DNA from: Dictyostelium discoideum
Taxonomy: Eukaryota
Assembly (NCBI GenBank): GCA_000004695.1
Contig: CM000152.2
Span: 1,568,001 to 1,632,000 of the forward strand
Direction of reading: 5' to 3'
Length of the DNA stretch: 64,000 bases
The notes below the pieces were generated by a model. It saw only the letters and a list, made by a program, of their open reading frames with translations, made no database searches and had not been told where the DNA came from. The translations under genes and the position numbers were made by a program. This document shows, one piece after another, positions 1 to 64,000 of the stretch (positions are counted from its first letter, which is position 1; each line of letters begins with the position of its first letter).

Positions 1-261
1 CTATAGGTTGTATATTCTAATGTTCTTTTACATTTAAAGAAGAGGTGGCCATATGGGTCTTCATTACATAGCATACAATTTATAAGGTGAATATAGTTTA
101 ATGGTAGACATCTTGCATGAAATCTAAACGTCGTATCTTTTGTTTTAATAAACCTTTTTTTTTTTTTTTTTTTTTTTTGATAAATAAACTATTGTAGTAT
201 ACAATTAGTATATTATTTTTATTTATTTATTTTAGGTTTTTTAGTTTTTGTGAATTTAAAA

Positions 262-778
262 TGGAATGTTATTTTAGATTGGGTAATTAATAATTAATTG
301 GTGGTGGAATTGTTGGAATTGGTTCATTTGTGATTATGCTCCATTCTTTTTTAAATTTTTTGATGGTTTAGGACCATTGGGTTTCTTTTTGAGTTTTTGT
401 GAGTTGTTTTTAAGTGAGTTTTGGTTATAGATAATGTTCTTGAATATTCCAATTAGCTTGTGCCATTTTGATTTTAATATATCATAATCTAGTATTGTGT
501 TTTTTATTTGATTGTTCCGATTATCAATTGATTGAGTTATATTGATGTCAAATAATGATTTGCATATCCATATCCATATTTGGTGAATAACTAATGAGAT
601 TATGTTCCAATATGCATGTGTTTTGACTAGATCAAGATTTGTGTTTATATAATTCCAGTAGAATCTGTATTTTTTATTTTGTGCGTTTTCAGCAAAATTA
701 ATAAACCAATGAACCAATTCCAACAATTACACCACCAATTAATTATTAATTACCTAACCTAAAATAACATACCATTTT
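262..778. repeat. About 70-bp inverted repeat pair (262-331 and 700-778) flanking the ORF2 remnant
   Basis: ggtaattaataattaattggtggtggaattgttggaattggttcat (283-328) is the reverse complement of atgaaccaattccaacaattacaccaccaattaattattaattacc (700-745) with one mismatch. The match extends with a few mismatches to ttaaaatggaatgttattttagattgg (262-288) versus the revcomp of 749-778. The right arm overlaps the N-terminal 26 nt of the ORF remnant. Confidence 0.8.
334..726 (-). pseudogene. ORF2 C-terminal remnant of the decayed TRE copy (130-aa open frame, starts on TTG not ATG)
   Basis: Protein similarity to the C-terminus of the 1234-aa ORF2 at 998-4702. The first codon is TTG (724-726), so the M in the track is an artefact. 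There are no upstream RT or endonuclease parts in frame. Confidence 0.5.
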
Positions 779-786
779 AATAAACC

Positions 787-800
787 GAAATTCGTAAAAT
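787..800. repeat. Target-site duplication, left copy (gaaattcgtaaaat)
   Basis: Identical 14-mer at 6047-6060. A second shared 13-mer, taaaagcggtgta, occurs at 816-828 and 6034-6046. Confidence 0.65.
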
Positions 801-828
801 TTTTTTTTTTTACCTAAAAGCGGTGTAT

Positions 829-831
829 TTT

Positions 832-895
<64 letters not shown>
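829..895 (-). repeat. Poly(A) tail of the retrotransposon (T-run on the plus strand)
   Basis: Homopolymer T of about 67 nt lying immediately 3' of the ORF2 3' UTR on the element strand. Confidence 0.8.
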
Positions 896-899
<4 letters not shown>

Positions 900-997
900 T
901 GGATTAACAAGATTGATATATGTCCATCTGTGTTAATACGAGTTTTTATTTAATATTTATTTATAGGCTTATCATTTAAGCTGAAGGGTTATTTTAA

Positions 998-3900
998 TCA
1001 TATGAATTGATCAAAAGATATAATATTTGGGAGAGATGATTCTGGAATACAATAGTAATTAGCTGTTGTTTTTCTTAGCTTGATCGTTGAGGTGAGAAGG
1101 ATCTTAGGGTCTTTGAAATTATTATGGTCTTTTGCTGATAAGTTTTTCAGGTCTTTTGCTTTTTTGATGTATTCTAGAGTGGCCAATTTGTGCCATTTCT
1201 TTAGAAGGGAGCTGTATGATAGTGATTCATTTGTTAAAGGATCTTCACTGTATATTTGATTGCAAATCCAAATCCAAATGTTGTGGAGGATAAGGGCCAT
1301 TAGGTTTCTATATGCGAATGATCTGGTTAGATCATAGTCTATTGCTTTATAGTTCCATTCAAAGTATTCTTTGTGGAATCTGTGGTTGGCGTAGTCTGCA
1401 TTCACTTCTTGATCTTTTTTGGCTGTCGGTGATAATTTTGGAGTTATTCTATTAATGAAATTGTTATTTTGCCTAATTCTTGTATGGTGCCAGTTTTTAC
1501 CTTTGCCTGTGGTAATATAGATGAAATTTTTGAGTTTATTTATTTTTATGAATTGTTTTGTTTTCTTGCATGAGAAGAACAGGTGACCGTATGGGTCTTT
1601 GCTCATATCTTCTTTGCAGAGTGGACATTGTTTGTTGTGAAGGTAGTTTATTGGAAGGCATCTGGCATGGAATCTAAACATTGTGTCTTTTGTTTTAGGG
1701 TCTTTTATCTTCAGTATGTTGTTGAAGAGTTGATTATAGCTGTAGCCTCTTAAGTTTAGAGATGATTGGAATTCCGTTTTAGGGATGGTTAAATTTTGGT
1801 CTTGAATTGTGGTATACCATTCTGCCAGTGAAAGTGGTTGTCCATTTTCGTTTTTTATGGATGTGAGATTATTGTTGAAGATTGCTTTTTTTATTCTTAT
1901 TTTGTTCCATTCGTCTAAGTTTTCTTTTAGGTATCTGGATGTGAATTTGTTTTTTTGGATCTGATATTCCCAGCTTTTGTGATGCGATGAGTTTGTTTGT
2001 TTGGTTTCTAGTGCTAGGATGAACTGGTTTATGATCCAAAGTTTCTGCGCCAGTTGTCTCAATTCTATATTCCAAATGTTCCAACCCCCTACTTTTAGTG
2101 GGTATCTTGCTCTTTTGGTTCTCATTAAATTAATAACTTGAAATCCACTAGCATTTTTGTTGTTTGGTGCCGATAAAAACCATTCGACTAATTTATTGAT
2201 TTGGTTTAATTCCTCTTCCTTAAAGTTCTCTACATATGAATAGTAGGTTAATTTAGAGAGTGCGAATGCTTTGAGGATGTTGGTTTTGGTTTTGATTGTT
2301 GAGTCAGTGGTTTTCCATAGTACTAAGGATGATCTTATTGTGTTTAATATTTCTGGCATTTTTCTTGTTATCCCTTTGCCTGTGAAGAAGTATCCCAAGT
2401 ATCTTTCTGGATTTGTAGATATTGGAATTCTTTGGTTGGTATTGTCTGGGTTGCCTATAAGAATTGATGAAGATTTGTCGATGTTTAGTTTTGAGGAAGT
2501 GGCTTTGCAAAATGAATTGAAGTGTTGTAGTACTAATTCAAGTTGTTGAAAGTCTGGGACCATTGAAGCCGAGTCGTCTGCAAAGCTTTGGAATTTCTCT
2601 CTGTGGTTGCTGTTGTTTAGAGGAAGGCCAGTAATTCGGTCATCTTGTAAAATTTTTCTAGCTAAAGCCTCTATTACAAGGACGAACAGGGTGGGTGATA
2701 GTGGATCTCCTTGTTTAACTCCTCTTTTGATCTCAAAGGGTATAGTAGTTCTACCATTAATTTCAATTCTTGCTTCAGATTTGGTGAGTAGATTCATTAT
2801 CAGGTTGATTATATTGGTTGGAATGTTGATGTGTTGTAGTGATCTGAGTATTGAACCGTGTGAGATCGAGTCAAAAGCTTTTTCGAAATCATATAGTGTA
2901 ATTATTCCGTTAATTCTTTTATCATTACAATAGTTGATTAATTCGTTCATTGATATGATATTATCTAGAATGAATCTGCCTGGTACGAAACCTTTTTGAT
3001 TGTGGTTGATCACTTTCGTTAGTATTGGGATTATTCTATTGTTTATTAGTTTTGAGTGGATTTTATATATACAGTTAGCCAGTGTAATTGGTCTTCTGTT
3101 TTTGATTAGTTCGGGGTCTCCCTTTTTAGGTATCGTGATAATGAGGCCTTCTTTGTAATTTTTGCTAATTAGATGAGGATTTCTTAGAGTGTCGTTGAAT
3201 GCTGAGGCCAGTATTGGAGCTAGTTTTTCTTTGTGTGTTATGTAGAATAAGTTTGGAATTCCATCTGGGCCTGGAGATTTGTGTGGGTTCAATTGTTTTA
3301 TTACTTCTAGGATCTCTTGTGATGTGAATTCATTTTCAAGGTTGTCCCATGTTGAGTCCCTGGTCACTGTCCAATTTTCCAACATTTCATAATGAGATGG
3401 TGGGTCATCTTCTTTGTAGTCATAAAGATTTGAGTAATATTTTACGTATTCTTCTTCGATCAATTCCTGTTTGTTGATTGTTCTACCTTGTGCATCTTTT
3501 ACTGCGTTGATGGTGAAATCATTGTGTCTTTTCTTGATTCTCGCGGAGATGTACTTGAGTGAGGTTTCTTCGCAATAGTTGTTCAATTCTTGTTTAAGTT
3601 GTTCTTCTCTTTTTTTAGATTCATTTATTGCTGAAAGGGTTGCGAAGGCTTGGTCTTTAAATTCTGTCTCTAGTAGGGAGATTAGATTTTTGATGTTTGC
3701 CTTATTGTTGTAGTCATTTTGTTTTTGAAATTCTGTGTATAGTTGTTTTATTTTGTTTAGTAAGCTGTTGAGTTGAGAGAAGGAAATAGAGTTATGGTTG
3801 GATGACAGCTCCCTTGAATAATCGTTAAGTAGGAAGTCTATTTTCTTAAGCATTATGCTTGAGAGGATTGAGGATTTTTTTAATCTCCATCTGCGCTTGT

Positions 3901-4702
3901 TCATCTGTATGTTGGGTAGAGTGAAGGTGGTTGATAGGAAGTTGTGATCTGATAGAGGTATGTCATTAATTTTTGGGGGGATTAGGTTCCTTAAGTATAA
4001 TTGGCTGTAGTTGATTATGCTATTGTTAAGGTATATTCTGTCTAGTCTCCTTTCCAAGATTCTTGTGAGGTTATTGTTTGTGTTGTGTATCGTTCTTGAG
4101 AAGGTGGGTCTTTTATTTAGTTGGTCCATATCCATTAGGTTATTTGAAATTCTGATGGCTTCGATTACTGTGGCCATCTCATCTGGGGATTGTGTTGTCA
4201 AGTTGCCTTGGTCATCATTTGATGTGTGATTGTCATTGAAGTCTAAACAGTTGAAGTCGCCTGCTATGATGTCGATGTTTTTATTAGGGTTAGACGTTAG
4301 GTTGTGGTATTGGTTGTTGAAGTGTTTGTTTAGTGTTGAAGCTAGTGTTTTTCTTTTATCAGGTTGGGCCGGGGCGTATATGGCCAAGATTCTCGTTGTG
4401 GTATCTTTTATTAGAATGTCTGATATTATTAGTCTACCTTCTATTATGAATATTGGTGAGAGTTTTATGTTTTGGTTGTTGTGGTTTAGTATTCCTATTC
4501 CGTTGCCTCTGTTGGTTGCGCTAATGATGGAGCCAGGAAATAGCTGGTGTGCTTGTGTTGCGTCGGCGTTGAGTTCATTGACTATGGTTAGTGCCAATGA
4601 GTTTGGGGGGGATTGGGATTTGATAAAGTCTGTTTTGTTTTTGAAGGAGGTGTCAGTGCCCCAACCTCTGACATTCCATTGGTTGATTTTGATTACTACC
4701 AT
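998..4702 (-). CDS. Retrotransposon ORF2: apurinic/apyrimidinic-type endonuclease plus reverse transcriptase plus Cys-His knuckle (1234 aa)
   Basis: Uninterrupted ORF with a genuine ATG at 4702-4700. The N-terminus has EEP/APE-like motifs (IIAGDFN, SDH), a central RT domain (PGPDGIP..., FADDSA) and C-terminal CPLCKEDMSKDPYGHLFFSC. Confidence 0.85.
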   Translation of the reverse strand: MVVIKINQWNVRGWGTDTSFKNKTDFIKSQSPPNSLALTIVNELNADATQAHQLFPGSIISATNRGNGIGILNHNNQNIKLSPIFIIEGRLIISDILIKDTTTRILAIYAPAQPDKRKTLASTLNKHFNNQYHNLTSNPNKNIDIIAGDFNCLDFNDNHTSNDDQGNLTTQSPDEMATVIEAIRISNNLMDMDQLNKRPTFSRTIHNTNNNLTRILERRLDRIYLNNSIINYSQLYLRNLIPPKINDIPLSDHNFLSTTFTLPNIQMNKRRWRLKKSSILSSIMLKKIDFLLNDYSRELSSNHNSISFSQLNSLLNKIKQLYTEFQKQNDYNNKANIKNLISLLETEFKDQAFATLSAINESKKREEQLKQELNNYCEETSLKYISARIKKRHNDFTINAVKDAQGRTINKQELIEEEYVKYYSNLYDYKEDDPPSHYEMLENWTVTRDSTWDNLENEFTSQEILEVIKQLNPHKSPGPDGIPNLFYITHKEKLAPILASAFNDTLRNPHLISKNYKEGLIITIPKKGDPELIKNRRPITLANCIYKIHSKLINNRIIPILTKVINHNQKGFVPGRFILDNIISMNELINYCNDKRINGIITLYDFEKAFDSISHGSILRSLQHINIPTNIINLIMNLLTKSEARIEINGRTTIPFEIKRGVKQGDPLSPTLFVLVIEALARKILQDDRITGLPLNNSNHREKFQSFADDSASMVPDFQQLELVLQHFNSFCKATSSKLNIDKSSSILIGNPDNTNQRIPISTNPERYLGYFFTGKGITRKMPEILNTIRSSLVLWKTTDSTIKTKTNILKAFALSKLTYYSYVENFKEEELNQINKLVEWFLSAPNNKNASGFQVINLMRTKRARYPLKVGGWNIWNIELRQLAQKLWIINQFILALETKQTNSSHHKSWEYQIQKNKFTSRYLKENLDEWNKIRIKKAIFNNNLTSIKNENGQPLSLAEWYTTIQDQNLTIPKTEFQSSLNLRGYSYNQLFNNILKIKDPKTKDTMFRFHARCLPINYLHNKQCPLCKEDMSKDPYGHLFFSCKKTKQFIKINKLKNFIYITTGKGKNWHHTRIRQNNNFINRITPKLSPTAKKDQEVNADYANHRFHKEYFEWNYKAIDYDLTRSFAYRNLMALILHNIWIWICNQIYSEDPLTNESLSYSSLLKKWHKLATLEYIKKAKDLKNLSAKDHNNFKDPKILLTSTIKLRKTTANYYCIPESSLPNIISFDQFI

Positions 4703-5955
4703 TATGAGATGATATCGATCTCCTCTTGGGAGTCGTATAGCTGCGGTTTGGATGGTGAAGGGTAGATACTCTCTATGAAGCTCTCAATGATTCCTTTCCT
4801 TTCTTTTTTGACAGGTGTCTTAGGGGTGGATGGGATGTAAGGGTTGCTTCTGTTTATTGTTGGTGAGAGTTGGGTGACCTCGTTGTTTGAGTGGATTTCC
4901 TCGTTCTTGCGTTTATGTGATGGAGGGATGTTTGGTGTCTTCTCTCTGTTTTCCGAGGATGAATGGATGTTAGTGCTCGTTTTGTTGGCATTGTCTTTTT
5001 GGATGGCGTTGGATGTTGTGGTAGTGGTTGTGGTGGGTTTGACAGATTGAGATTCTGCTTGGTTTTTGGGGGGAAGAGGTTGAGAGGACTTTTTTGATTG
5101 GGCTTTTTTCTCTTGGGTTGATTGTTTATCAGACTTATTGTTTGCTGGGTTGTTTGTTTGTTGTTGTGGTTTTGGTTGAGAGGATTTGATTGCTATCCTG
5201 TTTTGGATGTTGGGAGGATCATCTGTCATCTCATCTTCTAATGGTTCTTCCGTGTTGTTTGACTCTACTTTCTTATTTTTCTTTTGAGAGGAGTAGGTTT
5301 TGGTGGCCGTTCTGATGGTAAAGTTGGCGATTTCTGTATTGTGTTGGCCAGATTTCATTTGATCGCCTATTTTGCATTCTATTAGACCGAATACTAGGAG
5401 GTGGTCGGTGGAGTATGTAGTATGGTATATTGCATAGGGTATTTCTTCTGCAAAGGCAGTTTTGATGAGGGCGTCCACTATTCCTGCCTTTTCTCTTGGA
5501 ATTCTTACTCTTCCTGTGAGGACGTGGTAGTCTCTACTGGAGGTGATGAAGGTTCCCAATTTGCTTCTATCTCTAATGATATTTAGGAGAGATTGTTCGT
5601 TTTTAATCATCAGGTGTATCATTTTTCTAGTTCCTTTGCCTATGTATATCTTGTCGATTGGGATATCGTAGTTTGAGAGTGTTTTTCTCATTTCTTCTAA
5701 CCCCATGAGATCCATTTTGGGGAATTCGAGTGTAATTGGGTAGAATCCGTTGTTTTTCTCGTAGGTTGAGAGCGCAGTCATGTTCAATATGGTCTCGCAG
5801 TATTTGGAGATGTCTTTGAGGCCTATTGATAATTTGGGGTAGGTCTCCTTTATCTCTGCTGTTTTTGTGGAGAATTCCTTAATGAAGTTCTCTGATGCCT
5901 CGTCCATATGGGTGGAGGGGTTGGCCATTTTAGCCGCGTCTGCGTAGGAATTCAT
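4702..5955 (-). CDS. Retrotransposon ORF1 (417 aa, basic/Thr-rich nucleic-acid-binding-type protein)
   Basis: ATG at 5955-5953. The stop TAA at 4704-4702 overlaps the ORF2 ATG by one base (TAATG), a termination-reinitiation-type junction. Confidence 0.8.
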   Translation of the reverse strand: MNSYADAAKMANPSTHMDEASENFIKEFSTKTAEIKETYPKLSIGLKDISKYCETILNMTALSTYEKNNGFYPITLEFPKMDLMGLEEMRKTLSNYDIPIDKIYIGKGTRKMIHLMIKNEQSLLNIIRDRSKLGTFITSSRDYHVLTGRVRIPREKAGIVDALIKTAFAEEIPYAIYHTTYSTDHLLVFGLIECKIGDQMKSGQHNTEIANFTIRTATKTYSSQKKNKKVESNNTEEPLEDEMTDDPPNIQNRIAIKSSQPKPQQQTNNPANNKSDKQSTQEKKAQSKKSSQPLPPKNQAESQSVKPTTTTTTTSNAIQKDNANKTSTNIHSSSENREKTPNIPPSHKRKNEEIHSNNEVTQLSPTINRSNPYIPSTPKTPVKKERKGIIESFIESIYPSPSKPQLYDSQEEIDIIS

Positions 5956-6046
5956 CTCGATGGGATTCCTTTGAATCGGCGATTTGGTAAGTTAGATCTG
6001 TAGATCGTGGTGGATTGGTGATTTTTTTCGTAAAAGCGGTGTAACG

Positions 6047-6060
6047 AAATTCGTAAAATA
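6047..6060. repeat. Target-site duplication, right copy (gaaattcgtaaaat)
   Basis: Identical to 787-800. Confidence 0.65.
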
Positions 6061-6081
6061 AATATTTTTTATAAAAATGGA

Positions 6082-6153
6082 AGTTCCGAACCAGGATTGA
6101 ACTGGCGACCTAACGATTTGCAGTCGCTTGCTCTTCCACTGAGCTATCGAAAC
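6082..6153 (-). tRNA. tRNA-Cys (anticodon GCA)
   Basis: Minus strand reads GTTTCGATAGCTCAGTGGAAGAGCAAGCGACTGCAAATCGTTAGGTCGCCAGTTCAATCCTGGTTCGGAACT. It has a 7-bp acceptor stem (GTTTCGA/TCGGAAC), D-arm GCTC..GAGC, anticodon stem AGCGA/TCGTT with loop CTGCAAA (GCA), variable loop AGGTC, T-arm GCCAG-TTCAATC-CTGGT and discriminator T. It is followed on the same strand by TTTTT (6077-6073), a Pol III terminator. Confidence 0.8.
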
Positions 6154-8061
6154 TTGTTGAAATTTTTTAATGAGACCTTTTTTTTTGAATTGGAGAATTT
6201 TTTAATGAAACCTCTCACTTTCATTACAATTATCTTAAATTTGTGTCAAATAATATTTCAAATAATAATTTTATTAATTTCAGCAAAGATTAAAAATAAT
6301 ATTTTTTATTTAATTTTATAATTAATAATTATGTCACTCATTTAATTTATTATAAATATAAAAAAATAATTTAATTTTAATTCAGGTTGTTATCTCATTG
6401 TTAAGCGATAAAAGATATTAAATAAAAATATATATAAATAAATATAAATATAAATATAAATATAAATTAATATATAAAGTGTTTTAAAGATTATTTAATA
6501 TAAAATAAAGATTAAATTTTAAATAAAAATTATAATATTTGTAACATAATTACAAAAGACCACTTTCGTTACAATTTGTGGTTTAACAGCCCAACCTAGC
6601 CAATTTTAAGTCAATGGTTCGTTTCTGGGTTAAAATCTAATATGCCAAAATAAAATTAATTTGTCAAATTAAGATATTTAAAGTTTAAAATTTAGCCAAA
6701 AATTTTCATTTTTTTACAAAAAAGAATTATAATATAATAAAAAAAAGCCAAAAAGATATGTTTTACAATAAATAAATTAAGTATTTACAATTTTATTTAA
6801 ATTTTAAAATTATTAGGAATTTTAATTTGTATTTGTTTTTAAATTAATTAATATTTATATATTAATATTAATTATATATATACATATTGATTACTATTCC
6901 AATTAAATATATGCAGGGCCAACATAAAATCCTTTTTTAATTACAGTTTTTCTTGGATCCCATCTCGTTATCATTGATTTTTCATATACTAATGAACTAT
7001 TAAAATTGTTTAAATTTTGGAATGTTTTATTATTTTTAATTGTAACGATTGCAGAAAAAGAATCTAAAATATTTAAAATTAATCTTTGTTAGATTTTTAT
7101 TTAAATTTTAAAAGTTTATTTTTTTTTTTTTTTTTTTTTTTTTTCTAATCAACTTACCGATAATTGTCATTTAATAATTTATTTATAAAAATATTTAGAT
7201 AAATATTTGAAAAATGATATTTAAAAAAATGAAAAAAGATAAAATAATAATAAACAAAAAAAAAGATCAAAATTATTTATAGTTTTATTTTTTTTAATTA
7301 TTTATTTATACTTTATTTTTTTTTTATTTATTTATATTTATTTTTATTTTTATTTTTATTTTTATTTTTATTTTTATTTTTTTTGTTTTGATATAAAAGT
7401 GGTGAAAAGATTAGATATAAAATGTTCAACTAATTAGATATAAATTAAAAAAATACTTTAAACATTAGACATGCTATTCTTCATAGTTGTGCCAAAAAAA
7501 AATAAAAAATAATATTGTTTTAATAATAAAATTAAAAAAATAATAATTAAAAAAAAAAAAAAAAAAAGATTGTGGGACAAGATTAACAGATGAGAAGTGT
7601 GAGTGGTTATTTTGTTTTTGTTTTTATTTGTATATTTTTATTTCTAATTAATCTTTTTTTTTTTATTTTTTTTTTAAAATTATTTATTAATTTATTTATT
7701 TATTTATTTATTTTTTTTTTGAAAAAAAAAAGAATAATTAATTTTAAAAAAAAAAATTATTTATTCATTTTATAATTCCTTATATTAATAAACAAATATA
7801 AAAGATAAAAATTGTTTATACCCCTAAGTGTAATATAAACCCCTAATAAGAAAAACTCTTAATCAAATTAATGTGTGGTAAATTTTTAAACCTCAAGATA
7901 TGTACAATTTGTCAATTATCTGTCAAATTGTAATTATCTCAACAACTATCTTAATGTCAACTATTAATAAATTTTCCAATAATGATGATTATTAATTGTT
8001 CACATGGTGATAATAATAATTATAATTATTATAATAATCAAAAAAATAAAAAATAAAAAAA

Positions 8062-8074
<13 letters not shown>

Positions 8075-8137
<63 letters not shown>

Positions 8138-8146
8138 CAAAATCAC
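8075..8146. repeat. (ATA)n microsatellite
   Basis: About 24 uninterrupted ATA units. Confidence 0.9.
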
Positions 8147-8792
8147 CAATAACAAAAAATAACAATAAAATAATATCAACAAATTTTATTTTAAAAATTC
8201 TTTGTTTGATGGTTTTAAAATTTCAAAATATTTTTTTATTTTTATTTTTTTTTTTTACCAAAATTTTACCACCCTGAATTTTTAAACAAAAAAAAAAATA
8301 AAAAAAAAATAAAAATAATGATATTTTTATTGTAAAAATCACTTTAAAAGTCCAAATAAAAACTTCGAAAAGTTGAAACCCTTTTCGACAAATCTTTTTT
8401 TATTTTTTTTTTTTTTATATTTTTTTTTTAAAAAAAAATTATTTTTTATGATTTTTTTTTTTAGTCAAATAACCATTTTATTTAAAAAATTTTTCATCAC
8501 ATTTTATTTGTAAATTTGTGTGTGTGTATTTATTATATTAAAAAAATTATTAAAAAATAAAAATAAAAATAAAAATAAAAAACCCCATCGAAACATAAAT
8601 CTCACACATTTCAAATTTATACGCACTTTTTTTCATTTAACAATAATTTTTTTTTTTTCGTTTTACATCAAAAAAAAAAAAAAAAAAAAAAATTTTCATT
8701 TACATACCCACAAAATAATCAACAAATTATATATACATCCAAATTTAAATATTACATATATAAATATAGCGCAAAAATAAAACAAAAATACA

Positions 8793-9135
8793 ATGAAAAT
8801 ACTTGCAACCTTATTTACAATTTTATTATTGGTCAATTTTTGTTTTTCAACACCAATTCGTTTACTTGATGGTAATAATTGTTCATTTAATGCAACCGAT
8901 GGTAAAATTTATGATTTAAGTTCAATTGGGTATGTATAAAAAAAAAAAAAAAAAAAAAAAATTTATTTTATTTTACTAATTAAATTTCATTTTAAAATTA
9001 GTTATCTCGAATATAATTATCCATCAACTTCTGTTGTCCCAAACAGAATTATTGCTTTAAATCGTATGTATAGAATAATTTTTTTTTTTTTTTTTTTTTT
9101 TATAATTTATTATGTTTATTAACCAAATCTTTGAT

Positions 9136-9174
<39 letters not shown>

Positions 9175-9940
9175 ATAATAATAATAATAAAAATAAAAAA
9201 GTTTGTTCTGCATTAACTGGAACTCAACCATGTGGAACTAATCCAAAACCAACCTATATTTGCCAAAAAGATAGTGCCACAAGTCAAACTGGTATGGGTC
9301 TTACAGCAACAACTCCAACTCAATTACAACCATCTGCAAATGATACCTTTGTTTCTTTACAATATACTGGTGTACTTTGTGGTATGAATAACATAAAAAC
9401 CATTGTCAACATTGAATGTGGAGGTAGCGATAAAATTTTTTCTGTTACCCAAGGCACTTTAAAACCTAATGCTTGTAGTGTTCAAAATACTGTAAGTTTA
9501 ATTTTTTTTTTTTTTTTTTAGATTACCATCCAAGTGCAATATTAATTCCAAATTTTTATTTTTTAGATTATCATTCAATCTAATATGTTTTGTTCATCTT
9601 CACCAAAATCTGGTCTTTCAGGTGGTGATGTTTTCTTAATTATGTAAGTCTATAAAAATAATTATAATCTAAAAATAGAAATCTAAAAATGAAAAGATCT
9701 AATATTAGATATTTATTTTCCAAAAAAAAAAAAAAAAAAAAAACTAGATTTTTTTGTGGTTTTGGTGCATACTTTATTTTTGGTATTGCAATTCAATGTT
9801 ATAGAGGAAAGAGAGGAGCTGAAGCTGTACCAAATATCGAATTCTGGAAAAGTTTTGGTGGATTAATTAAAGATGGTGTTGGTTTCATTAAATCCAAGAT
9901 TTTCCGTACAGCTGCCACTTCTGGTTATCAAGCAATCTAA
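8793..9940 (+). CDS. Cation-dependent mannose-6-phosphate-receptor-like type I membrane protein (signal peptide, Cys-containing MRH-like luminal domain, one TM helix, cytosolic tail), 5 exons
   Basis: Exons are 8793-8929, 9002-9063, 9202-9491, 9567-9643 and 9748-9940, with GTATGT/GTAAGT donors, AG acceptors and consistent phases. The N-terminus MKILATLFTILLLVNFCFS is a signal peptide. The luminal part has C..YDLSSIG..Y and ECGG. The TM segment is FFCGFGAYFIFGIAIQCY. The tail GKRGAEAVPNIEFWKSFGGLIKDGVGFIKSK parallels the human CD-MPR tail [32 protein letters not shown]. Confidence 0.6.
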
Positions 9941-10224
9941 ACATTTTAATTTTGTAAATTAATATATAGTTAATAAAAACAAAAACAAAAACAAAAACAA
10001 AACAAAAAAAAATTAAAATTAATTTGGTGTGGAAAGAATGGTGTAGTAAATGGATTATAGTTTTATTTAAAAATAAAAAAAATATGATGTAATAAATGAA
10101 TCATAATTTTACAATAAAATAAAAAATGGTGAAATAAATGAATCATAATAAAATTAATCTTTGTGTGTTTTGTTTTTTTTTTTTTTTTTAAAATATATTA
10201 AAAAATTTATTTTAATTAAACCAT

Positions 10225-10923
10225 TTAGTTGTCAGCAACTTTTTTGGTTTGGAGACCTTTGAAGCTCTTGACGATGACTAATGAAGCAACAGTGTATAAT
10301 TTTTCAGTTGCGTTTTCATCTTCGTTTCTCTTTCTTGAGAGGGTGACACGGACTCTGTGTGGAACGTTCTTGATACCTTGGCTCCATAAGAATTTGTTTA
10401 ATTTGTTATCAATACGGACATCTTTGGTACCCATGATCTTTTGAGCAAAGAGCTTGACTTGTTTGACAGCTTTTGGGGCTCTATCCTTGAAGGTACTAAA
10501 TGATTTGAAGTAAAAATGATGATGATGGTTAACAATCTATTTTATTTAAATATTTATTTTATTTGACAAGGGGACCAGATGAATTGTAAAAGTATAAAGA
10601 CTCTCTAAAAGTACGTAGTGGTGTGATGGTAGGTTGTGTTACGACACAACCCCCACTACGTAAAGAGGTGGCAGAATATCTGCTCTTGTATACCCTATTG
10701 AAACAGTAATAATATTATTACTACTGTTTACAATAGATACAAAACACCTGACTCCTTGCAAAATGTAATAATCCTTTATCCTGAATCTATATTTACTTTA
10801 ATCTATGGATTAAAGATAGATTGACTAGGAATAAGATATCAATTAACATTTTACATACGTTCCGTAGAGTCTCTTGTGGAGATTGATGGTGTATTCTCTG
10901 GTGACGGCTTCAGATGATGACAT
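10225..10923 (-). CDS. rpl31: 60S ribosomal protein L31 (eL31), 2 exons
   Basis: Exon 1 is 10923-10859 ([22 protein letters not shown], donor GTATGT) and exon 2 is 10495-10225 ([68 protein letters not shown]...VADN), 111 aa in total. It aligns almost along its whole length with eukaryotic eL31 ([13 protein letters not shown].., GT.DVRID..LNK..W..G...[14 protein letters not shown]). Confidence 0.9.
10612..10735. ncRNA. Candidate intron-hosted small structured RNA (snoRNA-like) inside the rpl31 intron; strand not resolved
   Basis: A roughly 125-nt segment with G+C far above the flanking intron. It has a long imperfect hairpin (ACGTAGTGG 10613-10621 pairs with CCACTACGT 10653-10661, and inner GGTTGTGT 10632-10639 pairs with ACACAACC 10644-10651, with an asymmetric internal loop), then AGAATA (10673-10678, an ANANNA box), a second hairpin (CAGTAATAAT..ATTATTACTACTG, 10704-10726) and ACA at 10730-10732. 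On the plus strand this matches the hairpin-H-hairpin-ACA layout. The host gene is on the minus strand, where the two hairpins also form but the ACA box is missing. Confidence 0.25.
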
Positions 10924-11518
10924 TGTGATATGGATGCTATACAGATAATCAAATTTCAAAAAAAAAAAAATTAAAAACAGTTCTTCCGCCCCCCAAAAAA
11001 AAAAAAAAAAAAAATTTTGAAAAAAAAAAAAATTTCGAAAAAAAAAAACGAAAAGCCCGAATAACGTTATATTAATAGATTTTTTATTTTTTTTTAAATT
11101 ATTTCTTCTTTTAATTTTTTTTTTTTATTTAATTATTTTTATACTATTATAATTAATAATATTATAATTATTTTAGGATATTTTCTTTAATAATGTGGTA
11201 ACTATTTTCAAATTAAAATTTAAATCTTTTTTTTTATTTCTTATAACTTAAATAATATCTATAAAAAAAAATTTCTAAAAAGGAAAAAAAAAAATAAAAA
11301 AATATATACTTTTATGATTAAACAACATTTTAAAAATTAAAGAAAAAAAAAAAAAAAACAAAAATCTCATATCTAGATTTAAAAAAAGATAAATCAATAA
11401 AGAAAGAATCAGGTTATTTTTTTTTTTTTAAAAATTGTTTTTTATTTTTTTATTTTTTTTTTTTTGTTTAGTTATTTTTTTCTTTTTTTTTTTTTCTTTT
11501 TTTTTTTCTTTCTTTTTT

Positions 11519-11549
<31 letters not shown>

Positions 11550-11625
11550 TTCTTTTTTTTTTAAATGTAATGTTTATAATTTTTTTTGGAAAGGATTTTT
11601 CTTTTTTTTTTTTTTTTTTTTAAAT

Positions 11626-13456
11626 CTAGATATGAGATTTTTGAGAGACCAATTCTGAAAAAGCAGAGTCTATACATTTTTTTAAATCTTTATAACTGAC
11701 TACCAAAAGTGATTGTTCATCTCTAGACATTAAAAGTATTTTTTCATCGACACCACAATCCAATTTATTGAGGGTTTCAACAACATGGTAAAAGTCGAGC
11801 ACAGGAGTACCATCATCGTAGACTTGATGAAAGATGTAGTCACGAAACAATTTGATTAGATACCTATCACCAGTTTCAGACCAACGTGGATCCATATCAT
11901 AGAGTGGACGTTCATTGATGAAACCCAACTTTGTAACCAATCTAAAGAGACGACCATTCTCATATTCTTTAGAGAGTTCAGTCTCGAGGTCATCAGTGTA
12001 GGTATGAAGATAATTATTCTCTTGCAAAAGTCTTCCACTAATCATCAACACCACTTCATCGATATTTGGTAGGTTTATAACTGGTTTGGTTAATAGATAT
12101 ACAATTAGATTATACAATTCTTTACTATACTGATTTGATACATATTCGATTGATTTCGAAAGATTGGTAGTAGTAGTTGATTGAGCGGATCTACATGCCA
12201 ATGTCAATATTAATCTACCAAATAACAATAGATCTTCATGTTGATACTGTGCTAAAATACGTGGAGTATCGAAATTCACCACATCAAATATACCAACACC
12301 ATTCATTCGAATCCTATTCTTTCCAGTTAATAATATCTTACTTGGATGAATTACACGACAAACTAATCCTGCTGAATGAATTGTCTTTAATGCTGATGTA
12401 ATTTGACATATAAAACTCCATAATACACTTTCACTTAATGGATTACCACTTTGACTTAGATATTTACTTTCCAATGTTTCTGATCCTGGGAAAAATTCAT
12501 ATGTAAAAAATAATGCTAAAAAAATAAAATAAAAAAATACAATTAATAAATAAAATAAAAATTTTATATTATTATTATTATTATTGTTATTATTGTTTTT
12601 TTTTTACTTACAACTATTATCACCAAATTCTTTACTAACAAAAATTTCTTTTAATGATACAATATTTGGATGTTGAATATTTCTCCAAGTTTCAGCAGCT
12701 TGTAATGCATACTCACTTGATAGTCTAAAACCTTCAACTCTTCTAATTGCATAAGGTAAACCATCCAATGTACTAATAGCTTTATATACTGAAGTTATAT
12801 ATCCAAACATTTTACCTTGGTTTTCTCTTGATGCATCATGATCTAATGGATATAGTGAATGATATTTATTTAACATTGGTGGTATATTTTTAATTCTTGG
12901 ATCTAATTTTTTTTTATTTTTTTATTATTAATAATAAAAAAAAAAAAAAACAAAAGGGTGATCAATAATTAATAAAATTAAAATATATGGAAATATTTTT
13001 TTAAATTTTCTTTTTTTTTTTTTAATTTTTTTTTTTATAATTTACATACCATTTGGGTCAAGAGTTAAATATAATAATGATTTTTGATTTAAAATATCTT
13101 GTTTTAAAGATTCAGACATAAAGAAAGAACCTATATTTCTTCTACCTGGTTTATTTCGAATTACTGATTGTGAATAGGATGGGTATGGTGTATATGATTG
13201 ATTGATTTGTGCTTGTTGTTGTGCAGCTTGAATTTGTTGTAAATGTTGTTGAAGTTGTAATTGTAAAAGTTTATTATTATTATTTTGTAATGATGGATTT
13301 TGTGCTAAAGGTTGTGATGATGGTTGTTGTTGCTGTTGTTGTTGTNNNNNNNNNNNNNNNNNNNNNNNNNNNNNNNNNNNNNNNNNNNNNNNNNNNNNNN
13401 NNNNNNNNNNNNNNNNNNNNNNNNNNNNNNNNNNNNNNNNNNNNNGATAAACCGCC

Positions 13457-13487
<31 letters not shown>

Positions 13488-14266
13488 GCTGTGATGATGA
13501 TTGTGGTGAAGGATTTGGTTGCTGGAATTGTTGTTGATATGATTGTGGTGATGCATTTCTCATTTGTGCTGCTACAAAATTATTAATCTGGAATTGATTA
13601 TTCATATTTGGATCAATACCATTATTTGGTTGTGGTTGTGGTTCCTATATTTTTTCACATATTTATGTGAGTCAGAATTTATACATATAAAAATAAGTAA
13701 ATAAGTAAATAAATATAAATAAATAAAGGTAATAATTATTATAGATTATTTCAACATACATATTGATGTTGTTCATAATCATCCACTGAGTTATCACCAT
13801 AAGGGTATAAATGCTGATCATCGTCATAATTTTGTTGCTGTTGTTGTTGTAAAAGTAATGCTTGCTGCTGTTGTTGTTGTAATAGCTGCTGTTGTTGTAA
13901 TTGTTGTAATTGCTGTTTTGGTATATATTCTGGTATTCCTGATTGAAAATGATCTGCCCAATGATGATTTGTTTGTTGATTTGTACTTAAATTTTGAAAT
14001 GATGTTGTTAAATTATCTCTATTAAAGTGTGTGTGTATGTATGTATGTATGTATGTATGTATGTATGTATGTATGTGTGTGTGTGTGAAATGATATTATT
14101 AGTAAATAAACAAAGGTATATATCTGAATAAATATCTAAAGTATATAAGATATTAAAATGATCTATACATTGGAGATTTCTTTAATGGTGATGCTATATT
14201 ACTGTTTGGACTAATTATTGGGTTATTTGATGTTGCTGTATTATTACTTCCATTGCCGTTTGAATT

Positions 14267-14364
<98 letters not shown>

Positions 14365-14473
14365 GCTGAGGTGTTAATTCGTGACTAAATTCGCATTTAT
14401 CACTATTTCGACAATAACCATGTAGTGCAATATTTTTACATTGTTTTTGATTTTTTGGTTGTTGTTGATACAC
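11626..14473 (-). CDS. pan3: PAN2-PAN3 deadenylase complex subunit PAN3 (CCCH zinc finger, polyQ linker, pseudokinase plus C-terminal knob), multi-exon; 5'-most coding exon not resolved
   Basis: Exons on the minus strand: zinc-finger exon ending at about 14473 (CKNIALHGYCRNSDKCEFSHE, a C-x8-C-x5-C-x3-H finger, preceded by a TACTAAC branch point and AG acceptor at 14474-14510, so the ATG lies further upstream); an internal exon at about 14000-13759 (..HHWADHFQSGIPEY..polyQ..DDYEQHQY, donor GTATGT); 13644-13050 (MNNQFQ...polyQ...LYLTLDPNG, containing the N-gap); 12902-12612 (DPRIKNIPPMLNKYHSLYPLDHD...EFGDNS); and 12515-11626 (SLFFTYEFFPGSETLES...DPRWSETGDRYLIKLFRDYIFHQV...SHI stop). The pseudokinase and C-terminal motifs (FGDHS..Y.Y..GAETL-like; DPRW) are characteristic of PAN3. 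Confidence 0.75.
13346..13445. other. Assembly gap (100 N) inside the polyQ-coding (CAA/CAG)n tract of PAN3
   Basis: A run of exactly 100 N flanked on both sides by (TTG)n on the plus strand. Confidence 1.
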
Positions 14474-15193
14474 TATAATCCAAATATATATATATATATA
14501 TATATGTGTTAGTAAAGAATAGAATATTAAATAAAAAAAAAAAAAAAGAATATAAAAAAATAAAAAAAAAAAATTAGAAAAAATTTAAAATTTAAAATTT
14601 AAAGACACAAATCAATATAATGTAATCATCAAATCAAAAAAAAAAAAAAAAAAAGAAAAGGGATATCTTTTTTCCTTTTTTTTTTTTTTTTTTTTTTTTT
14701 AATTTTATTAGTATTTTATTTTATTTATATAAAATTTCCTTTATATATTAATTATTAATTTATTAATTTTGTTAATAACAAAAATTAATAACCAAATGTT
14801 TCTATTATAAAACCATAAATAATAGCTTTTTTTATTAATTTTTTTATTTTTAAATTTTTAATTTCCTCTCTCTCCTCTCTCTTCTCTCTCTTCTCTCTTT
14901 TTTTTTTTTTTTATTATTTTTTTAAAATTTTTTTTTTTTTATTTTTTTAAAATTTAATTAACCCCTAAAAAAAAAAAAAAATTCAAAAAAAATCAAAAAA
15001 ATTAAAAAAAGAAAAAAATAAAATAAAATTCAAAATAAATAAAATTTTTTTTTTTTTTTTTTTTTCAAAAAATTCAAAAAAAAATAAAAAAAAAAAAAAA
15101 ACGGAACATTTTGGCAGAAAACGCGAGTCACTTTTTGGAATCTACAAATTCGGTTTTCCTTATTCATCCCTTTTTTAAAAATATTTTTAAAAA

Positions 15194-15224
<31 letters not shown>

Positions 15225-15285
15225 CAATCAAATAAATAAATATATATATTTTTAATAATAATAATAATAATAATTTTATTTTAAT

Positions 15286-15841
15286 ATGCCAATTAATAAA
15301 AATAATGAAAATAGTGGTGATAATGACAATATGATTTCAAATAATAAAAAAAAGAAATTATTATTTGAAGCAGAGAGTGTACAAGATGAATATTATGACG
15401 TAGATACAAATAGAGATGATAAATCAAGATCAAAAGTCAATTCATTTAGAGTAAGTAATTTGTCATATAATAATAAAAAAAAAAAAAAAAACCGAAACTA
15501 AAAATAATTTTTAATTTTTATTAATTTATTTATTTATTTATTTATTTATTTTAGTATCAAAGTTTTTCAGAAAAAATCTCAAAAGTTGATATCAATATTT
15601 TCAATAAAGTTGGTGATGTATTGATTGAATTGGAACACGAAAATGATTCATACTTTCATCAATCAATTATGACATGGAGAGAATTAAATCTTACTCAACA
15701 TTATAACAATTTTTTCATTCACATTCGTAAATATCATAATAGTCTTCCAGAAATTATCATTCATAAAGATAAAATTATCGATATTTTATTACAACATATT
15801 TCAATTAAAAATTCAACAGCTTTAAAACCATTATTAAGGTA

Positions 15842-15925
<84 letters not shown>

Positions 15926-17960
15926 TGTTTTTTTTATTTTTTATTTTTATTTTATTTTATTTTACTAAATTTCTTTTTATTTCTTTTTATTTTTATAATT
16001 ATTATAGTATTTTAGCATCATTATCACGTGATTTAAGATCAGAATTTTATGGATCATTTTTTAAAGTTTTAAAAGTTTTAATTACAGTTTTAAAAAATTC
16101 ATTCCAATCTGAATCAATTGAAGAAATTTATACATCAATTTGTTTTATTTTCAAATTTTTAGAAAAGCAAATTTTACCAAATTTCACCCAATTATTTGAG
16201 TAAGTTTTTATTATTATTTTTTTATAAAATATATATTTTTTTTTTTTTTGTATAAAATAGTAATTTTTTAAAAAATTTTATTTTTTTATTTTTAGAATTT
16301 ATTCAGAATTATTTTTACAAAAAAGAAAATATATTAGAAAGTTTGCAGCAGAAAGTATTGCATTCTTTTTAAGAAAGATTTCATTTGAAGAATTTGAATT
16401 AACATTGAATTATTTATTTGGACAATTATCAATTAATAATCAAAGTGAAGAGTTTATTGATGCATTTTCAATATTATTATTTCATTCAGTTAAAGGTGTT
16501 AAAGGTAAATTTCATTCACGTACTGAACATATTTTACCATTAATGTTAAGACAATTGGATTCAAAAAATATTAAAAACTGTCAATATGAATGTAAATTCC
16601 GTGTAATCGTAAGATTATTCCAATTAATTAAAAATCATGCTGTTAATGAAGGTGATAATTTAAAACCAATTTGGATAACATTAAAAAAAGAATCAAATGA
16701 AATTTTTAATTTAATTAAAATTTTTCAACAACAACAACAACAACAAAATAATATCAGCAGCGGCAATAATAAAGAATTATTAAATTTATCAAGTCAACTT
16801 GAAGCATATTTTAATATTATTAAAGATTGGATGAATGGTAGTAAAATGATTGATGTTAATGATATTTTCATTATTTTATCAAATTTCTTTGAAAATGGGT
16901 TAATTTTAAAAACAATAATTGAAAATGAATTTAATTCATCAAATTTATTAATAGTTTTAGCAAAAGCATATCCAATTTCAATTAAATATAGTGGTAGTGG
17001 TAATAGTGGTAAAAAAGAATTAATGTTAAAATATTTAGATAATTTATTTTCATTACAAAATATAAAGAATTCACATTTATTAATATTTCAATTTTGTACA
17101 AGTTTAAAGAAATCAAATTTACAAGATACAATCATTACAAATAGATTAGTTAAATATTTAGATAAGAATTCATCAACATTGGATATTAATGAAATGTTAG
17201 CATTTATAATTCGTGTTTTCACATTGGATGAAAATGATGAACCTTTACCAATTTCATTATATCCATCATATGAAATTCCAAATCTTTTAAAGAAATTAGA
17301 ATCATTATTAATTAATTTCAATAAGAATTTCAATGTTATTAGTAGTAATAGTAGTGATGATAATGATAGCAACCATGGTTGTAATTTTAATTTTGGTTCA
17401 ATTTGGTCAATTGTTTCAAGTTTAGTTTGTATTTATTCAAAATCAATTATTGAAATTTTACCAATTTTAGAAAATACAACAATTTTAATTGAATCATTAA
17501 TAAATAATAGTAATAGTACAATTTCAAAAGATTCACAAGAATATCAAAATTTAATTTATTTATTATCACAATCATTATCAAGTTATATCATTTTATTATC
17601 AAAACATTCAAAAACTACAAATAAATTAGCACAATTATCAAAGAGAATTTTTAATTTACTATCAAACTTTTCAAATAATATAAATATTTTAAAATTATCT
17701 TCAATTTATTTTGAAAAATTAAAAGATTTTGAACAAATAACACCACCAATACCAATAACAACAACAGTAGAAAAGAAATCATTAACAAAGAAATCAACAA
17801 CAACAACAACAACAACAACAAAATCAATTACACCAGTTGAACCAATTAAATTTGAAATATTTAAAAATCATTTAGAATTATTAAAATTAAATTTAACAAA
17901 TAAATCAAATTCTATTAGAAGAGAAACTATATCAACATTAAAATATTTACATTTATGTAC

Positions 17961-18059
<99 letters not shown>

Positions 18060-21000
18060 GAATGATACTACATCATCAACAATATCAACACAAGAAGAAA
18101 ATGATGAAATTCAAAGATTGTTTGATTATTGTTTTGAAATTGAAACAGCTCAATATCATTTAAGAGATGCAAGAAGTGTTGTTTCAAAGGTTGATGCAAT
18201 TGGTTCAATCTATTCAAATGGAAAGATACCATATTTTAATGATTTACTTTATCATTATATGATGGGTGGTTTTTATATTCGTTTTACTCCAATTTGGTCT
18301 GCAATTCAAAAGAATATAATATTATTTTGTAAAAAAGATATAAACAAATTTTATCCAATCCTTTATAAAACTTTACAAAATTCTGAACAAACTTTATTAA
18401 ATTTAAATAAAGATAAAATGATAATTGATAATGAAAAAGAAAATGAACATGATGAAGAAGATGTTGAATTAATTGAAGATGAAGATGAAGATGAAAATAA
18501 TGAAGTAGAAGAAGAAAAAGAAAAAGTTGAAAAAGAAATTGAAGAAGAGGAGGAAGAAGAAGAAGAAGAAGAAATAAAATTAATTGAAAATATATCATTT
18601 GAAAAATTAATTATTAAAGATAAATTAAATTTAAATTATTTATTTAATGAAATTTTAGATAGATTATATATGGAGAATTCAGAAATGATTGAAAAATCAG
18701 CTAGGAATATATTATTATTATCAACTGATCCAATTAATTATAATTCAACATTATGGAAAACAATGTCAATGTTGGGTTCATTAGTTGAGGCTCAATCAAA
18801 GGATTTAATTCAAATGTTTTTAGAATTTGTTTATTTCGATTTCAATAGATTTACAAAAGTTTTCAAAAATTCATCAAGTGGTGATTCATTCGATTTCGGT
18901 GAATCAATTATAAAAGTTGCACAAACAAGAGACCAATCAATTATAAAACCTTATTCAAAAACTCAAGCTGAACAACTCTTTCTTTACTATTTAGAATTCT
19001 TTTCACAATTTAAACGTCCAACTAAAATGTATCAACAAGATTTAATGAAACAATTATTCTATCGTTGTTTGGATATTGATGAACCAAAAATTCAATTCCA
19101 AACATTACAATGTTATTTACTTTGGGCAAATCCTTCAATTCAACCTTATAAAAAGAATTTAGAACGTTTAATTCATGATAAAACAATGAGAGAAGAAATG
19201 ACTACTTTTATCATCTCAAAAGGTTCACCAAATACTTCAATCACTGATGATCATAGAGTTGAAATCGTTGAAGTCGTCGTTAAAATCTTAATTTCAAAAT
19301 TAAATCGTAAAGTTACTCGTTCATCAATCGATGCTCAAAGAATTACAATTTTCTCTTATTTCTCTGGTTTATCATCTGATGAATTAAAACCAATTATTAA
19401 AAGACTTTTACAACCATTTAGCTTATTATTAAATTCATTAAATGAAAATGTTAATAGTGGTGGTGTTACCAGCAGTAATAAGAAGATTAAGAAATCAACT
19501 AGTTTGGTTAAAGAAGACTTTTCATTATTACCACAATTGGATAGTCAAGTTTACTTTTTAAATATTTTACAATCAGCTGTTAAACAATTGGGTTCATTAT
19601 TAGTACCATTTATGGATGATATTATAAAGATATTGTTAACAATTTCGAAGAATACTTTAACGACAACCATTGTCAATTCAAATGATAAACGTCCAAAGAT
19701 TATATCATCAATTCGTTCTTTGGCATTTAGAAGATTCTCTGAAATTTTACAACAATACCATTCTTGGGATTTCAAAGATTATATATCAGAATTATTTAAA
19801 ATTATCTCAACTATACTTCCATCATTAAATGCTTATGGTTTACCAGTTGGTTTAAGAAGATGTTTATTCGTAGTTTCTTCAAATTCAAATTTAGTAGGTT
19901 ACTTAAATCAAGATATTAAATTGTTACCAACAATCTTGTCATTTATAACCTATAAACCACATCAAGATTCTTTCTTATCAATCATTGAAAATCTTTTATT
20001 AAATGTTGATCCAAATGAAGCTGAACCAACAATAATTGAAATTTATATGAAAGTTTTATTACCACATATTGATACAATTATTAATGCTGTTAAATCAATT
20101 TTATTACGTGGTAATAATAATAAAAAACAAAAACAAGAACAAAAACAACAACAAGAACAACAAGATATTTCAAAAAGTGGTAGTAATTTTACACAACCAA
20201 AATTAAATTCATTAAATCCAAGTAAATTATCAAAAAGACATTTAGCAATTTTATCAGAAGTTAGTAAATTTGCAAAATCAGCAGAACAAGCTAGTGAATT
20301 ATTAGAATTATTAATTCCATTCCTTAGATATAATAAATTGGGTGATGATGATGATTTAGTTTTATCGATTTTAGTTATCTTTAAGAATATGTTATCAATT
20401 ATAGAGAATCCAGATCACCACATTCCAACCTTGTCAACATTATTTGGTGTATTTAAAACTCGTCTCACTCGTACGACATTGGCAGAGATATTCTTAGTGT
20501 TGGGTGAAAAAGTGAGTTATATGTCATTGATTTCTCCATACTTGGAGAAACTAAATGCATACACAAAGAAGAGTGTGCATTTGGAAACCTATGATTACGA
20601 TAAACGTTTGGAAGCTTATCAATACATTAACGATAATCTATTAGAGAAATTGGGTCATCGTGAATTGTTACCATTATTTATAAACTATGTCTACTTTATA
20701 AATGATAAAGATTACTCAATTAAAAATAGTGCAATCTCTGGTATCTCGAGATTAATTAAATCAATCTCAAAGAAATTAAATGAAAATGGTGAAGTGATTA
20801 AATCAAATGATCAACAAAACACAATTGAAATCATTAATCACTTTAAAACCATTTTCATTCAATCAATGCGTTCATCATTTAATGATAAAGATGTTAGAGA
20901 TGAATTTTTAATTCTATTCAATCAATTACTCATCGATTGGAAAGGTCATAATCAATTTTATCCAGATTTAAAACAACTCTTATTCATTGGTGATGATGAA

Positions 21001-24000
21001 AAGAACTTTTTCTTAAATTATTGTCATATTCAAAAACATAGAAAAAGATTATCATTCCTTCAATTAAAAAATATTTGTTCAATTAATAATCAAGATGATG
21101 ATGGTAATAATAATAATCAAGACAATTGTAAATTTTCAAATGAAACAATTAATCATATTATTTTACCACTTTCAATTCAAGCTATTTTAGAAACATCAAT
21201 AAAAGATCATGGTAGTGCTGTACTTGGTGAGGTTGTTAAATCTTTAGGTGTATTAGCAAAATCATTAGATTGGAAATGTTATTATCAAGTTTTAAAGAAA
21301 TTAATTAAAACAATGGATGAACATCCAAATAGATTTAAATTCTTTGTTAAATCAGTTTGTGAAGTAATTGATGAATTCCATTTCTTTATTAATGAAACTG
21401 ATGTTAGAAATGAATTATTAACTGGTTCTGAAATTAAAGATGATAAAATTAATAATAAAGATGAAAATAATAAAGAACAAGCAGAAGAAGAAGAAGATGA
21501 TGAAGATGATGATGATAATGAAGAAGATGAAGAAATGGGTGAAGAAGAAAAAGAATTAAGAGAAATTGAAAATGATCAAAATAATTTAGTAACTGAATAT
21601 AATGAATTTGATCAAGAAGAGAATGGTGTATTAAAAGTTTCAAAAACTAAAGCACAATCAATATTAAAGATTAGAAAGAAGAAAGTTATTGGTAGTACAA
21701 TTGTAAAGACTAAAAATATTTCTGAAGAGATTTTCCAAGCGATTACAACGGTTTTAACACCACAATTAAAGAAACATCTTGTTGAAGTTAAAGTTGTAAC
21801 AAGCTCAAAGATGGATACTGGTAGTGCAGCTCAAGCAGAGAAACAAAAGAATGAAGGTTTAGTTAATTTATCGATTGCATTGGCAATATTAAAACTTTAT
21901 AAACTTTTACCAGAGAAAACATCCTCTCAATTGTATCCAAATATCATTGGTAAACTTTGTATTGGTTTAAAGAGTAAGGAATACTCAGTTAGAGATACAA
22001 CTAGATCAACACTTTTGCAAGTGATGGAAACATTAGGCTACAGATTCTTCCCATACATTCTTAAAGATTTAAGAAATATTTTAAAGAATGGTTATCAAAA
22101 GCATATCCTTGCCTATACATTACATGCTCTATTGAATACACTTTCAAAGAGTATCGAAGTCGGTGTATTGGATAGTCAAATATCATTATTGATGGACATT
22201 ATCATTGAAGATCTCTTTGGTGAACCATCGGTTCAACGTGAGATTAAACAAGTTCAAGATACTTATCCAGAGGCAAAAACTCAACGTTCTTTCGATTCTT
22301 TACGTATCATTGCAACCATCATTCATTTCAGTAATACAAATTTTATGATTAAACCTATAGAAGAGATCATTTCAGTTTCAAATTCACCAAAACTTTTACC
22401 AAATTTACAAGAGATGATTAAAAAGATTGGTAAAGGTCTTAGAGGTAATAAATCTTTAGATTTTAAGAATCTATCGATTTTAACCTATCAATTCATTACC
22501 AAAGGTTTAAGAGAGAAAGAAATCAATCAATTTTCAAATAGAAAAACAATTACTCTTGATACATCGATTGGTGTTGCTCATAAACCAACCTATGAAGAGA
22601 CTTTCTCAATTCAAGCTGATCCATCTAAAAAGAAGAATTCTCGTATTCATCAACAAGAGACTCATTCATTTATTTTCGCTGAATTAGGTTTCTCTCTATT
22701 GATTCATGCAATCAAGAGTCAAAAATCAACTCAACTCGAACAATATCGTTCAATGATTGATCCATTCATCACTTATATCTCCAAATGTTTAGAACATAAA
22801 CAACCACGTGTAGTTTATCTATCATTGAAATGTTTATTAAAAGTTTTCAATATGGATTTACCAAGTGTAAAAGCAAATTCAAAACAATTGACAATTCAAG
22901 TACTAAAGAGACTTCAAATGGATTCTGGTAATGAAAAGATTTCAAATAGTTCCTATGAGATGGCAACTTGCTTCCTTCGTGATGAAAAACAAGAACATGT
23001 CAATGAAGAACAATTGAAAGCAATTCTATCGTTAACTCGTCAACATTTAACAAGTGGTGAACAAAATCTTAATCGTTCACTTACTATGCTTCATGTTTTA
23101 GTCAATAGAAAAGTCTTACTACCTGAAATCTACGATCTAATGGATTTCTGTTGTGCATTGATGATTCGTTCTCATCAACCATCGATTGCAACCATCATTA
23201 GTAATATTTTCATTGACTTTTTATTATTCTATCCAATGGGTGAAACTCGTTTAAAACAACAAATCACTTTTCTCATAAAGAATCTTTCCTATGAATATGA
23301 CCATGGTAGACAAATAGTTTTGAAAACTCTAACTCAAATAGTTGAACGTTTCCCACAAGAAGTTTTGAATCAATATGCTCTAATTATCTACGTTCCATTG
23401 GTTGTACGTTTAACAAGTGATCCATCACCATCTTGTCGTGAAAATGTCGCTCAATTAATTAAACAATTGATTAAAGGTGTCTCTGTTCAAATCGCTTCGA
23501 AAATCTATGATATGACAATGTGTTGGTTTGAAAATGGTTCAAAGAATCTTACAATGGCTAGAACCTCTGCTCAAATCATTGGTATTCAATCCGAATGCTC
23601 TTTGGCAAACTTTGAATCAAAACTTCCAACTATCGTTTCAAAATCATTACCATACATTGAACAATGTTTAACCTCACTTCGTGAAAAAGAACAATCATTC
23701 AATATCATTGATGAAATCTCTGATGATGCTCAAAATTCAACTCAATTACTACCAGGTTGGCAATTATCTTATTCAATCTTTACTTCATTTGAAAAGATTT
23801 TAACAAATTATCCAAACTTTTCAACTTCAACTCATTTATCTCAATTTTGGAAACTTTCAATTGAATTCTTAAATTATCCACATATTTGGGTTAGAACTAG
23901 TTTAACTAGATTATTTAATATTTTCTTTACTCAACATTCAATTTTAAATTTAGTACCAATTATTGATCAATTATCAACAAATAACAATAATAATAATAAT

Positions 24001-24966
24001 AATAATAATAATAAGAAATCAAATTCAATTTCACCAATTTATAATATTATATTTAATTCAAATTCAATATTTGAAATTACTAAAAAACATTGTTCAATTT
24101 TAAATAGTAAATTATTAACTGATGAACTTGGTTTAACAATCATTAAAAATTTAATTTATCTTTCAATGTTATTCTATAAATGTAAAAATATTAAACCACT
24201 ATCAAATAGTAATGATGATATAACTCCAAATATTTTCATTGAAAATATTGATAATAATAATAATGATGATGAAATGAATGTTGATAATCATGAAGAAGAA
24301 GAAGAAAAAGAACAAGAAGAACAACAAGTTGAAAATGATGATGATGATGATGAAGAAAATGATAATGAACAACCAATGGAAGAAGAAGAAGAAGAGAAAG
24401 AACAACAAGTTGAAGAAGATGATGAAGATCAAATTCAAGAAACAACAAATGGAAAGGTTGAACAAGAATCGTCAATGTTATTATGGTTATTTAAGAGATT
24501 ATCATATATGTCAACCAAAGCAGGTTATTTGAGAAGAAAATATATTTTCAGATGGATTGCTGCAGTTTCAACTCAATTAACCGTTCAAGAGTTAATCCCA
24601 TACCTTTCAATTCTATTGATTCCATTAATTAAATGTACTGATGAAAAGATTCGTGTCACTCCTCAAGAAAAGAAATTAGCTCAAGAAGTACTTGATATTT
24701 TAAAGAAAAAGATTGGTCCAAGCAAATTTATGTCTGTCTATCAATCAATCGTTAAAGCAACTAATGAAATGAGAGAAAAGAGAAGAGCTGACAGAAAGAT
24801 TGAAGCCATTGCCAATCCAAAGGAATTCTTACAAAAGAAACAAGAAAAGAGACAATTAACTAAAGAAAAGAAGAGAAAATATAAAAGAGAATCACTCAAA
24901 GAATTACTTGATGATAGAAAGAGAATTCGTGTGTCTCAACACTTAATTCATGGTGAAGATGATTAA
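15286..24966 (+). CDS. Small-subunit processome component UTP20 (DRIM)-like giant HEAT-repeat protein, about 3100 aa, 4 exons
   Basis: Exons are 15286-15450 (MPINKNNENSGDN...KVNSFR, donor GTAAGT), 15555-15838, 16008-16199 and 16296-24966 (a single 8.7-kb exon). The N-terminal block FRYQSFSEKISKVDINIF...W.ELNLTQHYNNF parallels the yeast/human UTP20 N-terminus (YRYSSFKARIDDLKIEP...W.EINLS..F..F). Its size, acidic E/D stretches and basic KR-rich C-terminal tail fit UTP20. The intron-exon phases were all checked. Confidence 0.55.
15842..15924. repeat. (AAT)n microsatellite within intron 2 of the UTP20-like gene
   Basis: About 27 AAT units. Confidence 0.9.
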
Positions 24967-25197
24967 AATTAAAATAATTAAAAATAAATAAATAAAAAAA
25001 AAAAAAAAAAATGTTTAACAAAAAAAACAATAAAATAAAAAAAAAAAAACAAGATTTGGAAAAAAAAAAAAAAAAAAATTGGAGTTCTTTGTTAAAAAGT
25101 CTTAAACTTGTTGGGTAATTCCAATTTTTGACTTTAAAAAAAAAAAAATCTTTGTGATAACAAGAAAAAGTTAATATATAAATATATATAAGATAAA

Positions 25198-25286
<89 letters not shown>

Positions 25287-26423
25287 AAAGCCTATTTATA
25301 AAATTAATAATCTTGATCAGTTTAGATTGTGGAAAACTGTATTATGGGCGATGCCAAAGAAATAATTTTTTTTTTTTTTTTTTTTTTTGTTTTGGTTTAA
25401 TTTTAGAAATTGAATAATGGTTTAACATTTTTTTTTTCGGTTTCAAAAAAGCTAATAATTTTTTTCTTTTTTTTTTTTTTTTTTTTTTTTTTCTCCTTTC
25501 TTTTTTTCCTTCGTCTGTTTAATATTAATTTGATTGAAAATACTTAAAAAATTTATAAGGCAAAAAATTAATTCTAATAAAATTACACTACCCACCACAA
25601 CAAAAAAAAAAAAAAAAAATTCAGACAATCACCATAACGAAATGGTGAACTCCAACAATTTTTTTTTTTTACTTTTTTTTTTTTCGAAAAAAAAAAAAAT
25701 AAGAAAATTTTTTTTTTTTTGGTGCTCCACAAACAAGAAACTATAAATTGAATCAGTTGTGTTGTGCATAAATGCAACCTCTCTACAAAACAAATAAAAT
25801 TATAAAAAAATAAAAATAAAAAATAATAAAAAAAAGAAAAAAAAAAAAAAAAAAAACAAAAACCTAGATATTTAAAAATAAAATTCGTAAAGGTTAAATA
25901 GTATATTTATATAAATAAAAAAAAAAAAAAAAAAAAAGTAATATTATAGAAATTATTTTTTATTTTATTTTTCTCATTTCTATTTATATGTATATATATT
26001 ATTATTATTCCTATTCCTATTATTATTATTATTACTATTATTTATTATTGTTATTATTGCTATTATTATTATATTATTATACTTAAAATTATAAACTCTT
26101 TTAATTATCTTTAATGAAATAATAATAATTAGTGGTTTATTTGAAAAATATATTAGGTGTTGGTTTGAAATAAGAGGTTATCAAACATACAACATTCTTT
26201 TTGAAAATAAAAAAAAAAAAACTTCAAATGCCACAACCCATATAAAGGTTAATTACTATTATTATAAAGTGAAAGGTTTATTGATTGTATAAAATTTAAG
26301 AAATCCAAAAGGCAAAAAAAAAAAACAGGTGACCGGGGGTGCTTTTTTTTTTTTTTTTTCTCTTTCTAAACAATTTTTTTTTTTTTTTAAAAAAGCTACT
26401 ATTATCATTTTTATCTTTTTTTC

Positions 26424-26454
<31 letters not shown>

Positions 26455-26507
26455 TGGATAGTAGCGCCTATTTGTGTGGCTTTATCCTGATTTTTTCTTT
26501 TTTTTTT

Positions 26508-26546
<39 letters not shown>

Positions 26547-27017
26547 AAAAATAAAAAATAGCCTTTTCTAAGGCTCCCCTACTGCTCTATTTTATTATAT
26601 TGATAAAAAAATTATGATAACAGTGGCAGAAAATATTAATATTGTCACGTTTTTTTTTTTTATTATTAATTTATTTTTATTTTTTTTTTGTAAATCAACA
26701 CTAAAATTTTTAAACAGTTTAATCAAAACATTCACTTTTCAAAGTATCTTTTCCAACCAATCGATAATAGTGGTTATCGATCTTTAATATTTTCAATAGT
26801 TTCGTGCACCCTAAAAAAAAAAAAAAAAAAAAAACTGTATGTATAACCTTTTTTATATTATTATTTATTTTGTTTTTGTTGATTTTATTTTTAATTTTTT
26901 ATATTTTTATTTATTTTGTTTTTATTTTATTTTTTATTTTCTATTTTTTTTTTTTTTTACTTTATTGTTACCGCCAATGTAATATAAATTTTGCAAATCA
27001 ATTCTATTTTAAAATTA

Positions 27018-27058
<41 letters not shown>

Positions 27059-27488
27059 TGGGGGTTTTTTTCATCAGATTATTTCCTGCAAAGGTTGAAA
27101 AAAATCTATTAAAAAAAAAAAGCTCGTTTTCGTCATATGAACAAGCCAAAAAGGTTAAGCATATAAAAAATTTTAAAAAAAATAATTACTCAGGACCATC
27201 CTACACCTTTGGGATACTTATATAATTATTCTAATTTTATCACTTTTTCATTTTCCATTTTTTTTTTTTTTTTTTATTATCTGTATATTTATTTTTATTT
27301 TTTTTTATTTTGTTTTTTTATTTTTTTGTTCCCTCTTAATTTCTTCTTATATGTTTATTTTTATTTTTTATTTTTATATTATTATTATTTTTTATTTTTA
27401 TTTTTTTTTTTTAGATTAATCATTTTTTTGGTTTTTTTTTTTTTTTTTTAATAATAATTATTAAAAATTATTTATGTGAACCAACTTG

Positions 27489-27526
<38 letters not shown>

Positions 27527-28191
27527 AGGCTTGTGCCCGATTAAATTTAATTAAATTTAATTTAAAAAAATAAAAAAAAAATAATAATCAAAATAATCAT
27601 CAATTTTATTAAAAATAATTATTTTTTATTTTTTAATGTGCAATTTGATTTTTTTTTTTTTTTCATAACCTAAAAGCCCAATACAAATTCAAAATAAAAA
27701 GCTTTGTGTTAAGGTTCTGGGTGCAAGAAAAAATTTTTTTTTTTTTTTTTTTTAGTGGGTTTATAATAATAAACTGTGTTTTAAAATTTGCAGCATTTAT
27801 TTTGACGTATTTGAAAATCCTATTTAAAAAATATCTTTTTTTTCAGAAGTAGCGAATTTTATTTTTTTTAAAATATATTTTTTTTTTTTTCCAATTCATG
27901 AAAAAAAAAAAAAAGTATAAATATCATGTGAACCCTAATAAGATTTTTTTTTTTTTTTTTATTTATTTTGTTTAATTAAAAAAATTTTATAACTTTTTTT
28001 TTTTTCTTTGCCTTTTCTTTCATTTTTTTTTTTATCAATAAATAATAATAAAAATAATAATAATAAAAATAATAAAAAAAAAAAAAAATTAAAAAAAATA
28101 TATTATAAAAAATAATAGATCAATTAATAGAAATATTAAATTAATTTACCATTAATCTGATTCTTGATCAAAAACCCAAATTCACAAATCG

Positions 28192-28224
<33 letters not shown>

Positions 28225-28488
28225 AATTTGTGAACACAAAAAATTTTTTTTTAAAAATAATATATAAAAAAAAATTCAACTTGTATTACTATTGTACTCT
28301 TATTCTTGTATCTATATTTGTAGTTTTTTTTTTTCATATTGTCAAAATATTTATATAAATATATATATATATATACCCAAATAAATAAATAAAAAAAAAA
28401 AAAAAAAATTATAATAATAAATTAATATCTTTTTTGATTAAAATAATTAACTGACCAATTCATAATTGGAATAAAGGATAAACGTCTT

Positions 28489-28644
28489 ATGTCTCTCTTA
28501 AACGCCATCGTTAGCATCATTACACAGCATCTTCCAAAAAAAAAAAAACCATTTAAAAAAGTTACTTGCCTTCTAAAAAAAAAAAGAAATTACATGTTAA
28601 ACATTCCTCTTAGTGCTACCAACCTGATAAAATTAAAAAACAAG
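28489..28644 (+). CDS. Candidate small exon or small ORF (52 codons, ATG to a GTAAGA donor) in an otherwise gene-free 5.6-kb stretch
   Basis: ATG at 28489, MSLLNAIVSIITQHLPKKKKPFKKVTCLLKKKRNYMLNIPLSATNLIKLKNK, then GTAAGA at 28645. Local G+C and C-ending codons (gcc atc agc atc cag) are well above the surrounding intergenic DNA. No downstream exon could be assigned. Confidence 0.25.
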
Positions 28645-29199
28645 GTAAGAATGAACTCTTTTTATTAATTTATTTATTTATTTATCTATTTATTTTTATT
28701 TTTATTTTTATTTTTTTTTTTTGGTTGTTGCTTTTTTAACAAAGTTTAAAAAAAAACAAAACACAAAGAAATCAAAATTTATCTCATTATAATTTCCTCA
28801 CAAAATTTACAACTCTGTTGAAGCTATTGTCTATTTAATTTTTTTTTTTTTTTTTTTTTTTCTTCACAAATATAACAATAACGGATAATCCAAAAATAGA
28901 TAATTGTTTTTTTTTTTTTAATTCATTTTTTTTTTTTTTTAATTCATTTTTTTTTTTTTTTTTTTTATTATTACCCAATAATTTAAATAATAGTAATAGA
29001 TTAAAATGATTTTAGTTCCAACATTCATTATTTTCAGGTAATTGGGCTAAAAAAAAAAAAAAAAAAAAAATTGTAACTCGTAAAACCAAAAGACACTAAA
29101 TTATATATTTTTTTTTTTTTTTCTTTTTTGAGTACATTAATATAAAAAAAAAAAAAAAAATTAAAAAGGTCAAATTGTGACCGATTTGACTTTTAAAAA

Positions 29200-29338
<139 letters not shown>

Positions 29339-30021
29339 TGTAATTAAATCTTTTTTTTATTTATTTATTTTTTATTTTCAATTTGTTTTTTTTTTTTTTT
29401 TTAATTTATTCTGTTTTTATAATCATTTCCAATACAGCAAAAAATAGTAGTGAGTGGAGTTGTTGGTATGACTTAATTTACAAAAAAATCCAGTAAATTT
29501 ACTATTTTTATCGGTTATTATAAAAAAAAAAAATAACAATGATCAATTAATTATTTTTTTCATTTAATTTTTTTATTTTTTAATTTTTATATTTAAACAT
29601 ATTTTTTATTTTTTTTATTTTATTTTTTTTTTGTAGATGAAAAGTGCAAAAAAAAAAATAAAATAATAATAATTTACGAATTAGTGTATAGATTTATTAA
29701 AGTGTTATAACACCATACGTTTTTTTTTTTTTTTATTTGTGCTATTATTTTTATTATCTTCTATCATAGGGTGTTGGTGGTGCATTTTGCCAATTTTTTT
29801 TTTAATTATATTTTTTATTTTTTAAATTATATTTTTATATTTTTTTTTTTAATTTTTTTTTTTTTTTTTTTCTGTGTTTGTTGGTGATTGACAATATACT
29901 GAAGTGCTGCTATGTATGAATATAGCCGACAATATTTTACAAACAAAATAATAATAATAATAATAAAATAACACACAAAAAATATAACAGTACATTTTGT
30001 TAGATCAATAATATATATTTA

Positions 30022-30056
<35 letters not shown>

Positions 30057-30088
30057 AAAAAAAAATAATTATAATAATGTGTTTGTGA

Positions 30089-30134
<46 letters not shown>

Positions 30135-30640
30135 TAAATTTAATTAATTAAATTAAAATATTAATTTCAATAGAATTTTTTATTCAAAATTTTTTTTCCA
30201 TTCATTATTAAATTAATATTCATTTATTTAATTTAATATTGCATATTTATTTATTTATTTATTATTATTATTTATTTATTTTCAATAGTTGTATCAATAG
30301 TAGCAATTTTAAATGTATTTTGGCTAATCACATTTTCTAATTCAAATGTAATTAAATATTATTTTTTTTTTATTTTTTTATTTTTTTTTTTTCTTTTTTG
30401 GGTATTTTTTTTTTTTAGTGCCCAAAAATTTTTTTTTTTCTTTTATTATTTTATTTATTATTGTTTATACACTATGTCATTGTATTGTTATTATTTTATA
30501 ACTCATTTTTCAATTTATTAACTTACTTTTTTTTTTTTTTTTTTTTATTAATAAAAAAAAAGATTTATAAAAAATTTTAATTTAAAAGAAAAAAAAATAG
30601 AAAAAAAAAAAAAAAAAAAAAAAATATAAATAAATTTAAA

Positions 30641-30817
30641 ATGAATCAAACTCTATCAAATGAAAATGACGAAGTTAAAAAATCGTCATCCAATAAAAGA
30701 GAGAGTCCATTTCCACAAGAAGATACCAATAAAAATCATAAAAGAGTAGCATTATACGATGTTACCCACCAACAAAATATTCAACCACAACCATTTGTAA
30801 GTCTTTTTTTTATGAAC

Positions 30818-30851
<34 letters not shown>

Positions 30852-31148
30852 ATAATTAATAAGTTTTTTTTTCTACTTCTAATCACTTCCCAAAGAATGT
30901 AAATAACAACGATTGTCTTGTCAACAATAACTATAATAACAATAATAATAATAATAATAATAATAACTATAATAATAAGAATTTAATGGCAAAACCCATT
31001 CAATCAAATAAAAATAATAGTATTATAACCGCCTCAAACATTCCCAGTACTTTCAACAATACCGCCACTAATAATAGCAATAATAATAATAACAATAATA
31101 ATAATAACAATATTAATAATAACAATAACAACAATATTAATATTATTA

Positions 31149-31233
<85 letters not shown>

Positions 31234-31399
31234 GTTAAAATCACAAACAGTAAATGGAGGTATTAAAACTGAAAACTTACCATCCAAAAATAATAATGAT
31301 AATAATAGTAATAGTGATGATAGTAACAATTCAAATAAAACAAATCAAACTCAACAAGATAATAGTAATAATGAAATAGCACCACCAACTAAACCAAAC

Positions 31400-31474
<75 letters not shown>

Positions 31475-31534
31475 TTAACAGAAAATGAAAACAACGAATT
31501 AAATAATATTAAAAACAATAATAATAATAATAAC

Positions 31535-31600
<66 letters not shown>

Positions 31601-32602
31601 GAAAATAATAGTTTGGAGAAAACATTCCATGCTCATATTCATGCCGATTTTAGTCATGTGCCACATATAGACATTGATGAACAATTTGGGGCATGCCAAA
31701 TTCTATGTGCGGAGTACGCAGAGGAAATATTTGATAATGCGCGTAAGAATCAATGGAAAACACAGCCTACAGACTATATGCAAAATCAAAGTGAATTGAA
31801 GCCAGGTATGAGAGCAATTCTCATTGATTGGATCGTAGATATTGGTTGTGAATTGGGTGTAAAGAACGAAACCATCTATTTATCAATAAATATTTTGGAT
31901 CGTTATCTTTCATTGCAACCAGTCACTAGAAATGAATTCCAAATGATCGGAGCCTGTGCCTTCTTTATCGCGGCAAAGTATGAAGAATACAAGGGTGCTC
32001 AACCACAATTCATCATCCAATCAGCCGGCGAGTTTTTCAATGTTGACCAACTTTTGGAATGTGAATGCAAAATGTTAAAAACTTTAAATTTTTCACTTTG
32101 CACTCCAACCATCAAATTCTTTTTGGGTAGATATTTAATTGCCGTAGGTGATTCAGATATTTCTCATGTTGCTCACGTAAGTTTCCTATTAGAAGAGAAA
32201 AAAAAAAAAAGAAAAAAAAAAAATTGCAATTCCATACTAATTTTTATTTTTATTTATTTATTTTTTTTTTAGTTATTTGGAGAATTATCATTATTAGAGT
32301 ATAATTTGATTAATTATCCACCATCAGTAATTGCAGCAGCATGCGTTTATTTGGCATGTTTAGTTTTACAAAAGCAATGGACCACAACTTTAACCTATTA
32401 TTGCAGAGTTGAAGTTAATGATATTTACTTTCAAAAATGTGTTAGATTCATCTATGATAAATTTCAATCGAATGAATCAGAGACTTATTCTCGTACAATT
32501 AAAAGTAAATATGCTTATGTATTTGATATATTTAACAAGTATAGTTCAAATCAATCCTCAAGTGCTCCATTTTGTAACAAACAACAATTGATCTATAGTT
32601 AG
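30641..32602 (+). CDS. A/B-type (mitotic) cyclin with long poly-Asn insertions, 3 exons
   Basis: Exons are 30641-30796 (MNQTLSNENDEV...IQPQPF, donor GTAAGT), 30896-32176 and 32273-32602. The cyclin box is MRAILIDWIVDIGCELGV...YLSINILDRYLS...IGACAFFIAAKYEE, followed by the second fold LFGELSLLEYNLINYPPSVIAAACVYLA. The N-terminal part contains about 120 residues of near-pure Asn. Confidence 0.8.
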
Positions 32603-33130
32603 ATTAATTTCAACTATATTATCAATTGGATTTATGCCAAATAGTAATTAAGAATAGAATAATTTCATTTTTATATAATATTTACACACTTTTTTTAATC
32701 AAAACAAAAACAAGAAAAAAAAAAAACAAAAAAAAAAAAAAACAAAAAAAAAAAAACAAAACAAGAAAAAAAAAATTAACAAGAGATTAATTTTCTTTTT
32801 ATTAAATAAACTTTTAAATATTATAAACAACCTTTGTTGTTTGTTTATAAATATTTTTTTTTTTTAAAAAAAAAAAAACTATAATTAACAATTTTTAACT
32901 TTCAAAATGTTTAGTTTATTTTTTGAAATTATGAAACTATAGTATTTTTATAAATCTTTTTTTTTTTTTTATTTTAAACGTTTCCTTTCAAAATTTTTAA
33001 AAATTAAAGGATAACCATCACTGAAAATAGTATTAAAAAAATCAATTCCTATAATTTTTTTTCTTTTTTTTTTAATTATATATACATTTATTTACAATAT
33101 TATTATTATTCTTCTTATTATTATGATAGA

Positions 33131-33668
33131 TTATTTAGAAGATGAAGGAGGGGGTAGTTTATAACTTGAATTATAATATTCATCTTCTAATTCTTTTAAC
33201 GATCTTGATAACTCTTCAGATATTAATTTAATTGATTTGTTGGTTCTTTCATTCTCTTTGTGAAAAACTAAATTTTGAATTCTAACTTCTTCAGCCATTG
33301 TTGAAAAATCATTTAAAATTAAATTTTGTTTTAATTCCTCTATAATCTTTAATAATCCTTCACCTGCATTTAACTATATATGTTTTTTTTTTTTTTTAAA
33401 AAAAGAATATTAATACTAATAATATTATTTCATAAACACAGTTATTTTTTAAAATACAAACCATATTAGAAGTTCTTGTTTCCATTTCATAAATTTCACT
33501 TGCATTTTTTAAAGGATCATTCACTTTTGAAATCTTTATAATATTATGATAATTTTCTAACAATTGCATAATTTTTGAATCAATTTGCTTTTGAAAGAAT
33601 TGTTGGTCTCTGAATAAAACTTCACCTCTAGTTTGGGGTGGTAATGAATTATTTCCACCAGTATTCAT
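33131..33668 (-). CDS. Small coiled-coil protein of unknown function (about 149 aa, 2 exons)
   Basis: Exon 1 is 33668-33462 (MNTGGNNSLPPQTRGEVLFRDQQFFQKQIDSK...METRTSNM, donor GTTTGT, phase 0) and exon 2 is 33373-33131 (LNAGEGLLKIIEELKQNLILNDF...KLISEELSRSLKELEDEYYNSSYKLPPPSSSK stop). Only the phase-0 junction is compatible. Heptad-like periodicity is present but no family could be assigned. Confidence 0.55.
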
Positions 33669-33908
33669 TTTATATATTTTGATTGATATGATATTAATGA
33701 AAATAAAAAAAAAAAAAAAAATTTAAAAAAATGAAAAAAAAAAAAAAAGTTGAAAAAAAAAAAAAAAAAAAAAAAAAAGCTGGAAAAAAAAACAGGAAAA
33801 AAAAGTTGAATAAATTGAAAATCATTTCAACCAGCTTCTTGGTAAATTGATTTTTTTTTTATATTTTATTTTATTTTATTTTATTTTTTTTTAATCATTT
33901 TATTTATA

Positions 33909-33962
<54 letters not shown>

Positions 33963-33964
33963 AT

Positions 33965-36051
33965 TTATTGTAAACTTGCTAATTCCATTTTAGTATTAAT
34001 GAATTTTTGTTCTAAAATGGTGTAATCATTTTCCATTATTTTCTTTTCAGATTTTAATTTTTCGATTTGATCCAATAAGCCTTTGATATAGTCATCTCTC
34101 TCTTGTTCAGCGAGTACAGTTTGAGTGAGAGTGGTTGTTTTCTTTATTAATTCTTCTTCAATATTTTTATAGGCCTGAGCGTTTACTCTTCTATTGGTAT
34201 CAGTAATTTTAATAATACCTTTTGGTTGATAAGAATGATCAATAGTGAAATCATTTAAAATACCACCATAGGAAGGATCTAAAGTTTTTGAAGATTTTTC
34301 ACCCAATAAAATTTCACAATTACCAAGTTCAACACCCCATTTAATGTTCATATTTACCTTTTTAATACTTTTTTGGATATTCTTGATCTTTCCTCTCTTT
34401 CTCTCTACCAAACCAACGACTTTTGTAATGAAATTTTTAATATCGGGCATTTTAATTTTCTTTCCAAAAGTTTTTGACTTGAGTGGTTTTTTAAAACCTG
34501 GTGGATATCTCTTTTTCATCACTCTAACTTGAGTACCTTGAAGTTTAACCCAAACATCGGTAACCCAATCATCAATTTCTTTATCGATTAATACTGATTG
34601 TTTAGCTACATCTTTTTGATGTCTTCTTTTGTAGGTGATTAATAAATTTGTATTATCTTGATTTGTGGCTGGTATTAATTCATCCTCTGGAATTGGTAAT
34701 GGTCTAAGTATGGTTGAGGTTGATAATTTTGGATGATCAATACCGTAGGCTTCAAAGGTACCAATCTTAAATACAATAGTTTGACCAATATCATTATTTT
34801 GTAAAATAATACCCATTGATTGAACTTTAATTTGACTTAAAATATCACCACCACCACCACTACCACCACTACCACTATTGTTTACATTTTTATTGATAAT
34901 TTCATCAGGTATAATCGATGTTTTTGCTAAACCACCAATAATTGTATCAATAACACCACCAATAATTTGAGTTGGAGGTGGTGGTTGATCATTTGATGCT
35001 GATGAAATTGGTGAATCTAATGAAATTGTTTCATTTGTAAAGGAATCATCATCTTGCTGTTGTTGCTGTTGTTGTTGATTATTTTCTTCATGAACATCAT
35101 TATCATGTTTTTCTTTTGGTTCTAAAAGATGTTGAAGTGGTAAATGGAAATCCCCATTTTGAATTGAGATATAAGAAGTCCAAAAATATTGTTGTAAAGT
35201 TTTCTCAACCTTATTCTTTATGGTTAAAGTTTTATCCAATTTCTTTTGTTCCAATGATTTTAATCTTTTCTTTGCCTCTTTAGAGATTCTGGATTTCAAT
35301 AGATTTTTTAATTTCTTTGGTGATAAATATTTATTTGCAACGAAATCCAATAACTCTGAATGTTGTGAAGTCAATTTGAAATTGAAATCTGAAGAGATCA
35401 ATGATAAATCAATCTTTGGTATTCTTTTATTGTTTGCCAATAGATGATCATGAGATCTTGAGATACGAGTGAATAAACTAATGGTTGCAGGCTCTAAAAT
35501 GGTAGTGATTGTATTATCATGATCAACATCAATGACTCTCAATGAAACATTCTCCATTTGAAATGAGAACCTATGATCTAAACCAAATTGTGAAATTATA
35601 TCTTGTGGAGCTATTGGTGTGGTGTTATTGATATTATTAGTTGTCATATTAATTAATTGAATACCATCCATTAAGAAAGGAACTGTCTTCCAATCACTAT
35701 GATTACACATTACAAATGATTGTAAATTAATTTGTAGTCTTAAACCTCTAAATGATTCATCAACATTTTCTCTCTCCTCTGGTAATATCAATTGAGTATT
35801 GGTTGCCTTTAAAATTATCTTTATTTGACTCTTCCAATTATTTGATAATTTTAATTTTCTCTTAAATGTATTAATTTTCTTTTTACTTTTTTCAATTACT
35901 GATTTTTTATTTTCATCATTATTAATTTTATCTGATGTATCTTTTTCAATTTTTTCATTTTCATTTATATTATTATTATTATCAATACTATTATTATTAA
36001 TATTTTCATCGGTTGGTTTTTTACTATTATTATTATTATTATTATTATTAC

Positions 36052-36114
<63 letters not shown>

Positions 36115-37062
36115 TGGTATTATTATCGATATCATTTGTTGTTAATGGAATAGTGTCAATTGGTGAAGTAATTGTGACAATATTTTTTGTTGGTGATAAT
36201 TTTTGAATAGCACTATTGTCAATATTATTACCATTTAAATCAGAATGACCATCTAAATCTAAAGTACGATTATGATAATCATTTATTGAACCAGATTCAG
36301 AATCTAAATCAGATTCATTATCAGATTCAGGTGGCATTAAATAAGAGATTAAAGTTTTCCAAACTTTTCTATCACCATAAAGTTTTAAATCATTTAAACT
36401 AATGTTTGATTCTAAACCAATTAAAGGTGGACCTTGTAAATTTGAAAGTGGATCGATTTCATTGGTTTGAGGTGAAGTTGAGTTACTGCTGCTACGATTT
36501 GTAATTGGTCTTCTAAACATTAGATTACCTTTTAGTAAACATTGACCTGAATAACTATTTATATTGATTCTAGCTGGCATTGAATCTGAAGATATCGATG
36601 TAATGGATTTATTATATTTCTTTGTTTGTTCAATATTTGTATTACACAGTTCATTCTTTATTAAACCTGAAGAGAATGATGCAACCTCTTGAATATTCAA
36701 TGTATTAAATAAAACTGATAGGATAGTTTCACGAATTGGTAATTGATAAAAAGTAGTATTGGTTTCACGATTAATTGGTTTAAATATTGTATTGGCTGAT
36801 GTGAATCCAAAATGTAATCCTTCACCTTTAAATCTAAATCCTGAATCTTGTTGTGCAAAATTATCCATCAATTCTAATTGATATCTTTCAATATGAAATT
36901 CATATGAAAAATCTGAATGTTTTGGTGGTGGTGGTGAATCATCATTAATATCACCTCCACTACCACCACCACTCATACCATTACTACCAACATTAATTGG
37001 TGGTGTTAATGATCCATTTGTTGCTGCTGTTATACCATTTGCATTATTATTATTACTATTAC

Positions 37063-37096
<34 letters not shown>

Positions 37097-38195
37097 TGTC
37101 GATGTTGAGGGTGATGATACAGTTGTAGTTGTTGGTGAAGTTGTAGTATTAGAGAAAGCACCTGCAGTACTTTGTGAAATTGGTGTAACATTTAATGGTG
37201 TTAAATTACTTGTAGATGATAAATCTGATTTACTTAATTGTTGACCATTACTATCTGTTATTGATGTTGATGATGATGATTTATCTTTTTTCTTACTTGA
37301 AAATGATAAAGAAGATTTTAATTTCTTTCTATAAGATTCAAATGGTTGTTGTGAAGATGGTGAAGAAGCTGGTATAGCTCTTGCAAGAGTTGCTTGGAAA
37401 TTATTAATTAAATCACTAAGTGAATGATATTCTGATAAGGTCCATTTCAAATCCAATTGTTTAAAGAGTACTTCAATCTTTGCTGATATTTGAATCCAAT
37501 CTTTTATTCTACGTTTTGAAGAATACAATACTTTCAATGGCATATTCTCAAGAAGTGTTTTTGACATACCACCAATATCTTGAATCTTTATTGTGATTGA
37601 TTTGGCTGTAATTAACTTGTGTAATGATTCAACACCATGTTCTTTATCCACTGCTTTAATTTGACTTAAATCACCTGGTTGAAAATTTGAATTGGTCGAT
37701 TGTATCAATATATCATTAATTTCAATCATTAATCCATCACCATTTAAACTAGCTATATTTAATTTCAATTTCTTTACTTCAATTTGTAAATTCTCTGTAA
37801 TTTCATTTCTTTTCTTTTCTTTATTTTTATTTTTAATTCTAAATATATATAAATAATTTTATTATTATTCTAATATAAAATTAAAAAAAAAAAAAAAAAA
37901 ATATAAATATAAAAAATACTTACTTTTTTAATTGTGAATGAAATGGTTGAATTTCTTCAGGTTCTCTTAAATTTAATGAAATGGTTTGAAGAGAAATTAC
38001 AATTGGTTCTTTTTTAAAACTAGTCCATGGTATTTTAGCTGATAGACTATCACAAGATGCATTTACAATTTGGAATTGTGGTGGAATTAATAATAATTCT
38101 TGTATAATTACTTCATTTAAATCTGAGGAAATAATAAAAATAATAATAGTATTAGTAGTAATTAAAAAAAAAAAAAACTATTATTTCCTATGAGG

Positions 38196-38231
<36 letters not shown>

Positions 38232-38352
38232 TACCTAAATCCACCAAAGTTCCTTCTCCTTTCATTAAGGACATTGAAAAATTATCAGATTTGAAATTTT
38301 TTATAAACATTTTGAAGTACTTTTTAAGTACTTTTGATACAATTGCTTCCAT
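33965..38352 (-). CDS. Chorein-N bridge-like lipid-transfer protein, SHIP164/UHRF1BP1 (BLTP3)-like, 1396 aa, 3 exons
   Basis: Exons are 38352-38235 (MEAIVSKVLKKYFKMFIKNFKSDNFSMSLMKGEGTLVDL, donor GTAAGT), 38122-37924 (DLNEVIIQELLLIPPQFQIVNASCDSLSAKIPWTSFKKEPIVISL...) and 37838-33965. The N-terminus aligns with human UHRF1BP1 (LKGEGELKNLELDEEVLQNML / ASIRIPWTKLKTHPICLSL). The size (about 1400 aa) and C-terminal coiled coil also match. Confidence 0.65.
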
Positions 38353-38756
38353 TTTATTATTATTATTGTTATTTTTTTTTTTTTTTTTTTTTTTTTTTAT
38401 TATATTATAAATATCTAGTTTTTATATATTAATATTATTAATAAATAATTTTAAAAAAAAAAAAAATAAAAAACTATAATATTCCACAGTAATTCAAATT
38501 CTTTTATTATATTTAATTTAAAAATAAAATATTTTGTAAAAGTACAACAATTATTAATACTATAGTAAAAAAAAAGTGTGTTTGTATTTTTTTTTTTTTT
38601 TTATTTATTTGTAGAACACAAGATTAATTTTTTTTTTTTTTTTTAAATTTTTAATTTTTTTTTTATTTTTTTATTTTTTATTTTATTTTATTTTTTATTT
38701 TTTTTTTTATTGCTAAAAATGAACACACCTACGTGGGTTATAATAAAAACTTTTTC

Positions 38757-38792
<36 letters not shown>

Positions 38793-39167
38793 ATTTCATA
38801 TCCCAAACCCCTACCATTTTTTCTCGTTTTTATTTAAAACACATGTTTTGTTTTATTTCGTTTTTTTTTTTTTTTTATAAAAATTAACCAATTTTGCTTT
38901 TTCTAGTATTATTTAGTTATAATATACTTTAATTAGTTTTTATTTTTTATAGGTTATGAATAATGATTTATGGGAAAAGTGAAATGAATAATTTCAAAAG
39001 GACAAATATGGTTAGTTTTAATTGTTAAAAGGTTAATTATTATTGAAAATGGTCGATTAATCAAGTTTAAATCAATTTCATTGGTGGTATTTATAATTTT
39101 CACAAGAAAATAAAATTAAATAAAAAAAAAAGAAAAATAAAAAATCAAAAAATTAAATAAAAAGAAA

Positions 39168-39208
<41 letters not shown>

Positions 39209-40910
39209 AAAACAAAAAATCAAGTCGAAAAAAAAAAAAATGAATCAAATTAAATTATACATATGGTGATTCTATTAAAATCCAGGAAAAGAAAAAAAAA
39301 AAAAAAAATTTTAATTAATTTCATACACAAATTTAAATAATTCAAAAAGAAGTATAATTCGTAAATGGTATTGTATCTTTTTTCCACACAAAAGATAGAA
39401 TTTTAGAATTTTTGAAAAAAAAAAGAACAAAAATCGACATCAAATTAGTGGTAAGAGAATATGGCATTGTTCATATCTCTTTCTCCCCTGTCTCCTCCCC
39501 CCCTTCACAATTAGTTAATTGTTTGCGTGTGTGTGTATTTGTTGTTTGTTCCACATCTCCACATAATCATCAATCAATTAATTAATTGTTTTGTTATTAT
39601 CTTATAATAGAGTATTGTTTTTTTGTTCTATTTATTTTTTCAATATTATTTATTATTTATTAATAAATTTTTTTAAAAAAAAATAATTGCACCACATTTG
39701 TATCAGTTTTATATCTTTTTTTTTAAAATTTTCACTATTTATACAAAAATTTTATCAGTCAATAATTTTTGATCTATCTTTTTTATATTTAAATTTTTCT
39801 TTTTTTATTTTTTTTATTCCATTTTTTTTTTAATCATTTTTATTCTCAAATAATTTATATTTATTTGTTTTTAGTTTTAGTTTTTTTTTTTTTTTGTCCT
39901 ATATATGTATTTTTTTTTTTTTTTTAATTATTAGTATTTTTATTTTTGTTTTTAAAATTTTTTTAAATTTCCACTTTTTTCCAAAAATTATTTTTAATTG
40001 TTTTGTGAATTTTAAAATCAATAATTTGGATTATTATTATTTTAAAAAAAAAAAATTAAAAAATAAAAAAACTCACAATTTGTAAATTGTTTGGAAGGAA
40101 TTGATTTATTAGGGTCGAGAATCACCTTTTTTGTTGATGAATATTAATTTTATAATGGTTTTGTTTGTATCCCAAATAAAACAATCTTGTAAAATTAATA
40201 TTCTTTATCTCTGTTTTTCCTTTTCTTTTCCATATTTCCAACTAAGCTCAATTTGTCTTGTTTTTATTTCTTTTTTTTTTTTTTTTTTTTTTTTATAAAA
40301 TAATAAACATTTTATAATTTTTGAATTTCAGCAACAATGTTTTTATTTTTTTATTCAAAATTCATCTTCAAGAAAAACATTTCCTTTAAGTGATTGGTCT
40401 ATCAATTCCTATCTTTCCAAAAGAAATCCTTTTTTCAAATAATCAATTCAAATTTCCAATTCAAGTATTTTCAATTCGTATTATTTAAAATATTTAAAAG
40501 TATGTACATATTATTATTTATTATTATTATTTTTATTTTTTATTTTTTGGGGGTTGGTTTTAATTTCTGGATTTCAAGAATTAAGGTTAGTTTTTAAATT
40601 AAGTGTATTAAAAAAAAAGTAAAATAATAAAAAAAATAATAAAAAATAAAAATGAACAATATTTTAGTAATTTACATTATATAAAGATCGAACTTTAAGT
40701 TTTATATATTTTTTTTTATTTTCATTTTTTTTTTTTTTTTATTTTTATTTTATTTTTTTTTTTTAATTAAAAAAAAAAAAAGGTTTACTGATATTTAACT
40801 TGATGGGTTTCATTTGGGTCGCTAAAAATAGAGTAAAAAAAATAAAAAGAGTCAGTTTCTTTCTTTTTTTTTTTTTTTATTTATTTCTTTTAAAAAATAT
40901 GTTTTGATAC

Positions 40911-45036
<4,126 letters not shown>

Positions 45037-45247
45037 TTGTATGGAAATTTATAACCCAATTAAAAATTATAAATAACAAATAAACACATATATTTATTTA
45101 TTTCAAATTCTAAGTATTTGGGGCTTAATTTTATTAATAAATAAATAAAAATAAAAAAATAAAAAAAAAAAAAAAAGGAAAAAATTAAAAAATAAAATTA
45201 AAGGCTTTTTTTTTTAAAAAAAAATTAAAAAATAAAATTAAAGGCTT

Positions 45248-45279
<32 letters not shown>

Positions 45280-45621
45280 TTTATCTTTTTTTTTTTTTTA
45301 TTTTTTTTTGTTTTTGTTTTGAAAACAATAAATACCCCTTTAAAAAAAAAAAAAAAAAAAAGTTAAAGAGAGATCTTTTTTTCAAAATCATAATAATAAT
45401 TTAAAACAAGTAATTTAATCTCATTGTTTTTTTTTTTTTTTTTTTTTTTTTTTTTCTTATTATTATTATTATTGTTATTATTATTATTTTTATTATTATC
45501 AATTTTCCAATAGCACAAATATATTTATATATATATAATATTGTAATAATAGTAACTGTAAAAATAAATCAAGATAAAATAGGTAATTAGCAATAATACC
45601 CAATAATAAAAGAACTAAAGA

Positions 45622-45688
45622 ATGAGTCAAAGTGAAGATTACTCTACAGAGAGTCAAAAAAAAGTGTAATTATAATAAACATTTATAA

Positions 45689-45719
<31 letters not shown>

Positions 45720-45732
45720 CTCTCTCGCACCA

Positions 45733-45763
<31 letters not shown>

Positions 45764-46302
45764 CTCGATATTGTTTTTTTTTATTATTTATATTTGTTTA
45801 CTATTATTTTATGTAACTAACTGTTATTTTTTTTTTTAAAAAAAAAAAATTTACGTAAAAAAAAAAAAAAAAAAAAAAAAAATAATAATAAATAAAAAAC
45901 CAACAACTAAAACAGATATACAATTTGGGCAAATAATATTTTAAATAAAAGAAGTTTACATATTTCAGATTTATTTGAAGATTTAAGAGATGGTGTTTAT
46001 TTAATAAACATATTAGAGATATTAACCTCTGAAAAGTCTGAAAACTATATTGTCAAACCAAAGAATAGATTACAACAATTATCAAATGTTCAATTAGCAT
46101 TAAACGTTATTGATAGATGGGGTATTAGTTTAGTTAATTGTAGACCAGAACATTTAGTTGATAAAAATAGTAAAATGATTCTAAGTTTAATTTGGAGATT
46201 AATTTCAAAATTTCAAATTCAACAATTTTTAACTGATGAAGATTTTGGTTTATATGATAATAGTACTAGTAGTGGTAGTGGTGGTAGTAGTAGTGGTAGT
46301 AG

Positions 46303-46368
<66 letters not shown>

Positions 46369-49300
46369 TCATCCAACAGAATTAATTAGATCATTTTCAG
46401 GTATGATACCAAATGTTTCATCAAGAACATCAACAAGTATTAGTAAACCAACAGTAACAGCAAAGGAAGCATTATTGAGATGGTGTAGACGTGAGATTGA
46501 GTCATATACCAATGCAACTAGTATAACGAATTTCAGTAAATCATTTCAAAGTCCACAATTATTCTATTGTTTAGTTCATAAATATTGTCCAGAGAGTATT
46601 GGTAATTTAGAGAGTATTTCGAAACAAGATGAAGTTGATGCGTTAAATAAATGTTTTGATATTGCAGAGAAACAATTAGGTATTCCAAAGTTTTTAACAC
46701 CTCAAAATATCATTGAAGGTCCAATCGATGAATATTGTGTTATGACTTATATTTCTTATTTTTTAAATTATCATAGAAATCAATTACAACCACTACCATC
46801 ATTACAACATTCAATTTCAACTAATTCAACCACTGCCACCACCACTACATTCACAAAAGGTCATCAAAGAGTATCTAGCACAGGTTCAAATAATTCAAAT
46901 GCCTCAACAATTAGTAATGATTTAAATGTATTATCATCAACTGTATCAATATCATCATCATCAACTTCTACAACAGCAGCAGCACCAATAACATCATCAT
47001 TATCAACGTCATTTACAACAGCAGGTTTACCTTCAACTACATCATCATCATCAACAACCACAACAACATCAACTTCACTATCAATACCACCATCACAAGG
47101 TGTTAGTAAAAAGAGAGCATCAATATCAGTTAATACAAATGTTAGTAGTAGTAGTAGTAGTAGTAGCAGTAGTAGCAGTAGTGGTAGTAATAGTAATAGT
47201 AATGCTAGTGGATCAAAAACACCATCACTATTATCTACACCAGAGAAATTAGCATTTACTTCACCAATAAACTCACCTTCATTATTAAATGATAATAAAG
47301 TATCAACTTCACCAAGACCTCAACATAAACCACAACCACCATTATCACCACAACAACAACAACAACCAACTGTACAAAATTCACAACAACAACAACAAAT
47401 TATTGAAATTATAAATAACTTTGCATCAGAATTAAAGAAATTCTCTGAAAGACATGAGGGAATGTTAATTAAAACAGCGGCTATTTTAGATGAAAAAGTT
47501 AATAGATTAGGTGACAAATTAGATCAATTAGAAACGAAAATATCTTCAATGAAAAATGTAATCTCATCAATAACAGAAAATCATCAATGTTCTCATCACC
47601 ATCATAACCATAACCATAATCACAATCAGCAACAACAACAACAACAACAACAACAATACAGTGAAGTAAGTTCACCATATTCTGATAAGAGGATTCAATC
47701 ATTAGTGACCTCACCAATTTCATCACCATCATTAACACCAACCTCACCAATGACTCCACCACAAAATGGAACAAATACAACTACAACAACTACAACTACA
47801 ACTTCAACTTCAACTACAGTTCCAAGAAAAGAAACTCAACAAGAGAAAGAAGAAAGAAGAGAGAAAAGAAGAAGTAGAAGAAAAGAAAAAGAAGATAGAA
47901 GACAACAAAGAAATGCAACATTAAAAAATAATAATACCACCACCACAAATTTCTCTAGTGGTGGTGGTGGAGGAGGTATTGATCCACATGGTACATTAAC
48001 ACAATCATCATCATCATGTTCATTAGTTGATGAAGCACATGATCGTGAAGAGATTAAAAAGATTATAAAATCACAAGCATTGGTTAGAGGTTATTTAATT
48101 AGAAAACAATATAAACGTATAAAGAATCGTAGAGAAGTTGCCCAAGAGATCTTAAAGACCGAAGAAACCTATGTCAATAGTTTGACAGTGCTATTCAATG
48201 AATATCTAGTACCACTAAAGAATGAAAGTGCAGGTATATCATCAATCAGTGCAGACAATGTGAAAACATTGAATAACAACATCAATGTAATCTTAAATAT
48301 GAACAACATGCTTCTCAAGAAACTTCGTGAAAGAATGACAACACCATGGCATTATAGACAATTGTTTGGTGATATCTTTTTCAAGATGAGTGATCTCTTG
48401 AAATGTTATATCGCCTATGTCAATCACTACAATCGTGCCCTCTCCACTGTAAATGATTTCACCAAACATTCAGGATTGAACGAGATGATCAATGCAACCT
48501 TTTTAAGAACTCATCAACAATTGCGTGATCTTATCATTATACCAGTTCAAAGAATTCCAAGATATGTACTATTGTTGGAAGAAATGTGTAAAGTTACAGA
48601 GACCTCTCATCCTGATCATCAACAACTAAGTCAATCGTTAACAAAGATGCAATCGATAGCTGACCATGTAAATGAAAAACGTAGAGATTTTGAAAATGTT
48701 ATTCATGTCTCTCTTTTACAAGATGCTATCACTGGCTTCAATATTATGGAATACTCTTCACTACGTTATATTATGGAAGGTGACCTTCAAGCTCATATCA
48801 TGAGTGGTGGTAGTGGTTTTGGTACTGCTATCGCTGGCGTCGTTGGTAATGCTGTCTCTGGTACCAATGGTGGTGGTGGAAGTTCTGGTTCAAACAGCGG
48901 TAGTGGTGGTTCAAATTCAAACTCTGGCGGTGGTAGTGGTAGTGGTGATCTTGGTAAAGGTGTAACCACTCCATTACATGTATTTTTATTCAATCAAATG
49001 ATGGTGGTTTGTAAATATAAAAAGGGTAAAGATAGTTACTTCACCAATAAAACCCTCTTTGGTAATGTAAACAATGAAAAACATAAATCAAAACAACCAA
49101 AATATAAATATTTATCTCATCATCTTTTAACCTCAAATACAAAATTATCAAGTAATAAATCTGAAAGTAAGTAAATAATAATTCTAATAATAATAATAAA
49201 AAATAAAAAAAATAAATATATTAACAAAACTTTTTTTCTTTCCAAATTATTATTAGATTGGTTTGGTATTGATAATGGTTCAGATTATAAAAGATTTTTT

Positions 49301-49398
49301 GCAAGAACTGTTGCCGAAAAAGATATGTGGGTTCAACATATTCAACCATGCATTGATAAAGCCACCGAAATTAAAACACTCAAAGATAATAAGAAATA
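45622..49398 (+). CDS. Rho-family GEF with CH domain, IQ motif and DH-PH tandem (RacGEF1/GxcDD-like), 1145 aa, 3 exons
   Basis: Exons are 45622-45665 (MSQSEDYSTESQKK, donor GTAATT, phase 2), 45916-49166 (VYTIWANNILNKRSLHISDLFEDLRDGVYLINILE... through the CH domain, poly-Ser/Thr linker, IQ motif LVRGYLIRKQYKRIK, DH domain EVAQEILKTEETYVNSL...RIPRYVLLLEEM and PH domain, donor GTAAGT) and 49256-49398 (NWFGIDNGSDYKRFFARTVAEKDMWVQHIQ...). Confidence 0.75.
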
Positions 49399-49462
49399 AG
49401 TTATCCGGATTTTCATTAGAAATATCACATATTTATTTATAATAATTTAAATTTTAAAAAAG

Positions 49463-49496
<34 letters not shown>

Positions 49497-49568
49497 AAAT
49501 ATATTTAATAAAAAAAAAAAAAAAAGAAAATAAAATAAAAAATTTATATAATTTAACTTTTAAAGAAG

Positions 49569-49600
<32 letters not shown>

Positions 49601-50502
49601 TTTAATCAATGAAGTGATCTCAACAAAATATGATTTCATCCAATCAAATTTTTATTTTTATTTTTATTTTTATTTTTATTTTTATTTTTATTTTCCAAAA
49701 CATTTTTTTTTTTTTTTTTTTTTTTTGAGGACAATTTATAATAATTGATCCCAAATCTCTAGTGTGACGGAATCTTTTTTAAAAACCAATTATTTTAATT
49801 AATTGTAATAATTATGGTTTTTTGATTAATTTTTTTTTCTTTTTTCGTTTATGACCCTCTATCTTCCAAAAAAAATAAAAGATAATCACCTGACTTTTTC
49901 GTAAAATATATTAATTTTATTTTTTTTTGAATTTTTTTTTTTTTTATTTTGGATTTTTTTTTTGATTTGATTAAAAAAAAAGATTTGCTTCTAAAATTAG
50001 GTTCCTTTTTGATTTTTTAAAAAGGTTTATTATAATTAACTATTTTATTTTAATTTTATTTTTTATTTATTTTTTATTATTTTTTTTTAAAAAAACGATT
50101 TTTTTTTTTTTTTTTTCTTTTTTTATTGTTTTATTTTATTTTAAAACATTGTTATTAATATTTCATTGTGTGTGGTTTTTTTTTTTTTTTTATGTTGCCA
50201 AGTTATATATAAACAATTGTCAAATAGTTATTAATTATCCGTACTTAATTACCCCCCCCCCCCTTTTTTTCTTTTTAATTTTTTTTTTTTTAATTTATTA
50301 TTTTTTAATTTTTTTTTTTTTTTTGTGTTTAGATTAATTGATTAATATCATTAAAAATTTTAAAAATCGGCTTAAGGAAAAAAAAAAAAAAAAAAAGTGT
50401 ATAAAAAAAAAAAAAAAAGAAATAAAAAAAATAATATAATTATAGATTAATAAATAAAAACAATAAGAAATTATTTTTTTTTTTCCAATAAAAAAAAAAA
50501 AA

Positions 50503-50713
50503 ATGACACATAAAAAAGATAAAGATAATGAAAATTTATCAGAAAAATTAGAAATTCAAAATAAAGAAATTAAAGAGATTAAATTATCAATAAAAGAAAT
50601 TACAAGATCTATTGAAAATGTTTATCAATTATTATTAACCAATAGGAATTTATGTAGTCATTGTCAACAACAAAAATTGAATAATAGTGGTGGTGGTATC
50701 AACAATACCAACA

Positions 50714-50811
<98 letters not shown>

Positions 50812-51200
50812 CTTGTAAATAATAACCATGTAAATAATAATAATAATATTAATATAAATAGTAATGGCATAAATAATACTATAAATAATAATAATAATGT
50901 AATTAATAATAGTAATGGAAGTAGTAGTAATTTATTGGGAACAATAAATAATAGTATAAGTAATAGTTTAAATAATCATGAACAAATTAAATTTTTACAA
51001 AGAAGTAAAACCTTTTCACAAGAGAGTGATATTCTTACACAAACTCTCACTGATAGAGCAAATTATTTAAATAATAGTTTTCAACAAATTGGAAATAATG
51101 GTAATAGATCCCCAAGAAATATATCACAACCACCATCACCATCTTCACCCTCATCATTATCATCTTCTTATTCTTCAACTTCATCTTCCTCATATTTAAT

Positions 51201-51239
<39 letters not shown>

Positions 51240-52851
51240 TTGTAATAATAGTAATAATAGTAGTAGTAATAATAACAATAGTAATAATAATATAAGTAAT
51301 ACACCACCAAAAGTACCAATATTACATTTAAAAAAAGATGTTTCAAATCCAGGATTAATTAAACAATGGATAAGTGATACAGTTAGAATTAAAGCAGATG
51401 ATAAAAATGTTGATGAGAAAATAATAAAATTAGATATTGGTGGTAAATTTTATTCAACTTCATTGAGTACATTAACAAAGTATCCAAATTCAATGTTGGG
51501 TGTAATGTTTTCTGGTCGTTATGAATTACCACGTGATAAAGATGGTAAAGTATTCATTGATAGAGATGGTAAATTATTTGGTTTTATATTATCCTATCTA
51601 AGGGATGGACCATTATGGATACCACCAGTTGATATGGATTTAAAGAGAAGAGTCGAGGTTGAAATGTCCTATTTCGGTCTCCCAAGTATTCAATATACAA
51701 CTCAAGTCGGTATGAGTCCAATGTCAACACCACGTTGTGTTTGTGATGTTAAAAATCAAACACTCGGTCAAAATAGTGAACATCAAGGTATTTGGGAAGA
51801 AATTAAAGGTATGACTACAGGTATAAAATCATTTAGATTATTAATTACAATGAATAATACATTATATGCAATTACTGAACGTATTCATGAACAATCAAAT
51901 GATATTAGTTTAAATAGTGGCAATAACAATAGTAATAATAATAATGGTAATAATACTAGTAATAATGTCAATAGTAATAATAATAATAATAGTAGTATAA
52001 TAATAAATAATAATAATAGTAGTAGTAATAATTTATTAAATTGTAATATAAGTAGTAATAGTAGTACAAATACAAGTGGTAATAATAGTCCAAGTTTAAG
52101 TGGTGGGTCATCATCAGTTACAATTCAATTTGAAGAATATAATATTAGAAGTAATAGTTGGAGTTATATTTGTCCAGTATTAGATTCAATGACTCCACAT
52201 TATTTTGCAGCTGGAGTAGTTGGTGATAGTATTTATGCTTTCCCCGACGCAGGTTTACAACAATCAATCTTTAGATACGATGCCAAAGAAATGAAATGGA
52301 AAAACACTGAAACCAAACTCCCATGTGGTAAAACTGGTTTCAATTTAGCCGTTTTAGATGATTACATTTATATTATCGGTGGTTATAAAGGTTCAACTGT
52401 ATCTGATTCTGTGGAAAGATATCATCCAAAATCAAATAGTTGGTGTTCAGTTAGTAATATGTTAACAAAACGTGCTGAAGGTTCAACTGTAATTCATGAT
52501 AATAATATCTATATTATTGGTGGTTCAATTCCAAATACAACCATTGAACGTTATAATCCTCATTCAAATGTTTGGTCATTCGTTTGTAACCTCAGTAATG
52601 GTCAATTCAAAGTTTCAACAGCCGCTTCAATTGAAGGTAAAATTTATGCAATTGGTGCTGAAAATGAATCTTATTCAAACAACATTGTACTCCAATTCAA
52701 TCCAACTACAAACTCTTGGAAAAGAGTGGCTCCATTATTGGCAAATTCTTATAATCCTCATAGTTCCGTGGTTTTAGATCGTTTCATTTATTTCATTCCT
52801 TGGGGTGGTGGTGGTTCAAATGTTCATAAATATGAAAGTTGTTTTTGTTAA
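50503..52851 (+). CDS. BTB/POZ (KCTD/T1-type) plus Kelch-repeat protein, 782 aa, apparently intronless
   Basis: The BTB domain is KLDIGGKFYSTSLSTLTKYPNSMLGVMFSGRY...DRDGKLFGFILSYLRDGPLW. The C-terminus has at least four Kelch blades (YIYIIGGY, IYIIGGS, KIYAIGA, FIYFIPWGG). Long poly-N tracts lie between the two. Confidence 0.8.
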
Positions 52852-53393
52852 CAATCTATCATAAATTATATATATATTAAATATTGATTTATTATTTTTA
52901 AAACTAAATAATTAAAAATAAATAATAATAAAAGAATTAAAAAAAAAAGAATAATAATAAAAACAAAGATTATTTGGTTTCCAAACTTTTTATTATTTTT
53001 TTTATAAAAAAATTATTTTTAATGGTAATATGGAAATTTTAATTAATAGTAATTTGTTATATTTAATTTCTAAATACACTTACCACCTGTTTTCCAAATA
53101 ATCATTTCGATTATTAAAAGATAAGTTTTTTTTAAAAAATAAAATAAGATTAGTAAATTTAATTTGATTAAAATAGGTTATATAGATTTTTAAAAAACAC
53201 AATAAAAAAATAATAAAGAGAGAGAAATGTTAAATATTTATATTTTTTTTTATATGGCAGATGAAAACACCAAAGTGTTTTAATAAATATATATTTATTA
53301 TTATTTTTTTTTTTTAAGGTTTTATTTTTACAATTTTTTTTTTGATTTTTATATTCTGTTTTACAAATTAAATTGTTCGGGCAAATAGAATAT

Positions 53394-54295
53394 TTATTTC
53401 TTTTGTGGACCGTATCTCTTTTTCTTTTCTTCTAAATCACGATTCATCCACCAAATGGCACCAGCAGAGGAACCAGCACCAGCATCACCAGCACCACCTG
53501 AATAAGCAGCACCACCATATTTCTTTGAAGCAGTACGAACAGCAGCTTCAGCAGAGATAAGGGCAAAGTTGAGTTGTTCCTTTAATGGACCACTATCAAT
53601 TTGAGCGAGCATGTTTGTGGCACCGAGACCTTTGACACCTGGAATCTTTGATTCTTCGGTTAAACGGGCTTTTTCTTCTTCGTAAGCACGAATACGTTTG
53701 TTGACTTCTTCGAGAGCTAAACGAGCTTTTTTGATTTCTGGATGTTCATCGTGGTTCATTGAACGAGTACAGAAATCAGCTGGATTGGCGAAATCTTTGT
53801 ATTGATATAAGAGATATTCGAGGAAAGAGACACGACCATCGAAATTGACATCGACTTTTTCTCTTAATTCTTGTTTACGTTTGAGAGCAGTCAACATTTG
53901 TGGTTGAGAGATTGGGTAGGTGGTTGCATAGTTTTTGTTCTTTGGATCTTCACAGAATTTGCATAATTGTTCATAGAAATAGAGAGCAATATCGAAATCC
54001 AAATCGTTACCTTCATCGTATTTGAAAACGAGTTGGATACCTTTGCAATGCATATCAGCATATTTGATTGTTTCCCAACCAACGGAATAGATGAATTCAG
54101 CTTCTTTGCTAACTTCAGCCCAATAAGCATTCAAAAAGTGAACAGCTTGTTGTGAGAATGGTAATTTGGCAACATTACAGAAAAATTCCATAGCTTCAGC
54201 TGATAATTTTTCAGTGAAGGATTGACCTGCCTTGGTTTCTTTAATGAATTAAAAAGATTTTTTAAAATTAATATTTTATTTTATTTATAAACATT

Positions 54296-54328
<33 letters not shown>

Positions 54329-54514
54329 TTTTTTATTATTATTTTTTTTTTTTTTTCATTCATTATTTATTTAATATTATTATTATTATTATTATTTATA
54401 ATTATTTATTATTTATGATTATTTATTTTAAAAAATTATTTATTAAATTAAAAAAATTAATAATAACTTACGCTCAATACCAGTAAGATTTGGTGCAACT
54501 TTTGTTTCTGCCAT
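53394..54514 (-). CDS. abpB: 34-kDa calcium-regulated actin-bundling protein (ABP34), 295 aa, 2 exons
   Basis: Exon 1 is 54514-54472 (MAETKVAPNLTGIE, donor GTAAGT, phase 1) and exon 2 is 54238-53394 (QTKAGQSFTEKLSAEAMEFFCNVAKLPFSQQ...EF-hand-like DVNFDGRVSFLEY...RYGPQKK). The 295-aa length and the sequence fit the Dictyostelium 34-kDa bundler. Codon usage is strongly C-ending (ttc, gtc, ctc, ggt, cgt), as in highly expressed genes. Confidence 0.75.
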
Positions 54515-54719
54515 TATTTATTATATATGAATTGTTGTTTTGAAAATGAATTTAAAAAAAAAAAAAAAAAAATCTTTTATATTCTAAAAAAAAATTTTCT
54601 AAAAAATAAAAAAATTCAAAAAAAAAATTTTAAAAACCCAACTTTTCGGTGGTTGGATCCACTTTTTAACTGAAAAAAAAAAAAAAAATTGTGGATAGTT
54701 GGGTTGAATAACTTTTTTT

Positions 54720-54750
<31 letters not shown>

Positions 54751-54770
54751 GGGTATTGTGAAAATTTAAT

Positions 54771-54826
<56 letters not shown>

Positions 54827-55708
54827 AAAAAAAAATTAATAATAATTATTTTCGTATGATTTTCATATGAACCTGTCAAAATTTATGACAGGAGGCATTA
54901 AAAAAAAAAAAAAACCCAACCGATTTCTTTCGATTACAAAAAATTGGAATGTTTTTATTTTTTTTTCTTTTTTTTTTAATAATTTTTTTTTTTTTTTTTT
55001 TTTATTTTATTATTTTTTTTGTTTTCTTTTTTTTTTATTATTTTTTTTATTTTTTTTTTTTTTATTTTATAGTTAACTAAAAAACCAAATTTGTGATTAG
55101 TTTACCCATAGTATTGATATTTTAAAAACTACCAAATGGTAAGGTTTTCATATGAAAATTTTTTAGAAAACTTTATAAGAAAACCATCCAATTTTATTAA
55201 TAATCATTGATATGTTTCAAATAATTTTTAAATTTTTAAATTTTTTTTATTTAAAATTTTTTTTTTTTTTTTTTTGTAAAATCTAAAAAAATATCTTTTT
55301 TTTTATTTTTCTTATATTATTTTATTTTTTTTTATTTTATTTTATTTTTTTTTTTTTTTTTTTTTTATTTTTTTTTTTTAGGTGGTTGTGAAAAAATAAT
55401 TTATTTTTATTTTTGTGTGATTTTAATATAACATTCCACATCTGTATATAGCGATAGAATGAAATAATTGAAAGGGTGTACCTGTTATTAATTAAAAAAA
55501 ATAATAAAAAAAAAAACAAAAACCAAAAAATAAAAATAAAAAATAAAATATAATATAAAATAAAATAAAACAAAAATTAAACAAGATAAAATAGGGAGCT
55601 AATGGAAAATAAAAAAAAAAAAAGGCTGACCAACCAGTGCCACATAAAATTAGTTTTTACCACTTTAATGCTGAAATTTTATATATCCAGCCAACCTTAT
55701 TCTCTACC

Positions 55709-55749
<41 letters not shown>

Positions 55750-56151
55750 GAAATTCTGATTTTCTAATTCAGCGTGTGGAAAATAAAAAAAATAAAAAAA
55801 TAAAAAAATAAAAAAAAATTTAAAAAAAAAAAAAAAAATCATAATTATTAATTTAAACTAAAAAGAAAAAGAGGAGAAATTAACAAAGAATACCAATCCC
55901 AATTCTATGTGCGATTCTTTTTTTTTTTTTTTTTTTTTTCGTTTTAAAAATTTAATTTAAATATTTTTTTTTTTTTTTTTATTTTCACTTTTTTTTTCGT
56001 TTTAAAAATTTTTTTTTTTTTTAATTTTTTTGATTTTTTTTTTTTTTTAATTTTTTTTAATTAAATTTTCATGCAACATTGTTTTAGGTTCATTAATTAG
56101 TTTTATACTTTTCTTAATTATTATTTTATACAAAAAAAAAACAATTTTAAA

Positions 56152-56711
56152 ATGTCCAGAACAGTTATTTTAACAAGACGTGAGGTATTTTCATCAAGGT
56201 AAGATAAAATACTTTTTTTTTCTCCAATTTTTTTTCTCCTTTTTTTTTCTTTTTTTTTTTTTTTTTTTTCTTGGAAACTTTGGGAAAATGCTTTTTTTTT
56301 TTTTTTTTTTTAGTTTAGAAAAATAATATTAATAACCAATAAATATTTAGTCATAGATTATATTCTGATAAATTAAGTTTAGAAGAAAATAAAAAGATTT
56401 ATGGAAAATGTATAAATTCTCACGGTCATAATTATGTTTTAGAAGTATCAATCAAGGGTGCAGTCAAAGAAGATATTGGTATGTTTATGAATATTACAGA
56501 ACTTAAAGAAATCTTAAAGGAGAAAGTAATGGATAAATTAGATCATAAAAATTTAGAAAATGATGTACCAGAACTCAAAGGTATTGTAACCACCACAGAA
56601 AATTTATCAATCTTTATTTGGGATCAATTATTCCCATCTTTAAAAGATTTTTTATATGAAGTTAAAATTTTGGAAACAGAAAATAATTTTGTAGTTTATA
56701 GAGGTGAATAA
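56152..56711 (+). CDS. ptsA: 6-pyruvoyl-tetrahydropterin synthase (PTPS), 135 aa, 2 exons
   Basis: Exon 1 is 56152-56198 (MSRTVILTRREVFSS, donor GTAAGA) and exon 2 is 56351-56711 (SHRLYSDKLSLEENKKIYGKCINSHGHNYVLEV...LDHKNLENDVPEL...TTENLSIFIWDQL...NNFVVYRGE). These are the signature motifs of PTPS (GHGHNY, E..LDHK.L..DVP, TTEN.A..IW). Confidence 0.9.
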
Positions 56712-57571
56712 AAATAAAATTATAATAAAATTATAATAAAAAAAAAACAAATTAAAAAAAAAAAAAAACATTTAAAATATAATTATTTTTTTATTTTATT
56801 TTATTTTTTTTTTTAAATTGTAAAATTACCATGTCTGATATTAAATTGGTTTCTTTTATTATTTTTGTTAAAATTTTTATTAATTTTTTTTTTTATAAAA
56901 TTAAACCCACTTTGTTAATGATCAAGATATCCCTACCCGAGTAATTGATTGAAAATAAAAATTATTATTAGTGGGGGCATTTTTTATTATTACAAATTCC
57001 AAATAGATTTTTTTATTTCAGACTGAAACTTATTTTTGTATGAGTATTTTCATTTTTTTTAAATGTCCCAAAAACTGATTATTTTATGAGGTTTTTTTTT
57101 TTTTTTTTTGCACATATTTAATTAATATTTTTTTTTTTTATTTAATTTTATTTTGTTTTATTTTTTTTTAAATATCTTTTTAAATACAATTGGAGAAAAT
57201 ATTTTGGTGACTAACCTTTTTATTGACAATTTATTCCAAAGAAGCTTTGAATAAAATGAAAAATATTATAATTTTTTTAAATATCATATCTTATTATAAT
57301 TTTCATATTTTTAATTATTTTCCAAAATAAAAAAAAAAAATAATAAAATTGATAATTATCAATATAAAAGCCAATTAAATACATTAGATTTATTAATTGA
57401 ATCGAAGGTCATCGATTCAAATTTACAAGAAAATAATAATGATAATGATTGTAATTCAAGTCCTTCCGAAATTTCCAATCAAAGTAATGAAGATATTTAC
57501 TATATTAAAATTGAAAAAAATTCAAAAGTATTTTTTGGAGGATTTATTTCAAAAATGATTTCAAACGGTAG

Positions 57572-57898
57572 ACCAACTTACCTACCCTCAGAAATAGTTT
57601 CAAGTACCCAGATTTCTCTATTATTGCATTAAAATTAACACATTGCGACAATTGCATAATTGATCCAGGTAATTATTATTATTTTTATCTTAAATATTAA
57701 AAAATGATACTAATAATTAAAAATATTACTACAGATTTCTCTGTGTTATTGTCCTCAGATTTCGATAAAACTTGTGATAAAAGTGGAACTCCATCATATG
57801 TTATAGCCCTATCAATTGTTTTACCAGTTTTTGGTATATGTGCTATTGTGATTCCAATTGTCTACTATAGAAATCATCAAAAAGGGAAAAAACTATAA
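57572..57898 (+). CDS. Small single-pass membrane protein, last two exons only (upstream exons and ATG not resolved)
   Basis: Candidate exon 57572-57668 (TNLPTLRNSFKYPDFSIIALKLTHCDNCIIDP, donor GTAATT, phase 1) joins 57735-57898 (DFSVLLSSDFDKTCDKSGTPSYVIALSIVLPVFGICAIVIPIVYYRNHQKGKKL stop). There is a hydrophobic TM segment near the C-terminus. Confidence 0.35.
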
Positions 57899-58036
57899 CT
57901 TGTTTAAAAAATTCTCTCAAGCAAAATAAATAATTGTTTATTTTAAATATATTTGATTTAAATATGTTGTACAATAAAATCTTTTTTAAATTTTATTAAA
58001 CTTTATTTTTTTTTTTTTTTTGGTGTGATTTGGGTA

Positions 58037-64000
<5,964 letters not shown>

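Follow-up and report, generated by a model that had tools for sequence, protein, structure and literature searches.

TRE3 elements of Dictyostelium discoideum insert approximately 40-150 bp downstream of tRNA genes and in the orientation of the tRNA (PMC5911963), and 61% of the tRNA genes of this species have at least one TRE (PMC5006619). Elsewhere, LINE-type elements are known to generate insertions with inverted 5' parts. In classical twin priming on a single RNA, the inverted piece is located upstream relative to its non-inverted partner (PMC2837659; PMC12350158, Extended Data Fig. 5). Twin and dual priming produce 5'-inverted LINE insertions that lie inside target-site duplications and show microhomology at the target junction (PMC2837659), and inversion breakpoints can carry duplications (PMC12350158, Extended Data Fig. 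5). Another source of inverted duplications is the self-annealing of hairpins at the ends of L1 reverse transcription (bioRxiv 10.1101/2024.12.14.628481). In the literature, no published description of twin priming was found for TRE3 or Dictyostelium. The locus described here holds what is probably a well-resolved single 5'-inverted copy produced by a Dictyostelium tRNA-targeted LINE-like element, with a nested geometry that is not given by classical twin priming.

TRE3-type insertions stacked at a tRNA-Cys gene

The analysis was performed on a 64-kb window (the whole stretch of DNA under study), whose G+C content is 24% and whose left-end proteins have near-identical relatives in D. discoideum. 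The locus is found at ~1.65 Mb of chromosome record CM142509.1. An Rfam scan of positions 1-7000 yielded a tRNA as the sole match. Downstream of this tRNA-Cys(GCA) gene four insertions were identified (n=4, including one intact element), all of them on the minus strand, which is the orientation of the tRNA, as is known for TRE3 (PMC5911963). Their features, apart from those of the copy called remnant B, are:

1..147, minus strand: remnant A, a 5'-truncated, decayed TRE3 and relative of the intact element (ORF2 zinc-finger-region fragment ..KTKDTTFRFHARCLPLNY..)
786..800, no strand: left copy of the mini-insert target-site duplication, 15 bp, CGAAATTCGTAAAAT (right copy at 6045-6059)
801..827, minus strand: mini-insert, consisting of a poly(A) (T-run 801-811) and 16 nt (TACACCGCTTTTAGGT) from the extreme 3' end of a fourth TRE family
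828..6030, minus strand: intact TRE3-type non-LTR retrotransposon (defined by its ORFs, domain matches and 5' end)
828-894, minus strand: poly(A) of the intact element (T-run ending at 894, about 61 nt)
998-4702, minus strand: ORF2 of the intact element, 1234 aa
4702-5955, minus strand: ORF1 of the intact element, 417 aa
6082..6153, minus strand: tRNA-Cys(GCA), the targeted gene (ARAGORN; Rfam RF00005, 61 bits)

The intact element has the two ORFs of a TRE3, with endonuclease, reverse transcriptase and zinc-finger regions in ORF2. In Pfam, its ORF2 matched RVT_1 at E = 5e-33, and the Exo_endo_phos match spans the full profile but falls below the curated cut-off. The 5'UTR reaches ~6028-6030, the 5' end matches other copies of the family from AAAAAAATCACC, and the insertion is flanked by a 13-bp target-site duplication (TACACCGCTTTTA, 815-827 and 6031-6043). 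The abundance of the family (its ORF1 cluster has 37 members) suggests that it may be TRE3-A. Related proteins are annotated as hypothetical in the source databases, and an exact protein look-up returned no identical entry for either ORF1 or ORF2 of the window. Nested direct repeats at its ends raised the idea that the intact element carries a copy of its own 5' end after the poly(A). This was rejected, since other copies start at AAAAAAATCACC and lack that sequence, and since the sequence is the 3' end of another TRE family.

Remnant A runs past the left edge of the window. Its positions 87-147 share 84% DNA identity with 1637-1697 of the intact ORF2, and in the corresponding locus of a second D. 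discoideum assembly (L001) it continues for ~560 nt beyond the window, up to a short A-run. The mini-insert reads TACACCGCTTTTAGGT followed by ~12 A and is split by the intact element, the rest of its bases being found at 6031-6044. The same 3' end with poly(A) also terminates a longer copy (L006, 3060-3852).

Remnants A and B and the mini-insert sit behind the intact element relative to the tRNA-Cys gene. The target-site duplications of the stacked insertions are separate or nested, and a poly(A) together with a target-site duplication, as expected for TRE3, was found for remnant B, the mini-insert and the intact element. The reconstructed insertion points lie +23 to +48 nt from the tRNA end and so coincide with, or fall slightly short of, the lower limit reported for TRE3 (40-150 bp); that of remnant B is ~40-50 bp downstream of the tRNA-Cys. 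The mini-insert and then the intact element landed later, between remnant B and the tRNA gene.

In position downstream of a tRNA gene and in orientation, as well as in poly(A), target-site duplications, 5' truncation and multi-copy stacking, the locus resembles the known TRE3 clusters at D. discoideum tRNA genes (PMC5006619, PMC5911963). Stacking at a tRNA gene is standard TRE biology and nothing unusual. The first-pass annotation of this DNA had recognized two stacked tRNA-targeted elements; the stacking is confirmed, and the number rises to four. It had also taken positions 1-800 for one decayed copy. This does not hold, as two unrelated 5'-truncated remnants, A (1-147) and B (155-774), are found there, and region 1-830 in total comprises three separate TRE3-type insertions on the minus strand (remnant A, remnant B and the mini-insert).

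Inverted repeat and anatomy of remnant B

A repeat search revealed two inverted arms of 76 nt (256-331 and 705-780), complementary at 71/76 positions (93%) and separated by a spacer of 373 nt; a direct count likewise gave 5/76 mismatches. A 33-nt core occurs at only these two sites in the 64-kb window (expectation from shuffles, 0.00), and RNA of the region 240-800 folds into a long stem (-137 kcal/mol, z = -12 vs shuffles). The inverted repeat is real and far beyond chance. The pairing first proposed for it (283-331 with 700-748, 1 mismatch in 46 bp) needs correction in its coordinates and count: the partner of 283-331 is 705-753, with 2 mismatches in 49. The remaining pairs detected by an inverted-repeat scan of the whole window were long-range, low-identity or low-complexity, and unrelated to 256-331/705-780.

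An assembly artefact, e.g. a chimeric fold-back read, against which the first-pass annotation had cautioned, is unlikely, and we give it hardly any credence. Positions 1-871 are 100% identical in the independent D. discoideum assembly GCA_054883475.1 (locus L001), which differs elsewhere at the locus: the neighbouring poly(A) has 38 T vs 61 in the window, and the intact element differs at 21 positions, so this is not the same assembly copied. Furthermore, the two arms differ from each other at 5/76 positions, whereas artefactual fold-backs are exact. No point supporting an artefact was found.

The components of remnant B are:

143..154, no strand: left copy of the target-site duplication, 12 bp (TTTTAATAAACC on the plus strand; exact repeat of 775-786)
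155..774, minus strand: remnant B, a truncated TRE3-type copy carrying the inverted repeat (with its poly(A) at 155-178)
155..178, minus strand: poly(A), T24 on the plus strand (aligned with the poly(A) of five other family copies)
179..286, minus strand: 3'UTR, 108 nt (colinear with L002-L005 from stop codon to poly(A))
256..331, minus strand: left arm, native; it spans the final 14 codons of ORF2 (NEPIPTIPPPINY..), the stop codon (287-289) and 31 nt from the start of the 3'UTR (same register as in all other copies of the family)
287..704, minus strand: decayed ORF2 C-terminal segment (from the L002 alignment)
705..780, plus strand: right arm, an inverted duplicate of the family's ORF2-end/3'UTR segment, joined to remnant B where its 5' truncation lies (97.4% to L002 4598-4673, in reverse orientation)
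775..786, no strand: right copy of the target-site duplication, whose first 6 nt (775-780, TTTTAA) are the outer end of the right arm

The family to which remnant B belongs was recognized with the mechanically called ORF at 334-726 (130 aa) as a protein query, which matched six D. discoideum proteins; the loci of these (L002-L006) hold further copies from the same TRE3-type family. The ORF itself is a frameshifted, chimeric reading with an early stop at 334, as follows from deletions of 5, 4 and 1 nt in the ORF2 segment, which also carries ~4% substitutions. On the minus strand, window positions 701 down to 161 align with L002 4218-4770 at 93.5% identity, through the 3'UTR and into the poly(A). 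Homologous proteins end in ..NEPIPTITPPINY, and ORF2 of the family ends in ..KKEWSINTNEPIPTITPPINY followed by the stop codon, which in the window corresponds to 331-290 and a stop at 287-289. Only the C-terminal region of ORF2 is retained. The ORF2 end of this family shares 37% identity (E = 2e-30) with residues 1033-1196 of the intact ORF2, which places it in a different subfamily; the relation is visible at the protein level only, as nucleotide BLAST of 331-705 against the rest of the window revealed no DNA-level similarity to the intact element. Pfam searches gave no match for the 130-aa ORF or for P0002.

Homology of the body to its family starts at ~700, where the right arm has its inner edge. 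On the upstream side of this point, ORF2 continues in the other copies (..KPDPTININFHFAENAQ..), and the window has the arm instead. The inner junction, which reads GGTTCATTGGTTTATTAATTTTGCTG, can be placed only to 697-707 because of its A/T-rich sequence and small indels. The start of homology at ~700 and the 97.4% reverse match together identify the right arm as an inverted copy joined to the body at the 5' truncation. The reading first given to this arm, as the coding 5' part of the remnant itself, is thereby reversed: only 22 nt of the mechanically called ORF run into it, by chance, and the native coding end lies in the left arm. The direction of duplication is likewise the opposite of that first assumed, the native left-arm segment having been copied in inverted orientation onto the 5' truncation point.

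In a comparison with other TRE copies, as proposed in the first-pass annotation, the inverted arm was not found in the five other sequenced family copies (L002-L006). In addition, seven distinct AX4 genes of 213 aa, as well as models of 238 and 404 aa, have an uninterrupted ORF2 across the breakpoint. The copies lacking the arm thus number at least 12, i.e. five sequenced and at least seven inferred from proteins. Judged from these sequences, the inverted arrangement appears as a one-off at this locus, absent from the family consensus, among the at least 12 copies compared. The initial statement that it is not a normal part of LINE-like elements is correct insofar as the family consensus lacks it; the arrangement is not exotic, being a known by-product of LINE integration (PMC2837659, PMC12350158).

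These comparisons also bear on whether the repeat could be a built-in feature, either as the terminal inverted repeats of a DNA element (MITE-like or foldback) in which a TRE fragment has been captured, or as a regular component of this TRE3 subfamily. DNA transposons with inverted ends do exist in D. discoideum (Tdd, DDT, thug; PMC5633606), and one such transposon is inserted inside the L004 copy of the remnant B family. Nevertheless, we find a built-in origin barely conceivable. The right arm is absent from the five sequenced and at least seven protein-inferred copies, the structure is not shared by several copies among those compared, and the arm sequence occurs only twice in the window. 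Unlike the terminal repeats of a MITE, which are flanked by a duplication, the left arm has an internal position, with 76 nt of the 3'UTR and the poly(A) between it and the target-site duplication, which lies 101 nt outside it, and no direct repeat was found immediately flanking 256 and 780.

Arm and body within one target-site duplication

On the plus strand, TTTTAATAAACC is present at 143-154, where it adjoins the poly(A), and again at 775-786, where the right arm has its outer end. For two 30-nt stretches, the probability of sharing 12 nt of non-homopolymer sequence by chance is ~4e-4. The 12-bp duplication encloses the arm, the body, the 3'UTR and the poly(A) as a single unit, and the reconstructed target reads ..GTTTTAATAAACCGAAATTCG...

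In native family copies, the sequence corresponding to the outer arm end is ..CCATTTTAAATTCAC. When native (..CCATTTTAA|ATTCAC) and window sequence (..CCATTTTAA|TAAACC) are compared at this point, the arm is seen to have 6 nt in common with the 3' end of the opposite, nicked strand; these 6 nt (TTAAAA in the element sense) belong both to the target-site duplication and to the arm. Given the base composition (24% GC), a coincidence of 6 nt is expected approximately once in several hundred to a thousand junctions. A similar overlap was observed in L005, a plain truncated copy whose target-site duplication of 14 bp (TCGTCTCGGAAAAC; positions 3125 and 3675) has 6 nt (GAAAAC) in common with the element. 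Attachment of the 5' end through ~6 nt is therefore normal for the remnant B family.

The age of the arms was assessed against the consensus of the five other family copies. The left arm has 3 private substitutions (265, 281, 307; 3.9%), the right arm has 2 (707, 758; 2.6%) and the body has ~21 changes in ~520 nt (~4.0%), values that are indistinguishable at these numbers. The number of derived changes common to both arms is 0. Private-only changes and similar divergence imply that the arms were consensus-like when made and that the right arm is as old as the insertion.

Since the arm and the truncated body lie within one 12-bp duplication with the poly(A) at the opposite end, it is quite probable that both arose in one event of target-primed reverse transcription that included a second priming step. 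Against this stand two points: there is one case only, and the co-arrival of arm and body is read from the sequence of the occupied site.

An alternative origin is a DNA-level rearrangement after integration, by a template switch at a replication fork or by palindrome-mediated deletion of a larger inverted duplication. In other genomes, replicative mechanisms do give inverted duplications with short junction microhomology (PMC12350158). At this locus, however, the outer end of the arm falls precisely on the target-site duplication, with 6 nt in common, and nothing would make a later event respect that boundary. The right arm has also diverged to the same degree as the body, so that the event would have had to follow almost immediately after insertion. 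Such a rearrangement is consequently very unlikely. Palindrome-mediated deletion, one of the two origins suggested in the first-pass annotation, is not needed and fails to explain an arm that lies exactly inside the target-site duplication; the other, template switching during reverse transcription, fits the anatomy.

Two independent insertions in opposite orientations, with later loss of all but 76 nt of the plus-strand copy, might be envisaged at a locus that has been a repeated target of four insertions. The arm, however, is without the remaining 76 nt of the 3'UTR, without a poly(A) and without a target-site duplication of its own, it is opposite to the tRNA-gene orientation used by TRE3 (PMC5911963), and it is enclosed with the body as one unit by the 12-bp duplication. 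We therefore regard this origin as extremely improbable.

Routes to the inverted arm and their counterparts

The anatomy, the duplication with its microhomology, the matching decay of both arms and the restriction of the arm to this locus among the copies compared are observed; the order of the enzymatic steps and the template used are what we infer. In the single event favoured above, the nicked plus strand (..TTTTAATAAACC-3') would prime on the poly(A) tail, and first-strand cDNA would be made through the 3'UTR and the last ~410 nt of ORF2, with synthesis stopping near 704. Before sealing of the 5' end, a second DNA synthesis would then add 76 nt copied in inverted orientation from the ORF2-end/3'UTR segment. 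Since the inverted piece is nested, either a region of the RNA was copied twice or cDNA was copied. The two versions of this single event appear approximately even, and we slightly favour a fold-back of the cDNA.

In the fold-back version, the reverse transcriptase would switch from the RNA to its own nascent cDNA at ~331 and copy back to 256. The new 3' end (..CCATTTTAA) would then pair over 6 nt with the opposite strand at its nick (..GGTTTATTAAAA-3'), in the manner of L005. A large loop of 373 nt and cDNA that is free of its RNA would be required, which speaks against this route; the domains described for TRE ORF2 proteins are endonuclease, reverse transcriptase and zinc finger, without an RNase H (PMC5006619).

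The other version, twin or dual priming, is tentative but deserves consideration. In it, the 3' end of the opposite strand (..TTAAAA-3') would anneal to the UUUUAA of a TRE3 3'UTR, probably on another RNA molecule, and prime ~76 nt of antisense cDNA that would be joined end to end to the first cDNA. Consistent with this, the priming site and the terminal part of the target-site duplication match over 6 nt, and the microhomology is stronger at the target junction than internally, which is the published pattern of twin priming (PMC2837659). Use of another RNA from this family as template would also agree with the consensus-like state of both arms at the time they were made. On the other hand, the same RNA region would have been copied twice, and a single RNA yields an upstream inverted piece and no nested duplicate. 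The nested position thus makes a second RNA necessary, as in dual priming (PMC2837659), and the route takes more steps than the fold-back (a second RNA, a second initiation and end joining with no clear microhomology). Microhomology at the inner junction amounts to 0-4 nt and favours neither version, and copying from a second RNA of the same family would have the same sequence outcome as the fold-back.

Similarities to human and primate L1 twin priming, as outlined for Ostertag and Kazazian 2001 in PMC2837659 and with population data in PMC12350158, are several: remnant B is a 5'-truncated, polyadenylated copy with its own inverted piece at the 5' end, both pieces lie within a single pair of target-site duplications with the poly(A) at the 3' end, and microhomology (here 6 nt) links the second nicked strand at the target end with the internal priming site of the inverted piece. 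The difference concerns the origin of that piece. In L1 twin priming it derives from upstream RNA, with a small deletion or duplication at the junction; here, it is a complete 76-nt duplicate taken from 373 nt inside. Rather than lying 5' of the non-inverted part, it is nested in it (L002 4598-4673 within 4218-4770), and this position, wholly inside and 373 nt from the junction, argues against classical twin priming.

Dual priming (PMC2837659) likewise places one element region twice, in opposite orientations, in one insertion. It has been proposed to act on the poly(A) tail and to give a 5' poly(T), whereas here priming would have been internal, at UUUUAA in the 3'UTR, and the arm has no poly(T). 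The hairpin fold-backs of L1 (bioRxiv 10.1101/2024.12.14.628481) share with remnant B an inverted duplication at an extended 3' end and a very short junction microhomology. In those cases, however, neighbouring genomic DNA is duplicated through small hairpins, while in remnant B the element's own cDNA would have been copied across a 373-nt loop. Remnant B is best classified among the 5'-inverted by-products of LINE-type integration, a known class of which it is an unusual representative, and does not constitute a new kind of element.

No function of the repeat is indicated. After integration it would have been a non-functional scar, decaying along with the rest of the copy. It is a long shot that the 76-bp stem with its 373-nt loop, if read through from the intact TRE3 immediately upstream, might be diced to small RNAs that silence the subfamily in trans, or that nested 5' fold-backs might be frequent in TRE3. 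If they were frequent, the TRE3 reverse transcriptase would switch readily to its own cDNA, and such copies would provide a natural read-out of how synthesis of the second strand begins. The locus is of little importance beyond annotation; recurrence of the arrangement genome-wide, if true, would inform on template switching by the TRE3 reverse transcriptase. As regards annotation, an apparent single decayed element turns out to be a stack of four TRE3 insertions with reconstructable target sites, and the predicted "hypothetical protein" genes over such remnants (ACTFIT_010361 here, the 213-aa DDB_G genes elsewhere) are transposon debris.

Reading frames, nested target sites and assembly differences of the intact element

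In the intact TRE3-type element (window 828-6030, minus strand) the ORF1 stop codon overlaps the ORF2 start codon by one base (TAATG, window 4700-4704), and because both ORFs are open, this copy may be active. Target-site duplications are nested around it (window 786-827 and 6031-6059). A mini-insert, composed of the final 16 nt of another TRE family and approximately A12, and flanked by a 15-bp target-site duplication, served as the target site for the intact element (13-bp duplication). As this anatomy (16 nt plus approximately A12, with a duplication of its own) demonstrates, truncation of a TRE3-type insertion can leave fewer than 20 nt.

Comparison of the window with the same locus in an independent D. 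discoideum assembly (L001, GCA_054883475.1) revealed perfect agreement over positions 1-871 and the flanks, a poly(A) of different length in the intact element (61 vs 38, respectively; window 834-894) and 21 differing positions, 20 of which lie within the element body (2550-5207). This pattern suggests repeat-consensus contamination in one of the assemblies, or else a strain difference or gene conversion limited to the element.

Another stack of TRE copies, all in the same orientation, is present in L006 (2700-5600), a D. discoideum locus with a further copy of the family of remnant B (the 5'-truncated TRE3-type copy at window 155-774, minus strand). Its order is: intact-family 3' end, truncated copy of the fourth TRE family (that of the mini-insert), remnant-B-family copy; this is followed by a tRNA gene, and a further intact-family copy is located approximately 160 nt downstream of that gene.

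Truncation and interruption of remnant-B family copies

The 5' truncation points of three of six remnant-B family copies fall within about 30 nt of one another (family positions L002 4202-4233), near ..TTTTGCAGAAAACGCACAATATAAAAAA..:

window ~700
L004 ~1171
L005 3133

A reverse transcriptase pause site could underlie this clustering, which could also be an ascertainment effect, since the search used a protein beginning at that point.

The L004 copy is interrupted by an insertion of ~1.8 kb (L004 1210-3007), flanked on both sides by the direct repeat CGCACA. Its terminal inverted repeats (TGTCCCATGCCAAAATTA.. / ..TAATTTTGGCATGGGACA; arms of 81 nt, 89%) are long and hairpin-rich. The insertion is probably a DNA transposon.

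Gene models over ORF2 remnants and long-range inverted matches

Automated annotations place "hypothetical protein" gene models over TRE3 ORF2 remnants. The remnant-B model starts within the inverted arm (window 705-780, plus strand) and has an invented intron.

Gene models over TRE3 ORF2 remnants
Window 256-780 = L001 6001-6489, remnant B: ACTFIT_010361, 121 aa
AX4 genes: DDB_G0274719, G0268440, G0275945, G0270460, G0272268, G0282659, G0268978

Distant parts of the window also share inverted matches of 120-140 nt (95-98%), which may represent repetitive coding sequence or another repeat family:

29198-29338 vs 63448-63588
29217-29339 vs 44690-44812

Follow-up and report, generated by a model that had tools for sequence, protein, structure and literature searches.

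A TRE3-A retrotransposon copy behind a tRNA-Cys gene of Dictyostelium discoideum, very probably nested in the stub of an older element

Results

Organization of the locus

We analyzed a 64 kb stretch of D. discoideum DNA, which we call the window. Near its start lies a tRNA-Cys gene followed by at least four insertions in the same orientation. The features are listed from the tRNA gene downstream; the TRE3-A element is a non-LTR retrotransposon.

6082–6153 (−), tRNA-Cys(GCA), the integration landmark (Rfam tRNA, 61.4 bits)
6094–6102 (−), internal B box of tRNA-Cys, GTTCAATCC
6073–6077 (−), T5 Pol III terminator of tRNA-Cys
6045–6059 (−), 5' copy of the stub's target-site duplication (TSD), ATTTTACGAATTTCG, an exact 15-mer shared with 786–800
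6031–6043 (−), 5' copy of the TRE3-A element's own 13-bp TSD, TACACCGCTTTTA, an exact 13-mer of stub sequence
895–6030 (−), TRE3-A body, 5136 nt, delimited by alignment to 13 full-length relatives
4702–5955 (−), ORF1, 417 aa, without known domain
998–4702 (−), ORF2, 1234 aa, in the order endonuclease, reverse transcriptase (RT), zinc finger
3938–4702 (−), APE-type endonuclease of ORF2, about aa 1–255, by family profile
2390–3133 (−), RT of ORF2, aa 524–771 (Pfam RVT_1, E = 4.8e-33), with FADD at aa 707–710
1568–1627 (−), zinc finger of ORF2, C1026/C1029/H1040/C1045, by family profile
828–894 (−), TRE3-A poly(A) tail, 67 nt (A61, T, A5), i.e. the plus-strand T-run 834–894 plus 828–833
815–827 (−), 3' copy of the TRE3-A element's own 13-bp TSD, TACACCGCTTTTA, exact 13-mer
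800–814 (−), remainder of the older stub: GGT (812–814) and A12 tail (800–811)
786–800 (−), 3' copy of the stub's TSD, 15 bp; base 800 could belong to either the TSD or the tail, and base 786 is also part of the next TSD
143–786 (−), older 5'-truncated copy of a third TRE3-type family; body 155–774, tail the T-run 155–178
1–142 (−), oldest fragment seen, a TRE3-B-like ORF2 zinc-finger region that runs off the window start

The segment 828–6030 is very probably a TRE3-A copy that sits behind tRNA-Cys and is nested in an older stub. A sequence-only reading had given the element as 801–6153, a span that takes in the tRNA gene together with 46 bases that are not TRE3-A (800–827 and 6031–6044). These bases are the stub of another element, its tail, and one extra base. 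Thirteen full-length relatives of 5219–5224 nt were found in D. discoideum and D. citrinum (loci L001–L006 and L009–L015). The TRE3-A body begins with CGAAAAAAATCACC, corresponding to nt 91 in a full-length element, and its last bases are GTTAATCCAATATT. The remaining 75 nt of the 5'UTR lie at 5956–6030 and the 3'UTR at 895–997.

Identity and age of the TRE3-A copy

The copy was 98.7–99.1% identical to the full-length D. discoideum copies and 94.6% identical to those of D. citrinum. Its ORF2 shared 99% identity with a cluster of 79 members from D. discoideum and D. citrinum, the largest cluster. A TRE3-B-like element at locus L008 was clearly separate (58–64% identity), as were two further families that differ in the 3' end. 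The published consensus lengths are 5229 nt for TRE3-A, 5279 nt for TRE3-B and 4734 nt for TRE3-C (PMC5006619 Table 1). The subfamily letter A is suggested by the length, abundance and behaviour of the element, and not by a reference alignment. ORF1 residues 59–417 were identical to DDB_G0279077 of D. discoideum AX4, and the copy is therefore already annotated. It is known biology: TRE3-A and its targeting downstream of tRNA genes have been described for decades, and ORF1 is a named AX4 gene model.

The element had been called a recent copy, and it is indeed young, with 12 private substitutions in 5137 nt (8 synonymous). Set beside a lineage of five full-length copies that are identical to one another, it shows 46 differences in 5137 positions; it does not stem from the latest burst.

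Coding capacity

Both ORFs are open at the lengths first read from the sequence (417 aa and 1234 aa), and all catalytic motifs are present. The three ORF2 domains proposed earlier were recovered as well, the RT by Pfam, and the endonuclease and zinc finger (zinc knuckle) by the family profile. Single-sequence search did not detect the ORF2 endonuclease, and Pfam Exo_endo_phos stayed below threshold (E = 0.0056); for this reason it is the family profile that supports this domain. That profile (A1) matched the L1 endonuclease 1vyb (E = 4e-50) and aligned end to end with human L1 ORF2p (E = 2.8e-248), which ORF2 matched also as a single sequence (phmmer, E = 3.3e-50). Conserved ORF2 residues were N10, Y109, D149, N151, D221, D252 and H253, with E43 read by eye, and the catalytic and zinc-finger residues were invariant or almost so across the family. 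Judged by this homology, the window ORF2 is of the L1-clade APE type, with RT and endonuclease homologous to L1 ORF2p and the catalytic residues kept. The copy still has the capacity to code for ORF1p and for an ORF2p complete with endonuclease, RT and zinc finger.

The ORF1 stop and the ORF2 ATG overlap as TAATG at 4700–4704, as the sequence-only reading had noted. This junction was kept in four D. citrinum and five D. discoideum copies, and TAATG was also found at the ORF2 start of the TRE3-B-like element L008. ORF2 lies in the −1 frame relative to ORF1, and its frame is open for 81 nt upstream of its AUG; a −1 frameshift, as the junction has been described in the literature (PMC5911963), is therefore compatible with the sequence. 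Termination-reinitiation at UAAUG is plausible. The fold of 121 nt (4590–4710) that take in the UAAUG and the sequence after it was no better than shuffled sequence (z = +0.84), and an RNA structure signal was thus not found downstream of UAAUG. ORF2 translation is presumably coupled to that of ORF1, through either the UAAUG overlap or a −1 shift.

Nested target-site duplications

Two sets of direct repeats surround the TRE3-A sequence. The outer set is an exact 15-bp repeat, CGAAATTCGTAAAAT on the plus strand, at 786–800 and 6045–6059, which counts 14 bp when the ambiguous A/T is assigned to the tail. It had been taken for the intact 14-bp TSD of the TRE3 element. The repeat is indeed exact, but it flanks the extra T at position 6044, the stub and A12; because of this arrangement we assigned it to the earlier 16-nt stub, which belongs to another TRE3 family. 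The inner set is the 13-mer TACACCGCTTTTA, for which no exact copies were found in the 64 kb window beyond 6031–6043 and 815–827. Ordinary TSDs of other TRE3-A copies measure about 9–15 bp, and 13 bp is within this range. The copy thus carries the TRE3 hallmarks of target-primed reverse transcription (TPRT), an A61TA5 tail, of the 67 nt proposed earlier, and an exact 13-bp TSD.

The identity of the stub followed from reading its parts together. The 13-mer, GGT and A12 give TACACCGCTTTTAGGT-A12, the 3'-terminal sequence of a different TRE3-type family. The same TACACCGCTTTTAGGT, again with a poly(A) behind it, closes a longer copy of 800 nt or more at L014 4270–4299, and a second free-standing stub, uninterrupted and with its own TSD, lies at L014 785–822, 38 nt downstream of a tRNA-Tyr gene.

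These observations bear on the alternative that follows the sequence-only reading, in which 801–6044 would be one intact full-length TRE3, bounded by only one TSD of 14/15 bp and ending in a poly(A) tail of composite make-up. Such an element would begin with TTACACCGCTTTTA and end as A(n)-TACACCGCTTTTAGGT-A(n). Both ORFs would be open as observed, and the exact 15-bp repeat adjoins the A12 run in the manner of TPRT; however, the 5' repeat is followed by 14 nt that do not come from TRE3-A, the 90-nt leader of the 13 relatives is missing, the two A-runs are separated by 16 nt that form another element's 3' end, and the TRE3-A-homologous part with its 67-nt tail has an exact 13-bp repeat immediately on either side. 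We consider this alternative to have almost no chance of being correct.

Proposed order of insertions

From the nesting we infer the following order of events; an allele carrying only the stub was not seen. Another TRE3-type family would first have left a mini-insertion of 29–30 bp, made of a 16-nt 3'-terminal stub plus A12 with its own 15-bp TSD. The TRE3-A element would then have arrived by TPRT about 35–50 bp downstream of tRNA-Cys, in the orientation of the tRNA, its endonuclease nicking inside the existing mini-insertion. Reverse transcription would have begun on the TRE3-A poly(A) and halted 90 nt before the 5' end of the RNA, and repair would have duplicated 13 bp of the stub, TACACCGCTTTTA, to leave the two nested sets of direct repeats.

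A nested layout could also arise if one read-through transcript of a truncated TRE3-A within the other TRE3 family had been inserted whole, with both 5' and 3' transduction. The transcript would have come from upstream and ended at the host family's 3' end, so that the source TSDs were carried along and the 15-bp TSD was made at the new site. The same nested repeats result, and on the outer side the 3' end is that of a real retroelement, including an A-tail that could prime TPRT. Set against this, the model requires transcription of a promoter-less source and a new 5' end that falls exactly 1 nt upstream of the source TSD, whereas repeated hits on one tRNA gene are routine, with at least four at the window locus. 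Moreover, a same-length uninterrupted stub exists independently behind another tRNA gene (L014 785–822), and the stub-first step is therefore directly documented as an event that does occur. We regard the transduction of both flanks as improbable.

Template switching is known for L1-type reverse transcriptases, e.g. from U6/L1 chimeras. A single TPRT event might have copied 16 nt from the 3' end of the other family's RNA, switched to the TRE3-A poly(A), and made a second jump at the 5' side. The 3' order of A12, 16 nt and long poly(A) fits the first switch, but the exact 13-nt copy at the 5' junction needs a second, very specific one, and 13 bp fits the ordinary TRE3-A TSD range of about 9–15 bp. 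This makes the double switch highly unlikely, and we prefer two successive insertions, the stub first and TRE3-A second.

Two of the three copies of the ACACCGCTTTTAGGT 3' end in 254 kb were such stubs, and their 5' ends agreed within 1 nt. It is conceivable, though we hold it doubtful, that ultra-short stubs (15–16 nt, ACACCGCTTTTAGGT, poly(A), own TSDs) recur 20–40 bp behind tRNA genes. If they did so genome-wide, the reverse transcriptase of that family would, at a set point soon after initiation, either abort or change template. That point would then mark the minimal 3' RNA segment that the enzyme engages, and in such stubs the tRNA genes would keep a hidden record of integrations that failed.

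Insertion pile-up at the locus

Farther from the tRNA gene lie two more fragments. The one at 143–786 has a 12-bp TSD, TTTTAATAAACC, at 775–786 and 143–154, and its 5' end carries a 76-nt inverted copy of its own 3'UTR. It showed a 34% match to ORF2 aa 1103–1176 (tblastn) and 93% nucleotide identity to L014 4795–5343. The fragment at 1–142 showed a 65% match to ORF2 aa 1003–1051 (tblastn) and 83% nucleotide identity to the TRE3-B-like element L008. These two would be older 5'-truncated TRE3-type insertions that newcomers pushed outward. All target sites would fall about 18–50 bp past the tRNA end, in at least four successive insertions. TRE elements are known to hit one tRNA gene sequentially and so to give tandems (PMC5006619 supplement), and we also found tandems in L001, L007, L014 and L015.

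Distance from the tRNA gene

ARAGORN placed tRNA-Cys(GCA) at 6078–6154, on the same strand as the element. The 5' end had been put 36 bp past the tRNA gene; about 37 nt do separate the Rfam tRNA end from 6044, but TRE3-A homology begins at 6030, at a distance of 47 nt if the tRNA end is taken from ARAGORN and 51 nt if it is taken from Rfam. Ten comparator copies sit 69–145 nt behind tRNA genes, and the window copy is closer than any of them. [quoted passage not shown] Targeting of the element would be guided by TFIIIC and the B box. The original flank behind tRNA-Cys, in which an external B-box zone had been proposed, has been replaced by older insertions.

Loss of the 5' leader

The first 90 nt of the full-length element are absent from the window copy; this leader is present in all 13 full-length relatives. 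There it reads (A)nCCG[T/C]ACCGC...CAATCTTTC, while homology in the window begins only at CGAAAAAAATCACC. A 34-nt block of the leader was 31/34 identical in the TRE3-B-like element, where the coding DNA is only about 67% identical. The element is consequently not structurally intact, as it had been described: it lacks the complete 5'UTR of the full-length structure and is a truncated member of TRE3-A, a truncation that does not exclude membership.

The leader presumably acts as the promoter. Because the missing segment is conserved in the relatives, the copy probably cannot drive its own transcription. The suggestion that it may still be competent for retrotransposition is weakened, both by loss of the leader and by its 0.9% divergence from the lineage in which five full-length copies are identical.

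Discussion

The main value of these results is correct annotation, as the element boundaries and the TSD differ from the first-look reading. With its conserved 5' leader gone, the copy does not belong among the full-length, autonomous master copies. The locus also shows how nested arrays grow when one tRNA gene is targeted repeatedly, and that within them the remnant of another element can make up a TSD.

Comparison with known systems

The closest known system is TRE3-A (formerly Tdd-3), the most abundant family. Shared properties are two ORFs, an ORF2 with endonuclease, RT and zinc finger in the −1 frame, poly(A), TSDs, and a position downstream of a tRNA gene in the same orientation. The window copy differs in lacking the first 90 nt, in lying 47–51 nt from the tRNA at the short end of the published range, and in being nested in the stub of another TRE3 family.

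Human LINE-1 resembles the element in an ORF2p that is collinear over its whole length, with the same endonuclease catalytic residues, RT FADD and C-terminal Cys/His motif, and in the hallmarks of TPRT, namely a poly(A) tail, variable 5' truncation and TSDs. In contrast, the window ORF1p has no detectable similarity to L1 ORF1p. L1 uses loose TTTT/A sites and has an inter-ORF spacer, whereas the window element belongs to a family that targets tRNA genes and its ORFs overlap as UAAUG.

The same stop-start overlap is described for ORF1 and ORF2 of SART1 from Bombyx mori (PMC3894237, citing Kojima et al. 2005). SART1 depends on downstream RNA structure, whereas in the window the fold gave no such signal (z = +0.84).

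Lastly, TRE5-A (DRE) belongs to the same TRE super-family and shares the ORF2 domain order and the targeting of tRNA genes. TRE5 elements, which have modular A/B/C UTRs, are oriented opposite to the tRNA gene and insert about 50 bp upstream of it. The window element has short UTRs, and it lies downstream with the orientation of the tRNA. Membership in TRE5 was rejected on this placement, and the original call of a TRE3-type element holds.

Identity and coding capacity of the element

The sequence-only reading described a TRE-family element with two open ORFs lying beside a tRNA gene, and that description holds. Its ORF sizes, TAATG junction, tail, direct repeat and tRNA-Cys also proved accurate when we re-measured them in the window.

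Features of the tRNA-Cys locus (L008, fetched TRE3-B-like element; L014, fetched D. discoideum locus)
6078–6154, minus strand: tRNA-Cys(GCA) by ARAGORN, the sole tRNA in the whole window
6082–6153, minus strand: tRNA-Cys(GCA) by Rfam (61.4 bits)
6045–6059 and 786–800: exact 15-bp direct repeat ATTTTACGAATTTCG (sequence as on the minus strand)
4702–5955, minus strand: ORF1, 417 aa, downstream of tRNA-Cys on the same strand
998–4702, minus strand: ORF2, 1234 aa, downstream of tRNA-Cys on the same strand
4700–4704, minus strand: TAATG, overlap of ORF1 stop and ORF2 start
828–894, minus strand: A-rich tail, A61 T A5, 67 nt
775–786 and 143–154: 12-bp target-site duplication (TSD) TTTTAATAAACC of the third-family copy
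155–774, tRNA orientation: 5'-truncated copy of a third TRE3-type family, 93% identical to L014 4795–5343
1–142, tRNA orientation: TRE3-B-like fragment of an ORF2 zinc-finger region; identity 65% (aa) to TRE3-A and 83% (nt) to L008

A 79-member protein cluster from D. discoideum and D. citrinum shared 99% identity with ORF2, and a second D. discoideum type shared 58%. Residues 59–417 of ORF1 exactly matched DDB_G0279077 of D. discoideum AX4, and thus the window copy is a known element whose locus already carries an annotation; exact look-ups of the whole ORF1, the whole ORF2 and a 1059-aa ORF2 sub-model gave no match. Full-length relatives numbered 13: two from D. discoideum (L001, L002), four from D. 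citrinum (L003–L006) and seven more from D. discoideum (L009–L015). The 11 whose 3' end fell inside the fetched locus measured 5219–5224 nt without tail. In the literature, the TRE3-A consensus is 5229 nt long, that of TRE3-B 5279 nt and that of TRE3-C 4734 nt; TRE3-A also outnumbers the other families, at 67 copies, 13 of them full-length (PMC5006619, Table 1). We assign the TRE3-A label from length, abundance and behaviour rather than by aligning the copy directly to a reference. A TRE5 identity was ruled out by position and orientation relative to the tRNA. Self-BLAST without low-complexity filtering was dominated by poly(A)/poly(T) matches.

Pfam placed RVT_1 at ORF2 residues 524–771 (E = 4.8e-33) and gave a full-length but sub-threshold match to Exo_endo_phos (E = 0.0056). 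The single ORF2 sequence matched human L1 ORF2p (E = 3.3e-50); its isolated N-terminus, the endonuclease, had no PDB match in a single-sequence search. Given these negative and sub-threshold results, endonuclease detection needed a family profile, built from 12 sequences with the window ORF2 as first row. This profile aligned with L1 ORF2p end to end (E = 2.8e-248) and matched crystal structures of the L1 endonuclease (1vyb, E = 4e-50). In the profile alignment, endonuclease residues N10, Y109, D149, N151, D221, D252 and H253, reverse transcriptase residues A708-D709-D710 and zinc-finger residues C1026, C1029, H1040 and C1045 were invariant or nearly so; E43 lies within a VNELN motif read by eye from the sequence. 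No Pfam domain was found in ORF1, and TRE ORF1 proteins lack a known domain in the literature too (PMC5006619).

The copy is truncated at its 5' end

All 13 full-length relatives start (A)n-CCG[T/C]ACCGC[G/T]ATCAAGAGG..., 90 nt upstream of C[G/A]AAAAAA[A/C]ATCACC. Homology of the window copy to these relatives begins exactly at CGAAAAAAATCACC, position 6030, so that the entire 90-nt leader is absent. The element had been called structurally intact with boundaries at 801 and 6153; the first statement is incorrect, and the boundaries do not survive the comparison either. A 34-nt block of the leader (CCTTAATCTCGGTCAATTT...AATCTTTCAA) is identical at 31/34 positions in the TRE3-B-like L008, compared with ~67% identity in coding DNA; the leader is therefore under constraint. 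We infer a promoter or RNA function for the missing segment. Autonomous transcription of the leader-less copy is doubtful; its proteins could be made if transcription came from outside.

Two other copies showed unusual 5' ends. In L012 (5806–5860), one of five near-identical D. discoideum copies, the first 23 nt are tandemly duplicated (AAACCGCACCGCGATCAAGAGGAT twice), as template jumping at the 5' end of the RNA would be expected to produce. In the D. citrinum locus L006 (1827–2036), an insert of ~210 nt sits within the first bases of the TRE3-A copy. Within it lies a B-box-like GGTTCGAGTCTTGG; over its final ~60 nt it is similar to the 3' end of TRE3-A (AAAACTCGCATTAAC...GTTAATCTAATATT), an A24 run closes it, and CCGTACC repeats flank both sides. 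The insert had no Rfam match and no second copy among the fetched loci; its appearance is that of a non-autonomous, SINE-like element borrowing the TRE3-A tail.

Probable insertion into an older stub

Read 5' to 3' on the minus strand, the locus consists of the 15-bp repeat, T, TACACCGCTTTTA, the truncated TRE3-A with A61TA5, TACACCGCTTTTA, GGT, A12 and the 15-bp repeat again. The 13-mer TACACCGCTTTTA is exact at both junctions and has no further copy within the 64 kb window. We first weighed single events that might produce such nested repeats, namely template switching and the transduction of TSDs from a progenitor. Locus L014 proved decisive. There, ...ATATAACAA-TACACCGCTTTTAGGT-A13 is the 3'-terminal sequence of another retroelement, which has a TRE-type zinc-finger ORF2 C-terminus with 25% identity to TRE3-A ORF2. 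The same locus (GCA_054883475.1, 785–822) holds a free-standing stub, ACACCGCTTTTAGGT + A23, with its own 14-bp TSD and 38 nt downstream of tRNA-Tyr. Because the 16-mer plus poly(A) is the 3' end of another element and occurs as an independent stub in L014, we read window region 800–827 as that family's 16-nt stub plus A12, flanked by its own 15-bp TSD. The TRE3-A copy would have inserted later, into the stub, duplicating 13 bp of stub sequence; 13 bp fits the TSD range of other copies (~9–15 bp, read by eye).

The single-event alternatives require extra coincidences and leave the independent L014 stub unexplained. On the same evidence, the 16-mer plus poly(A) as another element's 3' end and the independent stub, we dropped the transduction idea, in which the 13-mer was a progenitor's TSD carried by a read-through transcript, and a further candidate, an internally deleted 5' end, first considered because CACCGC resembles the true 5' terminus CCGCACCGC. 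With insertion into a stub preferred, the 14-bp TSD earlier credited to the element itself has to be reassigned, as the L014 evidence makes the outer 15-bp repeat the TSD of the older stub.

Stubs of ACACCGCTTTTAGGT with poly(A) and their own TSD, 15–16 nt long and 20–40 nt behind tRNA genes, were seen at L014 785–822 and window 800–827. The ACACCGCTTTTAGGT-type terminus had three copies in 254 kb, two of them stubs of near-identical length. That such short stubs from a different TRE3 family recur behind tRNA genes is the only mildly new thread here. In L014, three occurrences of the flanking 14-mer ATATTTAGTTTTGT hint at one more abortive event.

Position and history of the locus

A T5 terminator follows tRNA-Cys. 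The TRE3-A 5' end lies 47 nt (ARAGORN) or 51 nt (Rfam) from the tRNA end, and its target site starts 34–38 nt past that end, with 59 nt between it and the beginning of the internal B box. Comparator copies (n = 10) lie 69–145 nt from their tRNA genes; published distances are 40–150 bp (PMC5911963) and, for TRE3-A, 14–228 bp (PMC5006619). The placement is TRE3-like, at the short end of the range. Guidance of targeting by TFIIIC and the B box is taken from the literature. An external B box, as proposed earlier, may have taken part, but the flank in which it would have lain has given way to older insertions.

The third-family copy and the TRE3-B-like fragment sit past the 3' TSD of the stub and are older than it. 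Reconstructed target sites lie ~18–50 nt beyond the tRNA end. Since the fragment at 1–142 continues beyond the left end of the window, the visible part of the pile-up is not all of it. It agrees with the report that TREs hit one tRNA gene sequentially, producing tandems (PMC5006619).

At its 5' end, the third-family fragment (143–786) carries a 76-nt inverted copy of part of its own 3'UTR, 93% complementary (arms at 256–331 and 705–780), and that part exists in direct orientation as well. The 12-bp TSD of the fragment overlaps with a microhomology of 6 nt, TTAAAA. The layout does not match classical twin-priming; it looks more like a snap-back or second-template event.

A neighbouring PAN3-like gene (11626–13605, minus strand) has a C-terminal exon 89% identical to D. 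purpureum PAN3 and is broken inside a glutamine-rich stretch by a 100-N assembly gap (13346–13445); the next gene is >10 kb away. No D. discoideum ortholog came up in the protein search (best matches 91%, a metagenome protein, and 89%, D. purpureum), and current annotations may therefore lack the gene or contain it in broken form.

Age and recent activity

Identity of the window copy was 98.7–99.1% with the other copies from D. discoideum and 94.6% with those of D. citrinum. Against nine D. discoideum copies, 12 of 5137 positions were private. Eight were synonymous, and the other four nucleotide changes gave three amino acid differences (T180 in ORF1, L971 and K1005 in ORF2), which suggests that most differences predate insertion and came from an active lineage rather than from later decay. 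Its perfect TSD and an uninterrupted A-run of 61 nt also argue for a young copy, in keeping with the recent origin proposed earlier. That proposal needs one qualification. In GCA_054883475.1 (D. discoideum), five full-length copies of 5224 nt (L011–L015) showed 0–1 pairwise differences, with both ORFs open and each at a different tRNA gene; the window copy differed from them at 46 positions and thus falls outside the most recent burst. Together with the ORF2 proteins of the four D. citrinum copies (L003–L006), which are identical to one another, these near-identical sequences indicate very recent TRE3-A activity in both species.

The ORF1/ORF2 junction

TAATG is kept in the four D. citrinum and the five near-identical D. 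discoideum copies, is found as well where ORF2 of the TRE3-B-like element begins, and has become TAATA in one degenerate copy. RNA downstream of UAAUG gave no structure signal, folding no better than shuffled sequence (z = +0.84). Upstream of its AUG, ORF2 has a further 81 nt of open frame, so the −1 frameshift described for this junction in the literature (PMC5911963) could still operate. Termination-reinitiation at UAAUG is a plausible candidate mechanism. In its lack of a fold signal, the TRE3-A copy differs from SART1, where UAAUG coupling acts together with downstream RNA structure (PMC3894237).
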